Part shown: positions 1-64,000 of the stretch, piece by piece
Position numbering within the stretch: the stretch's first letter is position 1
Layout: every line of letters starts with the position of its first letter
Assembly (NCBI GenBank): GCA_964409245.1
Contig: CAYPCQ010000012.1
Location: 30,747 to 94,746, forward strand
Direction of reading: 5' to 3'
Length of the DNA: 64,000 nt
Source of the DNA: an uncultured Verrucomicrobiota bacterium
GTDB lineage: Bacteria; Verrucomicrobiota; Verrucomicrobiia; Limisphaerales; UBA1319
The notes under the pieces: generated by a model
The model's database searches: none
What the model was told of the DNA's origin: nothing
What the model saw: only the letters and a program-made list of their open reading frames with translations
Translations under genes and position numbers: made by a program

Positions 1-237
1 GTTGGCAACTCATCTGTCTAACTCTCTGCCTATAAGAGATTAACGAATGGGCGACCGGATTGTCTAATGCGGTAATTGGGTTGTGGGGCCAAATTGCTGG
101 AAACTACGAACCGGCAACACTCTCTGCGGTTGCTGAAAGCAGTCTTGAGCGTCACTGTCAAGTGCTGCGAGCGGATACATCCGTTGAGGGAAAGACTTCC
201 GTTTGAACTTCCGCTCCTACTTTGGGCTGTTGTACAT

Positions 238-267
238 AAAAAAATGCACAACCCTAAGGTTGTGCAC
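238..267 (-). terminator. Rho-independent terminator of the fibro-slime gene
   Basis: Inverted repeat TGCACAACC / GGTTGTGCA (245-253 / 258-266, loop CTAA). On the minus strand it is followed by a T7 run (A-run 238-244 on +). It lies 30 nt past the stop of CDS 297..1103. Confidence 0.7.
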
Positions 268-296
268 TTTGAATAATGACGGAAACCCGGTTTCTC

Positions 297-1103
297 TTAC
301 TTTTGAAATTTGCGGCGAACAACGCCCAGGAAAGTGATTACACCACCGAGCAGCGCGAGCGTAGAACCACCATCAGGCACATTATTGTTAATTTTAATGC
401 TAGTATCGATTCTTAAGTTGCTTGCCACGGTATGGCGTTCAGCAAAAAAGAAATCAAACGCATAATCATTGCCTGCCGTAAGGCCCAATGAGTTTAGATT
501 GATCGTTGCCGTTTCCGCACCATGTATTCCACCCAAATCCAAAGCGAGTTTATCGTTGATGAATACCCAGACATCGTCGTCACCGGTAAACGTAAACGTT
601 TCACCCCCGCGGTAAGTGAAATCACTATGGATTTCATAGGTGAAATGAAAATTGTGGTCATTTCCCTGGTTTCCTCCCAACTGGCCATCAATAGGGAAAA
701 AACTATTGTTTACATAGGAATAAATTCCAGACCCCGGAGTGGTTTCATTCAAAGTGATTTTGAGGTCCGTGGAGAGATTGACCCCGTCCACAGTATTATA
801 CCATTGATTGAAAGCATCTTCACCGTGCGTCGTGAGGCTTAGGGAGGGGTTATTATAGACAGGCTTCCCATCAACTCCTAAATCATATTGCACTATTTCT
901 TTTTCAGAACCGTAGGGGTTAACTTCAAAATCAGGATGCCCAACCATAGTAGCACCTCCTCCAGGAACTGTGCCTGATAGAGTTCCTGTTTTCCAGAAAT
1001 CACGCACGGTTCCAGTTAATTCAATGCTCGCCGCAGTTGCGGTGCTATCAACTGCCGCAATGAGAGCGGCTGCTGCCAGTATAATGCATGTTTTTTTGTT
1101 CAT
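297..1103 (-). CDS. Secreted fibro-slime / PA14-like domain protein with a PEP-CTERM sorting tail
   Basis: Signal peptide [18 protein letters not shown]. The core [26 protein letters not shown] is typical of the fibro-slime/PA14 fold. The C-terminus [27 protein letters not shown] has the PEP-CTERM layout (VPxxG motif, TM helix, basic tail). The gene sits in a low-GC block. Confidence 0.7.
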
Positions 1104-1814
1104 AGGTAACTCGGTTTTATTGCTCAGTTCATTTTCTTCTAACTCAGATCCCGTCTAGCGGGCACATTAGGAAACATGATTAAGCATTTAGTGTGCCAGG
1201 CCGCGCGGGCAATAATATAAGTCATTTATAATGAGTATGTTATAGAAAATCCGCAAAAAGCAGCAGGCCGATTTTATGTAAGGATACCTGACACGGTTCT
1301 CTTTGGCGCTCCGGGTAATGGCTGTAAGTCACGCAGAGTGAATGGGTTAACAGCCTAATAAACAAATGTAAGGATTTTTTCCAGTTTTTTTAACCAGGCA
1401 CTTAAAATGGTTATAAAGTGCTTGTTACCAGCATATTACAGCCATTCCTCAATGTGTAAGCCTTTCCGACACCAAGTGACCTCAACTGGCAATCCCTTTT
1501 ACCGTCCGCTTCAAATTAATATGGGTAAACCACTGAATAACAGCGAATTATGATTTATGCGGAAAGTTTATAAGCTCTGGACAGGTCCTGTGTTTCTGCC
1601 CATTTGTGGTGCCAAATCCATTGCCTTGTCAGGGGGGCCATTTCTTCAGGCTCAGCCAGTGGTCTGCGCCAGCAGACGCATTGTTCCATGACCTCATAAG
1701 GTCCAAGGCGTCCGGGGATGGGACCAAGCGTTTGGGTTCCGCGAGGTCGCGGTATTCTTATCGGCCCTCCGGGGTTGCCCGGCTGCGCGCGGTGGGTTCA
1801 CCAGCCTGGATTGG

Positions 1815-3008
1815 TCAGGGTCGGGCCAGCCAGGTTTGGAAAGCGGGGGTTTGGGCCAGTTTTTTGGCGAGCAGCTCGTAGCCTTGGGTCAGCGGGTGGC
1901 TGGCGTCGGCATAGAGTTCGCTGGGCAGGGCCTCGGGGGCGGCGAAGGCGACCTGGTTTTCGGCCAGCCACCGGGTGATGCCATCCCGCAGGCGCTGGAA
2001 ACCGGGGCGGGATTCCGCGGCCACCAGGTGCTCGTTGAAAGGCCCCACCACGACCAGGCATTCGTTGCCGCGCTCGCGGAGGGTTTTGACGAGCCGCTGG
2101 AAGGCGCGCCACTGGAGGGAAGATTCCAGCGATACCCAGTCGAACCGGGCCGGCCCGCTCCCTTGGAACCACGGCTTGTGCCGGGGGCTGCGGGGGCCGC
2201 GCTGGGGATCCTCCGCAGGGGCCACCGGGACGCGGAAGGCCACCTGGGCGAGCGGATTTTTCCAGGCATTCGGGTATTGGGGCGGGTCGCCGCCGTTATC
2301 CTGGAGGGTCCAGTTCAGGAGGCTTTTGCCGCCAAACCAGGCATGCTGCAGATGGTTGATCCAGGAGACGAAGCCGAGGGAACGCTCCACCTGGATGCCC
2401 AGCCGGGTGCTGGCGTCGGCCTTGTAGCAGGGGATGTGCGGATAAAACTGCGGCACCAGGGAGGCGTGGTTGAATTTCTCCTCCTTGTCGGTTTGCAGGT
2501 CCACCTTGGGGCTGGTCATCCACAGGAAGTTGCAGTGGAGCAGGATTTTCCGGTGGCGCAGCGGGCCGCCATACCAGGTGGCCAGGCCTTCCAGGGCGAG
2601 CGGGAACAGCCCGTTGACCCCGGCATTGACAAACCGCTCCGGAGTGCCCGCATCGCGGTTGAGGAAGTGGGACAGGGTGCCGTCCGGCAGGACGTATTCG
2701 CCCCACACCACGCTATCGCCCAGGAGGACGATCCGGCCGGGGCTGAGATCGCGCTCCAGGCGGCGCTCGTAGAGCCAGTAATCCTGGCTCAGACTGTAAG
2801 GCAGGCGGTAATCCGGAGCGGTGTCGAAAGCCTCCAGGCGCTTCCACAGGCGGGGCGTGATAAAAAGCACGAGGGCCAAAAGGCCCAGCACGGCGCACCA
2901 ATGCCGGCCGTTGAGGCGCAGCTCATTGACGCCAAACGGTATGCCGGGGGCTTTCGCCGGGGGGGCGGGAGGCTCAGGCTGGGGAGTGGGGGCGGGGTCG
3001 GTGGCCAT
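1815..3008 (-). CDS. Membrane-anchored SGNH/GDSL-like protein, probable partner of the adjacent MBOAT (AlgJ/AlgX/DltD-like role)
   Basis: N-terminal TM helix (WCAVLGLLALVLFITP). GDS block IVLLGDSVVWGEY. The start lies 2 nt from the stop of the MBOAT gene, suggesting an operon. Confidence 0.45.
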   Translation of the reverse strand: MATDPAPTPQPEPPAPPAKAPGIPFGVNELRLNGRHWCAVLGLLALVLFITPRLWKRLEAFDTAPDYRLPYSLSQDYWLYERRLERDLSPGRIVLLGDSVVWGEYVLPDGTLSHFLNRDAGTPERFVNAGVNGLFPLALEGLATWYGGPLRHRKILLHCNFLWMTSPKVDLQTDKEEKFNHASLVPQFYPHIPCYKADASTRLGIQVERSLGFVSWINHLQHAWFGGKSLLNWTLQDNGGDPPQYPNAWKNPLAQVAFRVPVAPAEDPQRGPRSPRHKPWFQGSGPARFDWVSLESSLQWRAFQRLVKTLRERGNECLVVVGPFNEHLVAAESRPGFQRLRDGITRWLAENQVAFAAPEALPSELYADASHPLTQGYELLAKKLAQTPAFQTWLARP

Positions 3009-3009
3009 A

Positions 3010-4611
3010 TCAGAATTGGAAATAGATGAAGGCGCCGCCGCCGGAGGAGAACAGGAACATATAGAGGATCATGCACACGGCCAGGCCCACCCGCACCGGG
3101 GCCGCCTGCAGGAACGACCGGAAGCGGGATTCGTAAAGCATCTGGTAAAGCCACACGGCCGCGGCCAGCAGGAGCATCAGGAGGGGGATCTGCGGATCCC
3201 GCCAGGGCGCCGAGAACAGGTGCGTGGTGATATACAGCGCGTCGGTGAGCGAGTTGGCCCGGAAGAAGATCCAGCTGAAGCAGACAAAGGCGAAAACCCC
3301 CAGCTGCTTGGCCAGCTTGGGCACCCGGTCCCGGTAAAAAGCGGAGCGCTCCAGCTCGCGGGTGAGCATGACGCCCAGCGCGTGGAGCGTGCCCCAGATG
3401 ACGAAGGTCCAGGCCGCCCCATGCCAGATGCCGGAGATGAAAAAGGTGATGAACAGGTTGCCATACATCCTGGCGGCGCCCTGGCGGTTGCCGCCGAGCG
3501 GGATGTAAACGTAGTCGCGGAACCAGGAGGAGAGGCTGATGTGCCAGCGGGTTCAGAATTCGCCGATGCCGGTGCTCAGGTAGGGGTTGTTGAAATTGAG
3601 GATGAGGTTGAAGCCCATGAGGCGCGCCAGCCCGCGGGCCATGTCCGTATAGCCGCTGAAATCGAAAAAGATCTGCCAGGCAAAGGCGAACGTGGCCGCC
3701 ATGAGGGCGGGCCCGCCGAAGGCCTGGGGCCGGTCATACACCCGCTCCACGTAAAAGGGGAGGTAATTGGCCAGCGCCAGCTTTTTGAACAGGCCCACCA
3801 GGAAGAGCGACAGGCCGTCGGTGATGTTCTGCCAGCGGAAGGGGGGGAATTGCTGGAACTGGGGGAGCAGGTGCCGGGCGCGCTCGATGGGGCCCGCCAT
3901 CAGCTGGGGAAAGAAGCAGACAAAGGTGGCAAAACGCAGGAAATTGCGCTCCCGCTGCACCTTGCCCAGGTAGAAATCGATGGTGTAGCTCAGGGATTGG
4001 AAGGTGAAAAACGAAATCCCCACCGGCAGCAAATACTCGGCGCCGAAGGGCATCAGGGTGGCCGGGTCAGGGAACCGGACCGGCAGGTGGCACCAGGCGA
4101 ACACGGCGGTGAGGTTTTCCGCGGCGAACCGGGCGTATTTGAAAAACAGGAGCAGGGCGAGGTTGTTGAACAGGCTGATCACCAGCCAGATCCGGCGGCT
4201 GCTCCACCAGGCGCCCACGGCCATCAGCAGGAAAATCAGGCCCAGGATGGCCATGGTGGGGCGCAGGGTGGCGGGGCCGAACACGCCGGTGAGCGCGCTG
4301 CCCAGCGTGGCCAGGGCGGACACCAGGAACGCGGCCAGGAGGACGTTGTCATCGAAACGCAGCCGCGTGAGGCGGGCGCGGAGATCCACTTTCCGGCCCG
4401 TGCGCGGGCAGTGGTCCATGAGGGTCACCAGGGAGTAATCCAGCGCGGTGGAATACACCACCAGCAGCAGGTAGTAAGGATTCCACCAGCCATAGAAGAA
4501 ATAGGAGGCGGCCATCAGCCACGGAATCCAGAGCCGGGTTTTGCGCAGGGCGTAAAACACCGGCAGCACGATCAGGATGAAAACCAGGAAGGGCCAGGTA
4601 TGGAACAGCAT
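3010..4611 (-). pseudogene. MBOAT family O-acyltransferase (AlgI/DltB-like) interrupted by one in-frame TGA
   Basis: ORFs 3553..4611 and 3010..3468 are in the same frame. Read through the stop at 3553-3555, the protein is ...[30 protein letters not shown]...GIWHGAAW. This is the MBOAT core with its catalytic His, and the stop falls where the family has Trp (EFWRRWH). Confidence 0.7.
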
Positions 4612-4645
4612 AGCGGTCTAACCTCGGGGCGTGGGCGGGGCGGCG

Positions 4646-5569
4646 TCACCGGCCGGCGGATTTCAAGGCCTCCATTTCCTCCGGGGCGGGCCGGCGGACG
4701 CACCGGAAGCCGCAGTAGTCGGTATAAAAACAGGCGTCCGTGTCGCCGGTGCGCTCGCCCTGGCGGTAGGTGGCGCGGCACATGTCGGCGCTGGCTTTCC
4801 ACGAGCCGCCGCGCATCACGCGCTTGACATCCCTGCCCTGGCCCGGCGGGCCGGTGGGATCGGCCGCGGGGCTTTCGGCGTAATAGGTGGGGCTGTAAAC
4901 GTCCTCGCACCATTCGGCCACGTTGCCATACAGGTCGTGGAACCCCCAGGCATTCGGCTTTTTCTGGCCGGCCAGGTGGGTCTTTTCGTCCGCGTTTTCT
5001 GCGAACCAGCCATGTTGCTTGAGCCTGGCCGCCGGGCCGAAATCGTAGGGGCCGTCCGTGCCCGCCCGGCAGGCGTATTCCCACTCCGCCTCGGTGGGCA
5101 GGCGGTAGCCGCTGGCGGCATAATTGCAGGCCCAGTCGGCGGTCTTTTCGTCGTAGCAGGGCTTGAGCCCCTCGAGCAGGGACCGCTCGTTGCAGTATTG
5201 CTTGGCGTCGCGCCAGCGCACCCGCTCCACCGGTTTTTTGGCCTGGTCGCCCCAGTGGGAGGGATTGGGCAGCTGCGCCTTGGCGAAGAGATCCTGGGTG
5301 ACCTCGTATTGGTCCATGAGGAAGGCGCTGATTTTGACCTTGTGCGCCGGGGCCTCATCCGGGTTGCCCCGGGCATTGCCCATCAGGAATTCCCCGCCGG
5401 GCACGAGGATCATGGCCACGCCGGATTTGGTGGCAACCTCCCGGGCGCCGCCGGCGGCGGACGGACGGCCGGGCGGCTCGGCGGGCGGCGTGCCGCTCCC
5501 CGGCTGCCCGCAGCCCGGCAGCAGCGCCACCGCGCCCGCCAGCCACAGGCCATGGATTTTTCCCCTCAT
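4646..5569 (-). CDS. Formylglycine-generating enzyme (SUMF1/FGE-sulfatase) family lipoprotein
   Basis: Lipobox LLPGC. FGE motifs RVRWRDAKQYC, RLPTEAEWEYACRAG, NAWGFHDLYGNVAEWCED, RVMRGGSW. Confidence 0.8.
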   Translation of the reverse strand: MRGKIHGLWLAGAVALLPGCGQPGSGTPPAEPPGRPSAAGGAREVATKSGVAMILVPGGEFLMGNARGNPDEAPAHKVKISAFLMDQYEVTQDLFAKAQLPNPSHWGDQAKKPVERVRWRDAKQYCNERSLLEGLKPCYDEKTADWACNYAASGYRLPTEAEWEYACRAGTDGPYDFGPAARLKQHGWFAENADEKTHLAGQKKPNAWGFHDLYGNVAEWCEDVYSPTYYAESPAADPTGPPGQGRDVKRVMRGGSWKASADMCRATYRQGERTGDTDACFYTDYCGFRCVRRPAPEEMEALKSAGR

Positions 5570-5572
5570 GGC

Positions 5573-6679
5573 CTACTCCCGGGCTCCCCGGCGCGGCCAG
5601 AACCACGCTGATTCCTTGTTGCTGAGTCCGTTGGTGGTCAAGGTGGCGTAATCCGCCTCGGTGGCCTGCTCCAGGTTCAGCGCCCCCTGGCGCTCCGCGG
5701 ACACCGCGATGAGGTTCCAGCCGGGCGCATAGATCCCCACCATCTCGCAGGCGCCGTGGAATGTGCCCGCGTGGCTGGGATCCCCCTCGCCGTCCGGCCC
5801 CCGGCTGAGGCTCAGGAAGCGGCTGTCCGGCGACCAATCCACATGGTAGATCTTGAGCTTCTTCTCCAGCACCCGCAGGTTCCATTTCCCCACCGCCGGC
5901 GTCTCCGCGTCCAGGCTGATCGGGGCGGTGGCGATCTCGAAATCCCCCGCGCCCCAGGCGATTTGTTTGCCATCCGGGCTCAGGCACGGGCGGCAGCCGG
6001 GGATGTTCAGGTTCAGGATCCGGCTGCCCCGGGCCTCGATCAGCAGGATCGCGTGGCCGAAGCCCATGCCGGCATGCACCGTGGCCACGATCCATTTGCC
6101 GTTCGGGGCAAACCCCGGGTTGTACAGGTGATGCAGCTTGGCGCTGTTCGGATGTTCCTCGATCCGCCCGGTGTCCAGGTGGCAGAAGCTCATGCCTTTG
6201 GTGTAATAATCCACCACGTTGAACTTGGGATATTCCTGCGGCAGGAAGCCGATCGTCTTTCCATCCGGCGCCCAAAATGGCTCGCGCGCGTGGTCCGCCA
6301 GTTTCCGCCGGTTCTTCCCCTCGAGATCCATCACCCACAGGCTGCGGACCGTTTCCCGCCCCGCCCCTTGATCCACCGAGTAGCAGATCGACCGGCCGTC
6401 CGGCGACACCTGGGGATAATGCTCGTGGACCCCCGGGGTTTGGGTCAGGTTCACGGGATTGGACCCATCGGCGTTCATCACGAAGATTTCCCAGTTGCCG
6501 TCCGCGTAACTTTCGCAGGCGATCTGATAGGGCAATTTCTTCAGCGCCTCCCGGAGGGGGGGCGGGGTTTGCGCCACGGCGCCGGCCACAGCCAGCAACA
6601 CCATGGCCGAGCATGCGATGCGCCCGGAAACGCGCTTCCAGCCATCGCCAATTATTCCCGACCTGACAGGCAGTTTCAT
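5573..6679 (-). CDS. TolB-like PD40 beta-propeller repeat protein (secreted)
   Basis: Repeated SPDG/APDG blades: SPDGRSICYS, APDGKTIGF, SPDGKQIAWG, SPDSRFLSLS. The likely start is the internal ATG at 6679 (MKLPVRSG..., followed by a signal-like helix), not the ORF-track start at 6847. Confidence 0.65.
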   Translation of the reverse strand: MKLPVRSGIIGDGWKRVSGRIACSAMVLLAVAGAVAQTPPPLREALKKLPYQIACESYADGNWEIFVMNADGSNPVNLTQTPGVHEHYPQVSPDGRSICYSVDQGAGRETVRSLWVMDLEGKNRRKLADHAREPFWAPDGKTIGFLPQEYPKFNVVDYYTKGMSFCHLDTGRIEEHPNSAKLHHLYNPGFAPNGKWIVATVHAGMGFGHAILLIEARGSRILNLNIPGCRPCLSPDGKQIAWGAGDFEIATAPISLDAETPAVGKWNLRVLEKKLKIYHVDWSPDSRFLSLSRGPDGEGDPSHAGTFHGACEMVGIYAPGWNLIAVSAERQGALNLEQATEADYATLTTNGLSNKESAWFWPRRGARE

Positions 6680-7675
6680 AATGGTCAAATTTCGACGCAG
6701 GCTAAGTGCGCCAGCACCCACCGTCAAGCGGCAAAGCCATGGCTTCCGGCTGTATGGAACGCGCTGGCGCCACTGGTTTACCGCCCGGCGCCGGGAGGGC
6801 CCTGCCTTCAGCAAGTCGGGAATCCGCGGCGGCCGATGAACACCCATTCACTCCGCACTCCCCTCCACCCCCTGAAAAAGCGTGCTAAAGCGTGCCTGGG
6901 GAGCTGGAAAGAATCCGGCGGCAACCGCTGGGGAAGCAGGGCAAAATGCCCGGATGTGGAAACAGGTGGAACGGTGCGGAAAATGGTGGGCCTTCCCGAA
7001 ACGGAGGGCAGAGGGCAGAGGGCGGAGGGCGGGTCCCATATGATTGTTTTTTCCTGATGCAGCCTGCGCGGACATTGCCGCGGAGCGGATTCACATCCGC
7101 CAGGGTGAATATGGCGCAAATGGATGACGGAGGCCAATCTTCAGTGGACTGGGTGGACTCCATTGAGGAAAAGTGCAGAGCGCAGAGCTGGATCCACCCT
7201 CCTGCGGCAAAGCTCCGCCTTGGAGAGGGCGCCGCGAACTGGCGATCACCGGCATTCCGGTTCCCAGTCCGCAGGGCGATAGGTTGCAGCCCGGCATTTT
7301 AATGCCGGGCTAGTGATCTGCCGTCCTTCGGACTGGAATCGGGTTATGGGATACGTCCATTCTTTTCCATCGTCCGGATTGGTCTTCACCTCCTCCGCGA
7401 AGAGTCCCCACGGGGTTGCGGCCCTGGGTGCGTGCCTGCGTGGGAAAGTATGTCAGACGGATGGTTTGGGATCTCGGCTCAAATCTGCTGAGGTTGCTAT
7501 GATTGGGTTCGCATTTAACCAGGGTGGCTCAACGGATGGTGCGCCTTCTTCGAAATCCTGGGCTTGGAGGCGAAATCCCGTTGGAGTTTTGGATGGAGGT
7601 GCTGGCATTACTGGTTGGCCAGCGCGCATTAACGAGGCTTTTGCAATTCCTTTAGGTTGGGCGCAAATGGCTGCG

Positions 7676-8157
7676 TTACAGGTCGTCCGGTTTGTAGACG
7701 GTGATTCCTGGGACTACGTCGAATTGCGGATCGGCGGTGACGAGAATATTGATGCCAGCCCGCATTCCTGCCGCCAGGAAAAGAGCGTCATTGGTGAGCA
7801 GGCCGTGCTGGCGCTGGAGCTGGATTGCCTGGGAAAAATCGCCAGAATTGTGAATTCGCCGGCCAGCAGGTCTTCAAAATCCCGTGCGTATTGAGTCAAT
7901 TGGCGAACCAACCCGGGCTGCTGGCTCAGGGATTGGGCGGGGTTCGAGCCTGTCAAACCCATGGCTTGCGCCTCCTGCATCATACGGCGATGGCAGAACT
8001 CCACAATGGTAACGGTGGCCAGCGCACCGTTGATTTCCCGCTTTGCACAACGTTTCAGGAGGAGGCTGCACTGGCTGGACATCCCGCGCCTGGCGTAAAT
8101 GAGAACATTGGCATCCACAATTACGCTGGCGCCGGTGGGAATGTCGGAGAGGCTCAT
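7676..8157 (-). pseudogene. vapC: PIN-domain toxin VapC, frameshifted
   Basis: The N-terminus SVIVDANVLIY is the PIN acidic motif. After about aa 105 the family sequence continues in another frame: DFSQAIQLQRQHGLLTNDALFLAAGMRAGINILVTADPQFDVVPGITVYKPDDL*. The stop in that frame is at 7676-7678. Total length is 482 nt (3n+2), so one base is missing near 7835-7850, next to an A5 run. Confidence 0.65.
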
Positions 8158-8390
8158 TGCTCGAAAACGTCCGCTTCCATGCTGGCGCGGAACTGTTCCG
8201 AAGTAAGCGGGAAATCGCGGCTGGTGAGGAACCGGCGCATGCCCGAACCTGATGGCGTTTCGCGTGCCGGCAGGCTGTTGTCCGGCTCCAGGATGGTCAG
8301 CAGGGCGCGGGCCTTGACCGGGAGCTTCACGTCCCCGTGCGGCCGGACTCGGCCGTGGTCCAGCTCAACTTCAACCGTGTTATAGTGCAT
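8154..8390 (-). CDS. vapB: Antitoxin of the VapBC-type pair
   Basis: 78-aa ORF whose stop overlaps the vapC start by 4 nt (ATGA). Its size and position upstream of the PIN gene are typical of a type II toxin-antitoxin pair. Confidence 0.55.
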   Translation of the reverse strand: MHYNTVEVELDHGRVRPHGDVKLPVKARALLTILEPDNSLPARETPSGSGMRRFLTSRDFPLTSEQFRASMEADVFEQ

Positions 8391-9085
8391 ATGGTTAGCT
8401 TACCATTTAGGACTGTATTGGCAAGGGGGACAAAGAGCGCCAGGCAAAGGCCAAGGGCTGAAGACCAAATGCTGGCTTATTGGATCCTTATTCGGGGCAG
8501 GCGCTGCGCGCCAACCCCGGGCTTGGTTGCGGAATCCCGCTGGGACTCACGGAGGGAAAAGGGAATGGCCACGAAAGAGCACAAAGGGCACAAAATCTCA
8601 AAGGGGGGCCGCCGCTGCGATGCGGTCCACGGAGAGTGCGCGAGCTTTTGGATTGCGTGCGCTGCTGCGCCGGTTTGCATTTTTCAGCTTGCAGTCCGCC
8701 CCCGTTTTTTATGCGTCCACGGCGCTTTTTTTTGCGGCAGATCTCCTGCTTGTCCCTGTTCAACTGGGCCATCTGCAACCTCGGCCAGAATCAATCTCAA
8801 ACGCCGCTCCGCGGCGCTGGGGCACGGAGATTTGAGACCGCAAAGGCAAGGCACCAAATGAAAAAGGGGATAAACGGATCCTAACAATGAAGCCGGACCG
8901 AAATTTTTTTTCAGGAACCGATCTCTGGGGCGACTCCACGGAATTCACCGGCGCTTTTTTTGCCTGAACATCCCCAATTCAGGATTAACGATAAAGGATC
9001 ACCCGCAAAAACCGGGTTTTGTCCCGTCTTTGTAACCGGCTTAATGCCAGTGGGTTAGCCCCTGTTTACTGGGGGGACTTACACG

Positions 9086-9892
9086 GTGGACGTGGGCAAT
9101 GTGGTGGGGTCGGTGGCCAGCGCCGGGGCGGTATTGAGCCTGAACACGCCGGTGGCGATCACCCAGCAACCGGCGAGCCAGACCGTGAATCCCGGTGCCA
9201 ATGTGACCTTCACGGTGGTGGCGACGGGAACCACTCCATTGACCTATCAATGGAAACTGAATGGCACGCCGATCACAGGGGCAACATCGGCCAGTTTGAC
9301 ACTCAACACTGCGGCCAGCGCCAGTACGGGAACTTACACGGTGGTGGTGGGCAATGTGGTGGGGTCGGTGGCCAGCGCTGGGGCGGTATTGAGCCTGAAC
9401 ACGCCGGTGACCATCACCCAGCAGCCGGTGAGCCAAGCCGCGTTTGCGGGGAGCAACGTAGTATTCAGTGTGACAGCGGTTGGAACACCACCCTTGCGTT
9501 TCCAGTGGCTTTATAATGGGACACCCATCGCCGGACAAACCAATGACGCCTTGAGCCTCGCGAATTTGAAAACCACCCAGGCGGGACAATATGCGGTGAC
9601 GGTAACCAGTTCAGCCGGAGCAGTAACCAGCGCGGCAGCCGTTTTGACGGTGGCTCCGCCGCCGACCCTGGCGGCCAGTTTGGTGAAGCGGCCGGAAGGC
9701 TCATTCATGCAATTGAAAGTGGCTGGGCTGCCGGGTTCGGCCTGCCGGATCCAATCCGCCTCCAGCCTCGGCGCGAGTGGCCAGTGGCAAACCAAGTCCA
9801 CGCTGGTTTTGGCCAATGGATCCCTGGATTGGCAGGATTCGGAGCCGCTGACGACAACCTATAGGTTTTATCGGATAGAATTGTCGAAGTGA
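9086..9892 (+). CDS. Ig-like (I-set/Big-type) repeat protein fragment, 5'-truncated
   Basis: Three roughly 85-aa Ig-like repeats (TQQPxSQ...F.V.A.GT.PL.YQW..NG.PI.GAT...L.L...). There is no signal peptide. The reading frame opens in the middle of a repeat (GTYTVDVGNVVGS). Repeat units at 9086-9160 and 9341-9415 are nearly identical at the DNA level. Confidence 0.55.
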   Translation: MDVGNVVGSVASAGAVLSLNTPVAITQQPASQTVNPGANVTFTVVATGTTPLTYQWKLNGTPITGATSASLTLNTAASASTGTYTVVVGNVVGSVASAGAVLSLNTPVTITQQPVSQAAFAGSNVVFSVTAVGTPPLRFQWLYNGTPIAGQTNDALSLANLKTTQAGQYAVTVTSSAGAVTSAAAVLTVAPPPTLAASLVKRPEGSFMQLKVAGLPGSACRIQSASSLGASGQWQTKSTLVLANGSLDWQDSEPLTTTYRFYRIELSK

Positions 9893-10141
9893 TCTTGGCC
9901 GGGGGGCAAGGTTTCCATAATATGCCATCCCACCCTCCTGCCCGCGGATTCCATCGCCTGGCGCAATAATCTGCGGCGCAGCCACTTCCATCCCACCTTC
10001 AGGAGCCTGGCGGAGGGAGTCCGGGCGTTTATTGAACACCGGCCGGCGTGAGCTGCGCCGGCCCTTGGCCTTTTAAGAATGTAGTTGGCAAAACGGTGAA
10101 ATCGCCCAATATTCACGATTTCGAGACGGTTTTGAGACGCT

Positions 10142-11974
10142 ATGGCGGAAAGCAAAAAGCACGTTTACGACGAGAGCAAGATCAAGACGCTCTCCTCGCT
10201 GGAGCACATCCGGCTGCGGACCGGCATGTACATCGGGCGCATCGGCAACGGGACGGATTACGATGATGGCTGTTACATCCTGCTGAAGGAGGTTCTGGAC
10301 AACGCGGTGGACGAATTCATCATGGGCCACGGCCGCGAGGTGCAAATCCAGATCCAAGGCAACCAGGTGAGCGTGCGGGATTTCGGCCGCGGGATCCCGC
10401 TGGGCAAGGTGGTGGACTGCGTATCCAAGATCAACACCGGGGCCAAATACAACGACGACGTCTTCCAGTTCAGCGTGGGGCTCAACGGCGTGGGCACGAA
10501 AGCGGTGAACGCGCTGTCCAAGGATTTCCTGGTGCGCAGCCACCGCGGGGGGGAATTCGTGGAAGCCGCCTTCAAAATCGGGCGGCTCAAGCAGCAAAAG
10601 GATGGCAAAAAGCCCGGCGAACCCGATGGCACATTCATCCAGTTCGAGCCGGATCCGACGATTTTCAAGGATTCCCATTTCCTGGAGGAGCACATTGAGC
10701 GGCGCCTGCGCCATTACGCCTACCTGAACTCGGGCCTGAAGCTGATCTTCAACGGCAAGGAATTCCAATCCCGCCTGGGCCTGCTGGACCTCGTCCTGGA
10801 GGATCTGGCGCGGGACCAGAGCGAGCCGATTTACTCGCCGCTGCATTACACCTCCAAGACGCTGGAGTTCTGCTTCACCCACACGAACAGCCGCTACGGC
10901 GAGACCTTTTTCTCCTTCGTCAACGGGCAATACACCTCGGACGGCGGCACGCACCTGAGCGCGTTCCGCGAGGGCCTGCTCAAGGCCATCAACGAATTCT
11001 CCCACGGCAAATACGAGGGCGACGACGTGCGCGAAAGCATGGTGGGCGCGGTGGCCATCCGCCTCAAGGATCCGGTGTTCGAATCCCAGACCAAGAACAA
11101 GCTGGGCAACACCGAGATCCGGTCCGACCTGGTCAACCAGGTGCGGGAAGAGCTGCTCCATTTCCTGAACCGCAACAAGGAGATCGCGGAAAAGATCCTC
11201 GCCAAAATCGAGGATACCCGCCAGCTGCGCAAAGAGCTGCAGGAGGTCAAAAAGCTCGCCCGGGAGCGGGCCAAGGCCATCACCATCCGCATTCCGCAGC
11301 TCAAGGATTGCAAGGTCCACTTCGACAAGAAAAAGGAAAAGGGGCACGGGAGCATGGTGTTCATCACGGAGGGCATGTCCGCCGCCGGGTCGATTGTCAG
11401 CTGCCGGGATGTGAACACCCAGGCGATCTTCACGCTCAAAGGCAAGCCGCTGAATGTGTGGGATCTCCACCGGGATGCCATCTATAAAAACGATGAGATG
11501 TATAATCTCATGCGCAGCCTGGACATCGAGGACACCCTGGAGAATCTCCGCTACGAAAAGGTGATCCTGGCCACCGATGCCGACGTGGACGGCCTCCATA
11601 TCCGGAACCTGATGATCACTTACTTTTTCCGGTTTTTCGACCAGCTGGTGCACGATGGCCACCTGTATGTCCTGGAGACGCCCCTGTTCCGCACCCGCAA
11701 CAAGGACAAAACCATCTATTGCTATTCCGAAACGGAGCGGGATGAGGCGGTGAAAACCCTGGGCAGGAATTTCGAGATCACCCGGTTCAAGGGCCTGGGC
11801 GAAATCTCCCCCCACGAATTCAAGCAGTTCATCGGCCCCCAGATGAAGCTGAGCCGGGTGGAATACGCCCCCAAGCAGGATACCCAGGTGATTTTATCGT
11901 TTTATATGGGCCGCAACACACCGGAGCGGAAGGATTACATCATGACCAACCTGATCGTCCCGGTCGAAGAGTGA
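10142..11974 (+). CDS. parE: Type IIA topoisomerase B subunit, short (topoisomerase IV ParE-like) form
   Basis: GHKL ATPase motifs (LEHIRLRTGMYIG, EVLDNAVDE, GLNGVG). Toprim motifs (FITEG, ATDADVDGLHI). The 610-aa length matches the short ParE form. Confidence 0.85.
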   Translation: MAESKKHVYDESKIKTLSSLEHIRLRTGMYIGRIGNGTDYDDGCYILLKEVLDNAVDEFIMGHGREVQIQIQGNQVSVRDFGRGIPLGKVVDCVSKINTGAKYNDDVFQFSVGLNGVGTKAVNALSKDFLVRSHRGGEFVEAAFKIGRLKQQKDGKKPGEPDGTFIQFEPDPTIFKDSHFLEEHIERRLRHYAYLNSGLKLIFNGKEFQSRLGLLDLVLEDLARDQSEPIYSPLHYTSKTLEFCFTHTNSRYGETFFSFVNGQYTSDGGTHLSAFREGLLKAINEFSHGKYEGDDVRESMVGAVAIRLKDPVFESQTKNKLGNTEIRSDLVNQVREELLHFLNRNKEIAEKILAKIEDTRQLRKELQEVKKLARERAKAITIRIPQLKDCKVHFDKKKEKGHGSMVFITEGMSAAGSIVSCRDVNTQAIFTLKGKPLNVWDLHRDAIYKNDEMYNLMRSLDIEDTLENLRYEKVILATDADVDGLHIRNLMITYFFRFFDQLVHDGHLYVLETPLFRTRNKDKTIYCYSETERDEAVKTLGRNFEITRFKGLGEISPHEFKQFIGPQMKLSRVEYAPKQDTQVILSFYMGRNTPERKDYIMTNLIVPVEE

Positions 11975-12008
11975 TCCCCTCGCCCCGCAACGCTGAATCT
12001 GACCGCCC

Positions 12009-14075
12009 ATGAAAGAGTCCGAAGCCAATAAACCCGTCCCGCCTGATCCTTCCGCGCCGGCCAATCCATCCAGCCATATCCAGACGGAATTGAATCTGGC
12101 GGCGCCGCCCTCCCCGCCGGTCACCGCCACCAAGGCCGAGGGCCTGCTGCACCGGCGGATGGACACGAATTTCCTGCAGTATGCCTCCTACGTGATCCGG
12201 GACCGCGCCATCCCGAACCTGGCGGACGGGCTGAAGCCGGTCCAGCGGCGCATCATGTGGTCGCTCCACGAAAAGGACGACGGCAAATTCATCAAGGTCG
12301 CCAACGTCTCCGGCCATTGCATGCAGTATCATCCGCACGGCAATGTGTCCATCGACGACGCGCTCGTCGTCCTGACCAACAAGCGCTACCTGATCGAAGG
12401 GCAGGGCAATTACGGCAACCTGTTCACCGGCGATGCCGCCGCGGCCTCCCGGTATATCGAGTGCCGGCTCACCGAGCTGGCCCGCACGGAGCTGTTCAAC
12501 GACGAGCTGACCGAGTTTGTGCCCAGCTACGACGGGCGCAACAAGGAGCCGGTGTTCCTGCCCTGCAAGCTGCCGCTGCTGCTGATGCTCGGCACGGAAG
12601 GCATCGCGGTGGGCCTCTCGGCCAAGATCCTGCCGCACAATTTCCCGGAGCTGCTGCAGGCCCAGATCGCCATCCTGCAGAACAAGCCGTTCAAGGTGCT
12701 CCCCGATTTCCAGACCGGCGGGCTCATGGATGCCCGGGATTACCAGGACGGCCTGGGCAGCATCAAGGTGCGCGCCAAAATCAAGGTCAAGGACGAGTCC
12801 ACCATCCTCATCAAGGAAATCCCCCCCACGTGCACCACGGAATCCCTGATCGACTCGATCGAGGACGCCTCGCGCAAAGGCAAGATCAAGGTGCGCGGCA
12901 TCAGCGATTTCACCGCCGAGTCGGTCGAGATCGAGGTGCGCGCCCCCGTGGGGGTGAGCGCCGAGCAGCTGGTGGATGCGCTCTATGCCTTCACTGATTG
13001 CGAGACGAGCATCACCAGCCGCATCATCGTGATCAAGGACGGCCGGCCGGTGGAATTATCCGTGTCGCAGGTGCTGCGCGAAAACACCGCCCAGCTGGTG
13101 GACCTGCTCAAGCGCGAGCTGGAGCTGAAGGAAAAGAAGCTGCTGGAGGATCTCTATTTCAAGACCCTGGTGCGCATCTTCATCGAGAACCGCATCTACA
13201 AAAAGATCGAGCAGTGCAAAAGCAACGAGGCGGTTTGCGAGGCCATCTTCGAGGGCTTCAAGCCCTTCCGCGCCGAGATGTACCGCGACCTCATCCAGGA
13301 TGACGTGGAGATGCTCCTCGGGGTGCGCATCCGGCGCATCTCCCTCTTCGACATCCACAAGCACCGGGACGAGATGGTCAAGGTCAAGGCGGAGCTGGAG
13401 GAGACCCGGCGCCACCTGAAAAACCTGACCAAATACGTTGTCAGCCACTTGCAGGGCCTGCTGGACAAATACGGCCCGCTGTATCCGCGGCTCACCCGCA
13501 GCAGCCGGTATGACGAGGTGGAGGCCCGCGAGGTGGCCTTCAAGACTTTCAAGGTTGCCTACGACCGCGAGAAAGGCTACCTCGGTTACAAGGTGGCGGG
13601 CGAGGAGTTCAACCTCGATTGCTCCAAGTTCGACAAATTGATGCTGATGTTCAAGGACGGCCATTACCGGGTTGTGGAGCTGCCCGAAAAACTGTTCATC
13701 GGGCCGGATCTCCTCTATTGCGCGGTGCCCGAACGGGACCGCGTGATGACCCTGGCCTACGCCAGCGGCGGGGCCACTTACCTGAAGCGGTTCACCTTCG
13801 GCGGGACGATCCTGAACAAGGAATACTGGTGCGTCCCGCTCAAATCGCGCATCCTGTTCTTCGAGCCGGACACGCCCGAAACCTTGTTTATCCGCTATAA
13901 GCCGGCCCCCTACCAAAAGATCAACCAGCAGACCTGCAGCCCGGCCGAAATCATGGTGAAAAACGTCAAGGCGCTGGGCAACCAGGTGTCGATCAAGGAG
14001 GTCGCCTCCATCACCAGCAAGCCCACCCGCGGCTGGGACTCGGAAGCCCCCACCTCCAAGCTGCAGTTCCCCTGA
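12009..14075 (+). CDS. parC: Type IIA topoisomerase A subunit, short (topoisomerase IV ParC-like) form
   Basis: FLQYASYVIRDRAIPNLADGLKPVQRRIMW. Catalytic-Tyr region AAAASRYIECRL. Lies 35 nt downstream of parE. Confidence 0.85.
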   Translation: MKESEANKPVPPDPSAPANPSSHIQTELNLAAPPSPPVTATKAEGLLHRRMDTNFLQYASYVIRDRAIPNLADGLKPVQRRIMWSLHEKDDGKFIKVANVSGHCMQYHPHGNVSIDDALVVLTNKRYLIEGQGNYGNLFTGDAAAASRYIECRLTELARTELFNDELTEFVPSYDGRNKEPVFLPCKLPLLLMLGTEGIAVGLSAKILPHNFPELLQAQIAILQNKPFKVLPDFQTGGLMDARDYQDGLGSIKVRAKIKVKDESTILIKEIPPTCTTESLIDSIEDASRKGKIKVRGISDFTAESVEIEVRAPVGVSAEQLVDALYAFTDCETSITSRIIVIKDGRPVELSVSQVLRENTAQLVDLLKRELELKEKKLLEDLYFKTLVRIFIENRIYKKIEQCKSNEAVCEAIFEGFKPFRAEMYRDLIQDDVEMLLGVRIRRISLFDIHKHRDEMVKVKAELEETRRHLKNLTKYVVSHLQGLLDKYGPLYPRLTRSSRYDEVEAREVAFKTFKVAYDREKGYLGYKVAGEEFNLDCSKFDKLMLMFKDGHYRVVELPEKLFIGPDLLYCAVPERDRVMTLAYASGGATYLKRFTFGGTILNKEYWCVPLKSRILFFEPDTPETLFIRYKPAPYQKINQQTCSPAEIMVKNVKALGNQVSIKEVASITSKPTRGWDSEAPTSKLQFP

Positions 14076-14195
14076 GCCGCGCCCCGGCAATGGGCGATTG
14101 ATCCTTCCGGGTGCAGGGGCACCGCTGAACGGAATCCGAGCCGCCGGCGGCGAGGCGGCGCGGCGCGGCACGCATTAACTTGACGATCCGGGCAG

Positions 14196-15515
14196 ATGTT
14201 CCACAATGCCGGAGTGCAGCAGGAATTGGATTTGGGATTGGTAAAAGAAACACCGAAAAAGCGGCCGCCAGCCGCCCTGCTGCCTTTGCCCGAGGAGCTG
14301 GCGGGCTTTTCGCTGGATGGCGGCAAACAAACCCGCATCTTGAAAACGCCCGTCCCGCTGGGGGATGGCCGCCAGGCGGAGATCGACACCTACGTGAACG
14401 AGTTTTGGACGGCCCGGCAGCGGGCCGCCCACGGGCTGCACGAAATCTCCTACCGCGCCTGTTTCAAGCCGCAGCTGCCCCGTTTTTTCATCGAGCGGCT
14501 GACCCAGCCGGGCGGCCGCGTTTACGATCCGTTCATGGGGCGGGGCACCAGCCTGCTGGAGGCCGCCCTGCTGGGCCGCGTGCCGGTGGGCAACGACATC
14601 AATCCCCTGAGCCTCACGATGATCCGGCCGCGGCTCAACCCGCCGGCGCTGGCGCAGGTCACCGCCCGCCTGAAGGAGCTGGATCTGTCCGAGGCCCCGG
14701 AATGGCCCGGGGAGCTGCTGGTCTTCTACCACCCGGACACGCTGCGGGAGATCGTGGCCCTGAAATTTTATTTCCTGGAGCGCCTGAAGGAAAAGGCGCT
14801 GGACCCGGTGGACGATTGGATCCGCATGGTGGCCATCAACCGGCTGACGGGGCACTCGGTGGGCTTTTTCTCCGTTTACAGCCTGCCGCCCAACCAGGCG
14901 GTGTCGGTGAAATCCCAGATCAAAATCAACGAACGCCTCAAGCAGGCGCCGCCGCTGCGGGACGTGCGGAAAATCATCACCAAGAAATCCAAGTCGCTGC
15001 TGGCGGATCTGACCGCCGAAGAAACCCGGCGGCTGGCCCGGTGCGCCAAAGCGGCGCAGCTGCTGAATGAGCCGGCCGAGGCCACCCCCCAGATCGCCGC
15101 GGATTCCGTGGCGCTGGCGGTCACCTCGCCGCCGTTCCTGGCGGTGGTGGATTATGCGCTGGATAACTGGCTCCGGTGCTGGTTCCTGGGCATCGACCCC
15201 AAGAGCGTCGAGATCTCCACGCCCAGGAGCGTCAAGACCTGGCGGGAGATCATGACCCGGGTGTTCCACGAGCTGTTCCGCGTGGTCCAGCCCGGAGGGC
15301 ATGTGGCCTTCGAGGTGGGCGAGGTCCACCGCGGCCAGACCCGGCTGGAGGATGAGGTTCTGCCCTGCGGCATCGCGGCCGGATTCAGCCCGGAGCTGGT
15401 GCTGATCAACGACCAGAAATTCACCAAAACCGCCCACTGCTGGGGCGTGGACAACAACGCCGGCGGCACCAATACCAACCGCATCGTGCTCTTCCGGAAA
15501 AAGCCGTTGAAATGA
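14196..15515 (+). CDS. Site-specific DNA methyltransferase (N4-C/N6-A class), orphan
   Basis: AdoMet motif VYDPFMGRGTSLLEAALLG. Catalytic motif VTSPPF downstream. No nuclease gene next to it. Confidence 0.7.
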   Translation: MFHNAGVQQELDLGLVKETPKKRPPAALLPLPEELAGFSLDGGKQTRILKTPVPLGDGRQAEIDTYVNEFWTARQRAAHGLHEISYRACFKPQLPRFFIERLTQPGGRVYDPFMGRGTSLLEAALLGRVPVGNDINPLSLTMIRPRLNPPALAQVTARLKELDLSEAPEWPGELLVFYHPDTLREIVALKFYFLERLKEKALDPVDDWIRMVAINRLTGHSVGFFSVYSLPPNQAVSVKSQIKINERLKQAPPLRDVRKIITKKSKSLLADLTAEETRRLARCAKAAQLLNEPAEATPQIAADSVALAVTSPPFLAVVDYALDNWLRCWFLGIDPKSVEISTPRSVKTWREIMTRVFHELFRVVQPGGHVAFEVGEVHRGQTRLEDEVLPCGIAAGFSPELVLINDQKFTKTAHCWGVDNNAGGTNTNRIVLFRKKPLK

Positions 15516-15534
15516 CCCCTGGCGAAGCTCCCTC

Positions 15535-16731
15535 ATGAAGACCACCCAAGTGCCATGGGCGGAATTGGCGGCCCGCCTGGACCGCTTCCGCGCCCGCCTG
15601 GAGGCCACGAGCCCGGATTGGGAGATGGTGGCGATTTTCAGCAAAATCAACCTCTACTACTTCACCGGGACCATGCCGGAGGGCCTGCTGGTCATCCCGC
15701 GGAACGGGGAGGCCGTCCTGTGGGTGCGCCGCAGCTTCGAGCGGGCCGCTGCCGAATCCCGGTTCCCGCAGATCCGGCCCATGGAAAGCTTCCGCGAGGC
15801 GGCGGCCGCCACCGGCCCGCTGCCGGCCACAGTCTTCCTGGAGACGGAAAAAGTGCCGCTCGCCCTGTATCAGCGCTTCCAAAAGCATTTCCCCTTCCAG
15901 CGGTTCCGGGCGGCGGACGCGGCGCTCGCCGCGGTGCGCGCGGTCAAAAGCCCGTATGAAATCCAGCGCCTGGAACAGGCGGGGGAAATCCACCGCCGGG
16001 TGCTGGAGGAGCGCCTGCCGGGCCTCCTGCGGGCGGGCATGAGCGAGGCCAGCCTGTGCGGGGAGCTGTTCCCGCTGCTGCTGGCGGAAGGCCACCATGG
16101 GGTGACGCGGTTCGGGATGTTCGACACGGAGATCGGCCTGGGGCTGGTGGCTTTCGGCGAAAGCTCCATCCACCCGAACTGCTTCAACGGCCCGGGCGGC
16201 AATTACGGCCTGGGCCCCGCCGTGCCTGCGCTGGGCAGCCGGGAACGGAAGCTCCAGCCCGGGGATCTGGTGTTCGTGGACATCGGCTGCGGCGTGGAAG
16301 GCTACCATACGGACAAAACCATGACCTGCATGTTCGGCCGCGCTCCCGCCCCGGAAGTGGCCGCCGCCCATCAACGGTGCGTGGAGATCCAGAATGAAAT
16401 CGCCGCCCGGCTCGTGCCCGGCGCCATCCCTTCCCAAATCTACCGGGATATCCTGGGGGGGCTGGACGCCGCCTTCCTGGAGAATTTCATGGGGTTTGGC
16501 GCGCGCCGGGTCAAGTTCCTGGGGCACAGCATCGGGCTGGTGGTGGATGAGCTGCCGGTGATCGCCGAGGGCTTCGACGAACCGCTGCAGGAGGGGATGG
16601 TGTTTGCCATCGAACCCAAAAAAGGCCTCCCGCAGGTGGGCATGGTCGGCATCGAAAACACGTTCCTGGCCACCCCCCAGGGCGGGCGCAGCCTCACCGG
16701 GAACCACCCCGGCCTGCTGCCGGTGTTTTGA
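15535..16731 (+). CDS. M24 family Xaa-Pro aminopeptidase (creatinase-N + pita-bread fold)
   Basis: Metal-ligand blocks VFVDIGCGVEGYHTDKT, LGHSIGLVVDELP, MVFAIEPK. Confidence 0.8.
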   Translation: MKTTQVPWAELAARLDRFRARLEATSPDWEMVAIFSKINLYYFTGTMPEGLLVIPRNGEAVLWVRRSFERAAAESRFPQIRPMESFREAAAATGPLPATVFLETEKVPLALYQRFQKHFPFQRFRAADAALAAVRAVKSPYEIQRLEQAGEIHRRVLEERLPGLLRAGMSEASLCGELFPLLLAEGHHGVTRFGMFDTEIGLGLVAFGESSIHPNCFNGPGGNYGLGPAVPALGSRERKLQPGDLVFVDIGCGVEGYHTDKTMTCMFGRAPAPEVAAAHQRCVEIQNEIAARLVPGAIPSQIYRDILGGLDAAFLENFMGFGARRVKFLGHSIGLVVDELPVIAEGFDEPLQEGMVFAIEPKKGLPQVGMVGIENTFLATPQGGRSLTGNHPGLLPVF

Positions 16732-16787
16732 CTTAAGGAACCGCGCCCTGGGCGCCGGAGCGTTGCGGATAACGGAGCAACGCCGGC

Positions 16788-17429
16788 TTATTGGCCGGCG
16801 CCGCGCGACCCTTGGAACTGCCTCACCGCCTGGGCACGGGTGTGGACATGGAGCTTTTTGTAAATGCGCTGCACATGCGTGCGCACGGTGTCGTAGGAAA
16901 TCCCCAACGCGGCCGCCGCTTCCTTGTAATGCCGGCCCTTGGCCAGGGCGGAAAGGACTTCCCCCTCCCGCAGCGTCAGCGGCTCCGCGGCAGTGGCCGC
17001 CGATTCAAACTGGCGGAAGGCGGTGATCACCTTGCGCGCGATGGCGCTGGACATGGGGGACCGGCCCGCGTGGACTTCCCGGATGGCTTCCAGCAATTCA
17101 TCCGGCAGGGTGGATTTCAAGAGGTAACTGCTGGCGCCGGCGAACAGGGATTGGCTGATGCGTTCGTAATCTTCAAAGACCGTGAACATGGCCACCTCGG
17201 CCTCCGGCAACCGGGCTTTGAGCTCCCGCACACAGTGGATCCCCGACTTTCCGGGCAGGTGGATATCCATCAGCACCACTTGGGGGCGCAGCGGGGGCAG
17301 GTGGCTCAGGGCCTCCTCCGCCGAGGAACACACGGCCACGCAGGTGAAACCCGCGGACCGGTCCAGCAGGCTTTTGACACCTTCGGCGAAACCAGCATCA
17401 TCCTCCACCATGGCAACCGAAATAGACAT
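16788..17429 (-). CDS. NarL/FixJ (LuxR-type HTH) response regulator
   Basis: REC domain (VAMVEDD..., VLMDIHLPGKSG). C-terminal LuxR HTH (LTLREGEVLSALAKGRHYKEAAAALGISYDTVRTHVQRIYKKL). Confidence 0.9.
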   Translation of the reverse strand: MSISVAMVEDDAGFAEGVKSLLDRSAGFTCVAVCSSAEEALSHLPPLRPQVVLMDIHLPGKSGIHCVRELKARLPEAEVAMFTVFEDYERISQSLFAGASSYLLKSTLPDELLEAIREVHAGRSPMSSAIARKVITAFRQFESAATAAEPLTLREGEVLSALAKGRHYKEAAAALGISYDTVRTHVQRIYKKLHVHTRAQAVRQFQGSRGAGQ

Positions 17430-17648
17430 AAATCACCGTTCCACATCCTTCATTACCTGAATCTCCCGCCGGGCGCCCGGATCCGGCCACCTGGGACGCC
17501 CCAGTTCATGGCCTTCCAGCCGGCGGCCGTTGGGCCATGATAATAAGCCAGCCCAAAGGGACGATCAAAAAGCAAAACTGCGTAATTTCTGCGTATCCCG
17601 CCGCCGGTTCCCTCCCCTGGCCCGCGGAAGGATCGCCGGAATTGGGCT

Positions 17649-20102
17649 TTAAATCCGGCCGCTCCCATGGCCTTCCAGCGGCACCGTGATGGTCACCATG
17701 GTGTTTTGGCCCAGCGTGGATTCGATCTGGATCCGGCCGCCCAAACTGGCCGCCCGGGCTCGCAAATTGCGCAAGCCATTGCCGCTGTTAACCGAACGGC
17801 CGGCACTGGGATCGGCATGGGCGGCCGGATCGAAGCCGCGCCCGTTATCGATAATCTTCAGGCAGAGAGTTTGATCCGGAAGCGCCCGCATTTTTACCGT
17901 GACCCGGGTGGCCCCGGAATGCTGCAAAATATTCCGCAAAACCTCCGCGAACATAAACACCAATTCCGCGCGGGCGTTGGAACTCAAGGTGGCCTCGGGG
18001 AGGAACTCCGGCAAATCGAGGTTGAGCGCCATCCCGGGAACCAGCAGGGCTTGGCGGGCCAGATGCTCCAGGCGGGCGGTGAAATTCTCCAGCTTGTCAT
18101 TGGCGGGATCCAGGCGCCAGACCAGGTCGCCGATGCTGGTGAGGGCGGAGCGCGCGGTATGGGCGATCTGATTCAAAAACCGGGAGGAATCGGCGGGCTG
18201 GCTGGCGGTGGCTTTGGCCAGCTCGCTCTGCAGGGCGATCTGGCTCAGCTGGGCCCCCAAATGATCATGCACATCCCGGGCCAGGCGTTCGCGCTCCTGG
18301 TTGCGGACCAATTGCCGCTCGGCCCGGCGCATCCGCGCCACGGCCCGCCGCCAGGCGGCGAACAGGAAGGCGCTGAAGGCGAGAAAACTGCTCAGAATGC
18401 CCAGCTTGGCGAATTCCGGCACCCGGTCCATCCGTTGCTGGATCGCCACCAGAAGCGGTTTTTCGAGGCTCCAATGGAACGGATCCGGCAAGCCCTTGGG
18501 CCCCCCGTAATACAGATAGGCCCGGCCGAAATTGCGGCCATTGCGGCCGAAATCCGGCGCGGCCACGAGCACATCGGCGTAGCCGTCGCCGTTCACATCC
18601 CCGGCAAAAGTGACCTGCCGGCCCATGAACTGCTGGGTGTTATCGCTTTCCACAATCCAGGAGGGCTGGCGGCCCAAGCCCTGGCGGGAGCCGTTGAAAA
18701 CCACGGCCGCCCCTTCGTTATACTGGCCATCGGTGGCATAAGGCACACCCACGATGGCGTCGTCGAAACCATCCCCATTGATATCACCCGCCCCGCTGAC
18801 ACTGAAGCCCAGCAAGGCATGGGCATGGTTGCTTTCCCCCACCCATTGCGGTTTCAGGCTCAACCCCGCCCGCGAGCCGTGATAGGCAAATGCCAGGCCT
18901 TCATTCAGGTCCCCGTGGTCGGCATAGGGAGCCCCCACGATGATGTCGGCGAAGCCATCGCCATTGACATCCCCGGCGGAAGCCGCGCTCCAGCCGAAAT
19001 GCTGCTCGTAGTTTTCATCCACATCTTTTTGCACCGGCCAATCATACTTGGCTTGCCAGGCGGGAGTGGGCAGCAATCCCGACGGTGATCCGTGATAAAC
19101 CAGAACCCGGCCGCCCGCCTTGGAAAGGCCGCTCCACTTGGCAACCCCAAGGATCAGATCATCGCAGCCATCGCCGTTCACATCCCCGGCGCAGGCGATG
19201 CAAAGCCCCTGTGCGCTGGGGATATCGGCCAAATCCCATTGCGCATCCGGGGTGGTTTTGGGCCCGGTAAGGGATCCGTGGAAAAGGAAGAGCCGGTAAA
19301 ACTGGCCCGCCGGCTGGTTGCTGATCGCGAAAATATACAGGTCGCCAAAACCGTCGCCATTCACATCCCCGGCGCGGCCCGCCAGGTAGAAGCTGGTGGC
19401 GCCGAGCTGGTTGGCGCTAATCTTCCAGCCGGGTGCAGGCAACAACCCCGAGGGTGATCCGCGATAGAGATAAGCCGCATCGCTGGCGCTGGGAGTGTCG
19501 GTGCCAGCCCGGGAAAGCACCAGGACATCATCAAACCCGTCCTGGTCCATATCGCCCACTCCCTCGGCCTGCACTCCGAAATATCCGCCGCCTGAGGGGT
19601 CGGCGGCGGTCCAGCTGGGCTTGGCGTGCAAACCGCTGGGTGAACCGTAATAAGCCCGAACGCGCCCGGCATTTTTATTATAGCCTGATTCGCAGATCAA
19701 AATATCCGCGCAGCCGTCCGCGTTCACATCCCCGGCACAGGCCACCTGGCTGGCAAACTTCGCCGCCGCCGTTTCCCATTCGGCGATCCAGGTGGGTGGC
19801 GGCGAAGGCTTCGGGGAATCCGCCGCCCGGGGTTTGGCGGAATGGCGTGGCCACCGGGGCGCAGGTTGCCGCTGGCCGCCGGAGGCGGTGCGGGCGGGGA
19901 TATCCCCTGGCTGCCCGCTTCCGCTACCGGAGCCAGCACGGGCCGGCCATAAGGCCAGGCCGTGGCTGAGGAATGCCGCGGAAACGGCCAGCAGCGCGAT
20001 GAACCTGAAAAATGCAAAGGCTGGGCTGCCGGGCGGCTTGCCTGGTGTATTCGGTTGCGTGTGTGGCGCTTTCAAAGCGCCTCCATGGGGTGGCTTTTGC
20101 AC
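17649..20102 (-). CDS. Sensor histidine kinase (HisKA_3/NarX-DesK type) with an extracytoplasmic 7x FG-GAP beta-propeller
   Basis: Seven AGDVNGDGxxDxxV repeats, then one TM helix, then ERERLARDVHDHLGAQLSQI (the HisKA_3 His box) and an HATPase_c domain (DNGRGF...GNGLRNLR). Lies upstream of the LuxR-type response regulator. Confidence 0.85.
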   Translation of the reverse strand: MQKPPHGGALKAPHTQPNTPGKPPGSPAFAFFRFIALLAVSAAFLSHGLALWPARAGSGSGSGQPGDIPARTASGGQRQPAPRWPRHSAKPRAADSPKPSPPPTWIAEWETAAAKFASQVACAGDVNADGCADILICESGYNKNAGRVRAYYGSPSGLHAKPSWTAADPSGGGYFGVQAEGVGDMDQDGFDDVLVLSRAGTDTPSASDAAYLYRGSPSGLLPAPGWKISANQLGATSFYLAGRAGDVNGDGFGDLYIFAISNQPAGQFYRLFLFHGSLTGPKTTPDAQWDLADIPSAQGLCIACAGDVNGDGCDDLILGVAKWSGLSKAGGRVLVYHGSPSGLLPTPAWQAKYDWPVQKDVDENYEQHFGWSAASAGDVNGDGFADIIVGAPYADHGDLNEGLAFAYHGSRAGLSLKPQWVGESNHAHALLGFSVSGAGDINGDGFDDAIVGVPYATDGQYNEGAAVVFNGSRQGLGRQPSWIVESDNTQQFMGRQVTFAGDVNGDGYADVLVAAPDFGRNGRNFGRAYLYYGGPKGLPDPFHWSLEKPLLVAIQQRMDRVPEFAKLGILSSFLAFSAFLFAAWRRAVARMRRAERQLVRNQERERLARDVHDHLGAQLSQIALQSELAKATASQPADSSRFLNQIAHTARSALTSIGDLVWRLDPANDKLENFTARLEHLARQALLVPGMALNLDLPEFLPEATLSSNARAELVFMFAEVLRNILQHSGATRVTVKMRALPDQTLCLKIIDNGRGFDPAAHADPSAGRSVNSGNGLRNLRARAASLGGRIQIESTLGQNTMVTITVPLEGHGSGRI

Positions 20103-20306
20103 TCGGACAGCACCATGAAAATATCCTATCCGTCCATTTATTGCAAGCTGGAATACAATGCGCCGCGCACCAAAAAATGCGCCGCCGGAACGGAGGAATA
20201 TTTCACGTGCGCGGAAAGCTGGACTTTTTGCCTGATTCAGGCATATTGGGAGTCAACAAAACGGTTTGAGGCGGTTCAATCCTCAACAAATCATATTGTC
20301 AAACCA

Positions 20307-20570
20307 ATGGACGTGGCACGAATCAATGCGGCCGGTGCGGCGAAATCCGCGGCGCTGGAGACCGCCAAAGGCCCCCGGGCGAAGGCAGCTGCCCAGGAAC
20401 CGATGGCCGATTTCAACCAGTCCAGCCAGCTGCGCGAACTGGCCAAGGCGGAGCCCGAGGTGCGGGCCGACCGGGTGGCGCGCGCCCGCGAGCTGATCCA
20501 AAGCTCCGAATATCCCCCGCGCAACCTGATGGACCAGGTCGCCGGATTGCTGGCCCGCAAGCTCTCGTAA
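20307..20570 (+). CDS. flgM: Anti-sigma-28 factor FlgM-like protein
   Basis: 87 aa starting at the internal ATG. The C-terminal VRADRVARARELIQSSEYPPRNLMDQVAGLLARKL matches the FlgM sigma-binding region. Confidence 0.55.
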   Translation: MDVARINAAGAAKSAALETAKGPRAKAAAQEPMADFNQSSQLRELAKAEPEVRADRVARARELIQSSEYPPRNLMDQVAGLLARKLS

Positions 20571-20682
20571 ACGATCTGCTTGAATTCCCTCCGCAGGCAC
20601 TTTCCCGGCCCCCGGCGCGCGCCGCTGAACCGCTGGTTCCTGGCCGTCCGGAGAAGCCATCCAACCTGAACTCTTTCCCCTC

Positions 20683-21081
20683 ATGGAAACACCCCTGGAG
20701 ATCCGCATCGATAAATGGCTCTGGTCCGTCCGGGTTTACAAAACCCGTTCCCAGGCCACCGCCGCCTGCCGGGGCGGGGCGGTGGAGATTGGCGGCCAAA
20801 AAGTAAAACCCTCCCACGTGGCGCGCCCCCTGCAGATCATCACCGCCCGGGTGGGCGGCCTCTTGCGCACCGTGAAGGTCCTGGGCTTGCTGGACCGCCG
20901 GGTGAGCGCGGCGGTGGCCAGGGAGTATTGTGAGGATTTGACCCCCGCCGCGGAATACCTCAAGCCCAGGGAACCCGACTTCCGCCCCCTGATGTTCCGG
21001 ACCAAAGGCTTGGGGCGGCCCACCAAAAGAGACCGCCGTGAAATCGAACGCACCCTGGACTCGGTGGAGCAGCAATCCTGA
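20683..21081 (+). CDS. hslR: S4-domain RNA-binding protein (Hsp15/HslR-like)
   Basis: IRIDKWLWSVRVYKTRSQATAACRGGAVEIGGQKVKPS is the S4 alpha-L motif. Basic tail. Confidence 0.7.
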   Translation: METPLEIRIDKWLWSVRVYKTRSQATAACRGGAVEIGGQKVKPSHVARPLQIITARVGGLLRTVKVLGLLDRRVSAAVAREYCEDLTPAAEYLKPREPDFRPLMFRTKGLGRPTKRDRREIERTLDSVEQQS

Positions 21082-21152
21082 ACGCAGCCGGGGCGCGGAT
21101 CACCAGCCCTTGACTGGATCGTGAAACACCAAACCCGTGGGGAACCGAAACC

Positions 21153-21566
21153 GTGGCCGGCCCGATGAATGAGGAATGGGAAAGCCTGAGCCGGGAGGAT
21201 TGGCAATGGCTGCTGAAGCGGGCCAAAAGGGAGGTGGATGCCACGCTCAAAGCCCTGCCTGCCGCCCTCAAAGAACGGGCGCAATCGGCGGCCATCACCT
21301 ACGACTCCCTTCCCGACGACGCCATGGTGGAGGATGGCATCGAGCTGGACACCCTGGGGCTCTTCGTGGGCGACGCCTGGCCCGACGAAAACCTGGCCGG
21401 CCAGCCGATGCCCCCCCAGATCATCCTTTTCCTGGAAAACCTTTGGGACCAGGCCGAGGGGGACGAAGCCATTTACGCGGAGGAAATCCGGCGCACCCTG
21501 CTGCATGAGCTGGGCCATTACCTCGGGCTGGATGAATTGGATCTCGAGGGCCGGGGCCTGGAATAG
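21153..21566 (+). CDS. Small zinicin-like metallopeptidase family protein
   Basis: The C-terminal LLHELGHYLGLDE carries an HExxH motif. Its size and layout match the metallopeptidase family protein class. Confidence 0.6.
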   Translation: MAGPMNEEWESLSREDWQWLLKRAKREVDATLKALPAALKERAQSAAITYDSLPDDAMVEDGIELDTLGLFVGDAWPDENLAGQPMPPQIILFLENLWDQAEGDEAIYAEEIRRTLLHELGHYLGLDELDLEGRGLE

Positions 21567-21611
21567 TTTGGGCTTTCAACCCGGGGCCGCCCCGAATACA
21601 TTCCCCGCGGC

Positions 21612-22445
21612 ATGAATGACCAGTTGGCCGCCAACCCGGCGCTTAGTTTATTGACCACCGTTTACCGCAAATTCCTCGAGGTGCGGCCCGGGGAACATCG
21701 GATTTGGTGCCAGCTGGGCGTGGCCTTGACCCGCCAGAAACGCGCCGAGGACGCCACCCGGGCCTTTGCCGAAGCCAGGAAGCATTCCCCATCGGAGGCC
21801 TGGACCCACTATTTCCGCAGCGTGGAATGCTTTTTTGCGGACCGCATGGGGGAGGCGATCGCAGAACAGCAAAAGGCCAAGCGCCTTTGCCCGGGCGAAC
21901 TCACCGAGCGGGAATGGAGCGAGCTGAACCTCGCCTTTTCCCGCCAGGGCACCTGGGGCGAGATTGCCACGGTCTGCCGGCAGCTGGTGGAATTGTCCCC
22001 GAAGCTCATCGCCGCCTGGCGCTGGCTGGCGGACGCCCTGGCCGCCGAGGGCGCGCATGCGGAATCCGAGCAAGCCTGGAAACGGCTCGCGGCGCTTTGC
22101 CCGGAGGACGCCGACCCCTGGCGGAAGCTCGCCAGCCTTTACGCCGCCCAAAACGAACCCAAAAAGCAGATCGACGCCCTGCAGCGCTACCTGGAGGGGC
22201 AGCCCGAGGATGTCAATGAGTGGTGCAACCTGGGCGCCATCCTCGGCTGGCAGGGCCAATTCCCGGAAAGCATCCACGCCTACCAGCAAGCGCTCGCCAT
22301 CGAGCCGGAAAACGCCGATACGTGGGGCAAGCTGGCCGCCGCCTTCGCCAAAGCGGGCGACCGCAGCCGCGAACTCGAAGCCTACCGCCGCCTCCAGGAA
22401 CTCCAGCCCGCCCCCCGCCCCGCCACGCAGCTGTCGTTGTTTTAA
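21612..22445 (+). CDS. TPR repeat protein
   Basis: Repeated W..LG.......A..A...AL...P helices. Confidence 0.6.
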   Translation: MNDQLAANPALSLLTTVYRKFLEVRPGEHRIWCQLGVALTRQKRAEDATRAFAEARKHSPSEAWTHYFRSVECFFADRMGEAIAEQQKAKRLCPGELTEREWSELNLAFSRQGTWGEIATVCRQLVELSPKLIAAWRWLADALAAEGAHAESEQAWKRLAALCPEDADPWRKLASLYAAQNEPKKQIDALQRYLEGQPEDVNEWCNLGAILGWQGQFPESIHAYQQALAIEPENADTWGKLAAAFAKAGDRSRELEAYRRLQELQPAPRPATQLSLF

Positions 22446-22645
22446 AGAAAAATGCCCCGCACCACCAGCGATGCGGAGCATTTCCAATATCCCAAGTTTC
22501 CCGGCGTTGGCTGCCCGGTGCAGTAAATGCCGGGGAAACCTGGTATGAGTTCCGCTTTTCTATGCCAGATCAGCGGCTGGAATTGGCCTTCCTGTTCTCC
22601 AAAGAGCGTATTGAAACCCTGTTCCGGCTGCCGCTGCTCCCTCAC

Positions 22646-23191
22646 TCAGGAACTGGCGCCCTTGAACTCGCCCGCTTTGTCCTTGAAGAGCAGGTTGAAC
22701 GTGGTCATGGAGCCGTAGCAGCGGCTGATATACTGCTGCAGCTCGACCTTGTCGGTGTCGCTCAGTTGCGGATGGGCGTTGATCTTCTGCTCCAGGACGC
22801 GGAACTGGTTGCGCATCATGACGATCTTATGGAAGAACACCTCCAGCGGAACCTCCTTGGTCTGGAGGGTGGGGTCGGCCGGGTGCAATACCATTTTGCC
22901 CCGGTGCCAGCGGACCCCCAGTTGCTCCACGACGGCGTCCGGTTTTTCCCAGCCCAGGCGGTCCACAAAGGACTGCACGGTCTGGTGGATCAATTGGGAC
23001 AGCGGCATGGTGAGCCCCGCCAGGTCCGCGACCGGCTCCGCCGGCCGCAGGCCGCTGGAGCCTGGCTCGATGGTGCGGAGGCCCTCGTCAAACCGGATGT
23101 CTGCGGTGTGTTCGTTCAAGGTTTTTACAATCCCATCGCCATACTGGGGATGGTTTACTTTCATGCCGATGTGCAACGCTTCGATTGTCAT
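22646..23191 (-). CDS. Hypothetical protein with an N-terminal small beta-barrel (HPxYGxGxV) motif
   Basis: 181-aa ORF with good coding periodicity. [16 protein letters not shown] resembles the tudor-like C-terminal barrels of UvrD/PcrA-associated proteins. The rest is unassigned. Confidence 0.4.
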
Positions 23192-23259
23192 ATCTTATGG
23201 CCTTCGCCAATGGATGTTCAGTTTATTGGTCCGCATTATTATTCCGCCGGGGCCGGGAA

Positions 23260-25305
23260 TCACGGATGGCTCCGCCGCACTCCGACCGTCGTCAGGTCGA
23301 TGGGCTGGAAACCCAGCTTGAAGGCTGGCGACTCTGGCTTGAGCGAAAAATCGTTCTGCGCCGGGTCCACAAAGAGCGGATCGGCCACCAGGGAATCGGC
23401 ATCCTGGCCAGCCTGGCGCCAGGCGGCCCAGGATTTGCCGTCCAGCTTCAGGGTATCGGGCCCTTGCCCGGGGCGGGCATCAAAGTAGAGGTTGGAGCGC
23501 ATCCGGTAGTGGTCGCCGGACCAGTTGGAGCCCAGGAGGCTGCCGGAGTCGAAATAGACGAGGTTGCGCTCGAAAGTGAAGGACAAGTGGGCTTCGGCCC
23601 GGGTGCGCATGAGCTGGTGCTCGCGGCCCAGGGCGAAGATGTTGTTGCGCACCAGGTTTTCGCGGCCGTAGTGCTGGTGGAAACCGGCGCTCTTGGTGCG
23701 GTAAACCACGTTGTTCTCGATGAGGAGATCGGTGCTGCCTTCGTCGGGGTAGATGCCCCAGCCGCCATAGGTGAAGGCGCTGACGTCGTGGATCAGGTTG
23801 TTGCGGATGACGGTGCCGCGCTGGATGCCCAGGGTGTAAATGGCGCCCATGTCGCTCAAGATCCCCTGGCCGATGTCGTGCAGGTGGTTGAACTCGATGC
23901 GGTTCTCCCGGCAGGGGGTTTCCTGGTAGCCCCAGTTCCAGCCCACCGAAATGGCGGTGTAGAAGAGGTCGTGGATATGGTTGTGGGCGATCCGATTCCG
24001 GCCGCTTTGCAGCACCAGCACGCCGATGGCGGGGGTGTAGATCCGCCCGAGCCGGTGGATTTCATTGTCCACGATTTCATGGCCGTGGTTCATTTCGAAG
24101 GGGGAGGTGCGGATGGCGGTTTCGCCCACGCGCACGCCGCCGCCGCCCAGGTCGGTCATTTCGTTGCCGGCCACTTTGAAGCGCTGGCAGCCTTTGGCCA
24201 ATTCGAGGGCGTAGCCGCCGAGATGCTCGAACCGGCAATATTCGATGGCGCAATCCACAGCGCCCTCGGCAAGGACATCGCCGCGGATGTCGATGGCGGC
24301 CTGGGTATCGGCGTAGCCGGTGGCGGCCAATTCCCAATCGCTATGGGCGAAGGTGAGCCCGCGCAGGGTGACGAACTCGACCGGTTTCTGGCCGGCGAAA
24401 TCGCCCGCGAACCGGCACAGCTCCGTCAGGCGCGGGGCGATGACGGCCAGGCGGTTGGGATCGGCCCCGGGCTGGCCCCACCAGGTCAGCACCCCGGTTT
24501 TGCGGTCGAGGTGCCATTCGCCGGGGGTGTCCAGCAGCCCGGGCGCATTCTCCACATAGTATTGCGCGTTGTCCTCGCGGTTGGAGGGCTTGGGATCGCC
24601 GGAAAGCACGGCCACGCGGCTATCCTCATCCACCGAGCGGATGAACAGCCGGAAATCGGCCCAGGCCAGGTTGGCAACCACCTCCACATCGCCCAGGGCG
24701 GCCCAGGCCTTGTCGATGTCCCCCGCCCGGTATTTGAGCTTCACCGGGTGATCCTGCGGGCTGGCTCCCTGGATGCGGAAAAACCCCTGGTTGGGGGTGC
24801 GGGCGCGCTGCTGGCGCTGGCCATCCACGAACAGCTGGCGGAAATACCATTGGCCGGAACGCACCTCGGGGACTTCTGTGCGCCAGACCCCGGGACGATC
24901 CGCCACGGGGGTCCAGCCGGTGATCCGGCGGCCGCCGCTGAACACCGGTTTTTCGTGCCTGTTCGCCGTGACCACCAAGGGCGCGGCGGCGCCGCAGCCG
25001 GAATCGGCCGGGGTGAAGACCAGGGGCTGGCTCAACTCATAGAGGCCGCCGCGCACCTTGATCTGCGCCGCCAGGAACTCGGCGCCGGCCGCCTGCCGGG
25101 CCTTGCGGACGGCGGCCAGCGCGGCGGGCAGGGTGGCGAGGGGCCCATCCTGGCCATCCGCCGCAGGCTCAGCCAGCAAACCCTGCCAGGCATCGTTGCC
25201 GTTGGTGGCCACATACAGGGTCAGATCCTTGCCTTGAGCCAGGGCCGCCATTAGCAGCACACCGCTGAGGCAAAGTGGATAAATCCGGTTCTTTAACGAT
25301 TTCAT
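23260..25305 (-). CDS. Secreted right-handed parallel beta-helix repeat protein (pectate-lyase fold)
   Basis: Signal peptide. LYVATNGNDAWQG start. Repeated NN.I......G.Y coils. Confidence 0.7.
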   Translation of the reverse strand: MKSLKNRIYPLCLSGVLLMAALAQGKDLTLYVATNGNDAWQGLLAEPAADGQDGPLATLPAALAAVRKARQAAGAEFLAAQIKVRGGLYELSQPLVFTPADSGCGAAAPLVVTANRHEKPVFSGGRRITGWTPVADRPGVWRTEVPEVRSGQWYFRQLFVDGQRQQRARTPNQGFFRIQGASPQDHPVKLKYRAGDIDKAWAALGDVEVVANLAWADFRLFIRSVDEDSRVAVLSGDPKPSNREDNAQYYVENAPGLLDTPGEWHLDRKTGVLTWWGQPGADPNRLAVIAPRLTELCRFAGDFAGQKPVEFVTLRGLTFAHSDWELAATGYADTQAAIDIRGDVLAEGAVDCAIEYCRFEHLGGYALELAKGCQRFKVAGNEMTDLGGGGVRVGETAIRTSPFEMNHGHEIVDNEIHRLGRIYTPAIGVLVLQSGRNRIAHNHIHDLFYTAISVGWNWGYQETPCRENRIEFNHLHDIGQGILSDMGAIYTLGIQRGTVIRNNLIHDVSAFTYGGWGIYPDEGSTDLLIENNVVYRTKSAGFHQHYGRENLVRNNIFALGREHQLMRTRAEAHLSFTFERNLVYFDSGSLLGSNWSGDHYRMRSNLYFDARPGQGPDTLKLDGKSWAAWRQAGQDADSLVADPLFVDPAQNDFSLKPESPAFKLGFQPIDLTTVGVRRSHP

Positions 25306-25336
25306 GCCCCCAACAAAGACACAATTCGCCGGGGCG

Positions 25337-26335
25337 TCAAACTAAAACCGCTCCGGGCGCGCCCAAGGCCGGCTGCCCGCTGCCCGGGCAAGCCGGGCAA
25401 GGGACCCGGGGCAGGATCCGCTGCTGGAGGTTCATGGCCGCCAGGCGCCCGGTGCGGGCCGCCAGGCAGGAGGGGCAGGCCGCGAACGGGGCCAGATCCC
25501 AGGTGTCGGCAAAAACCCGTCCGCGGCGCAGTTCCAGGCCGGCCGCCAGCGCCCGCTCGAGCGTGGACAGTTGTGGCGGAGCAAACTCCCCGGCGGCCAG
25601 CAGCCGGTCCAGCGCGCCGTTCCCCGGGCGGGTGGGGATGAGCGACACCACCGAAGCGCCACTGTCAAAGGCAAACCGGGCCGAGGCCGCCGCCCACTCC
25701 ACCGCCTCGCCTTCGGCCATGAACGGCGGCTGCACCAGGACAAAGGCCCGCACCGAAATCCCCTTCCGGACCAGGCTTTCCGCCGCCCGGGCAAAATGGC
25801 CGGGGTCCATCCTTTTGTTCAGCTTGGGCAGCACTTGGGGGTGGATCGTCTCCAGCCCCATGGCCACCTCCAGGGAACCGGCGAGCAGATCCCGGAAACG
25901 CCAGGTTTTGGGCCCCACCAGGCGGGGATGCGACTCCACCACCACGTGGCTGGCGAAGGCGGTGGCGCGGGCGATCGCCGGGTAATCGGCCTCGGGGATG
26001 GCGGCGGGATCGAAAAAGCTGCCGCTGTTATAGAGCTTGAGCTGGGCGGGCTGGCCAGCGAGCTGGCCGAGGGCGTAATCGATCTGGCGCACAATGGCGC
26101 CGGGGGGAACCGCCTGCGCGGTGGTGTGCCGCCAGAGGTCGCACATCAAACAGCGCCAGGGGCATTCCTTGTTGGTCAGCAGGATGACGGCCGACTGGAC
26201 AGCCTGGCCGGCGGCGGCGCGTTCGTTTTCGAGAAACCAGGCCCGGGGCCGGTCCGGATCGACCGGCTCCCGGGCTGGCCGCTGCGCGAGGATCCAGGCG
26301 CCGCGGCCCTGGTCCGGATAGATGGAACTTGCCAC
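25337..26335 (-). CDS. Radical SAM protein
   Basis: Cluster motif LTNKECPWRCLMCDLW (CxxxCxxC). GGE-like LYNSGSFFD. TIM-barrel length. Confidence 0.7.
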   Translation of the reverse strand: MASSIYPDQGRGAWILAQRPAREPVDPDRPRAWFLENERAAAGQAVQSAVILLTNKECPWRCLMCDLWRHTTAQAVPPGAIVRQIDYALGQLAGQPAQLKLYNSGSFFDPAAIPEADYPAIARATAFASHVVVESHPRLVGPKTWRFRDLLAGSLEVAMGLETIHPQVLPKLNKRMDPGHFARAAESLVRKGISVRAFVLVQPPFMAEGEAVEWAAASARFAFDSGASVVSLIPTRPGNGALDRLLAAGEFAPPQLSTLERALAAGLELRRGRVFADTWDLAPFAACPSCLAARTGRLAAMNLQQRILPRVPCPACPGSGQPALGAPGAVLV

Positions 26336-26379
26336 CGCTGGCTCCTCCTTTGGGACAGCGAATCCGCCGGGGTGCAGGA

Positions 26380-27702
26380 TCAGCTATACAGGCCCAGGAA
26401 TTGCTTGCGGTATTCGATTTCGCGGCCGGGCAGGCGCTGGCGCAGGCTCTCCACCGGCAGCGCGCCATGCTGGAAGCGGCGCTTGGGGAAGACCGGCATC
26501 TCCAGCCCGGTGATGGCTTTCACGCCGCGGGCCACGATCTCTCCTTTGAGCGCGTAAAGCTGGTCCACCTGCATGGCGGTGAGGCTGGCAAAGGGGATGC
26601 CCTCGGCCTGCTCCACCACGCGGGGCCGCGTGAACGGGCTGAAGCTGTCGAAACCGAAATGGCGGGCGGGGGCATAAGACCGGGTGCAGGCGCGGCTGAA
26701 CCCGCCGGAATACGTCAGCGAGTGCTTGATGGTCCCCAGGCCCCAGCCTTCCTGGTACAGCATGCGGTTATTCACCACGCTCCGGATGGTCAGCTCGGGA
26801 TTTTCCTCGATCGGATAATCCTTCAGGTTTTCGTCGCCGCCGTCGCCATCGACCAGATGTTTCCAGCCCGGGTATTGGCGGCGGATGCCCTGGCAGAGGG
26901 CCAGGGCCATCGTGGCGGACTCGACATCCAGGGCCTTGTAATCCTCCACGATGCGGATCGTGTCGAGCACATTCAGAGCGTCCGGTTTGGCCTGGATCGG
27001 TTCCAGGAACAGGCCCAGCCCGAGCTGCTCCAGGAAGGTGCGCGCCTGGGCCAGGTCCGGCCCGTTCTCAATGGAGAGGGTGAAGGCCTTCAGCCGGGAG
27101 GGGCTCAGGCCTAATTTCAGAAGGCGGTGATAGGCAACCAGGAATACCGCCCCGCTGTCGATGCCGCCGGAAAAGCAGACGCCGATCGGCTCGTCCGCCG
27201 GCAGGGCACGCAGCCATTGGTCGATCTCCCGGTCCAAGGCGCCAATGTAGCCGGCCCCCAGCTGGTCCAGATCCCCGGTGAAAACATCCCGGGCGGGGGT
27301 GAAGAACCGTTCGTAAACCGGGTCCGGGTCCGGACAGCCGACCAGGTGGATTTGCACGACGTAATGGGCCGGGACCATGCGGGTGTAATTGGGCTGGAAC
27401 TGGGCTTCGAAGCCTTCAGCCTTCAGCCAGTCCGCAATGGCGTCAATGCGGTTGGCCACCACCAGGGCGGGCCCCTCGTGCCGCTTGGCCAGGAAATACC
27501 GCAACGGCCGGTCCAGCGATCGTGCGAGCCGGACGACTTTATCTTCCTGGGCGGCGAGGGCAAAGGAGCCTTCGATATCGCGGACCGCCTGCGCCGGCTG
27601 GCGCAGCAGCAGGGCGCGCGCCTCATCCGCCGTCATATTCAGAATCCGGTTGGACGCCGGATCGGTGAGATCCACCACTTTTGCGAGGTATTGTGTATTC
27701 AT
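26380..27702 (-). CDS. Asparagine-synthetase-like ATP pyrophosphatase lacking the N-terminal Cys nucleophile
   Basis: Start at the internal ATG 27702 (MNTQYLAK...). PP-loop CFSGGIDSGAVFL. There is no MCG glutaminase nucleophile. Lies 44 nt upstream of the radical SAM gene. Confidence 0.65.
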   Translation of the reverse strand: MNTQYLAKVVDLTDPASNRILNMTADEARALLLRQPAQAVRDIEGSFALAAQEDKVVRLARSLDRPLRYFLAKRHEGPALVVANRIDAIADWLKAEGFEAQFQPNYTRMVPAHYVVQIHLVGCPDPDPVYERFFTPARDVFTGDLDQLGAGYIGALDREIDQWLRALPADEPIGVCFSGGIDSGAVFLVAYHRLLKLGLSPSRLKAFTLSIENGPDLAQARTFLEQLGLGLFLEPIQAKPDALNVLDTIRIVEDYKALDVESATMALALCQGIRRQYPGWKHLVDGDGGDENLKDYPIEENPELTIRSVVNNRMLYQEGWGLGTIKHSLTYSGGFSRACTRSYAPARHFGFDSFSPFTRPRVVEQAEGIPFASLTAMQVDQLYALKGEIVARGVKAITGLEMPVFPKRRFQHGALPVESLRQRLPGREIEYRKQFLGLYS

Positions 27703-27806
27703 CGCCGGGAACTTACCCGGATGGGCCGCGGGGGTGAAGCGGAAAGTGGCGGCGCCATGGCCGGCGCCGTTGGTGATCAACACCCTGCCCAACGAGTGCC
27801 AGACGC

Positions 27807-30473
27807 TCAAAACCGGTAAAGCCGGTCCACCACCCGGGGATCCTCTTTCAGGGCCGGATTGACAATCACGACCGGCTCTGTGACGAGGGCTTCGGCCAGG
27901 GCGGCTGGGGCTGGGGCGTTCCCAGATGGGCGGGCGCTCCAGGCGAGGTCGAACTGGAATTCCATGATCCCGGGGCTGTCGGCGCGGAAGTTGGTGTACC
28001 AGACATTGTTGTAAACCATGGCGTTCAAGCGGCCCGGGCTGGCCGGGGCGGAATTGATGCGGGCCAGCGGACGGGGTTCGCCCAGGCTGACCAGGGGAGC
28101 ATCGCGGCTGACCCACAGCCAGCGGCCAGCGTCCGCCAGGTATTCGGCCCAGCCATCAATGGCGAAATAATCGCGGCAGGTATTGGGCAACTGATCGGCG
28201 AAGGGCGTGAAGGGCTGGCCGCCGGAGCTGAACCGGGGCAGCGTGTTGGTGCAGGGCAGCGGGAAACTGACAAAGGTGACTTCCGGCAGGAAGGACGATT
28301 GCCGGTTCATCCGGAGCGTCAGCCGTGCCCGGGCATCCTGTTTCCAGATCTCCAGCCGGCGGGTGGCCCATTCATAGCCGGGCACGGCCAGCGGCTGGGT
28401 GAAGGCGATGGTGTGCGGGTTTTCTTCACGCTGGGCGGAGCCTTCCGGGCGCGAGGTGCGGCGGGGCAGGAGCTTCCGCAGTTGCGCATCCCGTTCCGGG
28501 CCGGCGGGCTGGCCCCAGAGGGAGCTTAAGGCGCTGCGGGGCGCGAAAGCCTCGCAACGGAAGACGCTCACCTCGCCCAGGCCCGCGCCGAACAACGGCT
28601 GATCCATGCCGGGCCAGCGCACGGCGGTGGGCCAGCCTTCCGGATCGCACTCCAGGGCGGGCGCCGGGGAGGCCGGCGGCTCGGGCGCCGCGGCGGCGGG
28701 GCTGAGGCGGAAATGGCGCGCCCCGTGGGCCGCCAGGTTGCTCACCCAGAAGCGGGCGGCCAGGCCGGGCACGTTGTCCGGGAAGGTGGACGACACATTT
28801 TCCCGGGTGAAATCGGACGGCTGGGTGGCCCGGCCCCAAGGCTGGATGGCCGGACGCAGCTGGAGGGGATGCAGGATGCCGGTGGCGGAATCCTGCAGCA
28901 CCAGCGCCTCGCTCCGCAGCGAATTGCGCGTCAAGGAAACCCAGCCGGTGTAGGGGGCATCCGCCGGATTCACCAGCCAGAGGCCTTCGCCGCCGGGGGT
29001 GAATTGGACCCGCGCGCGCCGGGCCAGGAGCCACTCGCTCAGGGCCATGGGGCGGTAGGCGAGCCGGGCCTTTTCATTGAATTGGCCGAGGGTGTCCAGG
29101 CTGTAAGGAAGGGCCACGCTCATGCTGGAGCCCCAGGTGTGTTCGTCGAACAGGCTCAGGTCGTGGTAGAGATCATCGAGGCGTTCCCGGGTGGCCGGAT
29201 CCAGGGCGCCCCACACGGGCGATTGGGCCGCGGCCAGGTTGCGTTTGGCCTGGCGGCTGGCAGCCACTTCCTGCGGGGCGGAGGCGGTGCCATTGGCCCA
29301 CCAATCGGTCCATTCGCCCTCGTATTCGGGCGCGTGGGCGCCCAGGGAGGCCTCCAGTTCCCGCATGGCGGTGGTCACAGTGGCCAGGCGCAGGCGGGGC
29401 TCCAGCCCCAGGCGATTCCAGGCGCTGACAAAGTCCGCCATCGGCAGGAAAGGCGGATCGTTGTCGAAGCGCCACTGGCTCGTGATGGAGATCGTCAGGA
29501 TGGCATTGGTGTAGCCGGCCTGCTCCACGTGGCGGACCTGGCTGAGGCACCGGGCATGGGCCTGCCGCAGGTAGGCTTCATCGGTGCGCAGGAAATCCCC
29601 GGCGCGGGGCGGGCGGTATTGGGTGTCCGCCGCGCGGGGCACCGGACCCCGGCGCCACTCGCCCGCCTCGAAAAAGTCGAAGCCGGATCCATAGCCGGTG
29701 TTCAGCCAGACGAACAGGCGGCGGCCATCCGGCATTTTCCACCAGAAGGCCGATGGCCTCCGGAACGGGACGCCGCCGCTGTCTTCGTTGATGCCGGTGA
29801 ACAGGTAGCGGATGCCGCGGTCCAGCAGGCGCATGGCGCCCGCCCGGGGGAGGCCGTTCACGTCATTTTGGATGGCCGTCTGCGGCTGCACCGCCGCCCA
29901 GAGATCCTCCGGCAGCCAGTGGAGCATGCGGTCCCATTGGTGGCGGTCGAGGAAGGGGGTGTTGTTGAAGGGCATGGCGGCCACCTCCAGCTGGCCGGCC
30001 CGCGCGGCGCGCAGGAATTGCCGCCGCCGTTCCGGGGGCGCCTGCCGCCACCAATCGGCCACCGGCACGGTGCTTTCGGCGGTCCAGCGGAATTTCCGGT
30101 CTTCCGGGCCATTCATGGTGGCCAGCGCCCCGTCCAAGGCCAGATCCAGGAAGCGGGGATAATACTCGCGGCACACGGACGGGTGGTCGGTAAAACCGAA
30201 ATCGGTGTGGGAAAAGTGCAGCAGCATGATTTCCCGCACCTGGCGGGTCTCGGCGGATGGCGCGGGCATGGGGGCCGCCATGGCCAGGCCCGCCGCCAGC
30301 AGCAGCCAGCCACAGCCGCCTGGAAGGGCGAAGCGTTTGGAGCGGGAGGCCTGGCGGGCGCGGCGATCAGCGGCGCCCGGGCTTTCCTCCCCGCAGCTTG
30401 AACACCGTTCAGCAGCCGCGCCATCCGGCCGCAGAAGACTATCATTTGGGAATAATTGCATAGGGCACATCAT
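27807..30473 (-). CDS. Large secreted glycoside-hydrolase-like protein (GH38-like N-terminal metal site)
   Basis: Signal-like N-terminus. LLHFSHTDFGFTDHP resembles the HxHxD metal motif of GH38 N-domains. 888 aa. The family assignment is tentative. Confidence 0.4.
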   Translation of the reverse strand: MMCPMQLFPNDSLLRPDGAAAERCSSCGEESPGAADRRARQASRSKRFALPGGCGWLLLAAGLAMAAPMPAPSAETRQVREIMLLHFSHTDFGFTDHPSVCREYYPRFLDLALDGALATMNGPEDRKFRWTAESTVPVADWWRQAPPERRRQFLRAARAGQLEVAAMPFNNTPFLDRHQWDRMLHWLPEDLWAAVQPQTAIQNDVNGLPRAGAMRLLDRGIRYLFTGINEDSGGVPFRRPSAFWWKMPDGRRLFVWLNTGYGSGFDFFEAGEWRRGPVPRAADTQYRPPRAGDFLRTDEAYLRQAHARCLSQVRHVEQAGYTNAILTISITSQWRFDNDPPFLPMADFVSAWNRLGLEPRLRLATVTTAMRELEASLGAHAPEYEGEWTDWWANGTASAPQEVAASRQAKRNLAAAQSPVWGALDPATRERLDDLYHDLSLFDEHTWGSSMSVALPYSLDTLGQFNEKARLAYRPMALSEWLLARRARVQFTPGGEGLWLVNPADAPYTGWVSLTRNSLRSEALVLQDSATGILHPLQLRPAIQPWGRATQPSDFTRENVSSTFPDNVPGLAARFWVSNLAAHGARHFRLSPAAAAPEPPASPAPALECDPEGWPTAVRWPGMDQPLFGAGLGEVSVFRCEAFAPRSALSSLWGQPAGPERDAQLRKLLPRRTSRPEGSAQREENPHTIAFTQPLAVPGYEWATRRLEIWKQDARARLTLRMNRQSSFLPEVTFVSFPLPCTNTLPRFSSGGQPFTPFADQLPNTCRDYFAIDGWAEYLADAGRWLWVSRDAPLVSLGEPRPLARINSAPASPGRLNAMVYNNVWYTNFRADSPGIMEFQFDLAWSARPSGNAPAPAALAEALVTEPVVIVNPALKEDPRVVDRLYRF

Positions 30474-30623
30474 ACGGCGCCGGGGCGTTCCTGGGAAATG
30501 TTTTTTGCCCTCTCAAACCGGAAAGCCAGGAAAATCCGGGGCGGGCGCCAACCGCCGGCCAGCCAGGGAAAAGACGGCGAAGTGCGGGATCGCACCCCTT
30601 CCCGCTGTCGTTTTTTATCCGGC

Positions 30624-31670
30624 CTACCGTTTGTAAATGCCCGCCTGGCTGGTGAAGCCAGCGCTGGCCGCCGGGTTGCTGGTGGGAAAGAATTCCACCT
30701 TCAATTGGTTGTCCCCGGCCAGCTGCACCAGCAAGATGCCCACCGGCGTGGAAAACTCCCCAGCCTGGGGCGGATCTTGCGGCGGAGGGAGCAGGGGATA
30801 TTTCACCAGGCCGGCGCCCATCCCAACGCCCGCCGGATCCGGCGCGCCTGGCGGCACGGCATAAACCCCCGCGGGGGCCACCGTGCCGCCAATGGAAATC
30901 CGGACCGCTTTGGGCTGCCGCACATCGTAAACGAAGGCCAGGTGCCGGGCCCATACTCCCGGCTCTCCCCGCTGGCTTTCCTCCGGTGACAGGGTGTTAT
31001 GAAACCAGTTGCCGGCCAGTTTGCCAGGCTGGTCGAAGTCGATTTTCCCGTGTTTGTCCGCCCCCTCCCGGGCCACCTTGGCCAGCAGCTGGCTGCGCAA
31101 CGGTTCGGCAAAGAGCGCCAAAGGCGAAACCGTGTGGAGCGTGGAGGCTGGGTAGCGGGCGGGGTTGAGGAAGCCTTTCAGCTGGACCCGCGCATCGCAA
31201 GCGCCCAGGTCGAGCCAGGACCGGGCGGAAACCCGGCCAATGGCCTGGCCCGCCTTCACCCGGCTCCCGGTTCCGATCCCCGGCTCCACACGCAGATGCG
31301 CCAGGTAATAGCAGAGCTGATGATCCACGCGGATCTCCACTTTGGAATCCCCCTGGGATTGGTCCCGGATCGCGAATACGGTTCCCGCCGCCGGGGCAAA
31401 CACCAATAAATCCGGCTTGCCCCCGTAATCCAGATAGACGTGGTCGGTGGGAAGGACATGGCCACCGCGCGGATTCAAATTGCCCAGGGGCACGATGGCG
31501 CGGATCTCATCCAAGGCCAGGGGGGAGGCTGTGAAAGCGGTTGCAGCCGGGATAGGCCCGGATTCGGATGCGAGCAGCAGCGGCAGCGCCAGGCCCATGG
31601 CCGTCAGACCCGCGCAGCACCGCTGAAGCCGCCCGCCCCGGTATTGGCGACAGGCGATTCCACCGTTCAT
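30624..31670 (-). CDS. Secreted LytM/M23-like peptidase-fold protein
   Basis: HVLPTDHVYLDYG ... AGTVFAIRD ... YYLAHLRVEPGIGTGSRVKAGQAIGRVS follows the M23 beta-barrel pattern. Confidence 0.5.
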   Translation of the reverse strand: MNGGIACRQYRGGRLQRCCAGLTAMGLALPLLLASESGPIPAATAFTASPLALDEIRAIVPLGNLNPRGGHVLPTDHVYLDYGGKPDLLVFAPAAGTVFAIRDQSQGDSKVEIRVDHQLCYYLAHLRVEPGIGTGSRVKAGQAIGRVSARSWLDLGACDARVQLKGFLNPARYPASTLHTVSPLALFAEPLRSQLLAKVAREGADKHGKIDFDQPGKLAGNWFHNTLSPEESQRGEPGVWARHLAFVYDVRQPKAVRISIGGTVAPAGVYAVPPGAPDPAGVGMGAGLVKYPLLPPPQDPPQAGEFSTPVGILLVQLAGDNQLKVEFFPTSNPAASAGFTSQAGIYKR

Positions 31671-32146
31671 AAGACCCCATTCTTTTGCGGACTCAATGGC
31701 TGCAGTGCAGCTCTCTTTTTAAAAAAAGTAAAGCGGAGAATGCCCGATCCTGGCGCGAGGGGCGGCCAGGGAAAATCGCGATAGGTGGTTTATAGCCAGC
31801 TTTTTGGATGGCCTGGAGAGCCCCCTTGCATCAACTTATCCGGATGGATGTTTTTCATGGTTCACCCACTTTGACGTCAGGTATTTTTAATTATTTTGAA
31901 AAAATATCTTGCATCGGAATACATCCTGATTTAATTTAAAGGCGCATTCGATGAAAAACTGCATAAATATATCAAACGTGAGCAAGCCGGCGACGGCCGC
32001 GATAGCGGCCCGTAAGAGCCGGCCGGCCGCGGGTTGTTTGTCTGGCCCGGGACAAGCCCGGAGCTATGCAGGCCAAAAACCCACGAGCCGGTGGCATCGG
32101 CTGGAGGTGAGCAGGTAGGGGAATTGTCGAATTGGTATTTTCCCAA

Positions 32147-32178
32147 CCCTGCTGGCCGAAGAGGTAGCAGGGTTTTTT
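32147..32178 (+). terminator. Rho-independent terminator
   Basis: CCCTGCT / AGCAGGG stem (32147-32153 / 32166-32172) followed by T6 (32173-32178). Confidence 0.7.
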
Positions 32179-32480
32179 ATTGAACCAAACAGAACCAATT
32201 GTCCGCTGAAAAAAAGATCATGGAAAGTGAGCAACGACCAGGCGGCATCTAAATGATGTCATCCGGCACAAAATTGAAAATGGCAGAGGCGAACCGGGAT
32301 TGGCCACCTATGGGGTGTGTCCGGAGCACGCCAGCAGAGCTGCCAAGGCGAATTTCCCGAATTTTAAATTTGAAGGGCTGCGGAGGAGGTGTGCCCCAAA
32401 ACACCGAAACGACCACCGTGAAAAACCTGTGGCTACGGAACGACCGACCGTAACGGTGTATGTTCTTTTTTGAAATGGCC

Positions 32481-32522
32481 GGGGCCAGGAGCAGTTGGAA
32501 TACTCCTGGCCCCTTTGAATTT
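32481..32522 (+). terminator. Rho-independent terminator (11-bp perfect stem)
   Basis: GGGGCCAGGAG / CTCCTGGCCCC (32481-32491 / 32503-32513), then TTTGAATTT. Confidence 0.65.
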
Positions 32523-32524
32523 CC

Positions 32525-32596
32525 GCGGCTGTGGTTAAACAGCAGAATATTTCTGGCAGGGAGAGCGTCCGGGCGCGATGCCCGGCGGCCGCACCG
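32525..32596 (+). ncRNA. Degenerate tRNA-like unit (first unit of the array)
   Basis: Acceptor GCGGCTG / CGGCCGC. T-arm CCGGG-CGCGATG-CCCGG, then discriminator A. The anticodon stem is weak (possible GGC). D-loop AAACAGCAG. Confidence 0.3.
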
Positions 32597-32723
32597 ATTT
32601 AAGAAAACCGTTTGCCCCCCAAACTTTCAGGCGGTTTTCAGCTATCATACGCCGGGCGCCAGCGAGCGCAGCCTGGTCTCCAAAACCGGGCCGGTTTGGG
32701 GCAGCACCAAAACGGCGTGCCAT

Positions 32724-32798
32724 GGGGTCGTGGCAGACAAGCAATGCACCTGCCCTGCAAGCAGGTTGATGCGGGAGCGTTACCCGCCGGCTCCACCA
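32724..32798 (+). tRNA. tRNA-Ala(TGC)-like, non-canonical elbow, C33
   Basis: Acceptor GGGGTCG / CGGCTCC with G3:U70. Perfect anticodon stem CCTGC/GCAGG with loop CCTGCAA. T-arm GCGGG-AGCGTTA-CCCGC. ACCA end encoded. D-loop lacks GG. Confidence 0.55.
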
Positions 32799-32804
32799 TT
32801 TCAC

Positions 32805-32877
32805 TGCGGGGAGAATGAGATTCAGGCGAGCCTCATAAACTCAGCCTCCGTGGGCGCAACTCCCACCCCCGCTGCCA
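32805..32877 (+). ncRNA. Degenerate tRNA-like unit with CTCATAA (CAT) loop
   Basis: T-arm GTGGG-CGCAACT-CCCAC. 6-bp acceptor GCGGGG/CCCCGC with a T1:T72 mismatch. G-CCA end. D-arm and anticodon stem are poor. Confidence 0.3.
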
Positions 32878-32882
32878 ATCTG

Positions 32883-32968
32883 GGGAGGTGTTCCGGCTGC
32901 CGGCCGGTAAAACCGGTGTCGCTAACAAGGGCCGGAAGTGACGACTGGAGCATTACCAGCACCTCCCA
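32883..32968 (+). ncRNA. tRNA-like unit of class-II length (86 nt)
   Basis: Perfect acceptor GGGAGGT / ACCTCCC. T-arm CTGG-AGCATTA-CCAG. The internal CCGG-rich arms are ambiguous. No CCA. Confidence 0.3.
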
Positions 32969-32975
32969 CTTTATT

Positions 32976-33047
32976 GGATCCGCAGCCCCATCAGCGGGCC
33001 AACCCGTTGCCTGCGGGAAGGCCGGGGTGTGAGCCCCTTCGGATCCA
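32976..33047 (+). ncRNA. tRNA-like unit, possible Gly(GCC)
   Basis: Perfect acceptor GGATCCG / CGGATCC. D-arm GCCC-CATCAGC-GGGC. Anticodon hairpin CCCG-TTGCCTG-CGGG. The T-arm is irregular (GGGG-TGTGAG-CCCC plus 2 nt). Confidence 0.35.
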
Positions 33048-33056
33048 ACACTTTAT

Positions 33057-33132
33057 CGGAGCGTAGCTCAGTCTTCAGAGCACCCGGCTTGGGCCCGGGA
33101 GGCCGCAGGTGAAAATCCTGCCGTTCCGACCA
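33057..33132 (+). tRNA. tRNA-Pro(TGG), non-canonical elbow
   Basis: Full cloverleaf: CGGAGCG-TA-GCTC-AGTCTTCA-GAGC-A-CCCGG-CTTGGGC-CCGGG-AGGCC-GCAGG-TGAAAAT-CCTGC-CGTTCCG-A-CCA. C1:G72 and A73 are Pro-type identity marks. The T-loop lacks T55C56 and the D-loop lacks GG. Confidence 0.7.
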
Positions 33133-33140
33133 TTTGACAG

Positions 33141-33216
33141 GCTGCCGTGGCCGAACAGATGGGGCATTCGCCTCCGAAGCGAATCGATGCGGGTGCGATT
33201 CCCGCCGGCAGCTCCA
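33141..33216 (+). tRNA. tRNA-Arg(CCG), non-canonical elbow
   Basis: Acceptor GCTGCCG/CGGCAGC is perfect. Anticodon arm TTCGC-CTCCGAA-GCGAA. T-arm GCGGG-TGCGATT-CCCGC. T-CCA end. D-loop AACAGATG. Confidence 0.7.
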
Positions 33217-33228
33217 AGCCCGTTCCGC

Positions 33229-33305
33229 GCTCCCAAGGTGTAAGCAGACTGCACACCTCCCTGCGAAGGAGGAAGCTCGTGGTGCAAATCCATGTGGGAG
33301 CGCCA
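33229..33305 (+). tRNA. tRNA-Arg(GCG), non-canonical elbow and rare anticodon
   Basis: Acceptor GCTCCCA/TGGGAGC is perfect. D-arm GTGT-AAGCAGACT-GCAC. Anticodon arm CCTCC-CTGCGAA-GGAGG. T-arm CGTGG-TGCAAAT-CCATG. G-CCA end. Confidence 0.7.
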
Positions 33306-33312
33306 GCTTCAT

Positions 33313-33387
33313 GGTGATCCTGATGTAACAGCAGCATCACGCCCTGTGAAGGCGTTTGTGCCGGTGCGAATCCGGTTGATCACCCCA
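33313..33387 (+). tRNA. tRNA-His(GTG) with encoded G-1, non-canonical elbow
   Basis: G-1 plus GTGATCC / TGATCAC, with discriminator C (G-1:C73 is the His identity mark). Anticodon arm ACGCC-CTGTGAA-GGCGT. T-arm GCCGG-TGCGAAT-CCGGT. CCA encoded. Confidence 0.7.
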
Positions 33388-33609
33388 TTGGCAGTGCGCC
33401 AACGCTTTTTGTCCGGGCCTGGTGGCCTGGACGGTTCAAGGACGTCCTGCCAGTGGCGCGATTCGGGAGCAACCCGGGCGGGCGGGCCGCGCGGCAGCAG
33501 TCTCTTAAACCGCGGAGCACGGGGCAATTCATCATTCAGCTGCTGAGGCTGGACATTTCCGGCCGCATTTTGCGATTCAAAAACAATCCATATTAAAAAG
33601 GAGGTAATC

Positions 33610-35403
33610 ATGAGCCAACGAACGCCAGCGGAAGCGCGCCGCATCGCGGAAGCCCTTGGCCCGGCCGAAAAGCTGGTCCAGTTGATTGTCAACTTCCCCG
33701 ATCATCTGTGGCACAACCGCCCGGGAGTAGTGCGCAACGGCAAATGGAAGGCCGCCACGCGCCAGGAGATCCAGGAGCACAAGCTGTCCGGCCGCCTGGG
33801 CAACGGAGAATTCCAGCCGGCCGGCCCGAATCCGGAAGCCATCGAGCAGGTATACCTCACCCTGGCCGAAATCTGGGAGGCCAACAACGAACTCGCCGCC
33901 CGCCTGGCATCCTACGTGATGAAAGAAACGGATTGGCGCGATATGAAGGTGGTTTGCGCTGCCTTCATGCTGGTGCAGAGCCGGGCCGGCCAGCCAGTCA
34001 CGGAGAAACAAAACGGCAGGCAGGCCGTGCTGTTCCACGACGACGATTATCGCGCCATCGGCGAGGCGATGATCAAGCTGTATGAGCGCGGGTCCAACCG
34101 CATGATGAACCCCAAGCTCATCCAGCGCATCGGTGAGGTGCTCAGCCTGCCTGCCATCGCGGCGATCAACGGCATGCTCGGCTTCGGCAATCCGCACAAG
34201 CGCAAGCCATTCATCGGGCGGTATTACCACGCCGTGACGGATTGGCTGGAATTCCGGGAAACCAACCTTTTGCTCCTGGAAGGCCTGCGGAAGTCGGGGT
34301 ATGCGAGGACGGTCCAGGGCCTCGCGCGCATGGCCGGCTACAAGCCCCAGTCCAAGCGCTTTTTCGAGGTGCTGGGCTGGAAGCAAAAGCAGGCCGCCGC
34401 CGGGCACCGCTCCATCGGGCTGACGGACCTTGAGATCCGCAAGTTCACGTTCGCGGGCCTCTCTGAACAGGAGATCTGCGAAAAGATCGTGGCCGATAAG
34501 CCCGGCTGGAAGCAGGTCATGGGCTTGCTGCCTCCAAAAATCGGCCTTACTCCGGCCATCCTGGTCGCCTTGCTGGACCAGATGTCGGACAAGGATCTGA
34601 CGATCCTGACGCCGACGCTGGAAGAGCTTGGGCTGTTGCAGCATGAGCCGGTCAAGCAACGCTGGCAGGAGGCGATCCGGAAGCAGGAAGACCAGCGCGC
34701 CCGCAACATCGCGAAAAACCTCCGTGACCGCGGCCTTGCCGGCCAGCTGGACGCTTCGGCGGATGCCGCCGTTGCCCAGGCGGTGGCGGAGGCCACGCAG
34801 GAAGCCGGCCTCCACATCATGTTCATCATCGATGCGAGCGGCTCGATGCAGGGGGCCATTGAAGCCTCGAAAGAGGCGCTGGCGATGATCGTGCAGGGGT
34901 TTCCGCCGGAGAAGCTGCACATTGCCAGCTTCAACACCATGGGCACCCTGTTGAAGCCCCGGCATCATTCAGCGGCCGGGGTGCGGAACATGCTGCGGGG
35001 CATCAAGGCCAGCGGCGGCACGATCCATGGCGCCGGGGTGCGGGTGTTCCATGACCAGGGCGTATGCATCCCGGAAGGCGCCAGCCTGATCTTGTTCGCG
35101 GTGGGTGATGAGCTGGGTGAGCCGGGAAGCCAGTTCGCGAAAAACCTGAAGGATTGGGGCTATGTGCCAAGCGCCATCGCGCATATTGTGAACGTGGGAT
35201 CCGAATATGGCCGGGGCACGACCCTGAGGAGTGCCGCGGAGATTCTCGGGGTGCCCTACACCGAGGTGAAGGTGGAGCAGCTTACGGATGTTTACCAGGT
35301 GCAGCGCACCCTCAAAGCCGTGCTCGAGGCGCAGCCCTTCCATGAGAAATGCTCGATCATCGAGAAAATCATGCAGACTGAATTATTGGTCCCGCCTTAT
35401 TAA
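33610..35403 (+). CDS. rsr: Ro60-like protein: helical TROVE-like N-terminal region + C-terminal vWA domain with MIDAS
   Basis: Strong SD AGGAGG 7 nt upstream of the ATG. The C-terminal vWA domain has MIDAS residues in Ro60 order: LHIMFIIDASGSMQG, SGGTIHG, LILFAVGDELG. The roughly 400-aa alpha-helical-repeat N-terminal part is laid out like the Ro60 TROVE ring. A Y-RNA-like element lies directly downstream. Confidence 0.6.
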   Translation: MSQRTPAEARRIAEALGPAEKLVQLIVNFPDHLWHNRPGVVRNGKWKAATRQEIQEHKLSGRLGNGEFQPAGPNPEAIEQVYLTLAEIWEANNELAARLASYVMKETDWRDMKVVCAAFMLVQSRAGQPVTEKQNGRQAVLFHDDDYRAIGEAMIKLYERGSNRMMNPKLIQRIGEVLSLPAIAAINGMLGFGNPHKRKPFIGRYYHAVTDWLEFRETNLLLLEGLRKSGYARTVQGLARMAGYKPQSKRFFEVLGWKQKQAAAGHRSIGLTDLEIRKFTFAGLSEQEICEKIVADKPGWKQVMGLLPPKIGLTPAILVALLDQMSDKDLTILTPTLEELGLLQHEPVKQRWQEAIRKQEDQRARNIAKNLRDRGLAGQLDASADAAVAQAVAEATQEAGLHIMFIIDASGSMQGAIEASKEALAMIVQGFPPEKLHIASFNTMGTLLKPRHHSAAGVRNMLRGIKASGGTIHGAGVRVFHDQGVCIPEGASLILFAVGDELGEPGSQFAKNLKDWGYVPSAIAHIVNVGSEYGRGTTLRSAAEILGVPYTEVKVEQLTDVYQVQRTLKAVLEAQPFHEKCSIIEKIMQTELLVPPY

Positions 35404-35410
35404 AGGCACA

Positions 35411-35435
35411 CCCGGGTGGAGCAGATCCACCCGGG
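35411..35435 (+). terminator. Perfect 10-bp hairpin immediately after the rsr stop (terminator or small structured RNA)
   Basis: CCCGGGTGGA-GCAGA-TCCACCCGGG. Only a weak T tract follows (GAATTTTG). Confidence 0.4.
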
Positions 35436-35455
35436 CACTTGAATTTTGACAATTT

Positions 35456-35586
35456 ACACCACGCAATCGGCCGGAAGTCACAAGCAAGCTCAATGGTAGA
35501 GCATCTGTTCCAGGAACAGACGGTAGCCGGTTCAATTCCGGCGCTAATCCAAAAACTTCTGCCCACTCGCGTGGTGTTCCCTTTTT
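35456..35586 (+). ncRNA. Y-RNA / YrlA-like ncRNA: long bulged closing helix + tRNA-like D-arm/T-arm module
   Basis: The two ends pair over about 22 positions. 35456-35464 ACACCACGC pairs with 35569-35577 GCGTGGTGT, and 35469-35478 pairs with 35555-35563, with bulged C at 35471 and 35568. The helix encloses GCTC-AATGGTA-GAGC (canonical D-arm with GG) and GCCGG-TTCAATT-CCGGC (canonical T-arm). The 'anticodon arm' is a 7-bp palindrome with a 3-nt loop (TCTGTTC-CAG-GAACAGA). The acceptor stem is degenerate. The helix is followed by CCCTTTTTG. Confidence 0.5.
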
Positions 35587-35642
35587 GAAATGCCAACGTT
35601 ACTTCCCACCCGCGGAAGGCAACCCATCAACCATCACCACCC

Positions 35643-36467
35643 ATGGACTATACGCCGTTCCTGCAAAAACCAGATGAATGGCTGCGGCTCCCTTATTTCG
35701 AGGGCAAATCTGTCTGCAGCGACCGCCAGGGCTACCGCCTCCGGGAAACCCTGCAACCCGGCTGGTATCAATTCCGGAAATCGGGCCGCTACCTGGAAGC
35801 CGGGCGCCGGATCGAGCCGGAGCCGGACGCCTGGAAACTGCCGCGCGTGGGCGGCTACGAGATGGACGGCCGCCTCTTTGGCAACGACTCGCAGGCGCGC
35901 CTGTTCGGTTTGCCCACGGAAATGGACCTGCCGAAGTTCACGCCGATTTCCGCGCGCAAATGGTTCGATGGACACCTGTTGTTCCACGGCCAGGAGTTCG
36001 AGACCGGGGTGGAAGCGCAGGTCCGGGAAGCGTTCGAGGAGGAGCATTCCATTGATGCCATCAAAGGCGTGACCCCGGCGCTGGCGCAGGTATTTGTCCT
36101 GGAGCATGCCCGGCGCGAGCTGGCCCGCGAGGCGGAACGGCGCGCCCGCGAAGAAGCCGCGCGGCAGCAGCAGCAGGCCGAGCTGGCGCGCTGGCAGGAA
36201 ACCCTGGAAGGCCGCCTCAGCCTGGCCTTGTCCCACACTGGGGCGGAGCTGGTCAGCTGGCGCCGCAACGGCGCGCGCCAGGCCGTGGTCCGCTACCGCA
36301 TTGCCCGGAGGCGCTTTGAATGCATCATCGACAGCGAATCCCTGCAAATCCTGGATGCCGGCATCTGCCTGGAGGGCGCCGACGAAGCATTGAACTTGTC
36401 CAGCCTGCCCTCCGCTGTGCGCGAGGCGGCTGACTCCGGGCGATTACATGTTTTTCGGCCAGCCTGA
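35643..36467 (+). CDS. Unknown protein: N-terminal globular domain + Arg/Glu/Gln-rich coiled coil + small C-terminal domain
   Basis: 274-aa ORF with coding periodicity. Central LAREAERRAREEAARQQQQAELARWQETLE. I recognise no family motif and no HPN-Cys E2 signature. It is the first gene of a tightly spaced operon with the JAB, Ubl and E1 genes. Confidence 0.5.
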   Translation: MDYTPFLQKPDEWLRLPYFEGKSVCSDRQGYRLRETLQPGWYQFRKSGRYLEAGRRIEPEPDAWKLPRVGGYEMDGRLFGNDSQARLFGLPTEMDLPKFTPISARKWFDGHLLFHGQEFETGVEAQVREAFEEEHSIDAIKGVTPALAQVFVLEHARRELAREAERRAREEAARQQQQAELARWQETLEGRLSLALSHTGAELVSWRRNGARQAVVRYRIARRRFECIIDSESLQILDAGICLEGADEALNLSSLPSAVREAADSGRLHVFRPA

Positions 36468-36482
36468 GCCGGCCTCATCCCT

Positions 36483-36953
36483 ATGCGCGAAGTCTGTTTA
36501 ATCCTGGCCGGAGACAAAATCATCCGGGCGTATTTTGGGTCGCAAACCAAAATCCCCGACACGCCGGAACGCTGGGAAATCATCTGGGAGCACCGGCAGG
36601 AGATCACCGAAATCGCCCATTCCCACCCGGGCAATTTGCTGGAGTTCTCTCCCGAGGATCTCACCACGATGGAGGCCATCGAAGCCGGCGCCGGGAAGGA
36701 ATTCACCTGGTCCATCGTCACCCAGGCCGGATTCCGGTCCCGCCAGGGCGGGCGGGATATCCGGCGGTCCGGTTCGCCGTGGTGGGTGGGCCTGCTGCGC
36801 CACCTTTCTTATGCGTGTTCAGGCCATGGGGAGGGAAGTAATTGCGCCGCCGATTTTTCGCCAGCCGCGAAGGGAGTCGTGAGTCCCGATCCGATTGGGC
36901 CCCATGACGAAGGGCTTATGGCGGACCGCAGTCCAATAAAACAATCCGATTGA
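36483..36953 (+). CDS. Minimal JAMM/JAB (MPN+) metallopeptidase
   Basis: Exact JAMM motif AHSHPGNLLEFSPEDL (HxH-x7-S-xx-D), with an upstream Glu (EIIWEH...). Lies 15 nt after the preceding gene. Confidence 0.7.
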   Translation: MREVCLILAGDKIIRAYFGSQTKIPDTPERWEIIWEHRQEITEIAHSHPGNLLEFSPEDLTTMEAIEAGAGKEFTWSIVTQAGFRSRQGGRDIRRSGSPWWVGLLRHLSYACSGHGEGSNCAADFSPAAKGVVSPDPIGPHDEGLMADRSPIKQSD

Positions 36954-36969
36954 GAAAGGAAAAAATGAA

Positions 36970-37218
36970 ATGAACGAAAATAATGTATTGATCAACATCA
37001 CCTGGCAGGGCCAGAGCGGCAATTACGTGGTCCGGCTGGATCCGGGCGTGGACGATGCCACCATCCGCAACCTCTGCGAGGAAGCCGTGCGCTCGGGCGA
37101 AGTGCCGGGCATCCGGCCGAACATCCCGAAGCACGCCTTTGCCAACTTCGTGATCGACCGGTTCCACGGCGGCCAGGCGCGTTTTGTGGTGCGGCCGAAG
37201 GTGCCCTTCGGCGTTTAA
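36970..37218 (+). CDS. Ubiquitin-like (beta-grasp) small protein ending ...VPFG-V
   Basis: 82 aa. The predicted beta-beta-alpha-...-beta pattern (VLINITW / YVVRLD / DATIRNLCEEAVR / RFVVRPKV) fits a beta-grasp fold. A penultimate Gly is followed by a single residue. The gene lies between the JAB and E1 genes. Confidence 0.5.
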   Translation: MNENNVLINITWQGQSGNYVVRLDPGVDDATIRNLCEEAVRSGEVPGIRPNIPKHAFANFVIDRFHGGQARFVVRPKVPFGV

Positions 37219-37227
37219 CTGAAAGCC

Positions 37228-47020: not shown

Positions 47021-47680
47021 ATGATGAAAAATAAAACACTGTTACTGACCGCCGTCCTCGGTGCGGCGAGCTTGGCCACCGCGGTGGCACAAACTGTTTA
47101 TTCAGTGAACGCCGTTGGCTATGTCAACGTCACCGTTCCCGCCGGGAAGTTCGCCTTGCTGACGAATCCCTTGAACCAGCCCACCAATTCGCTGGCGGCT
47201 GTGTTGCCGGACGTTCCGGCCAATACGTTGGTTTACGCCTACAATTCGGCCTCCTCGACCTTCGCGACGTTCACCAAACGTACGACGGGTTGGACGGGCA
47301 CGGGCGCCGCAACGGCAACGTTGAATCCTGGCCAAGGCTTCTTCATCAAGAACGCCGGAACCACCGATTTCACCATCACCTTCGTGGGCGAAGTTCCCCA
47401 AGGCACGGATCTGACGGTGAATTATGTTGCTGGTTTTAACCTGATCGGCTCCATTGTTCCCCAAGCGGGCAAACTGGAAACGGATCTGAAGTTCCCGGCC
47501 GTCGCCAACGATAAGGCCTATGTCTTCAGCACCGCCACCCAAGGTTATACCACCTTCACCCGCCGGGCCAGCAGCTGGACGGGCGGCACCGGCGAACCCA
47601 CGCTCGACGTGGCCGGGGCTATGTTCTATCAAGCCGGCGCAGCTGGCGCCTGGAAACGCACCTTTAGCGTGAATCAGTAG
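47021..47680 (+). CDS. Secreted protein made of two internally duplicated about 90-aa modules
   Basis: Signal peptide MMKNKTLLLTAVLGAASLATAVA. Module 1 VGYVNVTVPAGKFALLTNPL...FATFTKRTTGWTG. Module 2 VAGFNLIGSIVPQAG...YTTFTRRASSWTG. Confidence 0.6.
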   Translation: MMKNKTLLLTAVLGAASLATAVAQTVYSVNAVGYVNVTVPAGKFALLTNPLNQPTNSLAAVLPDVPANTLVYAYNSASSTFATFTKRTTGWTGTGAATATLNPGQGFFIKNAGTTDFTITFVGEVPQGTDLTVNYVAGFNLIGSIVPQAGKLETDLKFPAVANDKAYVFSTATQGYTTFTRRASSWTGGTGEPTLDVAGAMFYQAGAAGAWKRTFSVNQ

Positions 47681-47718
47681 TAAACAACCAAAACCAAAAA
47701 CTAACAGACCAACTAACT

Positions 47719-48249
47719 ATGAAAAGACTAGCATTACTTGCAGCCTTGATCATCGGTTCGGCTGCCTCCTCCTTCGCGGCGGTGGGCACCGTTATGTTAA
47801 ACAACTACGATGCCGATAAGGCCGTATTCTTGGATGCCGTCGGCACCAAGGCTCCCATGGACAGCGTGTTCTTTGAACTGCTGGGCAATGGCGCTCTGGT
47901 TCAGAATACTTCCGACAGCTCCACCAAGTGGGCCGTCAATGCCGAAGCCGGCTATTTCGATACTGGCGTGGGCGTTGTCCCTGGTGTTGCCGCCAATGCG
48001 ACCGGAGTGAATTTTGAACTCCGCGGCTATGTCGGTTCGAGCTGGGCCACGGCCACCAAGGTCGGCTCCATCACTTGGACCCAAGCGGTCGGCAGCTGGG
48101 ACAATACAGCCCAGCCCCCGGCGCCCCCTTCAGGCGCTGTGCTGGCCCTCCCTGGCAGCCTGCTCGTCAAAACCGCCGTTCCTGAGCCTTCCACGATCGC
48201 TCTGGGGCTGCTTGGCGCCGCCGCGTTGCTGATCCGCCGCCGCAAGTAG
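47719..48249 (+). CDS. PEP-CTERM sorting-domain protein
   Basis: Signal peptide. C-terminal VPEPSTIALGLLGAAALLIRRRK. Confidence 0.8.
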   Translation: MKRLALLAALIIGSAASSFAAVGTVMLNNYDADKAVFLDAVGTKAPMDSVFFELLGNGALVQNTSDSSTKWAVNAEAGYFDTGVGVVPGVAANATGVNFELRGYVGSSWATATKVGSITWTQAVGSWDNTAQPPAPPSGAVLALPGSLLVKTAVPEPSTIALGLLGAAALLIRRRK

Positions 48250-48275
48250 TTCAGGCTTGATTCAAGCAATTCATG

Positions 48276-48300
48276 AGCCGCCCGCAAGGGCGGCTTTTTT
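48276..48300 (+). terminator. Rho-independent terminator
   Basis: AGCCGCCC-GCAA-GGGCGGCT followed by T6. Confidence 0.8.
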
Positions 48301-48447
48301 ATTGCCTTGATGACTGGCTAAAACGGCCGGTGAAACACGGCGCTGGCAGAGCAGGCAACCCCCTGTCCGCCGGTTAAATTCCCCAAAATCGTAAAACCCC
48401 ACCCCTGCAATCTTGCAAACCGCGAGGTTTGGCGCGATTTATAAGCC

Positions 48448-48954
48448 ATGTCGCAATTGGAACCGCCGGATTCGCATTTCTACTCCGCCGCGCAAGGCTG
48501 GATCGAGCTGGGCCTGCCCGCCGAGGCGGAGAACGAACTGCTCCGCATTTCCCCCGAAAACCAAGCCCAGCCATGCATTCTGGATCTGCGCTGGGATCTC
48601 GCCGCCCGGGGTGAGGACTGGCCAAAAGGCCTGGCCATCAGCCAGCAGCTTCTGGATTTGGCACCCGATAACGTCACCGGCTGGCTGCACCGCTCGTATT
48701 CCCTGCGGCGCCTCCCTTCCGGTGGCCTGCAGGCCGCCTGGGACGCCCTTTGGCCCGCCCGCGGGAAGTTCCCCGGGGAACCGATCGTGCATTTCAACCT
48801 GGCCTGTTACGCCGCCCAACTGGGCCGCCTGGACGAGGCTTGGGATCTCTTCCAGGACGCCCTCAAAGCCGGCGAACCCAAGATCATCCGCCAAATGGCC
48901 CTCCATGATGCTGACCTCGAGCCGTTGTGGGAGCGCATCCGCCAGGCCGGCTGA
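48448..48954 (+). CDS. TPR-like helical repeat protein
   Basis: 168-aa ORF with TPR-like A/L/W periodicity (AAQGWIELGLPAEAENEL...). Confidence 0.5.
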   Translation: MSQLEPPDSHFYSAAQGWIELGLPAEAENELLRISPENQAQPCILDLRWDLAARGEDWPKGLAISQQLLDLAPDNVTGWLHRSYSLRRLPSGGLQAAWDALWPARGKFPGEPIVHFNLACYAAQLGRLDEAWDLFQDALKAGEPKIIRQMALHDADLEPLWERIRQAG

Positions 48955-49041
48955 AAAACAACCGGGCCTATAGCCTGTACGCGGCTAAACCTGCGGCCCA
49001 AAGAACCAGCGGATCAGCATCACCTTGAACGCGCCTTGGGA

Positions 49042-49305
49042 TCAGGACCGTTCCGCTGGCGGCAGCTCGATTGCCTCGCTGGCCAGCAGCACCGGGATAT
49101 CCCGCCGCACCGGGAACAGAACCCGGCCATCGGCCCGCACCAGGCCGCCGTCCAAAGGCATGGAGACTGCCTGGCCGCCGCGGTTTTTCAAGGTTCCGGC
49201 GGCGATCTGCTGATTCAGCCGGACGATCAAGGCGGTCTCAGCCATCTGCAGGCGCTGGCGGGTCTCGGGGCACCAGATGACTTTCAGCAATCCGGGGTTA
49301 ATCAT
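49042..49305 (-). CDS. Trm112/YcaR (UPF0434) family small protein
   Basis: LLKVIWCPETRQRL ... IPVLLASEAIEL pattern. 87 aa. Overlaps the larC start by 8 nt. Confidence 0.6.
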   Translation of the reverse strand: MINPGLLKVIWCPETRQRLQMAETALIVRLNQQIAAGTLKNRGGQAVSMPLDGGLVRADGRVLFPVRRDIPVLLASEAIELPPAERS

Positions 49306-50770
49306 ACGCGGATCCCAGTTTGGCGGCGGCGGCGTAAACCTGGTGCAAGGGCACCCCCGCCTGCAGCGCCAACTGGCGCGCCGATTCGTATTCGGGGGTG
49401 GCGTGCAGCACCCGGCCGTCCAGGCGCCCGAGCTTGACGGTCAGCGGCCCGAAGGGGGTGTCCACCGTGCGGAATTCGCGGCGTAATTTGCGGCGTTCCA
49501 GAAGGGAACGGCGCACCCCGAAGGCGCTGGTCTCGCGGAGGATCAGCTCGGTGAACAGGTCTTCCTGGCCCGGCTGGCACAGCACGGACAGCAGGATCCC
49601 CGGCCGGTTTTTCTTCATCTGGATGGCGGTGTAAAAGACATCCCGGGCGCCCCGGGCAAAAGCTTGCTCCAGGAAATGGCCGAGCACCTCGGCCGGCAGG
49701 TCATCCAGGTTTGTTTCCAGCAGAGCCACGCGGTCCACCTCCCAATCCCGGTCCGCCGCGCCGGATTCCCCGAGCACCGCCCGCAGGACATTGGGACGGT
49801 GCTTGAGCTGGCGGGTTCCCACGCCGTAACCGATGCGCACGGGCTTGAAATCAACCAGGGGCCCGAAGTTTTCGACGAACTCCGCCAGCAGGGCGGCGCC
49901 GGTGGGAGTGACCAATTCAAAGGGTTCCTCGCATTGGGTGATGGGCACGCCGCGCGCGCCCAGGATCGCCAGGGTGGCGGGGGCGGGCAGCGGCAGGCGG
50001 CCATGCTGGCAATCCAGCCAGCCCGTGCCGTCCGTGACCGCCGAGGCCAGCACCCGGGGCTTGCCGAGCGACTCCAGCGCCAGGCAGGCGCCCACAATAT
50101 CCACAATGGAATCGATGGCGCCCACCTCGTGAAAATGCACCTCCTCCGGCGGATGCCCATGGATGCGGCCTTCCGCCTCGGCGATCCGCCGGAAAACCGC
50201 GATGGCTTTGGTTTTGACCCAGCCGGACAAGGAACTCTCCTGGATCAGCCGGGCGATCTGCGCAAAATTGCGCCCGTGATGGGCATGCTCGGCGGCAGGT
50301 TCATGCGCAGGCGCATCCGCTTCCTCGTCATGGTGGTGGTGGCCGTGATGGTGGTGGCCGGTTTCGTCATGCTCGTGTTCCTGTTCGTGCGCACCCTCCT
50401 CCTCATGATGGTGATGGTAATGATCATGATGGTGGTCATCTTCCCCCGCTTCGTGGGCATGCGAGTGGCCGTGGCCATGCCCATGCTCATGCCCATCAGC
50501 GGGTTCATTGTGGCCGCCATCCTGGGCGTGGCCATGGCCGGTGTGGCCGTGGCCATGCCCATGGTCCTCATGGGCAAGGTGGACATCGAACTTGGCGCCG
50601 CAGATGCCCGAGCGTTCCTGGCGGGAGAGGTGGAGATGGCAGCCATCGAGGCGCAGGGTGGCCAATTGCTTTTCCAGCCCGGAAAAATCAACGCCCAGGT
50701 CGATCAAGGCGCCCAGCAGCATGTCGCCGCTGATGCCGCTGAACAGGTCCAAAAAGAGGGTATTCGCCAT
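49298..50770 (-). CDS. larC: Nickel-pincer cofactor biosynthesis nickel-insertion protein LarC (DUF111), with a long His-rich insert
   Basis: N-terminus LFLDLFSGISGDMLLGALIDLGV. An about 100-aa H/E/D-rich tract (HGHGHGHTGHGH...HHHHGHHHH). C-terminal DUF111 region. Confidence 0.8.
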   Translation of the reverse strand: MANTLFLDLFSGISGDMLLGALIDLGVDFSGLEKQLATLRLDGCHLHLSRQERSGICGAKFDVHLAHEDHGHGHGHTGHGHAQDGGHNEPADGHEHGHGHGHSHAHEAGEDDHHHDHYHHHHEEEGAHEQEHEHDETGHHHHGHHHHDEEADAPAHEPAAEHAHHGRNFAQIARLIQESSLSGWVKTKAIAVFRRIAEAEGRIHGHPPEEVHFHEVGAIDSIVDIVGACLALESLGKPRVLASAVTDGTGWLDCQHGRLPLPAPATLAILGARGVPITQCEEPFELVTPTGAALLAEFVENFGPLVDFKPVRIGYGVGTRQLKHRPNVLRAVLGESGAADRDWEVDRVALLETNLDDLPAEVLGHFLEQAFARGARDVFYTAIQMKKNRPGILLSVLCQPGQEDLFTELILRETSAFGVRRSLLERRKLRREFRTVDTPFGPLTVKLGRLDGRVLHATPEYESARQLALQAGVPLHQVYAAAAKLGSAYD

Positions 50771-50787
50771 AAAAGGAATCGGTTGGT

Positions 50788-51546
50788 TCAGCCCCGCCCG
50801 GCCAGGGCGTTGATCTGGCTCGCGGCGAAGCCCGCGCCGAAGCCGTTGTCGATGTTCACCACCAGCACGCCGCTGCCGCAGCTGTTGAGCATGCCGAGCA
50901 GGGCGGCCACGCCGCCGAAGCTGGCGCCATAGCCGATGCTGGTGGGCACGGCGATCACCGGCTTGCTCACCAGTCCGGCCACCACGCTGGGCAGGGCGCC
51001 CTCCATGCCGGCCACCACGATCAGCACGTTGGCGCTTTGCACCAGATCCAGCCGGCCCAGCAGCCGGTGCAGCCCGGCAACCCCGACATCAAACAGCCGG
51101 TCCACCCGGTTGCCCATGATGTCGGCGGTGATGGCGGCCTCCTCGGCCACCGGCAGGTCGCTGGTGCCGGCGCACAGCACGGCGATGGTCCCGGGCCGTT
51201 TGGGCAGCGGCTCCTTCTCGAGGGTGATGCAGCGGGCGATTTCGTGGTGGAGGGCGGTTTTGAACCGGCGTTTCACCGCCCGGGCGTGGTCCGGGGTCAC
51301 CCGGGTGACCAGCAGGCGCTTTTCGCGCTGGAGGATGGCGGCGGCGATCTGCGCCACCTGCGCGGGCGTTTTGCCGGCGCCGTAGATGACCTCGGGAAAG
51401 CCGGTCCGCAAACTCCGGTGGGTATCGACTTGCGCAAAACCCAGCTCAGCCACGGGCGCGGCCCGCAGCACCTGCAGGACTTGGTCCTTGCTGACCTTGC
51501 CCGCCCGGAATTGCTCCAGGAGTTCGCTTGCTTCGTTCGGTGTCAC
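50788..51546 (-). CDS. larB: Nickel-pincer cofactor biosynthesis protein LarB (PurE-like carboxylase/hydrolase)
   Basis: PurE-like core [25 protein letters not shown]...[15 protein letters not shown]...VPTS.GYG. Confidence 0.8.
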
Positions 51547-51843
51547 ACGTTTAATGCAATGGATGACTCGTCAATCCCGCGTCCGGAATCAGGCTGTCCC
51601 GCTCCGCGCGGCACACCCGGGTTCGGAAAACAGATCCCGCCCAACCAGTACACCTGAACGGCTCCCCTGCCAAGCGGGATCTTCAGTTCGCCGCCAGGCA
51701 GGCGGCGGCCACACGGGCGCCACGGAAGGTGGAGGGATGCCGCCCGGGCGTGCGGGGAGAGCAAAACAACCGCGGATGACGAACTGCCGCGCCCCGGGGA
51801 AACCGGGCTGGCCCGGGCGGCGCGCGGCGGTTAAACTGGGCGC

Positions 51844-52311
51844 ATGATGGAATTCAGCCGCACTCCGGAAGGGTGCTTCCGATTGGAGACCGAACTCTGG
51901 CTGCCGCGGCGGCGGGAGGCGGTTTTCCCATTTTTCGGGGATGCCTTCAACCTGGAACAGCTCACCCCAGCCTGGCTGAAATTCGAGGTGCTGACCCCGG
52001 CCCCCATAACCATGCGGGCGGGGCTGCGGATCGATTGCCGGCTGCGCTGGCATGGGCTGCCGCTGCGGTGGCAAAGCGAGATCAGCGCCTGGGACCCGCC
52101 CGCCCGGTTCGTCGATGAGCAGCGCCGCGGGCCCTGCCGGCTTTGGGTGCATGAACACCTTTTCGAGGAACAGAACGGGGGCACCCTGGCCCGGGATATT
52201 GTGCCTTACGCCGTCGCCGGCGGCCGGCTGGCCGACCGCCTGTTCGTCCGCCGCGACCTGGAAAAGATCTTCCGGTTCCGCCAGGCGAAGCTGGCGGAGC
52301 GGTTCGTGTGA
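51844..52311 (+). CDS. SRPBCC (START/cyclase-dehydrase fold) family protein
   Basis: W.S.I..WDPP..F.DEQ..GP...W.H.H.F pattern. Confidence 0.6.
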   Translation: MMEFSRTPEGCFRLETELWLPRRREAVFPFFGDAFNLEQLTPAWLKFEVLTPAPITMRAGLRIDCRLRWHGLPLRWQSEISAWDPPARFVDEQRRGPCRLWVHEHLFEEQNGGTLARDIVPYAVAGGRLADRLFVRRDLEKIFRFRQAKLAERFV

Positions 52312-52720
52312 GCGGGGTTTCCCGGCCGGCCGCATCGCCGGGGCGGACCCGCCATCGCCCCGCGCAAAAGCTGCTGGAATAAGCCGTGTTCATGCCAGCC
52401 GGGTGGGGCGTGATGGCGCCGCGGATTATGGCGCCAGACGAGAAGTGAGCCGCGAGCATATCTTTTACCGATTTGCAGGTGACGAATGTCTTGCCCAAAA
52501 ATGATTCAGCGAGCACGGCCAAGTCAATTATGCCTGGATACGGATAAGGCTGGCCATGGAAGGGCTGTTTGCTAAAATAGCGGCCTGTGAATGAGCCGCG
52601 TAAAAGAGCGTACCTGGCAGCCGGGTGCCTTCGGCCAGCCGGCCCGCTCAAGGGGCGCCGGCCGATGCCCATTGGGGGAGCCGCCAGCCAGCTAACCATT
52701 AAACCCGTCCCGTATCGCCC

Positions 52721-53425
52721 ATGAGCCTGATGACGAACATCCCGGCGGAGCCAGCGGCGGCGGCTATTCCGGATGACCTTTATCAAACCTACCTCCAAAA
52801 ACTGCTGGCCGGGGAAAAATGCCCCTGCCAGGATATTGTGCTGCGGCTGCTGGATCAGGGCTTGGAGCTGAAAACGCTCTACCTGGATCTGATCCAGCGC
52901 TCGATGTATGAAGTAGGCAGCCTGTGGGAAAGGCACCGGATCTCCGTGGCGGTGGAGCACCTGGCGACCGGGATCACGGAGCAAATGCTCACCCTGGTCT
53001 ACCCGCGATTATTCGCCCGGCCGCGGACGGGCCAGGGCGCGGTGATTTCGTGCACCATGAACGAATTCCACCAGATTGGCGGCAAGATGGTGGCGGACAT
53101 CTTCGAGCTGCACGGGTGGGACGGGTATTTCCTGGGCGCCAATACACCCCTGCGCGACCTGGCCCACCTGATCGAGAAAAAACAGCCGTCGGTGGCCGGC
53201 TTGTCGGTCAGCTTGTTCGGCCACCTGCCCCTGCTCGAGGACACGCTCGCGGAGCTGACCCGCCAATTCCCATCCTTGCCGATCCTGGTGGGAGGCCAGG
53301 CCTTCCAGTGGGGCGGGGCCGGTCTGGCCAGCCGGTTCCCCAATGTGCTGCATCTCCCGACGATCGCGGCGCTGGAGGCCCAGATCGACGCCTGGGGGCA
53401 AAACCACAAAACGCCTGCATGGTGA
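52721..53425 (+). CDS. Cobalamin (B12)-binding domain sensor protein (four-helix cap + Rossmann B12 domain)
   Basis: B12 signature EFHQIG (D/ExHxxG) ... SVSL ... VGGQ with the expected spacing. The stop overlaps the start of the next kinase (ATGGTGA). Confidence 0.75.
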   Translation: MSLMTNIPAEPAAAAIPDDLYQTYLQKLLAGEKCPCQDIVLRLLDQGLELKTLYLDLIQRSMYEVGSLWERHRISVAVEHLATGITEQMLTLVYPRLFARPRTGQGAVISCTMNEFHQIGGKMVADIFELHGWDGYFLGANTPLRDLAHLIEKKQPSVAGLSVSLFGHLPLLEDTLAELTRQFPSLPILVGGQAFQWGGAGLASRFPNVLHLPTIAALEAQIDAWGQNHKTPAW

Positions 53426-54594
53426 ATCCGGCCAGCCTCCAGACCAGCGGCCCGGGCCCGGCTTTCGATTCCGCCGGCTGGCGGTATTGCTGGGAAGCAG
53501 CGCCCGTGCTGGCCTGCGTGCTGGACCCCCAGGGCCGGGTGCTGCGCCAGAACCGCCTGCTGGAGCAAATCCTCGGGCCGGTCCGGCCGGAGGCGGCCTT
53601 CACCAGCTGGCTCTGGGATCCCCACCAGGTATTCAGCCTGCCGGAGGCGCTGGCCGCTCCGGAACGGGAATGGATGCTGGATCTGAATACCCCGGGCGGG
53701 CTGCCCCAAACGTATCATTTCCGGTTTTTCCCGGCCGGGGAGGAGATTCTCGCCCTGGGCCGGGAAAACGCGGCCGAGACGAGCCGGCTGCGCGGGGAAA
53801 TCATCGCGCTGAACACGGAGCTGGCCAACCGCGCGCGCGAGCTGCTGCAGGACAAAGCCCAGCTGGAACGTCTGAACCAGCTGAAAAACCAGTTCCTCGG
53901 CATGGCCGCCCACGACCTGCGCAAGCCCATCCACGCCATCCTTTCCCTGGCGGAACTGCTCCAGGACGAGCTGGCCGGAACCCTTTCCGCCGAGCACGCC
54001 GGCTGGCTGGGCCGCCTGCGGCAGGCGGGCGGACACATGAAGCAGATTGTGGACGACTTCCTGGACCTGGCGGTGATCGAGTCCGGCCGGCTGCGGATCG
54101 CGGTCCAGACGGCGCGGCTGGCGGAGGTGGTGGAGCAGGCGGGCGGCCTGGTGGAACCCCTGCTCCGCCGCCGCCAGGTCCGGCTGGCGGTGGCCGCCGA
54201 TCCGGCGCTGCCCGCGGTGCCCCTCGATGCCTCCAAGATCGAACAGGTGCTGGCCAACCTCATCGGCAACGCGGCGGAACACAGCCCCCCGGGCGGGGTG
54301 GTGCGGGTGGAAGCCTGGACCCGGCGGGAGGAGGTGGTGGTCTGCGTGCGGGATCAAGGGCCGGGGCTGGACGGGGCGGATCTCGCACGGATGTTCGAGC
54401 CGTTCCAGCGGGGCCGCGCGGCCAAAGGCGGCCGCATCAACGCGGGCCTGGGCCTGGCCATCTCGCGCAAGATCATCCTGGAACATGGCGGCCGCATCTG
54501 GGCCGAGAGCGAACCCGGACGGGGGACGGCCTTCCATTTCAGCCTGCCCGTCCGGGTGCCTCCAACCCCCCTGAGCCGGAATCCAGCGCCATGA
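53419..54594 (+). CDS. Cytoplasmic PAS-like histidine kinase (HisKA + HATPase_c)
   Basis: H-box FLGMAAHDLRKPIHAI. N, G1 and G2 boxes (NLIGNAAEH, DQGPGL, GLGLAISR). Confidence 0.85.
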   Translation: MVNPASLQTSGPGPAFDSAGWRYCWEAAPVLACVLDPQGRVLRQNRLLEQILGPVRPEAAFTSWLWDPHQVFSLPEALAAPEREWMLDLNTPGGLPQTYHFRFFPAGEEILALGRENAAETSRLRGEIIALNTELANRARELLQDKAQLERLNQLKNQFLGMAAHDLRKPIHAILSLAELLQDELAGTLSAEHAGWLGRLRQAGGHMKQIVDDFLDLAVIESGRLRIAVQTARLAEVVEQAGGLVEPLLRRRQVRLAVAADPALPAVPLDASKIEQVLANLIGNAAEHSPPGGVVRVEAWTRREEVVVCVRDQGPGLDGADLARMFEPFQRGRAAKGGRINAGLGLAISRKIILEHGGRIWAESEPGRGTAFHFSLPVRVPPTPLSRNPAP

Positions 54595-56183
54595 ACCATG
54601 CCACCTTGATCCTCGTGGTTGACGATGACGAGGCCAACCGTTTCTGCACCGTGCAGGTGCTGCGCTCGGCCGGCTACGGCATCTGCGAGGCCGCCACGGG
54701 CGCCGGGGGCCTGGAGCTGATGCTCCGCCGCCAGCCAGACCTCGCGCTATTGGATGTCCACCTGCCGGATCTGGACGGCCGGGATCTGTGCCAGCGGATC
54801 AAAAACGACCCGGCGCTGGCCAACACCTTCGTGGTCATGTATTCGGCCTCGCAAATCGGCTCCACGGCCCAGGCCGAGGGGCTGCTGAAAGGGGCGGACG
54901 GCTACATCGCGCAGCCGGTCGCCAACCAGGAATTGCTGGCGCGGGTGGCGGCGATGGTGCGCCTGCAGCAGAACGAGCGGAGCCTGCGCCAGCGCACGGG
55001 CGAACTGCTGGCCGCCAACCGTGAGCTGGAGACCGCCCAGCAGGTTTTGCGCGAGACCACCGAGCGCGCGCTGGAAGCCCGGTGCATCGCCGAGCGCATG
55101 GTGGCCGGGCTGCAGCATGAGATGCGGGAGCGCAAACGGGTGGAACAGGCGCTGCGGGAGAGCGAGGAGCGCTTCCGCCTGGTGGTCGAAAATGTGTCGG
55201 ATGTCATCTGGGTGCTGGATCTGGAGCAGCGGACCTTCCGCTACGTGAGCCCGTCCGTGGAGCGCCTGCGCGGCTACACCGCCGAGGAGGTGCTGCGCAT
55301 GGGCCTGAGCCAGGCGCTGACCCCCGCCTCGCTGGCTTTCTTGGAACGTGTGATGCCCGGGCGGCTGGCGGAGTTCCTCCGCGGGGATCGGCAGGTTTAC
55401 CGGGATGAAATCGAGCAAACCCGGCGGGACGGCACCACGGTGTGGACCGAAACCTCCACGCGCTACCAAACCCTGGACGGCGGGGGCGCCGGGGTTTACG
55501 GGGTTTCCCGGGACATCAGCGAGCGCCGGCGGATGGAAACGGAGCTGCGGCAATCCGTGGCGGAGAAAACGGCCCTGCTCAAGGAAATCCACCACCGGGT
55601 GAAAAACAATCTCCAGATCATGACCAGCCTGATCAACCTGCAGGCCGGCCGCATCACCCATCCGGAAGCCCTGGCGGCCCTGGCGGATACCCAGGCCCGG
55701 CTGCGGTCCATGTCCCTGCTGCACGAGACGCTCTACCAATCCGGCCGCATGGACCGGGTATCCTTCCCGGAGTATTTGGAGCACTTGTGCGCGCACCTGG
55801 CGCGGTCCCTCGGGGCCGCGGAACGGCGCATCCAAATCGTGGCCCGGTCCTCCCCGCTGTCGCTGGAGGTGGACCAGGCGGTGCCCTGCGGGCTGATCAT
55901 CAACGAATTGGTGGCCAACGCCTGCAAACACGCCTTTCCCGGGGGGCGGGCCGGGGTGGTGGAGGTGGAGATCACCCGGCTGCCGGCCGGGGGCAAAGCC
56001 ATGCTCCGCGTGGCGGATGACGGCGTGGGCATCCCGGAAAACCTGGCTATCCAGCGGATCGAAACGCTGGGGCTCCAGCTCGTTTCCGGGCTGACCCGGC
56101 AGCTGCAAGGCGAGCTGGGTGTCCGGCGGCAAAACGGCACGGTGGTGGAAATTGTATTCCTGCCCGGCGGGCAGAACCAGTGA
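54591..56183 (+). CDS. Response-regulator-fused PAS / HisKA_2 (HWE-type) histidine kinase
   Basis: REC domain (ILVVDDDE..., LALLDVHLPDLDG). PAS domain. EIHHRVKNNLQIMTSLINLQ H-box. The start overlaps the previous stop (ATGA). Confidence 0.85.
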   Translation: MNHATLILVVDDDEANRFCTVQVLRSAGYGICEAATGAGGLELMLRRQPDLALLDVHLPDLDGRDLCQRIKNDPALANTFVVMYSASQIGSTAQAEGLLKGADGYIAQPVANQELLARVAAMVRLQQNERSLRQRTGELLAANRELETAQQVLRETTERALEARCIAERMVAGLQHEMRERKRVEQALRESEERFRLVVENVSDVIWVLDLEQRTFRYVSPSVERLRGYTAEEVLRMGLSQALTPASLAFLERVMPGRLAEFLRGDRQVYRDEIEQTRRDGTTVWTETSTRYQTLDGGGAGVYGVSRDISERRRMETELRQSVAEKTALLKEIHHRVKNNLQIMTSLINLQAGRITHPEALAALADTQARLRSMSLLHETLYQSGRMDRVSFPEYLEHLCAHLARSLGAAERRIQIVARSSPLSLEVDQAVPCGLIINELVANACKHAFPGGRAGVVEVEITRLPAGGKAMLRVADDGVGIPENLAIQRIETLGLQLVSGLTRQLQGELGVRRQNGTVVEIVFLPGGQNQ

Positions 56184-56185
56184 GC

Positions 56186-58165
56186 ATGGAACCATACCAG
56201 ATATTGATTGTGGAGGACGAGTTCGTCTTCGCCTGCGATTTGGAGCAGCGCCTGGCCGGGCTGGGCTATGCCGTGATGGACAAGGTGTGCACCGGGGCGG
56301 CGGCCCTGGCGGCCGCCAGCCAGCGAACGCCCGACCTGGTGCTGATGGACATCCACCTGCCCGGGGACATGGATGGCATCGAGGCGGCCATCCAGATCCA
56401 CCGGCAGCACCAGGCGCCCGTGGTGTTCCTGACCGCCTTTGGGGAGGAAACCACCGTGGAGCGGGCCAAGGCGGCCGAGCCTTATGGCTACATCCTCAAG
56501 CCGGTGGAGGATCGCGAGCTGAAGATCGTCATCGAGATGTCGCTCGCCAAGCACGAGGCCGAAAAGCGTCTGCGGGAGAGCGAGATCCGCTACCGGTCCC
56601 TCTTCGAGCGGGCGGGGGATTATGTGCTGCTCCTGGAGCCCCGGCTGGATGGCCCGCCGGTCATTGCCGATGCCAACGAGGCCGCGCTGCGGGCCCACGG
56701 CTACACCCGGGAGGAGCTTGTGGGCCAGCCGATCACGCTGCTGGATCCCGATTTCTCCACGGAGGAGCACCGCGAGCGCCTGCGGCTGCTGGAAGGCGCC
56801 GGGGCGCCGTTGTTCACCACGCGCCACCGGCGCAAGAACGGCCAATATTTCGAGGTGGAGGTCCGCGCCTCGCCGGTGCTGCTGGGCACGAAACGGTATT
56901 ACCTGAGCGTGGAGCGGGACATCACGGAACGGAAACGGCTGGAGGCCTGCCTGCTGGAGGCCCGCAAAATGGAGGGCATCGGGCGCCTGGCGGGCGGGGT
57001 GGCGCACGAGTTCAACAACATCCTGGCGGCCGTGATGCTGAACGTGAACCTGCTGGAAGACTCCGCGACCGGGTTTGAGCAACGTGACTCCCTGCGGGAA
57101 GTGGCGGAGCTGGCCACGCAGGGGGCGAACATTGTCCGCCAGCTCCTGGCGTTCAGCCGGCAGTCCGCCATGAATGCCCGGCCGCTCGATCTGGCGCGGC
57201 AGCTTGCCGGATTTTCCAAAGTGATCCGCCGGGTGGCCAGCGAACGCGTGGCGGTGGAGGTGGCGCCCGGCGGCCCCGTGCCGCGGGTCAAGGCGGATGC
57301 CGGCATGCTCGAGCAGGCGCTGCTGAACCTGTGCCTCAACGCCTGCGAGGCCATGCCCGGCGGCGGGCGCCTCCAGCTCGAGCTGCGGGCGGCCACCCTG
57401 GACGCCGGGGCGGCCCGGCGGCATCCGGATGCCCGCCCGGGGCAGTTTGTCTGCCTCTCTGTCGCCGACACCGGGCGGGGCATGGACGACGCGGTCCTGA
57501 GCCGGCTTTTCGAGCCGTTTTTCACCACCAAGGAGGTGGGCCAGGGACCCGGCCTGGGCCTGGCCACCGTGCACGGGATCGTGCATCAGCACCGGGGCTG
57601 GGTGGAGGTGAGCAGCACCCCCGGCCAGGGCAGCACCTTCCGCCTGTTCCTGCCCGCGCTGGCCGAGGCCGAGGCCGAGGCCGCCGTCCAAAAGGCCCCG
57701 GAGCCGGCCCCGATGCCCCGCGGCCGGGAGACCATCCTGCTGGTGGAGGATGAATCCGCCCTCCGGCTCGTCACAAGCAAGTTTCTGCAGCACCTGGGCT
57801 ACCGGGTGCTGGAGGCCGAAAACAGCGCGGCGGCGCACCGGCTCTGGCAGCAGCACTGGGCCGAGATCGCCCTGCTCTTTGTGGCGCAAGGCTTGCGGGA
57901 TGGCCATTCCGGGGGGGATCTGGCCGCCCGGCTGCGCGCGGACCGGCCGGAGCTGAAGGCCATCATTTCCAGCGGTTTCACCACGGAGGTTTTCCGGGTG
58001 CCCAACGCCGGGGGGCCCACGACGATCCAGCTGCCCATCCCGTTCCCTCCCGAGGATCTGGCGGCCCTGCTGCGGGCCTGCCTGGATGAGCCTTCCGCCG
58101 CGGACACGCCGCCGCCCGCCGGCGCCCAAACCGAAACCCCCGGCCAAGCCCCTCCCCCCCTATGA
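56186..58165 (+). CDS. Hybrid kinase: REC + PAS + HisKA + HATPase_c + C-terminal pseudo-receiver
   Basis: ILIVEDE...LVLMDIHLPGDMDG. H-box GGVAHEFNNIL. ATPase domain. The C-terminal REC-like domain has Ala (57884-57886) where the phospho-accepting Asp should be. Confidence 0.85.
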   Translation: MEPYQILIVEDEFVFACDLEQRLAGLGYAVMDKVCTGAAALAAASQRTPDLVLMDIHLPGDMDGIEAAIQIHRQHQAPVVFLTAFGEETTVERAKAAEPYGYILKPVEDRELKIVIEMSLAKHEAEKRLRESEIRYRSLFERAGDYVLLLEPRLDGPPVIADANEAALRAHGYTREELVGQPITLLDPDFSTEEHRERLRLLEGAGAPLFTTRHRRKNGQYFEVEVRASPVLLGTKRYYLSVERDITERKRLEACLLEARKMEGIGRLAGGVAHEFNNILAAVMLNVNLLEDSATGFEQRDSLREVAELATQGANIVRQLLAFSRQSAMNARPLDLARQLAGFSKVIRRVASERVAVEVAPGGPVPRVKADAGMLEQALLNLCLNACEAMPGGGRLQLELRAATLDAGAARRHPDARPGQFVCLSVADTGRGMDDAVLSRLFEPFFTTKEVGQGPGLGLATVHGIVHQHRGWVEVSSTPGQGSTFRLFLPALAEAEAEAAVQKAPEPAPMPRGRETILLVEDESALRLVTSKFLQHLGYRVLEAENSAAAHRLWQQHWAEIALLFVAQGLRDGHSGGDLAARLRADRPELKAIISSGFTTEVFRVPNAGGPTTIQLPIPFPPEDLAALLRACLDEPSAADTPPPAGAQTETPGQAPPPL

Positions 58166-60801
58166 TCACGATCCAGCCCGCGCAATGCCGCATCCTGGTG
58201 GCCGACGACGACGAAACCGCACGGTTCGGCATCCTGCAGGTGCTGCGCAAAGCCGGTTATCAAACCCTGGAGGCCGCCAGCGGGCAACAGGCCATGGAAT
58301 TGGTCCGCGAGGTCCGGCCTGACCTGGTCCTGCTCGATGTCAATCTGCCCGACGCGGACGGGCGGGAGCTGTGCCACCGCATCAAAATGGATGCGGACCT
58401 GGGCAACGTGTTTGTGGTGATGTTTTCGGCCAATATGACCGCCACCGAAGACCAGGTGGATGGCCTGGTGAAGGGGGCGGACGGCTACATCACCCAGCCG
58501 GTCACCAACAAGGAGCTGCTGGCCCGCCTGGAGGCGCTCGTGCGCCTGCAGCAGAACGAACACCAGCTGCGGGAGCGCACGGCGGACCTGCAGCGGGAAA
58601 TGGCGGAACGCCGGCGGGCGGAGGAGGCCCTGCGCCAGGCCCACGCCGAACTGGAGCAGCGCATCCGCGAGCGCACCGCCGAGCTGGCCCTGGCCAACGA
58701 GCGCCTGCAGCAGCGGGACCGCCTGCTGGATGGCGTGGCAAAAATGACGCGCCAGCTGCTGACGGCCGAGCCGCTGGAGGGGGCGATGGGGGCGGCGCTG
58801 GCGGTGCTGGGCCTGGCGGCCGGGGCGGACCGCGCCTGCGTGTTCCAGAACGTGGCGGAACCCGGCGCGGGCGGCCTGCGCTGGCGGCCGCGCTGGGAAT
58901 GGGCCGGTGGACGGGTGGCCGCGGAAGCCGGCCCGGCCCGGCTTCCCGCTGAACTGCTGCCCCCCGGGCGGCTGGAAAACCTGTCGCAAAAACAGACCTT
59001 CCAATGCTTGGTGGAGGAACTGGACCCCGCCTCGCGGCCAATCCTCGGGGAGCGGGGCCTCCGGTCCATCCTCCTGGTGCCCATTCACGTGGCCAATGAA
59101 CTCTGGGGTCTGGCGGAGTTCAACGACTGCACCCAAAGCCGGGTTTGGCAGGAGGCGGAGATCGCCGTTCTGCAGACCGCCGCCGACGCCATCGGCGGAG
59201 CCTTGAAGCGCCAGCAGGGGGCCGAGGAATTGAGGCGGGTCCAAGCCTTGCTGGATGCGGCCATCGAGCAAAGCCCCGCCGGGATCCTGATCGCCGACGC
59301 TCCGGACTGCCGCATCCGGCTGGCGAATTCCTCCGCCCTGGGCATCCGCGGCGGAAATGCCGGCCAGCTGACCGGCCTCCCCGCGGAGCAGCACCCACAC
59401 CAGTGGCAGGTCCATACCCCGGAGGGCGCCCTCATGGCCCCGGCCGACCTGCCGTTGTGCCGCGCCATTCTCAAAGGTGAAACCGTGCGCGACCTGGAGG
59501 CCGTCATCCACCACGCCAGCGGGGAAAAGCGCTGGATCCTGGCCAATGCGGCCCCCGTGCGCGGCGCGCAGGGGGAAATCCTGGCGGGGGTGGTGGTCTT
59601 CCTGGACATCACCCAGCGCCGGAAGCTGGAGGACCAGCTGCGCCAGACGCAGAAGCTGGAATCGATCGGCCAGCTGGCCGGCGGGGTGGCGCACGATTTC
59701 AACAACATTCTGGCGGCGATCATCATGCAGATGAACCTGGTGCTGGAATACCCCGGCCTGGAACCCGGGATCCGGACGGCTCTGGAGGAGGTGGTCCAGT
59801 CCGCCCGGCGCGCCGCCGATCTCACCCGGCAGCTGCTCATGTTCAGCCGCCGCTCGGTCCTGGAAACCAAAAGCGTGGATCTGAATGACCTGGCCGGCAA
59901 CCTCCTCAAGATGCTCAGCCGGCTCATCCGGGAGGACATCCAGCTGGTGCTGGAGTGCGGGCATCCGCTGCCCCCGGTGGAGGCCGATCCCGGCATGCTG
60001 GAGCAGGTGCTGATGAACCTCACCGTGAATGCCCGCGACGCCATGCCCCAGGGCGGCCGGCTGGTGATCGGCACCGAGGCCGTGACGCTGGCTGCCGCCC
60101 AGGCCCGGCTGAATCCCGAGCGGCGCCCCGGGCGGTTTGCCTGCCTCCGGGTCTCGGACACCGGCCTCGGCATGGAGGAGGAGACGCTCAAGCATATTTT
60201 TGAGCCGTTTTTCACCACCAAGGAGGCGGGCCAGGGCACCGGCCTGGGGCTGGCCACCGTCCATGGCATCGTGGCCCAGCACAAAGGATGGGTCGAGGTG
60301 GAGACCCGCTCCGGGAGCGGATCCACCTTCCGGGTGTTTCTGCCCGCGGCGCAAGCATCGCCGGCGGCGGCGAAGCTCGAGGCAGAGGAGCAAGGCACGG
60401 GGACGCCGCTCCCGCACGGCCGGGAAACCATCCTGCTGGTGGAGGATTCGGCGCCCCTGTTGCGCGTCACCGGCCAGGCCTTGCGCCGGCTGGGCTACCA
60501 GGTGCTGGAGGCGCCCAACGGCCCGGCCGCCCTCGCCATCTGGCAGCGCCAGCAAGGCCGGGTGGATTTGCTGTTCACGGACATGGTGATGCCCGAAGGG
60601 ATCAGCGGGCTGGCCTTGGCGGAAAAGCTGCGCGCGGAGCATCCTGGATTAAAAGTGATCATCACCAGCGGCTACCAAACCGAGCTGGGCAACCCACGCC
60701 TGCTGGCCCCTAAAAACATGCACTACCTGCCCAAGCCTTATGAGTCCGCCACCGTGGCCAGGCTGGTGCGGACTTGCCTGGACGACCGTTCCGCGTTATA
60801 A
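58162..60801 (+). CDS. Hybrid kinase: REC + GAF + PAS + HisKA + HATPase_c + REC
   Basis: ILVADDDE...LVLLDVNLPDADG. GAF-like region. H-box GGVAHDFNNIL. C-terminal REC with an intact LLFTDMVMP. The start overlaps the previous stop (ATGA). Confidence 0.85.
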   Translation: MITIQPAQCRILVADDDETARFGILQVLRKAGYQTLEAASGQQAMELVREVRPDLVLLDVNLPDADGRELCHRIKMDADLGNVFVVMFSANMTATEDQVDGLVKGADGYITQPVTNKELLARLEALVRLQQNEHQLRERTADLQREMAERRRAEEALRQAHAELEQRIRERTAELALANERLQQRDRLLDGVAKMTRQLLTAEPLEGAMGAALAVLGLAAGADRACVFQNVAEPGAGGLRWRPRWEWAGGRVAAEAGPARLPAELLPPGRLENLSQKQTFQCLVEELDPASRPILGERGLRSILLVPIHVANELWGLAEFNDCTQSRVWQEAEIAVLQTAADAIGGALKRQQGAEELRRVQALLDAAIEQSPAGILIADAPDCRIRLANSSALGIRGGNAGQLTGLPAEQHPHQWQVHTPEGALMAPADLPLCRAILKGETVRDLEAVIHHASGEKRWILANAAPVRGAQGEILAGVVVFLDITQRRKLEDQLRQTQKLESIGQLAGGVAHDFNNILAAIIMQMNLVLEYPGLEPGIRTALEEVVQSARRAADLTRQLLMFSRRSVLETKSVDLNDLAGNLLKMLSRLIREDIQLVLECGHPLPPVEADPGMLEQVLMNLTVNARDAMPQGGRLVIGTEAVTLAAAQARLNPERRPGRFACLRVSDTGLGMEEETLKHIFEPFFTTKEAGQGTGLGLATVHGIVAQHKGWVEVETRSGSGSTFRVFLPAAQASPAAAKLEAEEQGTGTPLPHGRETILLVEDSAPLLRVTGQALRRLGYQVLEAPNGPAALAIWQRQQGRVDLLFTDMVMPEGISGLALAEKLRAEHPGLKVIITSGYQTELGNPRLLAPKNMHYLPKPYESATVARLVRTCLDDRSAL

Positions 60802-60844
60802 TTGGCATCGCCAGAGAAACAACCAGAACAACCAGAAATACTGC

Positions 60845-61912
60845 ATGAACAAGCCAAACCTTATAAAACCCGGAACCGGTCGCCAAGCCCTGGTGGCGGC
60901 CGCCTTGTGCGCCGCCTGGGTGGCCCGCAGCCACGGTTTTGAAATATCCGAAGCCGCCCTGGCCAGGCTCAGCGCCCCGGCCCGGGAGGCGCTGGCCAAG
61001 GCCAGCGTGGCGCCCCTGGGCCCGGTGCCGGTGCCCCCCGGCAACCCGCTCAGCCGGGAAAAAGTGGAGCTGGGCCGGCTCCTCTATTTCGACCAGCGTT
61101 TATCGGCCGATAAAACCGTAAGCTGCGCCTCCTGCCACGATCCCAAAACGGGCTGGGCGGAAGCGGAACCCACCTCCACCGGCATCCGCAACCAACTGGG
61201 GCCCCGCAACGCCCCCAGCGTGCTGGATTCAGCCTATTACCACGCCCTGTTCTGGGACGGCCGCGCCCAGACCCTGGAGGAGCAGGCGCTGGGGCCGATC
61301 CAAAACCCGAAGGAGATGGGCAACGACCTGCCCAAGATGGTCGCCGCCCTGTCCCAGGTAAAAGGCTATGCCCCGTATTTCAAGGCCGCCTTCGGGGATG
61401 CGCAGGTGACCTCCGAGCGGGTGGCCCAGGCCATCGCCGCCTTTGAACGCACCGTGGTGAGCGGCCCTTCCCCCTTTGATGATTTCCTGAAAGGCTCCGT
61501 TTCCGCCCTTTCCGGGCGGCAGGTCAAGGGCCTCGAATTGTTCCTCACCAAGGGCAAGTGCACCACCTGCCACCGCGGCCCGTTCCTCACCACCGGCCAG
61601 TATGCCGTCTCCAGCCTCCCCGGGGACGACGGCCGCGCGCAAGTGACTAAAAACGCGGCCGACAAGGCCAAATTCCGGATCCCCACCCTCCGCAACGTGG
61701 GCCTCACCGGCCCTTATTTCCACGATGGCTCGGTGGCCTCGCTGGAGGATGCGGTGTTCGTGCGCGCCAACGGCTTCAAGCCCGGCGCCAGCGCCGCCAG
61801 CGCGGCGGAGTTGAAACTGACCCGGGAAGAAGTGCGGGACGTGGCCGCCTTCCTCAACTCGCTCAACGGCAAGCTGCCTGAAATCGCCGTGCCCACTCAA
61901 TTCCCGGAATAG
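60845..61912 (+). CDS. Di-haem cytochrome c peroxidase (CCP/MauG family)
   Basis: Two CxxCH sites (CASCHD, CTTCHR). Signal peptide starting from the ATG at 60845. Confidence 0.85.
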   Translation: MNKPNLIKPGTGRQALVAAALCAAWVARSHGFEISEAALARLSAPAREALAKASVAPLGPVPVPPGNPLSREKVELGRLLYFDQRLSADKTVSCASCHDPKTGWAEAEPTSTGIRNQLGPRNAPSVLDSAYYHALFWDGRAQTLEEQALGPIQNPKEMGNDLPKMVAALSQVKGYAPYFKAAFGDAQVTSERVAQAIAAFERTVVSGPSPFDDFLKGSVSALSGRQVKGLELFLTKGKCTTCHRGPFLTTGQYAVSSLPGDDGRAQVTKNAADKAKFRIPTLRNVGLTGPYFHDGSVASLEDAVFVRANGFKPGASAASAAELKLTREEVRDVAAFLNSLNGKLPEIAVPTQFPE

Positions 61913-62375
61913 CATCCGGCTGGGCGGCCTCTCCGCCGGTCTCCCTGGCCGGCGGAAATACCAGTTGCATCAGCGCACCAACGCGGGTAGCCGCCGAGGT
62001 AACGAGGCGGATCTGCCGCCCGGATCACGCCCCAATGGCGATGCCGGGGACTTTGCGCTCGGCTTTCGCGATGAACTTTCACGCCCAAGGCGTATTCCCC
62101 TCCTCGGGGGGCGGGGGCCAGGGTGAGGAAGAACGACGGGGCAGCCGGACGCCCCCTTTTGAGGATGGCCGGTGCAATGCCTCCCCAATTGCACCCATTG
62201 CCCATCAATCCGGCCCTTTGAGCTGCGCCAATTACTTGGACACGGCCAGCGGGATGTGCGATGTTCTCCCGCCGGGAACGGACATTGAAAAGTCAAATCC
62301 AAAACCAAACCCCAGGGAATCGGCAGGGCCAGGCTGGTCCCCGCCGAAACACACTCCTTTAAGCCTTGACCTCCC

Positions 62376-63623
62376 ATGAACAAACCGAATCCATACCAAT
62401 CCTCCTCCCGCGGACCTCAATCCCCTCACGCTTGCGGCTGGAGCCGGCGCCAGTGGCTCGCCCGCAATGCCGGGCTGGCCGGCTTATGGGCCTTGGGCGA
62501 TTGGAGCGCCCTGGCGCGCGCCGATGATCCCGCCCCGGCCCATGCGCCCGGCAAGGCGGACTCCGCCCCCAGCCTGCCGGTGGCCATCCAGCGCTGCGCC
62601 TCCTATGAGCCGGCCGTGGTGCGCCAGAAGCTGGACGCCGCGCTGGACGCCATCGGGGGCATCGGCCGCCTGGTGAAGGATAAGACCATCACGATCAAAG
62701 TGAACATGACCGGGCCGGCCCAGGAGGTGAAAGGATTCCCGGCCTCCCGCACCTACCATATCCACCCGCACGTGGTGGCCGCCCTGTGCGCCGCTTTGGA
62801 CCGCGCCGGGGCCAGGCGCATTGCGATCGTGGAGGCCTGGTACCACAAGGAGCCGGCGGAGACAATCCTGGCGAACGCCGGCTGGGATCTCAAGGCCATC
62901 CAGGCCGCCGGCGGCCACAAGGTGGTGTTTGAGAACACGAAGAACCGCGGCTCCTGGGGCCAATACAGCCGGCTCAAGGTCCCGTGGGGCGGCTACCTGT
63001 TCCCGGCCTTCGAGCTCAATGGGTGGTACGAGCACACCGATGTGTGCGTCTCCCTCGGCAAGATGAAGAACCACGCCATCGCCGGGGTGACCATGACGGT
63101 GAAGAACATGTTCGGCATCACCCCCACCGCCCTTTACGGCGACGACGCCCCGAACGAAGACAGCGTCTCGGCCCGGGTCTCCTGCCTGCACGATAACAAA
63201 CGGGCGCTGCCCGCCGGGCTGCCGGCCCAGCTGGGGGCCAATCCCCCCAGCCGCGCCGAGGCGCGCGTGCCGCGGATCGTGGCGGATCTCCTGGGCGCCC
63301 GGCCCGTGGACCTGGCCATCATCGACGGTGTGGATACCCAGAAGAACGGCGAGGGTTTTTGGAACGAGGGGATCGAGCCGGTGCAGCCGAAGCTGATCTT
63401 TGCCGGCCGCAACGCGGTCTGCACGGACGCCGTCTGCGCGGCCGCCATGGGCTATCAGCCCACCGCCGGGCACGGGCAGTTCCCGTTTGTTGGGGAAAAC
63501 CACCTGCTCTGGGCGGCGGAGGCGGGCCTTGGCACGCACAATCCCGCGCGGATCGAGGTGGCCGGCCTGAGCATTAAAGAGGCGCGGTTCCCGTTCCGGG
63601 CGCCTCCGGGCAAATCCGGGTAG
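62376..63623 (+). CDS. Tat-exported DUF362 domain protein
   Basis: Twin-arginine motif SRRQWLARNAG. DUF362-like core (ITIKVNMTG..., HPHVVAALCAALDRAGARRIAIVE). Confidence 0.65.
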   Translation: MNKPNPYQSSSRGPQSPHACGWSRRQWLARNAGLAGLWALGDWSALARADDPAPAHAPGKADSAPSLPVAIQRCASYEPAVVRQKLDAALDAIGGIGRLVKDKTITIKVNMTGPAQEVKGFPASRTYHIHPHVVAALCAALDRAGARRIAIVEAWYHKEPAETILANAGWDLKAIQAAGGHKVVFENTKNRGSWGQYSRLKVPWGGYLFPAFELNGWYEHTDVCVSLGKMKNHAIAGVTMTVKNMFGITPTALYGDDAPNEDSVSARVSCLHDNKRALPAGLPAQLGANPPSRAEARVPRIVADLLGARPVDLAIIDGVDTQKNGEGFWNEGIEPVQPKLIFAGRNAVCTDAVCAAAMGYQPTAGHGQFPFVGENHLLWAAEAGLGTHNPARIEVAGLSIKEARFPFRAPPGKSG

Positions 63624-63630
63624 GGCCTTT

Positions 63631-64000
63631 TCAGGTCATCGCCGCCAGGGGGCTTGGGGGCTGCGTCTCCCAGGCGCCCCGGGTGAAATCCGGGACTGCC
63701 ACCGGCTCTCCGCCCCGGGCCACGGAGGCGATGCTCAGGGGCACGATGCTGCTCCAGGCGGCGGCATCGTAAACGGTGAGATCCAGCGGCTGGCCCTCCC
63801 GCAGGCACTGGATCAGCCGCCAGTTCATCACGTAATCCATCCCGCCATGGCCCCCGGATTTGCGGGCCTGGGCGTTGAGCTGGCGCCAGAGGGGATGGCC
63901 GTATTTTTCGTGCCAGGGCTGGAGCTCGGTGATCCACTCCGCGGCCTGGCCGTCCAGGTGCAGGCGGGGCGGGTAATCGCTGAAGGTGCCGCCCGTTCCG
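63631..64000 (-). CDS. Gfo/Idh/MocA-family oxidoreductase (GH109-like), C-terminal part; the gene continues beyond the window
   Basis: HGGMDYVMNWRLIQCLREGQPLDLTVYDAAAWSSIVPLS...PDFTRGAW is the typical C-terminal region. The frame stays open to the window edge. Confidence 0.65.
   Translation of the reverse strand, partial: GTGGTFSDYPPRLHLDGQAAEWITELQPWHEKYGHPLWRQLNAQARKSGGHGGMDYVMNWRLIQCLREGQPLDLTVYDAAAWSSIVPLSIASVARGGEPVAVPDFTRGAWETQPPSPLAAMT

Follow-up and report, generated by a model that had tools for sequence, protein, structure and literature searches.

Why a run of apparently sound tRNA genes in an uncultured Verrucomicrobiota bacterium should have given up the consensus nucleotides of the tRNA elbow, where the D-loop and T-loop meet, is the question raised by the array described here. 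Few nucleotides in biology vary as little as G18 and U55 (as Ψ55), and textbook tRNA architecture, Ψ55/Gm18 modification and many tRNA-binding proteins assume U55/G18. The window, by which is meant the whole stretch of 64,000 nucleotides that was analysed, holds five tRNAs and five tRNA-like units packed within 863 nt, all on the + strand (Table 1). An initial annotation made from the sequence alone had proposed that the array is a spare or decoy set of tRNAs, still chargeable but invisible to a factor that reads the elbow, or else a bait for it, and had counted nine cloverleaf-like units; about ten are present, and they are of unlike type.

The five complete tRNAs are genuine members of their family, to judge from two kinds of search. 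ARAGORN calls exactly the five that had been annotated, and the Rfam tRNA model RF00005 agrees, with scores of 41.0-60.7 bits and E-values from 1e-6 to 9e-12 where the gathering threshold is 29 bits, so the elbow anomaly leaves the five genes inside this tRNA family. None of the remaining five array units is found with the same model at E<=10. CCA is encoded in all five called genes, the anticodon loops are of 7 nt with U33 and a purine at 37, and the identity marks first proposed can be read directly from the sequence, namely G3:U70 in tRNA-Ala (together with A73), C1:G72 and A73 in tRNA-Pro and an encoded G-1 opposite C73 in tRNA-His. The identity element A20 is present in both tRNA-Arg. Spacers among the last four tRNAs are of 8, 12 and 7 nt. 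Terminator-like sites in the region did not exceed the shuffled expectation in the consensus scan that gave the hairpin after the last tRNA, and a simple scan found no sigma-70-like promoter.

Table 1. The tRNA array and the genes that adjoin it, with positions in the window and the basis of each assignment
Feature	Position	Strand	Basis or remarks
Decayed G55-type tRNA-Gly(GCC) pseudogene	32525-32595	+	ARAGORN at lowered threshold only
Conserved cloverleaf-like RNA unit, no type assigned	32606-32716	+	MFE fold; blastn homologs
tRNA-Ala(UGC)	32724-32798	+	ARAGORN; Rfam tRNA 42.0 bits
Atypical CAU-anticodon tRNA	32805-32877	+	Six-homolog alignment and consensus fold
Tyr(GUA)-type tRNA-like unit with long variable arm	32883-32969	+	ARAGORN at lowered threshold; five-homolog alignment
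Degenerate unit, kin to G55-type tRNA-Asp	32976-33050	+	81% blastn match; MFE cloverleaf
tRNA-Pro(UGG)	33057-33132	+	ARAGORN; Rfam tRNA 60.7 bits
tRNA-Arg(CCG)	33141-33216	+	ARAGORN; Rfam tRNA 53.6 bits
tRNA-Arg(GCG)	33229-33305	+	ARAGORN; Rfam tRNA 47.7 bits
tRNA-His(GUG)	33313-33387	+	ARAGORN 33314-33387, G-1 at 33313; Rfam tRNA 41.0 bits
Terminator-like hairpin and T-run directly 3' of the last tRNA	33388-33410	+	Consensus scan, weak
Divergent Ro60-like protein, 597 aa	33610-35403	+	Helical N-terminal part and C-terminal vWA domain
Y-RNA-like RNA	35457-35576	+	Rfam tRNA match 35479-35550, 41.5 bits, 'acceptor' stem mismatched
Conserved 274-aa protein	35643-36467	+	In all homologous loci; 218 close homologs
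JAB/JAMM-type metallopeptidase-like protein	36483-36953	+	Weak Prok-JAB Pfam match below curated cut-off; motif HSHPx7SxxD
82-aa protein, C-terminal ...PFGV	36970-37218	+	Conserved operon position
Minimal ThiF/E1-type adenylyltransferase, 190 aa	37228-37800	+	Pfam ThiF 2.6e-21; PADLOC E1-E2 models

In place of the consensus elbow (G18, G19, U54, U55, C56) the five tRNAs have A18 and G55, and tRNA-Ala has A54/T58 as well. G55 is indeed in all five T-loops (AGCGTTA in Ala, read as A54 G55 C56 ... T58; TGAAAAT in Pro; TGCGATT in Arg(CCG); TGCAAAT in Arg(GCG); TGCGAAT in His), and C56 is kept in four of the five. The claim that the D-loops are without G18G19 stands as far as GG is absent and G18 has become A, but the outer contact is not lost: AG is found where GG is expected (D-loops GACAAGCAA, GAACAGATGG, TAAGCAGACTG and AACAGCA), which gives A18 G19 in Ala (GACAAGCAA) and His (AACAGCA) and A18 G19 A20 in Arg(CCG) (...CAGA...) and Arg(GCG) (TAAGCAGACTG), and G19:C56 is kept in four of the five. 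The outer pair of tRNA-Pro (D-loop AGTCTTCA, with G55 A56 in the T-loop) is a probable U19:A56 as read from its two loops, and this elbow variant recurs in the related locus L011. Two units had been credited with A54/T58; tRNA-Ala is one, and the second is the Tyr-type unit (AGCATTA, that is A54 G55 C56 ... T58), outside the five called tRNAs. Retention of the 19:56 pair leaves intact the flat outer side of the elbow, against which RNase P and the ribosome stack. Ψ55 is made by TruB and Gm18 by TrmH, and with A18 and G55 the bases for these modifications, or for other readers of G18/U55, are gone.

That the change is compensated co-variation rather than decay, as had been supposed from a handful of units, is upheld by an almost perfect association of A18 with G55 and of G18 with U55. 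Among 98 unique tRNAs from the window and 16 related loci, AG is in the D-loop of 63/64 with G55C56 and GG in that of 26/26 with U55C56. A second set comprised 1,010 unique tRNAs and was counted over 7-nt D-loops on a 4-bp stem, for which alignment is unambiguous; here loop position 4 is G (G18) in 80 of 81 U55C56 tRNAs and A (A18) in 90 of 91 G55C56 tRNAs, and position 5 is G in all 91 of the latter (nominal Fisher p = 3e-49 for the 18/55 association, the tRNAs being related by descent and p-values nominal for that reason). Variants at position 56 match the complementary D-loop base, U with A56 and C with G56.

Such statistics contradict, for the five called tRNAs, any account of the array as a graveyard of decaying pseudogenes with odd loops made by mutational damage. 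Part of the array does have this appearance. The tRNA-Gly pseudogene is decayed (T-loop CGCGATG, CAG in the D-loop, 3' end ACCG and not ACCA), and in alignment with its intact counterpart, a tRNA-Gly(gcc) at 1247-1321 of L006, its anticodon stem is disrupted. The unit akin to tRNA-Asp is degenerate, with a T-loop of 6 nt and no CCA, its 81% match lying at 8296-8369 of L011 where ARAGORN places a tRNA-Asp(gtc) at 8298-8373, and the anticodon loop of the Tyr-type unit is mutated (CGGTAAA versus CTGTAAA in homologs). Further, four of the window's tRNAs are missing from L006, a close relative whose Ro60-like gene (see below) is 95% identical, and as several units are decaying or atypical at least part of the set can be dispensed with. 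However stems are intact in the five called tRNAs, which also have CCA, identity elements and 41-61 bits, and decay cannot produce the same two coupled substitutions across hundreds of tRNAs, which makes the graveyard an extremely improbable explanation of the array. The other units appear conserved: the one without an assigned type folds (MFE) with a long closing stem, three hairpins and a 3' end ...GCACCA and has blastn homologs in L002, L006, L010, L016 and the viral locus L053; the CAU unit has an invariant anticodon loop CUCAUAA, a reduced D arm, a mismatched 1:72, a CCA end and G55 C56 in its T-loop CGCAACT, with compensatory changes in 6/16 pairs across six homologs, viral loci L031 and L063 included; and 7/18 pairs of the Tyr-type unit are compensatory across five homologs.

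Beyond the window the G55 tRNAs look chargeable and not decayed, as far as U33, R37, CCA and identity elements allow one to say. U33 and R37 are kept in 399/440, and isotype identity marks are retained about equally in G55 and U55 tRNAs, with G3:U70 in 13/16 Ala, A73 in 26/26 Pro, 19/19 Lys and 61/63 Leu, U73 in 17/18 Cys and 25/26 Thr, G73 in 12/13 Asp, and G-1/C73 in most His. G55 is seen in all isotypes but Ser (2 versus 57). Conservation of identity elements isotype by isotype, together with the near-absence of G55 from tRNA-Ser, indicates selection for aminoacylation, and for the same two reasons the decoy version of the initial hypothesis is disfavoured.

A use outside translation, as amino-acid donors, as ligands, baits or decoys for a Ro60-like/Y-RNA particle or as baits for a toxin, does have a precedent in the non-proteinogenic tRNA-Gly of Staphylococcus, which are without the G18G19/U55C56 consensus, can be charged, and donate glycine to the cell-wall pentaglycine outside translation (PMC4574755). 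It would also suit the tight linkage of the array to a Ro60-like protein, as Ro60 binds misfolded or tRNA-like RNAs (PMC7824862), and the atypical nature of some array units. The staphylococcal species are nonetheless of a single isotype, with U18 or C18 and U19 and no 19:56 pairing, and are chromosomal housekeeping genes for cell-wall synthesis, whereas the G55 tRNAs of the window and of phages span all isotypes except Ser, keep 19:56 and co-vary at 18/55. Loss of both contacts, restriction to Gly and use by a Fem-type transferase are thus not what is found here. Near-complete isotype coverage, normal anticodon loops and isotype identity elements also speak against a role outside translation, as do phage G55 arrays that have no Ro60 gene nearby (within the stretch fetched) and a cassette in which no Fem-type transferase or similar gene is present, and on balance we regard such a role as very unlikely.

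The initial annotation had missed that the array and a Ro60-like/Y-RNA operon are in physical linkage. The order in the cassette, which is compact at about 5.4 kb and has a host distribution that is mostly Verrucomicrobiota, is tRNA array, divergent Ro60-like protein, Y-RNA-like RNA, 274-aa protein, JAB, small protein and ThiF-type E1. By Pfam the Ro60-like protein matches VWA_2 only, with no TROVE match and no PDB sequence match. The best full-length Foldseek PDB matches of its AF2 model (pLDDT 75, pTM 0.45) are the TROVE/Ro60 structures 9kop, 9nfa and 1yvp, at E 7e-8 to 4e-7 with TM-scores of only 0.3-0.45. It has 1,308 homologs; a source name is given for a few of these, and it is that of a Verrucomicrobiota MAG each time. 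Within the Y-RNA-like RNA a tRNA-like module without CCA is enclosed by a conserved closing stem CACCACGC...GCGTGGTG and a conserved inner helix GCAATCGG..GGAAGTYACAAGC / ACTTC..CACTCGC, 14/32 pairs being compensatory in an eight-locus alignment. The canonical elbow (AATGGTA / TTCAATT) that had been noted in this element is there, and is canonical in every locus. The 274-aa protein has no Pfam, NCBIfam or PADLOC match, nor a Foldseek PDB match for its AF2 model (pLDDT 66); the 82-aa protein has no family or PDB match and might be a ubiquitin-like protein with which the E1/JAB pair works; and the best PDB sequence matches of the ThiF/E1-type protein are Uba4, UBA5 and ThiF. The cassette is devoid of RNA ligases, cyclases and any further enzyme recognisable as one of repair.

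In every Verrucomicrobiota-type locus fetched the operon adjoins a same-strand tRNA array, of up to about 20 tRNAs in related loci, and the flanking genes vary, as they do among L001-L003; in the window the cassette is surrounded by ordinary chromosomal genes. The Ro60-like operon occurs also in Leptospirales-type MAGs, loci L001/L015 and L013 being without a G55 array. The altered elbow had been taken for a trait of the element and not of the RNAs of the lineage at large, and canonical G18G19/U55C56 tRNAs on the same contigs bear this out; L002, for example, has a tRNA-Pro(CGG) on the other strand. Some array members carry the canonical elbow.

Comparable modules are known from elsewhere, with differences. 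In common with the bacterial and phage Ro60 (Rsr)/Y RNA modules, whose YrlA-type Y RNAs have a tRNA-like domain, the cassette has a candidate for the ring protein, with a vWA domain and a fold predicted to be like that of Ro60, and after it a small RNA whose tRNA-like module, canonical in its elbow, lies inside a conserved stem. Several phage Ro60 modules also have tRNA arrays adjoining. Unlike known Ro60 modules, the protein is too divergent for Pfam TROVE, the cassette is without RtcB, RtcA and PNPase, and the partners are the 274-aa protein, a JAB peptidase, the 82-aa protein and a minimal E1.

The elbow variant is widespread in phages, which had also escaped the initial annotation. Arrays of G55/A18 tRNAs, recognised through adjacent G55 T-arms, occur in at least 120 uncultivated phage contigs of IMG/VR, with portal, protease and tail genes near them; these contigs hold 363 unique G55C56 tRNAs, 318 with AG and without GG. 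No G55/A18 was seen among the 96 tRNAs of eight cultured phages, and no description of the variant was found in the papers searched. Bona fide TROVE+VWA genes adjoin all-G55 arrays (L085/L145, L124/L148 and L147), a 'RO-like RNA binding protein' lies beside the tRNA array of Streptomyces phage Tomas, and jumbo phages encode 'ROT/TROVE' proteins (PMC7824862). Large all-U55 arrays also adjoin Ro60 genes, and so the Ro60 link is with tRNA arrays in general and not with G55 specifically. Arrays picked solely by a neighbouring Ro60 gene are nearly all-G55 or all-U55, and this all-or-none behaviour suggests a cause acting genome-wide. Neither the cassette nor the phage loci examined yielded a factor that reads the elbow.

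Two explanations without any conflict need to be weighed against these distributions. The A18•G55 contact might lock the D- and T-loops without Ψ55, m5U54, Gm18 or chaperoning by TruB/TrmA, and be favoured in mobile-element tRNAs that are made in a burst when the modification enzymes are saturated, with no evasion involved. Exactly the two substrates of TruB and TrmH are removed, and positions 55-58 are GCGA or GCAA in most G55 tRNAs, which we read as GNRA-like with the U of the U-turn replaceable by G; the occurrence of the variant in many phages of 36 to 69% GC and of arrays that are often all-G55 per genome would also fit. However U55 suffices in many phages and arrays, the 96 cultured-phage tRNAs and the large Ro60-linked arrays among them, and mixed arrays are common, and a modification-independent elbow seems an unlikely answer. 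Still less likely in our estimation is a neutral compensated variant, fixed by drift in one or a few ancestral mobile tRNA sets and passed on by duplication and movement with no functional meaning. The state is certainly heritable and stable, as relatives at >=80% identity of G55 tRNAs in other loci are G55 in 89 cases and U55 in 4, yet both states occur within one isotype family (class-I tRNA-Leu with CAAYNGGCAGA or CAAYNAGCAGA), the variant extends over widely different GC contents and over Verrucomicrobiota as well as phage contexts, tRNA-Ser is nearly excluded, and repeated drift is unlikely where two steps are needed at the tertiary contact that is most conserved in tRNA.

We lean, by a modest preference, towards a joint reading in which the array consists of accessory tRNAs of the phage type, competent in translation and with an alternative elbow, that form a back-up pool and escape an elbow reader. 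The tRNAs most likely fold to the normal L, and would, if expressed, be charged by host synthetases and serve translation. The 18:55 contact would be rebuilt as A18•G55, in a geometry suggested by the co-variation, with 19:56 staying Watson-Crick. The array is the first part of a cassette that moves between genomic sites. This cassette may be a module for RNA damage or conflict, its tRNAs sustaining translation whenever the ordinary pool comes under attack or runs short. As to why the elbow changed, which is the most conjectural step, the reason that we prefer would be escape from a nuclease or other enzyme that reads the elbow or T-loop.

Long tRNA arrays of other kinds offer a partial parallel for such a back-up pool. 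Those known on mobile elements and in phages include the 'L-arrays', of which the Anabaena trn operon is one (PMC8421152), array units of mycobacteria (PMC5966550) and phage clusters (PMC6409571), and the role proposed for such arrays is back-up under translational stress or defence. The present array is like them in its head-to-tail, multi-isotype tRNA genes on one strand with short spacers, and likewise comes in addition to the housekeeping tRNAs, is mobile horizontally and varies among relatives. The searched passages of the three papers (PMC8421152, PMC5966550, PMC6409571) contain nothing on a changed elbow, and it is by the A18•G55 of most members and by fusion to a Ro60-like/Y-RNA/JAB/E1 cassette that this array differs from those they describe.

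The escape idea has its own parallel in phage tRNAs: there too a mobile element supplies tRNAs that can still decode, but that are altered where a tRNA-targeting enzyme would recognise them. T5 tRNAs escape the host anticodon nucleases PrrC, PARIS or retron effectors through sequence changes, and in one study (PMC13096335) Septu reportedly cleaves the variable loop of tRNA-Tyr. To our knowledge the known cases of escape concern single tRNAs, changed in the loop or stem of the anticodon arm or in the variable loop, whereas here it is the D-loop/T-loop elbow of whole tRNA sets that is changed, and we know of no cognate nuclease for the elbow variant.

A bolder and more tentative proposal, which we would think possible but less likely than not, is that A18•G55 amounts to a second heritable 'elbow code' that marks phage and mobile tRNA pools apart from cellular tRNAs, with a trans-acting factor that discriminates between the two. 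On the host side, a nuclease directed at the T-loop/D-loop or a defence system might play this part, and on the phage side an enzyme by which host tRNAs are destroyed or disabled; G55 tRNAs would be spared by it yet still charged and decoded. The Verrucomicrobiota cassette might then be a domesticated version, in which a tRNA pool so protected is combined with a surveillance particle of Ro60/Y-RNA type.

Overall a coupled A18•G55 replacement is present in several hundred otherwise functional-looking tRNAs, concentrated in phage and mobile arrays and often all-or-none per genome, and this set constitutes a natural 'double-mutant cycle' for the elbow. The G55 tRNAs are candidate orthogonal or nuclease-resistant tRNAs. 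Through the cassette, tRNA arrays are tied to an E1/JAB set and to a Ro60-like/Y-RNA system that is very divergent, and the testable idea is raised that tRNA pools may be distinguished at the elbow during phage–host conflict.

The five complete tRNAs that the initial annotation had read from the array are real by both ARAGORN and the Rfam tRNA model, the latter scoring them at 41.0 to 60.7 bits against a gathering score of 29 (three of the five are recovered when the whole window is searched and all five when the array region is searched alone), and across the 64-kb window ARAGORN reports these five (Ala, Pro, Arg, Arg, His) and no others. All five encode CCA at the 3' end, both tRNA-Arg carry A20, and the synthetase identity marks that had been proposed are present, namely G3:U70 in Ala, C1:G72 with A73 in Pro, and in His a G-1 opposite C73. 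The loops in the ARAGORN bracket output, collected in the table, bear out an altered elbow but not the claimed loss of both D-loop G's: A-G stands at G18-G19, so that G19 can still form its pair with C56 and the change is confined to the G18•U55 contact. The GCG anticodon of the second tRNA-Arg is seen again in the related loci L002 and L011; CGY codons in bacteria are usually decoded by an ACG anticodon modified to ICG.

Coordinates of features in the window and in other loci (window positions unless a locus is named; L numbers stand for other loci fetched for comparison, phage or viral where so marked)
Feature	Coordinates	Strand	Basis and remarks
tRNA Ala-tgc	32724-32798	+	ARAGORN; Rfam tRNA 42.0 bits; T-loop AGCGTTA; D-loop GACAAGCAA
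tRNA Pro-tgg	33057-33132	+	ARAGORN; Rfam tRNA 60.7 bits; T-loop TGAAAAT; D-loop AGTCTTCA
tRNA Arg-ccg	33141-33216	+	ARAGORN; Rfam tRNA 53.6 bits; T-loop TGCGATT; D-loop GAACAGATGG
tRNA Arg-gcg	33229-33305	+	ARAGORN; Rfam tRNA 47.7 bits; T-loop TGCAAAT; D-loop TAAGCAGACTG
tRNA His-gtg	33314-33387, G-1 at 33313	+	ARAGORN; Rfam tRNA 41.0 bits; T-loop TGCGAAT; D-loop AACAGCA
Weak tRNA fold	32525-32595		ARAGORN at lowered threshold; T-loop CGCGATG
Conserved cloverleaf-like unit, class unassigned	32606-32716		9-10 bp closing stem
Atypical tRNA	32805-32877		Consensus fold; invariant CUCAUAA anticodon loop, reduced D arm, T-loop CGCAACT, CCA end
Tyr(GUA)-type tRNA	32883-32969		Homolog comparison; long variable arm, T-loop AGCATTA
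Degenerate tRNA-Asp relative	32976-33050		blastn
Ro60-like protein, 597 aa	33610-35403		Next gene downstream of the array; Pfam: C-terminal vWA domain only
274-aa protein			First of four genes after the Y-like RNA; no family match
JAB-type peptidase			After the 274-aa gene; motif HSHPx7SxxD
82-aa protein			After the JAB gene; ends PFGV
ThiF/E1-type enzyme, minimal, 190 aa			Last of the four genes
Four-gene set	35643-37800; L001 12645-14895; L002 12515-14211; L003 13614-15821		
Class I tRNA-Leu	L002 9609-9685; L003 16906-17247; L014 4391-5830; L016 8693-8848		
Class I tRNA-Leu, phage loci	L142 6001-6075; L144 1999-2075		
Tandem Y-like RNAs (2 or 3)	L007 4650-4930; L008 4868-5110; L009 11820-12110; L011 11880-12170		Common stem ACGCAATCGG..GGAAGTYACAAGC ... 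ACTTC..CACTCGCG
Acido-Lenti-1 RNA (RF01687)	L002 12225-12270		Rfam 40.8 bits, threshold 37; inside the cassette, just downstream of the Y-like RNA
Small gene and PIN-domain gene (VapBC-like)	L003 11882-12591 (also in L004, L005)		Between Ro60-like gene and Y-like RNAs, one lineage
Wadjet (JetABCD-like) system	L001 14925-21800		Abuts the cassette in a Leptonemataceae genome

The change at position 55 is coupled to a change at position 18. In a first pool of 98 unique tRNAs from the window and the related Ro60-like loci, G55C56 occurs in 64, with AG in the D-loop of 63, and the 26 with U55C56 all have GG. In the rarer G55A56 (6/98) and G55G56 (2/98) types the D-loop base expected opposite 56 is U and C, respectively. 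Alignment ambiguity is avoided by restricting the comparison to 7-nt D-loops on a 4-bp stem, drawn from all 1,010 unique tRNAs collected, and there, among 81 U55C56 tRNAs, G occupies loop position 4 in 80 and loop position 5 in 76, while the 91 with G55C56 carry A at position 4 in 90 cases and G at position 5 without exception. The nominal Fisher p for the 18/55 association in these loops is 3e-49, which is not a true probability because the sequences are related by descent. The elbow rule is that A18•G55 replaces G18•U55 and that 19:56 stays Watson-Crick. A neutral compensated variant spread by descent is an unlikely account of this rule. In a nearest-neighbour comparison most of the collected tRNAs have no relative at ≥80% identity. 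Canonical tRNAs share contigs with the G55 arrays, as does an opposite-strand tRNA-Pro(CGG) in L002, and some array members (Arg-tcg, Glu-ttc, Met) themselves have the canonical elbow.

Nine tandem units had originally been counted; the array stands but the count does not, since there are about ten, five of them sound, two atypical, two decaying and one unclassified. The Rfam tRNA model, applied to the region alone, gives no hit at E≤10 for any of the other units. The first, at 32525, aligns with an intact G55-type tRNA-Gly(GCC) in L006, the closest related locus, and is a decayed form of it; each of the four other non-called units has blastn homologs in related loci, two of them also in viral contigs. 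The Tyr-type unit has a mutated anticodon loop in the window and a differently mutated one in L006. Homologs of the unclassified unit occur in five related loci and in the viral locus L053; one of its hairpins has the loop CUCCAAA, which resembles a Trp anticodon loop but is placed where a T arm would be. A 190-aa open reading frame at 32460-33032 was rejected as a gene, having a GC3 of 0.66 against more than 0.8 in neighbouring genes and overlapping the tRNAs.

Across the collection, U33 and R37 are retained in 399 of 440 G55 tRNAs, and in isotype-specific discriminators and other marks these are about as faithful as the U55 tRNAs of the same loci: G3:U70 is kept in Ala (13/16), A73 in Pro (26/26), Lys (19/19), Leu (61/63), Val (13/13) and Tyr (11/11), U73 in Cys (17/18) and Thr (25/26), G73 in Asp (12/13), and His mostly has G-1 with C73. 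Such retention is the outcome that would be expected from selection for cognate charging, and across isotypes it argues against pseudogenes and also against pure decoys, an option that had been put forward at the start. Decay of the array tRNAs appears very unlikely indeed, and their use as donors outside translation or as Ro60 ligands quite unlikely. G55 occurs in all isotypes but tRNA-Ser (2 with G55 against 57 in the window and L001-L136, nominal Fisher p = 4e-13). Seryl-tRNA synthetase touches the variable arm and elbow region of its tRNA, so the gap could reflect a synthetase constraint; the near-absence suggests a constraint from this enzyme or from the long variable arm. Transfer RNA-Leu, in bacteria usually class II with a long arm, is in the Ro60-like-linked arrays always class I, with a short variable loop, the D-loop CAAYNRGCAGA and A73; the viral loci have 76 short and 45 long forms, and the annotations of Streptomyces phage Tomas and Corynebacterium phage StAB include class I tRNA-Leu whose elbow is canonical.

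The elbow variant is widely present in phage arrays. A search of IMG/VR for two adjacent G55 T-arms (GGTGCRANTCC, 55-85 nt, GGTGCRANTCC) answered the call in the initial annotation for other such arrays in metagenomes, with at least 120 contigs in which ARAGORN finds at least 912 unique tRNAs. Among the matches listed, at least 363 are G55C56, 318 of them with AG and no GG, and at least 501 are U55C56, 492 of them with GG; the G55 loci, again among the matches listed, span 36-69% GC. Their genes include portal, head-protease, tail-fibre and T4-like portal genes, and some arrays are wholly G55 (18/18) and others mixed. Among 96 tRNAs of the cultured phages CcrRogue, Phosso, RVTF4, DSL-LC01, Alice, Tomas, Woes and StAB none has G55. 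Queried by BLAST against cultured phages and plasmids, the window array and two viral G55 arrays matched single tRNAs only. Genes near the all-G55 phage arrays examined encode methyltransferases, an HNH endonuclease, a phosphoesterase and a portal protein, with no candidate for an elbow reader among them. One all-G55 viral array adjoins a genuine TROVE+VWA gene, for which reason 48 viral loci (L145-L192) were fetched, chosen only for a TROVE/Ro60 gene; tRNAs lie nearby in 22 of the 48, and about 10 have at least seven within 10 kb. These Ro60-linked arrays are either nearly all G55 (21/21, 29/36, 10/11) or all U55 (0/38, 0/23, 0/20, 0/19), so that Ro60 accompanies tRNA arrays generally, as it does also in Streptomyces phage Tomas; a specific tie of Ro60 to G55 was rejected on account of the large all-U55 arrays. 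To judge from these sequences, the elbow type seems to be a genome-wide property.

For the 597-aa protein encoded beside the window array, sequence-level searches (Pfam, NCBIfam, PDB) gave no support for a Ro60 and exact look-up found no identical-sequence record; it has 1,308 homologs, most without a source name, the few named ones coming from Verrucomicrobiota MAGs. Fold comparison alone pointed to TROVE/Ro60: the best full-length PDB matches of an AlphaFold model (25 homologs in the input, pLDDT 75) were the Ro60/TROVE structures 9kop, 9nfa and 1yvp at E 7e-8 to 4e-7, with low TM-scores, and the protein is accordingly described as Ro60-like. Directly after its gene comes a Y-like RNA, whose long stem encloses the tRNA-like module with a canonical elbow (AATGGTA / TTCAATT) that had been noticed before, now confirmed, though its 'acceptor' is mismatched. 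Comparison of eight loci shows a conserved inner helix and a co-varying outer stem; 14 of 32 pairs have compensatory changes, and the module has the canonical elbow in every aligned locus. Where Y-like RNAs occur in tandem the inner modules differ, being a tRNA-like module, a short hairpin or a T-arm-only module.

The four genes that follow look like a ubiquitin-like activation and trimming set, and no description was found of such a set combined with Ro60. The 274-aa protein has 218 homologs, at least 70% identical among the matches listed, no detected relatives of known function, and an AF2 model (pLDDT 66) with no Foldseek PDB match below E = 0.1; the 82-aa and JAB proteins have no PDB sequence matches. 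In homologous loci with listed gene content the set is conserved, always after the Ro60-like gene and Y-like RNA.

About a dozen distinct loci encoding the Ro60-like protein were obtained from the assembly collection and GTDB genomes, most of them Verrucomicrobiota MAGs, with two Leptospirales-type MAGs and one bin labelled Terriglobales. They all carry the same operon between differing flanking genes, and in every Verrucomicrobiota-type locus same-strand tRNA arrays adjoin the operon, sometimes lying also inside or after it. L006, whose Ro60-like gene is 95% identical, follows the window sequence as far as the tenth nucleotide of tRNA-Pro. Pro, both Arg and His are missing from it, and the match resumes some 60 nt ahead of the start codon of the Ro60-like gene. 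The differing flanks show a mobile cassette, and together with this absence they mark the array as accessory and in fast turnover. On either side of 32.4-37.8 kb lie ordinary chromosomal genes, such as those for glycoside hydrolases, a histidine kinase, formate-tetrahydrofolate ligase and a type II/IV secretion ATPase. Positions 1-2000 (GC 0.48) and 46001-48000 (GC 0.57) lie below the window average of about 0.65. The VapBC-like insertion and abutting Wadjet system fit a defence-island neighbourhood. The Ro60-like family of Verrucomicrobiota is absent from IMG/VR, and the at least 120 viral loci encode none of the cassette proteins and give no evidence for a viral cassette.

Four known systems come near. 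Mobile-element and phage tRNA arrays (PMC8421152, PMC5966550, PMC6409571) resemble the window array in architecture and proposed back-up role, and no elbow variant was found in those passages of the papers that were searched. Ro60/Y-RNA modules of bacteria and phages (PMC7824862) combine a protein and an RNA of the kind present here, but the cassette is very divergent in sequence and its partner genes are different. Staphylococcus non-proteinogenic tRNA-Gly species are without G18G19 and U55C56 but, unlike the array tRNAs, have lost the 19:56 pair, belong to a single isotype and are kept out of translation (PMC4574755). The fourth is formed by phage-encoded tRNAs able to evade anticodon nucleases. 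In the searchable literature, subscription journals being outside its coverage, neither an A18•G55 elbow nor G55 in phage tRNAs was found described. The window array is a local example of a much broader elbow pattern, for which that literature gave no description.

The array RNAs would fold into the L shape with an unchanged outer stacking face, and so would stay substrates of RNase P, the synthetases, EF-Tu and the ribosome. G55 would keep the T-loop turn: at a U-turn G is able to substitute for U, and most G55 tRNAs have GCGA or GCAA at positions 55-58. A18 would intercalate like G18 and contact G55. The substrates of TruB and TrmH would be lost, together with any recognition that depends on G18 or U55. 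A modification-independent elbow is a possible reading of the change, though one we regard as doubtful. That the array members are probably functional tRNAs is held with much more confidence than any reason for their altered elbow. Overall we lean a little beyond an even chance to the array being a back-up, translation-competent tRNA pool carried by an RNA-damage or conflict cassette, these tRNAs having an elbow that may have changed so as to evade an enzyme recognising or cleaving the usual form.

What the first reader, a model, noticed from the sequence alone, without database searches (positions are those of the whole stretch)
33610..35586. Ro60-like TROVE+vWA protein with an adjacent Y-RNA/YrlA-like tRNA mimic
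The 597-aa protein has a long helical-repeat N-terminal region and a C-terminal vWA domain. The MIDAS residues of the vWA domain fall in the same order as in Ro60/Rsr (DxSxS ... T ... D).

Fifty-three nt after its stop lies a roughly 130-nt element whose 5' and 3' ends form a long imperfect helix with single bulged cytidines. The helix encloses a module with a canonical tRNA D-arm and T-arm. The module has no real anticodon loop (a 7-bp palindrome with a CAG triloop) and only a vestigial acceptor stem. A U-tract follows the helix.

This matches the published architecture of bacterial Y RNAs (YrlA), which sit next to rsr and mimic tRNA. What is unusual here is the context. RtcB/RtcA, the known Salmonella neighbours, are absent. 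The locus is instead flanked by an aberrant tRNA array and a JAB/Ubl/E1 operon.
Basis: partly seen in the sequence, partly recalled or inferred. Interest (0 to 1): 0.75.

Follow-up and report, generated by a model that had tools for sequence, protein, structure and literature searches.

The report
Ro60-like protein with tRNA-mimic RNA
A Verrucomicrobial gene for a Ro60-shaped protein sits beside a conserved small RNA that displays a tRNA look-alike on a long stem, and the pair turns out to be the unannotated front end of a five-gene ubiquitin-like tagging operon found in several bacterial phyla and one giant phage, often next to tRNA gene arrays.

Summary
ORF 33610-35403 encodes a 597-aa protein with a helical N-terminal domain and a C-terminal vWA domain with an invariant MIDAS motif. 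RNA 35455-35583 is a closing helix that encloses D, anticodon-like and T arms, followed by a U-tract.

The RNA belongs to a large family that is absent from Rfam: 156 unique copies in three module types on one conserved "platform". Covariation is strong. Complete copies on contigs long enough to show neighbours lie beside the vWA gene on its strand. This holds in Verrucomicrobia, Myxococcota and Actinobacteria.

The protein is Ro60-like only remotely. It has no Pfam TROVE or vWA_Ro60 hit. Ro60 is nevertheless the top and only confident fold match for the N-terminal domain alone, in both PDB and BFVD, at low TM-scores (0.33-0.43).

The RNA is not a YrlA member. It gets no Rfam hit, lacks the GNCGAA motif, and is not circularly permuted. 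Sister copies do have YrlA's T-acceptor-D order.

A jumbo phage carries the array and all five genes.

Best reading: a divergent Ro60/Y-RNA-type RNP tied to ubiquitin-like conjugation and tRNA biology. No binding or function has been tested.

The parts
32724..33387 (+). Array of five tRNA genes (Ala-tgc, Pro-tgg, Arg-ccg, Arg-gcg, His-gtg). All have an encoded CCA but non-canonical T-loops, and most lack the D-loop GG.
   Evidence: ARAGORN; Rfam tRNA at 41-61 bits; loop inspection. Same-strand arrays precede the vWA gene in many related loci and in a jumbo phage.
33610..34794 (+). N-terminal domain of about 395 aa of the 597-aa protein: helical repeats with inserted beta-hairpins. It is a remote Ro60/TROVE-like fold.
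   Evidence: AF2 model of residues 1-398 has pLDDT 87.8 and pTM 0.80. The Foldseek top hits are Ro60 in PDB (prob 0.97-0.99, TM 0.33-0.36) and Ro-like phage proteins in BFVD (prob 1.00, TM up to 0.43). hhalign against TROVE gives P = 0.002. There is no Pfam TROVE hit.
34795..35403 (+). C-terminal vWA domain with a complete MIDAS motif: D408-x-S410-x-S412 (34831-34845), T471 (35020-35022) and D500 (35107-35109).
   Evidence: Pfam VWA_2; invariant residues; hhalign against the Ro60 vWA gives P = 1.6e-7.
35411..35435 (+). 10-bp GC-rich hairpin just after the stop codon, followed by a U-rich stretch. It resembles a terminator or processing site and lies between the gene and the RNA.
   Evidence: Read from the sequence. 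Analogous hairpins follow the stop codon in L001-L004.
35455..35586 (+). Platform-plus-tRNA-like RNA ('type A'):
- P1: 35456-35464 pairs with 35569-35577.
- Conserved internal loop: AAUC (35465-35468) opposite ACUC (35565-35568).
- P2: 35469-35478 pairs with 35555-35564.
- Conserved CACAAGC: 35479-35485.
- D arm: 35488-35502.
- Anticodon-like hairpin: 35505-35519.
- T arm: 35526-35542.
- U-tract: 35582-35586.
   Evidence: The model R1 scores this copy at 130.6 bits.
35643..36467 (+). p274: a conserved protein of unknown fold with an invariant Cys242 in a D-A-G-I-C-L motif. It always follows the vWA gene.
   Evidence: Synteny; alignment A3; no Pfam, NCBIfam, PADLOC or PDB hit; hhalign against four eukaryotic E2s is negative.
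36483..36953 (+). JAB/JAMM peptidase with an intact HxHx7SxxD motif (HSHPGNLLEFSPED).
   Evidence: Pfam Prok-JAB at E 8e-4, below the curated cut-off; PADLOC JAB at E 0.011; motif read from the translation; synteny.
36970..37218 (+). 82-aa candidate ubiquitin-like protein. Its conserved C-terminus is RPK[V/T]PFG followed by a 0-4 aa tail; the window copy ends PFG-V.
   Evidence: Alignment of 24 homologues; synteny. The beta-grasp fold was not tested.
37228..37800 (+). 190-aa ThiF/E1-like adenylating enzyme with the nucleotide-binding loop GGGALG.
   Evidence: Pfam ThiF at E 2.6e-21; NCBIfam ThiF/MoeB models; PADLOC E1-E2 models at E 1e-9.

Best explanation
The 597-aa protein and the RNA downstream of it form a ribonucleoprotein of the Ro60/Y-RNA type that has diverged beyond sequence recognition. 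It is the first module of a conserved operon, vWA-p274-JAB-Ubl-E1.

Proposed mechanism:
1. The protein binds the RNA's conserved platform: the AAUC/ACUC internal loop, the flanking helices and the single-stranded YACAAGC. Its helical N-terminal domain would make the contact, as Ro60 does with the Y RNA stem.
2. The tRNA-shaped module has a canonical D/T-loop elbow but no usable acceptor end or anticodon. It acts as a handle or decoy for a protein that recognises tRNA shape.
3. The ubiquitin-like protein has a C-terminal Gly. It would be trimmed by the JAB peptidase and adenylated by the E1. It would then be attached to, or signal through, a component of this complex. The vWA MIDAS site is a candidate docking point.
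4. The module is repeatedly linked to tRNA gene arrays, including in a jumbo phage. That suggests it monitors, protects or regulates a supplementary tRNA pool, plausibly during conflict with tRNA-targeting nucleases.

Shown here: the RNA structure with its conservation and covariation, its exclusive adjacency to the vWA gene, the operon synteny, the MIDAS motif, the intact JAB and E1 motifs, and the Ubl C-terminal Gly.

Inferred: that the vWA protein, rather than p274, binds the RNA; TROVE homology; and every downstream functional step.
For: RNA structure and family:
- Rfam's tRNA model matches the core, with the acceptor stem broken.
- The platform is conserved in 153 unique collapsed copies. 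Outer-helix pairs are 97-100% paired with CG/UA/GC/AU swaps.
- In a MAFFT alignment, 22 of 36 pairs show compensatory change and 0 of 500 shuffles reach the observed value. In distant clades the figure is 31 of 36 (on a model-fitted alignment).
- Three module types share one platform: 64 type A, 59 type C and 32 type B.

Adjacency to the vWA gene:
- Seventy metagenome loci were fetched by the RNA's 5' motif alone. In 39 a vWA match lies just upstream and in 42 a p274 match lies just downstream, on the same strand. The long contigs that lack these genes carry only chance 5'-motif matches.
- A generalised descriptor finds 63 copies on the operon strand and 2 on the other strand across 76 genome loci. 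They lie downstream of vWA in Verrucomicrobia and 31-320 nt upstream in Myxococcota and Actinobacteria.

Protein:
- The MIDAS motif is invariant.
- Ro60 structures are the top full-length PDB matches. For the N-terminal domain alone they are the only matches above 0.5 probability. The same holds independently in BFVD.
- The profile alignment to Ro60 is colinear over 282 columns, P = 7e-10.

Operon and tRNA arrays:
- The synteny vWA-p274-JAB-Ubl-E1 holds in most of the 76 loci across phyla.
- tRNA arrays lie upstream on the same strand.
- Jumbo phage Rctr197k has a 33-tRNA array followed by vWA and p274 homologues, with JAB, Ubl and ThiF homologues further downstream.

Parallels with published Y RNA biology (PMC4201824):
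- several RNAs per locus;
- one tRNA-like RNA and one simple hairpin;
- the same strand as the Ro60 gene and close to it;
- sister copies with T-acceptor-D order, which hit Rfam YrlA at 27-40 bits.
Against: - The protein has no Pfam TROVE or vWA_Ro60 hit. A profile of the family finds no Ro60 in PDB sequences. Distant full-length relatives carry no TROVE domain either.
- Fold matches have low TM-scores (0.22-0.43) and E-values of only 0.007-0.06 for the N-terminal domain.
- The hhalign score for the N-terminal domain (32.3) only just exceeds the best of 30 block-shuffled controls (29.4).
- The platform lacks the Ro60-binding motifs GNCGAAN0-1G and GGUCCGA in all 156 copies.
- No result here distinguishes vWA from p274 as the RNA-binding partner.
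- No expression or binding data exist.
- The phage locus showed no convincing platform RNA.
- The link between the RNP and Ubl conjugation rests on synteny alone.
Confidence: 0.55

Rival explanations
1. The RNA is a cis-acting leader or attenuator rather than a stable trans-acting RNA. The closing helix plus U-tract would act as an intrinsic terminator. Its formation would be modulated by a tRNA-binding factor or by an operon protein, setting expression of the downstream genes.
For: The element lies 57 nt upstream of the p274 start in the window and 31-320 nt upstream of the vWA start in Myxococcota and Actinobacteria. P1 is followed by a U-tract in most copies.
Against: Loci carry up to five tandem copies with different modules. 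Some copies lie downstream of the whole operon, in L058, L060, L066 and L073. The tRNA elbow nucleotides and the platform sequence are conserved beyond what a terminator needs. The generic terminator scan did not call it, because the helix is interrupted.
Confidence: 0.12
2. The elements are odd members or relics of the neighbouring tRNA arrays, either pseudo-tRNAs or precursors. The platform would be a processing signal, for example for RNase III or RNase P, and the elements would have no dedicated protein partner.
For: ARAGORN assigns anticodons to several type A copies: Leu-aag in L002, Met-cat in L004, Ser-tga in L007 and Ile-tat in L056. tRNA arrays lie nearby. L008 carries an almost complete tRNA with CCA inside a platform. 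In L048, L051 and L054 the platform is a capped hairpin in the variable-arm position of otherwise complete tRNAs with free acceptor ends.
Against: The window copy has only a 3-bp acceptor remnant, no CCA and a 3-nt 'anticodon' loop. Anticodon-loop length and sequence vary freely between orthologous copies. Type B copies have no tRNA part at all. The platform's internal loop and ACAAGC are conserved in sequence, not only in pairing. Loci without any array, such as Corallococcus, still carry the RNA next to vWA.
Confidence: 0.13
3. The RNA is a genuine partner of the operon, but the 597-aa protein is a generic vWA scaffold unrelated to Ro60. The RNA would be bound by p274 or by a host factor, and the resemblance to Ro60/Y RNA would be convergent.
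For: No sequence-level TROVE signal exists. TM-scores are low. No Ro-binding motif is present. In Verrucomicrobia the RNA lies between vWA and p274, so it is equally adjacent to both.
Against: Ro60 is the specific top match for the N-terminal domain alone in two independent structure libraries, while other helical-repeat proteins score at most 0.41 probability. The profile alignment is colinear through both domains. In Myxococcota and Actinobacteria the RNA lies immediately upstream of vWA, and p274 is on the far side of the vWA gene.
Confidence: 0.2

Closest known systems
Ro60/Rsr with bacterial Y RNAs (YrlA, YrlB, Yrn1; Chen et al. 2014, PMC4201824; Wang et al. 2018, bioRxiv 10.1101/312249; Rfam RF02553)
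   Same: - The protein has a helical domain followed by a vWA domain with MIDAS.
- The RNA genes lie next to the protein gene on the same strand, and there are several per locus.
- The RNAs are modular, with a terminal stem and an effector module.
- One class mimics tRNA with conserved D and T arms; another class is a simple hairpin.
- Sister copies (type C and the Myxococcal forms) share YrlA's permuted order: T arm, capped acceptor stem, D arm.
- The system also occurs in large phages that carry many tRNA genes.
   Different: - The protein has no TROVE or vWA_Ro60 profile hit.
- The stem has a different conserved motif (AAUC/ACUC loop plus YACAAGC) and no GNCGAA.
- The window RNA is not permuted. 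Its stem replaces the acceptor stem rather than the anticodon stem, and it keeps an anticodon-like hairpin.
- The neighbours are JAB/Ubl/E1 and p274, not RtcB/RtcA.
- Neither PNPase tethering nor any binding has been shown.
Bacterial ubiquitin-like conjugation operons (E1/E2/JAB/Ubl cassettes of Iyer et al. 2006, PMC1779556; Bil and CBASS Cap2/Cap3 systems, from my own knowledge)
   Same: The operon combines a ThiF-type E1, a JAMM/JAB peptidase with an intact active site, and a small protein with a C-terminal Gly that is often followed by a short removable tail.
   Different: - No recognisable E2 was found. p274 has a conserved Cys but no E2 profile match.
- No PADLOC defence model matches except weak E1 and JAB hits.
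- The 190-aa E1 is minimal.
- The cassette is headed by a Ro60-like vWA protein with structured RNAs, an arrangement not described in the papers searched.
tRNA gene arrays of jumbo phages and mobile elements, with ROT/TROVE proteins noted in some jumbo phages (Iyer et al. 2021, PMC7824862)
   Same: Large same-strand tRNA arrays lie directly upstream of the gene. Phage Rctr197k has the same arrangement.
   Different: The protein is not the annotated ROT/TROVE family. In the window's clade the array tRNAs have non-canonical elbows.
Ubl sulfur-carrier systems for tRNA thiolation (TtuB/TtuC, Urm1/Uba4, SAMP/UbaA; from my own knowledge)
   Same: These systems combine an E1-like adenylase, a Ubl with a C-terminal Gly and a JAMM protease, and they are linked to tRNA.
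   Different: The operon contains no PP-loop thiolase of the TtuA/Ncs6 type. p274 has no such domain.

Membership tests
Ro60/Rsr (TROVE + vWA_Ro60) | Match to the Pfam TROVE domain (PF05731) | tested here: not met
   No hit at E <= 1. The positive control, Bxz1 gp220, scores E 9.4e-50. Ten distant full-length relatives also lack it.
Ro60/Rsr (TROVE + vWA_Ro60) | Match to the Ro60-specific vWA domain (PF25045) | tested here: not met
   Only generic VWA_2, VWA_3, CoxE and VWA_4 models hit. The control scores E 4.3e-54. hhalign of vWA against the Ro60 vWA gives P = 1.6e-7, which shows vWA homology but not subfamily membership.
Ro60/Rsr (TROVE + vWA_Ro60) | Domain order: helical-repeat domain, then vWA with a DxSxS...T...D MIDAS motif | tested here: met
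Ro60/Rsr (TROVE + vWA_Ro60) | N-terminal domain has the TROVE fold | tested here: inconclusive
   Ro60 chains are the top three PDB matches to the N-terminal model (prob 0.97-0.99, E 0.01-0.06, TM 0.33-0.36); the next hit has prob 0.30. The BFVD top hit is a Ro-like RNA-binding protein (prob 1.00), and the second hit (prob 1.00, TM 0.43) is unnamed. hhalign gives P = 0.002, barely above shuffled controls. All TM-scores are below 0.5.
Ro60/Rsr (TROVE + vWA_Ro60) | Binds Y RNA and misfolded RNA | not testable with these tools
   This needs RIP, EMSA or a complex structure.
YrlA / bacterial Y RNA (Rfam RF02553) | Covariance-model score at or above the gathering score (69 bits) | tested here: not met
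   The window RNA gets no YrlA hit at E <= 10. Sister type C and Myxococcal copies score 27-40 bits. The model also hits tRNA-tRNA junctions at similar scores.
YrlA / bacterial Y RNA (Rfam RF02553) | 5' GNCGAAN0-1G motif (or GGUCCGA) in the Ro-binding stem | tested here: not met
   0 of 156 unique elements have it. The motif definition is from PMC4201824.
YrlA / bacterial Y RNA (Rfam RF02553) | Circularly permuted tRNA-like domain (T arm, capped acceptor stem, D arm), with the stem leaving from the anticodon-stem position | tested here: not met
   The window RNA has D-AC-T order and its stem replaces the acceptor stem. The feature is met in sister copies in other loci.
YrlA / bacterial Y RNA (Rfam RF02553) | Long stem formed by the 5' and 3' ends, plus conserved D and T arms | tested here: met
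YrlA / bacterial Y RNA (Rfam RF02553) | Encoded within about 4 kb of the Ro60 gene on the same strand | tested here: inconclusive
   The position criterion is met relative to the Ro60-like gene: 53 nt downstream in the window, and 63 versus 2 for strand bias across loci. However, the protein is not shown to be a Ro60 orthologue.
Functional tRNA | 7-bp acceptor stem with a free 3' end, a 7-nt anticodon loop, and a call by tRNA finders | tested here: not met
   ARAGORN makes no call. Three of the 7 acceptor pairs are broken and only 3 contiguous pairs remain, and the loop has 3 nt.
Bacterial Ubl-conjugation operon (E1/E2/JAB/Ubl) | E1 (ThiF) adenylation domain | tested here: met
   Pfam ThiF at E 2.6e-21.
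Bacterial Ubl-conjugation operon (E1/E2/JAB/Ubl) | JAB/JAMM peptidase | tested here: inconclusive
   Prok-JAB scores E 8e-4, 19.7 bits, below the 25-bit cut-off. The HxHx7SxxD motif is present in the translation.
Bacterial Ubl-conjugation operon (E1/E2/JAB/Ubl) | Ubl with a beta-grasp fold and a C-terminal Gly | tested here: inconclusive
   The conserved C-terminus ...RPK[VT]PFG with a 0-4 aa tail is present. The fold was not predicted, and no Pfam hit exists.
Bacterial Ubl-conjugation operon (E1/E2/JAB/Ubl) | E2 (UBC-like) enzyme | tested here: not met
   p274 has no Pfam, NCBIfam or PADLOC hit. hhalign against four eukaryotic E2s aligns only 6 columns.

The most novel reading that the evidence does not exclude
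This is a previously unrecognised, phylogenetically wide system, present in Verrucomicrobia, Myxococcota, Actinobacteria, Leptospira-like bacteria and a jumbo phage. In it, a Ro60-like RNP uses tRNA-mimic RNAs, in three circularly permuted topologies on one protein-binding platform, as sensors or decoys for tRNA-directed attack. The RNP couples that signal to ubiquitin-like conjugation in order to protect or regulate a supplementary tRNA pool. This would be the first functional link between Ro/Y-type RNPs and Ubl tagging in prokaryotes.
Probability: 0.3. Interest if true: 0.9.

Novelty: new variant of a known kind. Interest (0 to 1): 0.8.

Why it matters
Bacterial Ro60/Y RNA biology is known from a few species, and it is still unclear what the tRNA-like module binds. 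This locus offers three things.

1. It is a large RNA family that is not in Rfam. One conserved platform carries tRNA-shaped modules in several topologies. That is a natural experiment showing that the tRNA shape, not its connectivity, is under selection.
2. It contains a protein family of more than 1,300 database members, currently labelled only 'VWA domain-containing' or hypothetical. The family may extend the Ro60 lineage beyond the reach of sequence profiles.
3. It shows a fixed genetic link to a JAB/Ubl/E1 cassette and a recurrent link to tRNA arrays, including in a jumbo phage. This makes the question 'what do tRNA-mimic Y RNAs do?' directly testable by genetics in culturable Corallococcus strains.

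Tried and rejected
- phmmer of the protein against PDB sequences gave no hit. A family profile against PDB found only vWA domains.
- PHROGs, NCBIfam and PADLOC gave nothing informative for vWA, p274 or the Ubl.
- An exhaustive profile search of 1.8 billion representatives found 516 relatives, but the distant full-length ones carry no TROVE domain.
- An exact-pattern scan of IMG/VR for the platform found no matches.
- My first regular expressions wrongly suggested that Myxococcal loci lack the RNA. The covariance model R1, direct reading and a looser descriptor corrected this.
- The long 'orphan' metagenome contigs from the motif scan carry only chance 5'-motif matches, often inside long ORFs.
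- The R1 hit in phage Rctr197k (50.8 bits) is an ordinary tRNA-Ala with poorly matching flanks, so I rejected it as a platform RNA.
- The idea that p274 is an E2, prompted by its 'GICL' motif, was not supported by hhalign.
- The full-length AF2 model was too uncertain (pTM 0.45) to judge ring closure.
- Literature searches for this gene combination found no description. The Sim et al. 2020 review was not available.


Full report
**1. What is in the window**

ORF 33610-35403 (+) encodes 597 aa. Pfam detects only a generic vWA domain (VWA_2, residues 403-480, E 2.5e-6). It gives no TROVE hit at E <= 1. The MIDAS residues D408, S410, S412, T471 and D500 are invariant among 28 homologues. They remain nearly invariant in a 43-sequence alignment that reaches 22% identity.

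The RNA begins 53 nt after the stop codon. Rfam's tRNA model matches 35479-35550 at 41.5 bits, with the acceptor stem largely unpaired. ARAGORN does not call it. RNAfold pairs 35456-35464 with the region around 35569-35577 and encloses a D arm, a 7-bp/3-nt hairpin and a T arm (-49.8 kcal/mol, z = -3.0). TTTTT follows at 35582-35586.

**2. The RNA is a member of a large conserved family**

I fetched 76 genome loci that encode relatives of the protein. Read side by side, the Verrucomicrobial loci show a shared 'platform'. Its 5' strand is ACGCAAUCGGnnGGAAGUYACAAGC and its 3' strand is ACUUCnnnCCACUCGCGU. The outer helix varies by compensatory change. Each locus has one to five tandem copies between the vWA gene and the next gene.

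A metagenome scan with the 5' motif alone returned 70 more loci. This gave 186 complete elements, 156 of them unique. They fall into three classes:
- Type A (64 copies; the window's kind): D arm, anticodon-like arm, T arm.
- Type C (59 copies): T arm, a capped 7-bp acceptor-like hairpin, D arm, anticodon-like arm. This is a circular permutation in which the platform sits at the variable-arm position.
- Type B (32 copies): a short hairpin with no tRNA part.

On 153 unique platforms, the outer-helix pairs are 97-100% paired with CG/UA/GC/AU alternation. The 4x4 internal loop AAUC/ACUC and the single-stranded ACAAGC are almost invariant.

On a MAFFT alignment of 23 type A copies, 22 of 36 pairs carry compensatory changes and 89.5% of cells are paired. 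No shuffle out of 500 reaches this, and sliding the partners drops pairing to 35-45%. A covariance model built from that alignment finds full-length copies at 62-77 bits in loci whose vWA proteins are only about 40% identical. There, even the inner helix sequence has been replaced by compensatory changes: 31 of 36 pairs, on a model-fitted alignment. The family is absent from Rfam 15 as such, since only tRNA hits appear.

**3. The RNA always accompanies the gene**

In the 70 motif-fetched metagenome loci, 39 have a vWA match just upstream and 42 have a p274 match just downstream, on the same strand. Complete elements without such neighbours lie only on contigs of 1.3-1.8 kb. The long 'orphan' contigs have only chance 5'-motif matches.

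My first patterns missed the Myxococcal versions. Direct reading showed these versions 31-320 nt upstream of the vWA start. They occur in Corallococcus complete genomes, other Myxococcota and Actinobacteria, with variant motifs (YACACGC ... UCACUCGG). A generalised descriptor gives 63 copies on the operon strand and 2 on the opposite strand across the 76 loci.

In some loci (L048, L051, L054) the platform is a capped hairpin in the variable-arm position of an otherwise complete tRNA with free acceptor ends. The same two parts, platform and tRNA shape, are thus joined in at least three topologies.

**4. Is the protein Ro60-like?**

Sequence methods say no:
- Pfam TROVE and vWA_Ro60 are not hit. 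A genuine phage Ro-like protein, Bxz1 gp220, scores 9e-50 and 4e-54 and finds human, Xenopus and Deinococcus Ro60 in PDB at about 1e-99.
- A family profile finds only vWA domains in PDB.
- Distant relatives from an exhaustive search have no TROVE domain.

Structure gives a qualified yes:
- The full-length AF2 model (pLDDT 74, pTM 0.45) has TROVE/Ro60 entries as its best full-length matches, but at TM 0.22-0.40.
- The N-terminal 398 residues, modelled alone with a deeper alignment (pLDDT 87.8, pTM 0.80), retrieve Ro60 chains as the top three of 350,000 PDB chains. Their probabilities are 0.97-0.99 and the next hit is at 0.30. E-values are 0.01-0.06 and TM-scores 0.33-0.36.
- In BFVD the top hit is a Ro-like RNA-binding protein of a Gordonia phage (probability 1.00). 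The second hit (probability 1.00, TM 0.43) is unnamed.

hhalign against an alignment of ten Ro60/Rsr/phage Ro proteins gave these results:
- N-terminal domain against TROVE: P = 0.002, score 32.3. The best of 30 block-shuffled controls scored 29.4.
- vWA against vWA: P = 1.6e-7.
- Full length against full length: one colinear 282-column alignment, P = 7e-10.

I conclude that the protein has the Ro60 architecture and probably a divergent TROVE-like fold. I put that at about 0.7. It is not a demonstrable member of the family.

**5. Is the RNA a YrlA?**

Published YrlA RNAs have three defining features (PMC4201824; bioRxiv 10.1101/312249):
- a 5' GNCGAAN0-1G motif in the Ro-binding stem;
- a circularly permuted tRNA-like domain (T arm, capped acceptor stem, D arm) with no anticodon loop;
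- a Ro-binding stem that continues from the anticodon stem.

The window RNA has none of these. It gets no Rfam YrlA hit. The motif is absent from all 156 copies. Its order is D-AC-T, and the stem replaces the acceptor stem.

Sister type C and Myxococcal copies do have the T-acceptor-D order, and they hit the YrlA model at 27-40 bits against a gathering score of 69. That model also hits junctions between adjacent tRNAs, so these hits are not decisive. The RNA works like a Y RNA on paper: it is modular, lies next to its presumed partner, occurs in several copies per locus, and includes both tRNA-like and hairpin forms. It fails the membership tests.

**6. The context is the main finding**

tblastn shows that vWA, p274, JAB, Ubl and E1 are syntenic in most of the 76 loci across phyla.
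- The JAB protein has an intact HxHx7SxxD motif.
- The E1 is a 190-aa ThiF domain.
- The 82-aa protein ends in a conserved RPK[V/T]PFG followed by 0-4 residues. This is the pattern of a Ubl whose tail is trimmed to a terminal Gly.
- p274 has no recognisable domain. It carries an invariant Cys in a DAGICL motif, and it shows no E2 similarity.

Same-strand tRNA arrays of 5-21 genes precede the vWA gene in Verrucomicrobial loci and in several distant loci. The only phage in GenBank that encodes a homologue is the 197-kb Rctr197k. It has a 33-tRNA array directly upstream of the vWA homologue. An unannotated p274 homologue follows, and JAB, Ubl and ThiF homologues lie a few kilobases downstream.

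In the window, the island (about 31.4-38.8 kb) has a lower GC content than its flanks. It sits between GH38 and M23 peptidase genes on one side and FKBP and PilT-like genes on the other.

**7. Interpretation**

The best-supported model is a Ro60/Y-RNA-type RNP, with the protein bound to the platform and the tRNA shape displayed. This RNP is functionally tied to a Ubl-conjugation cassette and to tRNA biology.

The binding partner, the effector recruited by the tRNA shape and the Ubl target are all inferences. I give three rivals, each with the experiment that would separate it from the main model:
- a cis-acting attenuator;
- array-derived pseudo-tRNAs with a processing signal;
- an RNA partner other than the vWA protein.

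I found no description of this RNA family, protein family or gene combination in the searchable literature.

Noticed in passing
window 32724-33387; also L005 and L006: All five array tRNAs have an encoded CCA. None has a canonical T-loop: for example, GGUGCGAAUCC has G in place of U55. Four of the five also lack the D-loop GG. Canonical T-loops are likewise absent in L005 (0 of 6) and L006 (0 of 12). Arrays in distant loci (L019, L050) and in phage Rctr197k are canonical. The neighbouring Y-like RNA, by contrast, keeps a canonical elbow. The array tRNAs and the mimic therefore carry complementary halves of tRNA identity.
   Followed up: partly
window 31700-32700: About 1 kb upstream of the tRNA array has low GC (0.50-0.57), no convincing ORF and no RNA-family match. 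The only hit is a sub-threshold OmrA-B match at 31765-31858 (23.6 bits against a gathering score of 40). A 260-nt gap between tRNA-Ala and tRNA-Pro (32799-33056) is also unexplained.
   Followed up: no
L003 5127-5857: A Phd/YefM-like antitoxin (E 0.005) and a PIN-domain, VapC-like toxin (E 3e-10) are inserted between platform RNA copies in one Verrucomicrobial locus. VapC-type toxins are known tRNA nucleases.
   Followed up: partly
L147 (phage Rctr197k, KX853510) 8977-9873 (+): An unannotated p274 homologue (tblastn E 9e-19) lies just downstream of the vWA homologue. It overlaps a CDS annotated on the opposite strand (9403-9855). The vWA homologue itself is annotated only as a misc_feature.
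   Followed up: partly
L007 8198-8243: An Acido-Lenti-1 RNA (RF01687) match at 40.8 bits, above its gathering score of 37, lies between two platform RNA copies.
   Followed up: no
L008 9989-10138: One platform encloses an almost complete tRNA-like sequence with an acceptor-type stem and a CCA, plus an extra hairpin. This looks like an intermediate between a tRNA gene and a type A element.
   Followed up: no
L014 10052-10668 (-): A group II intron (RF02001 at 97 bits; RF00029 at 42 bits) lies immediately downstream of the operon in a Myxococcaceae genome.
   Followed up: no
window 35411-35435: A 10-bp GC-rich hairpin followed by a U-rich stretch lies between the vWA stop codon and the RNA. Similar hairpins occur in L001-L004. 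It is unclear whether the RNA is transcribed by read-through or from its own promoter. A TTGACA hexamer sits at 35447-35452, but the sigma-70-type promoter scan of 31600-38400 found no site.
   Followed up: no
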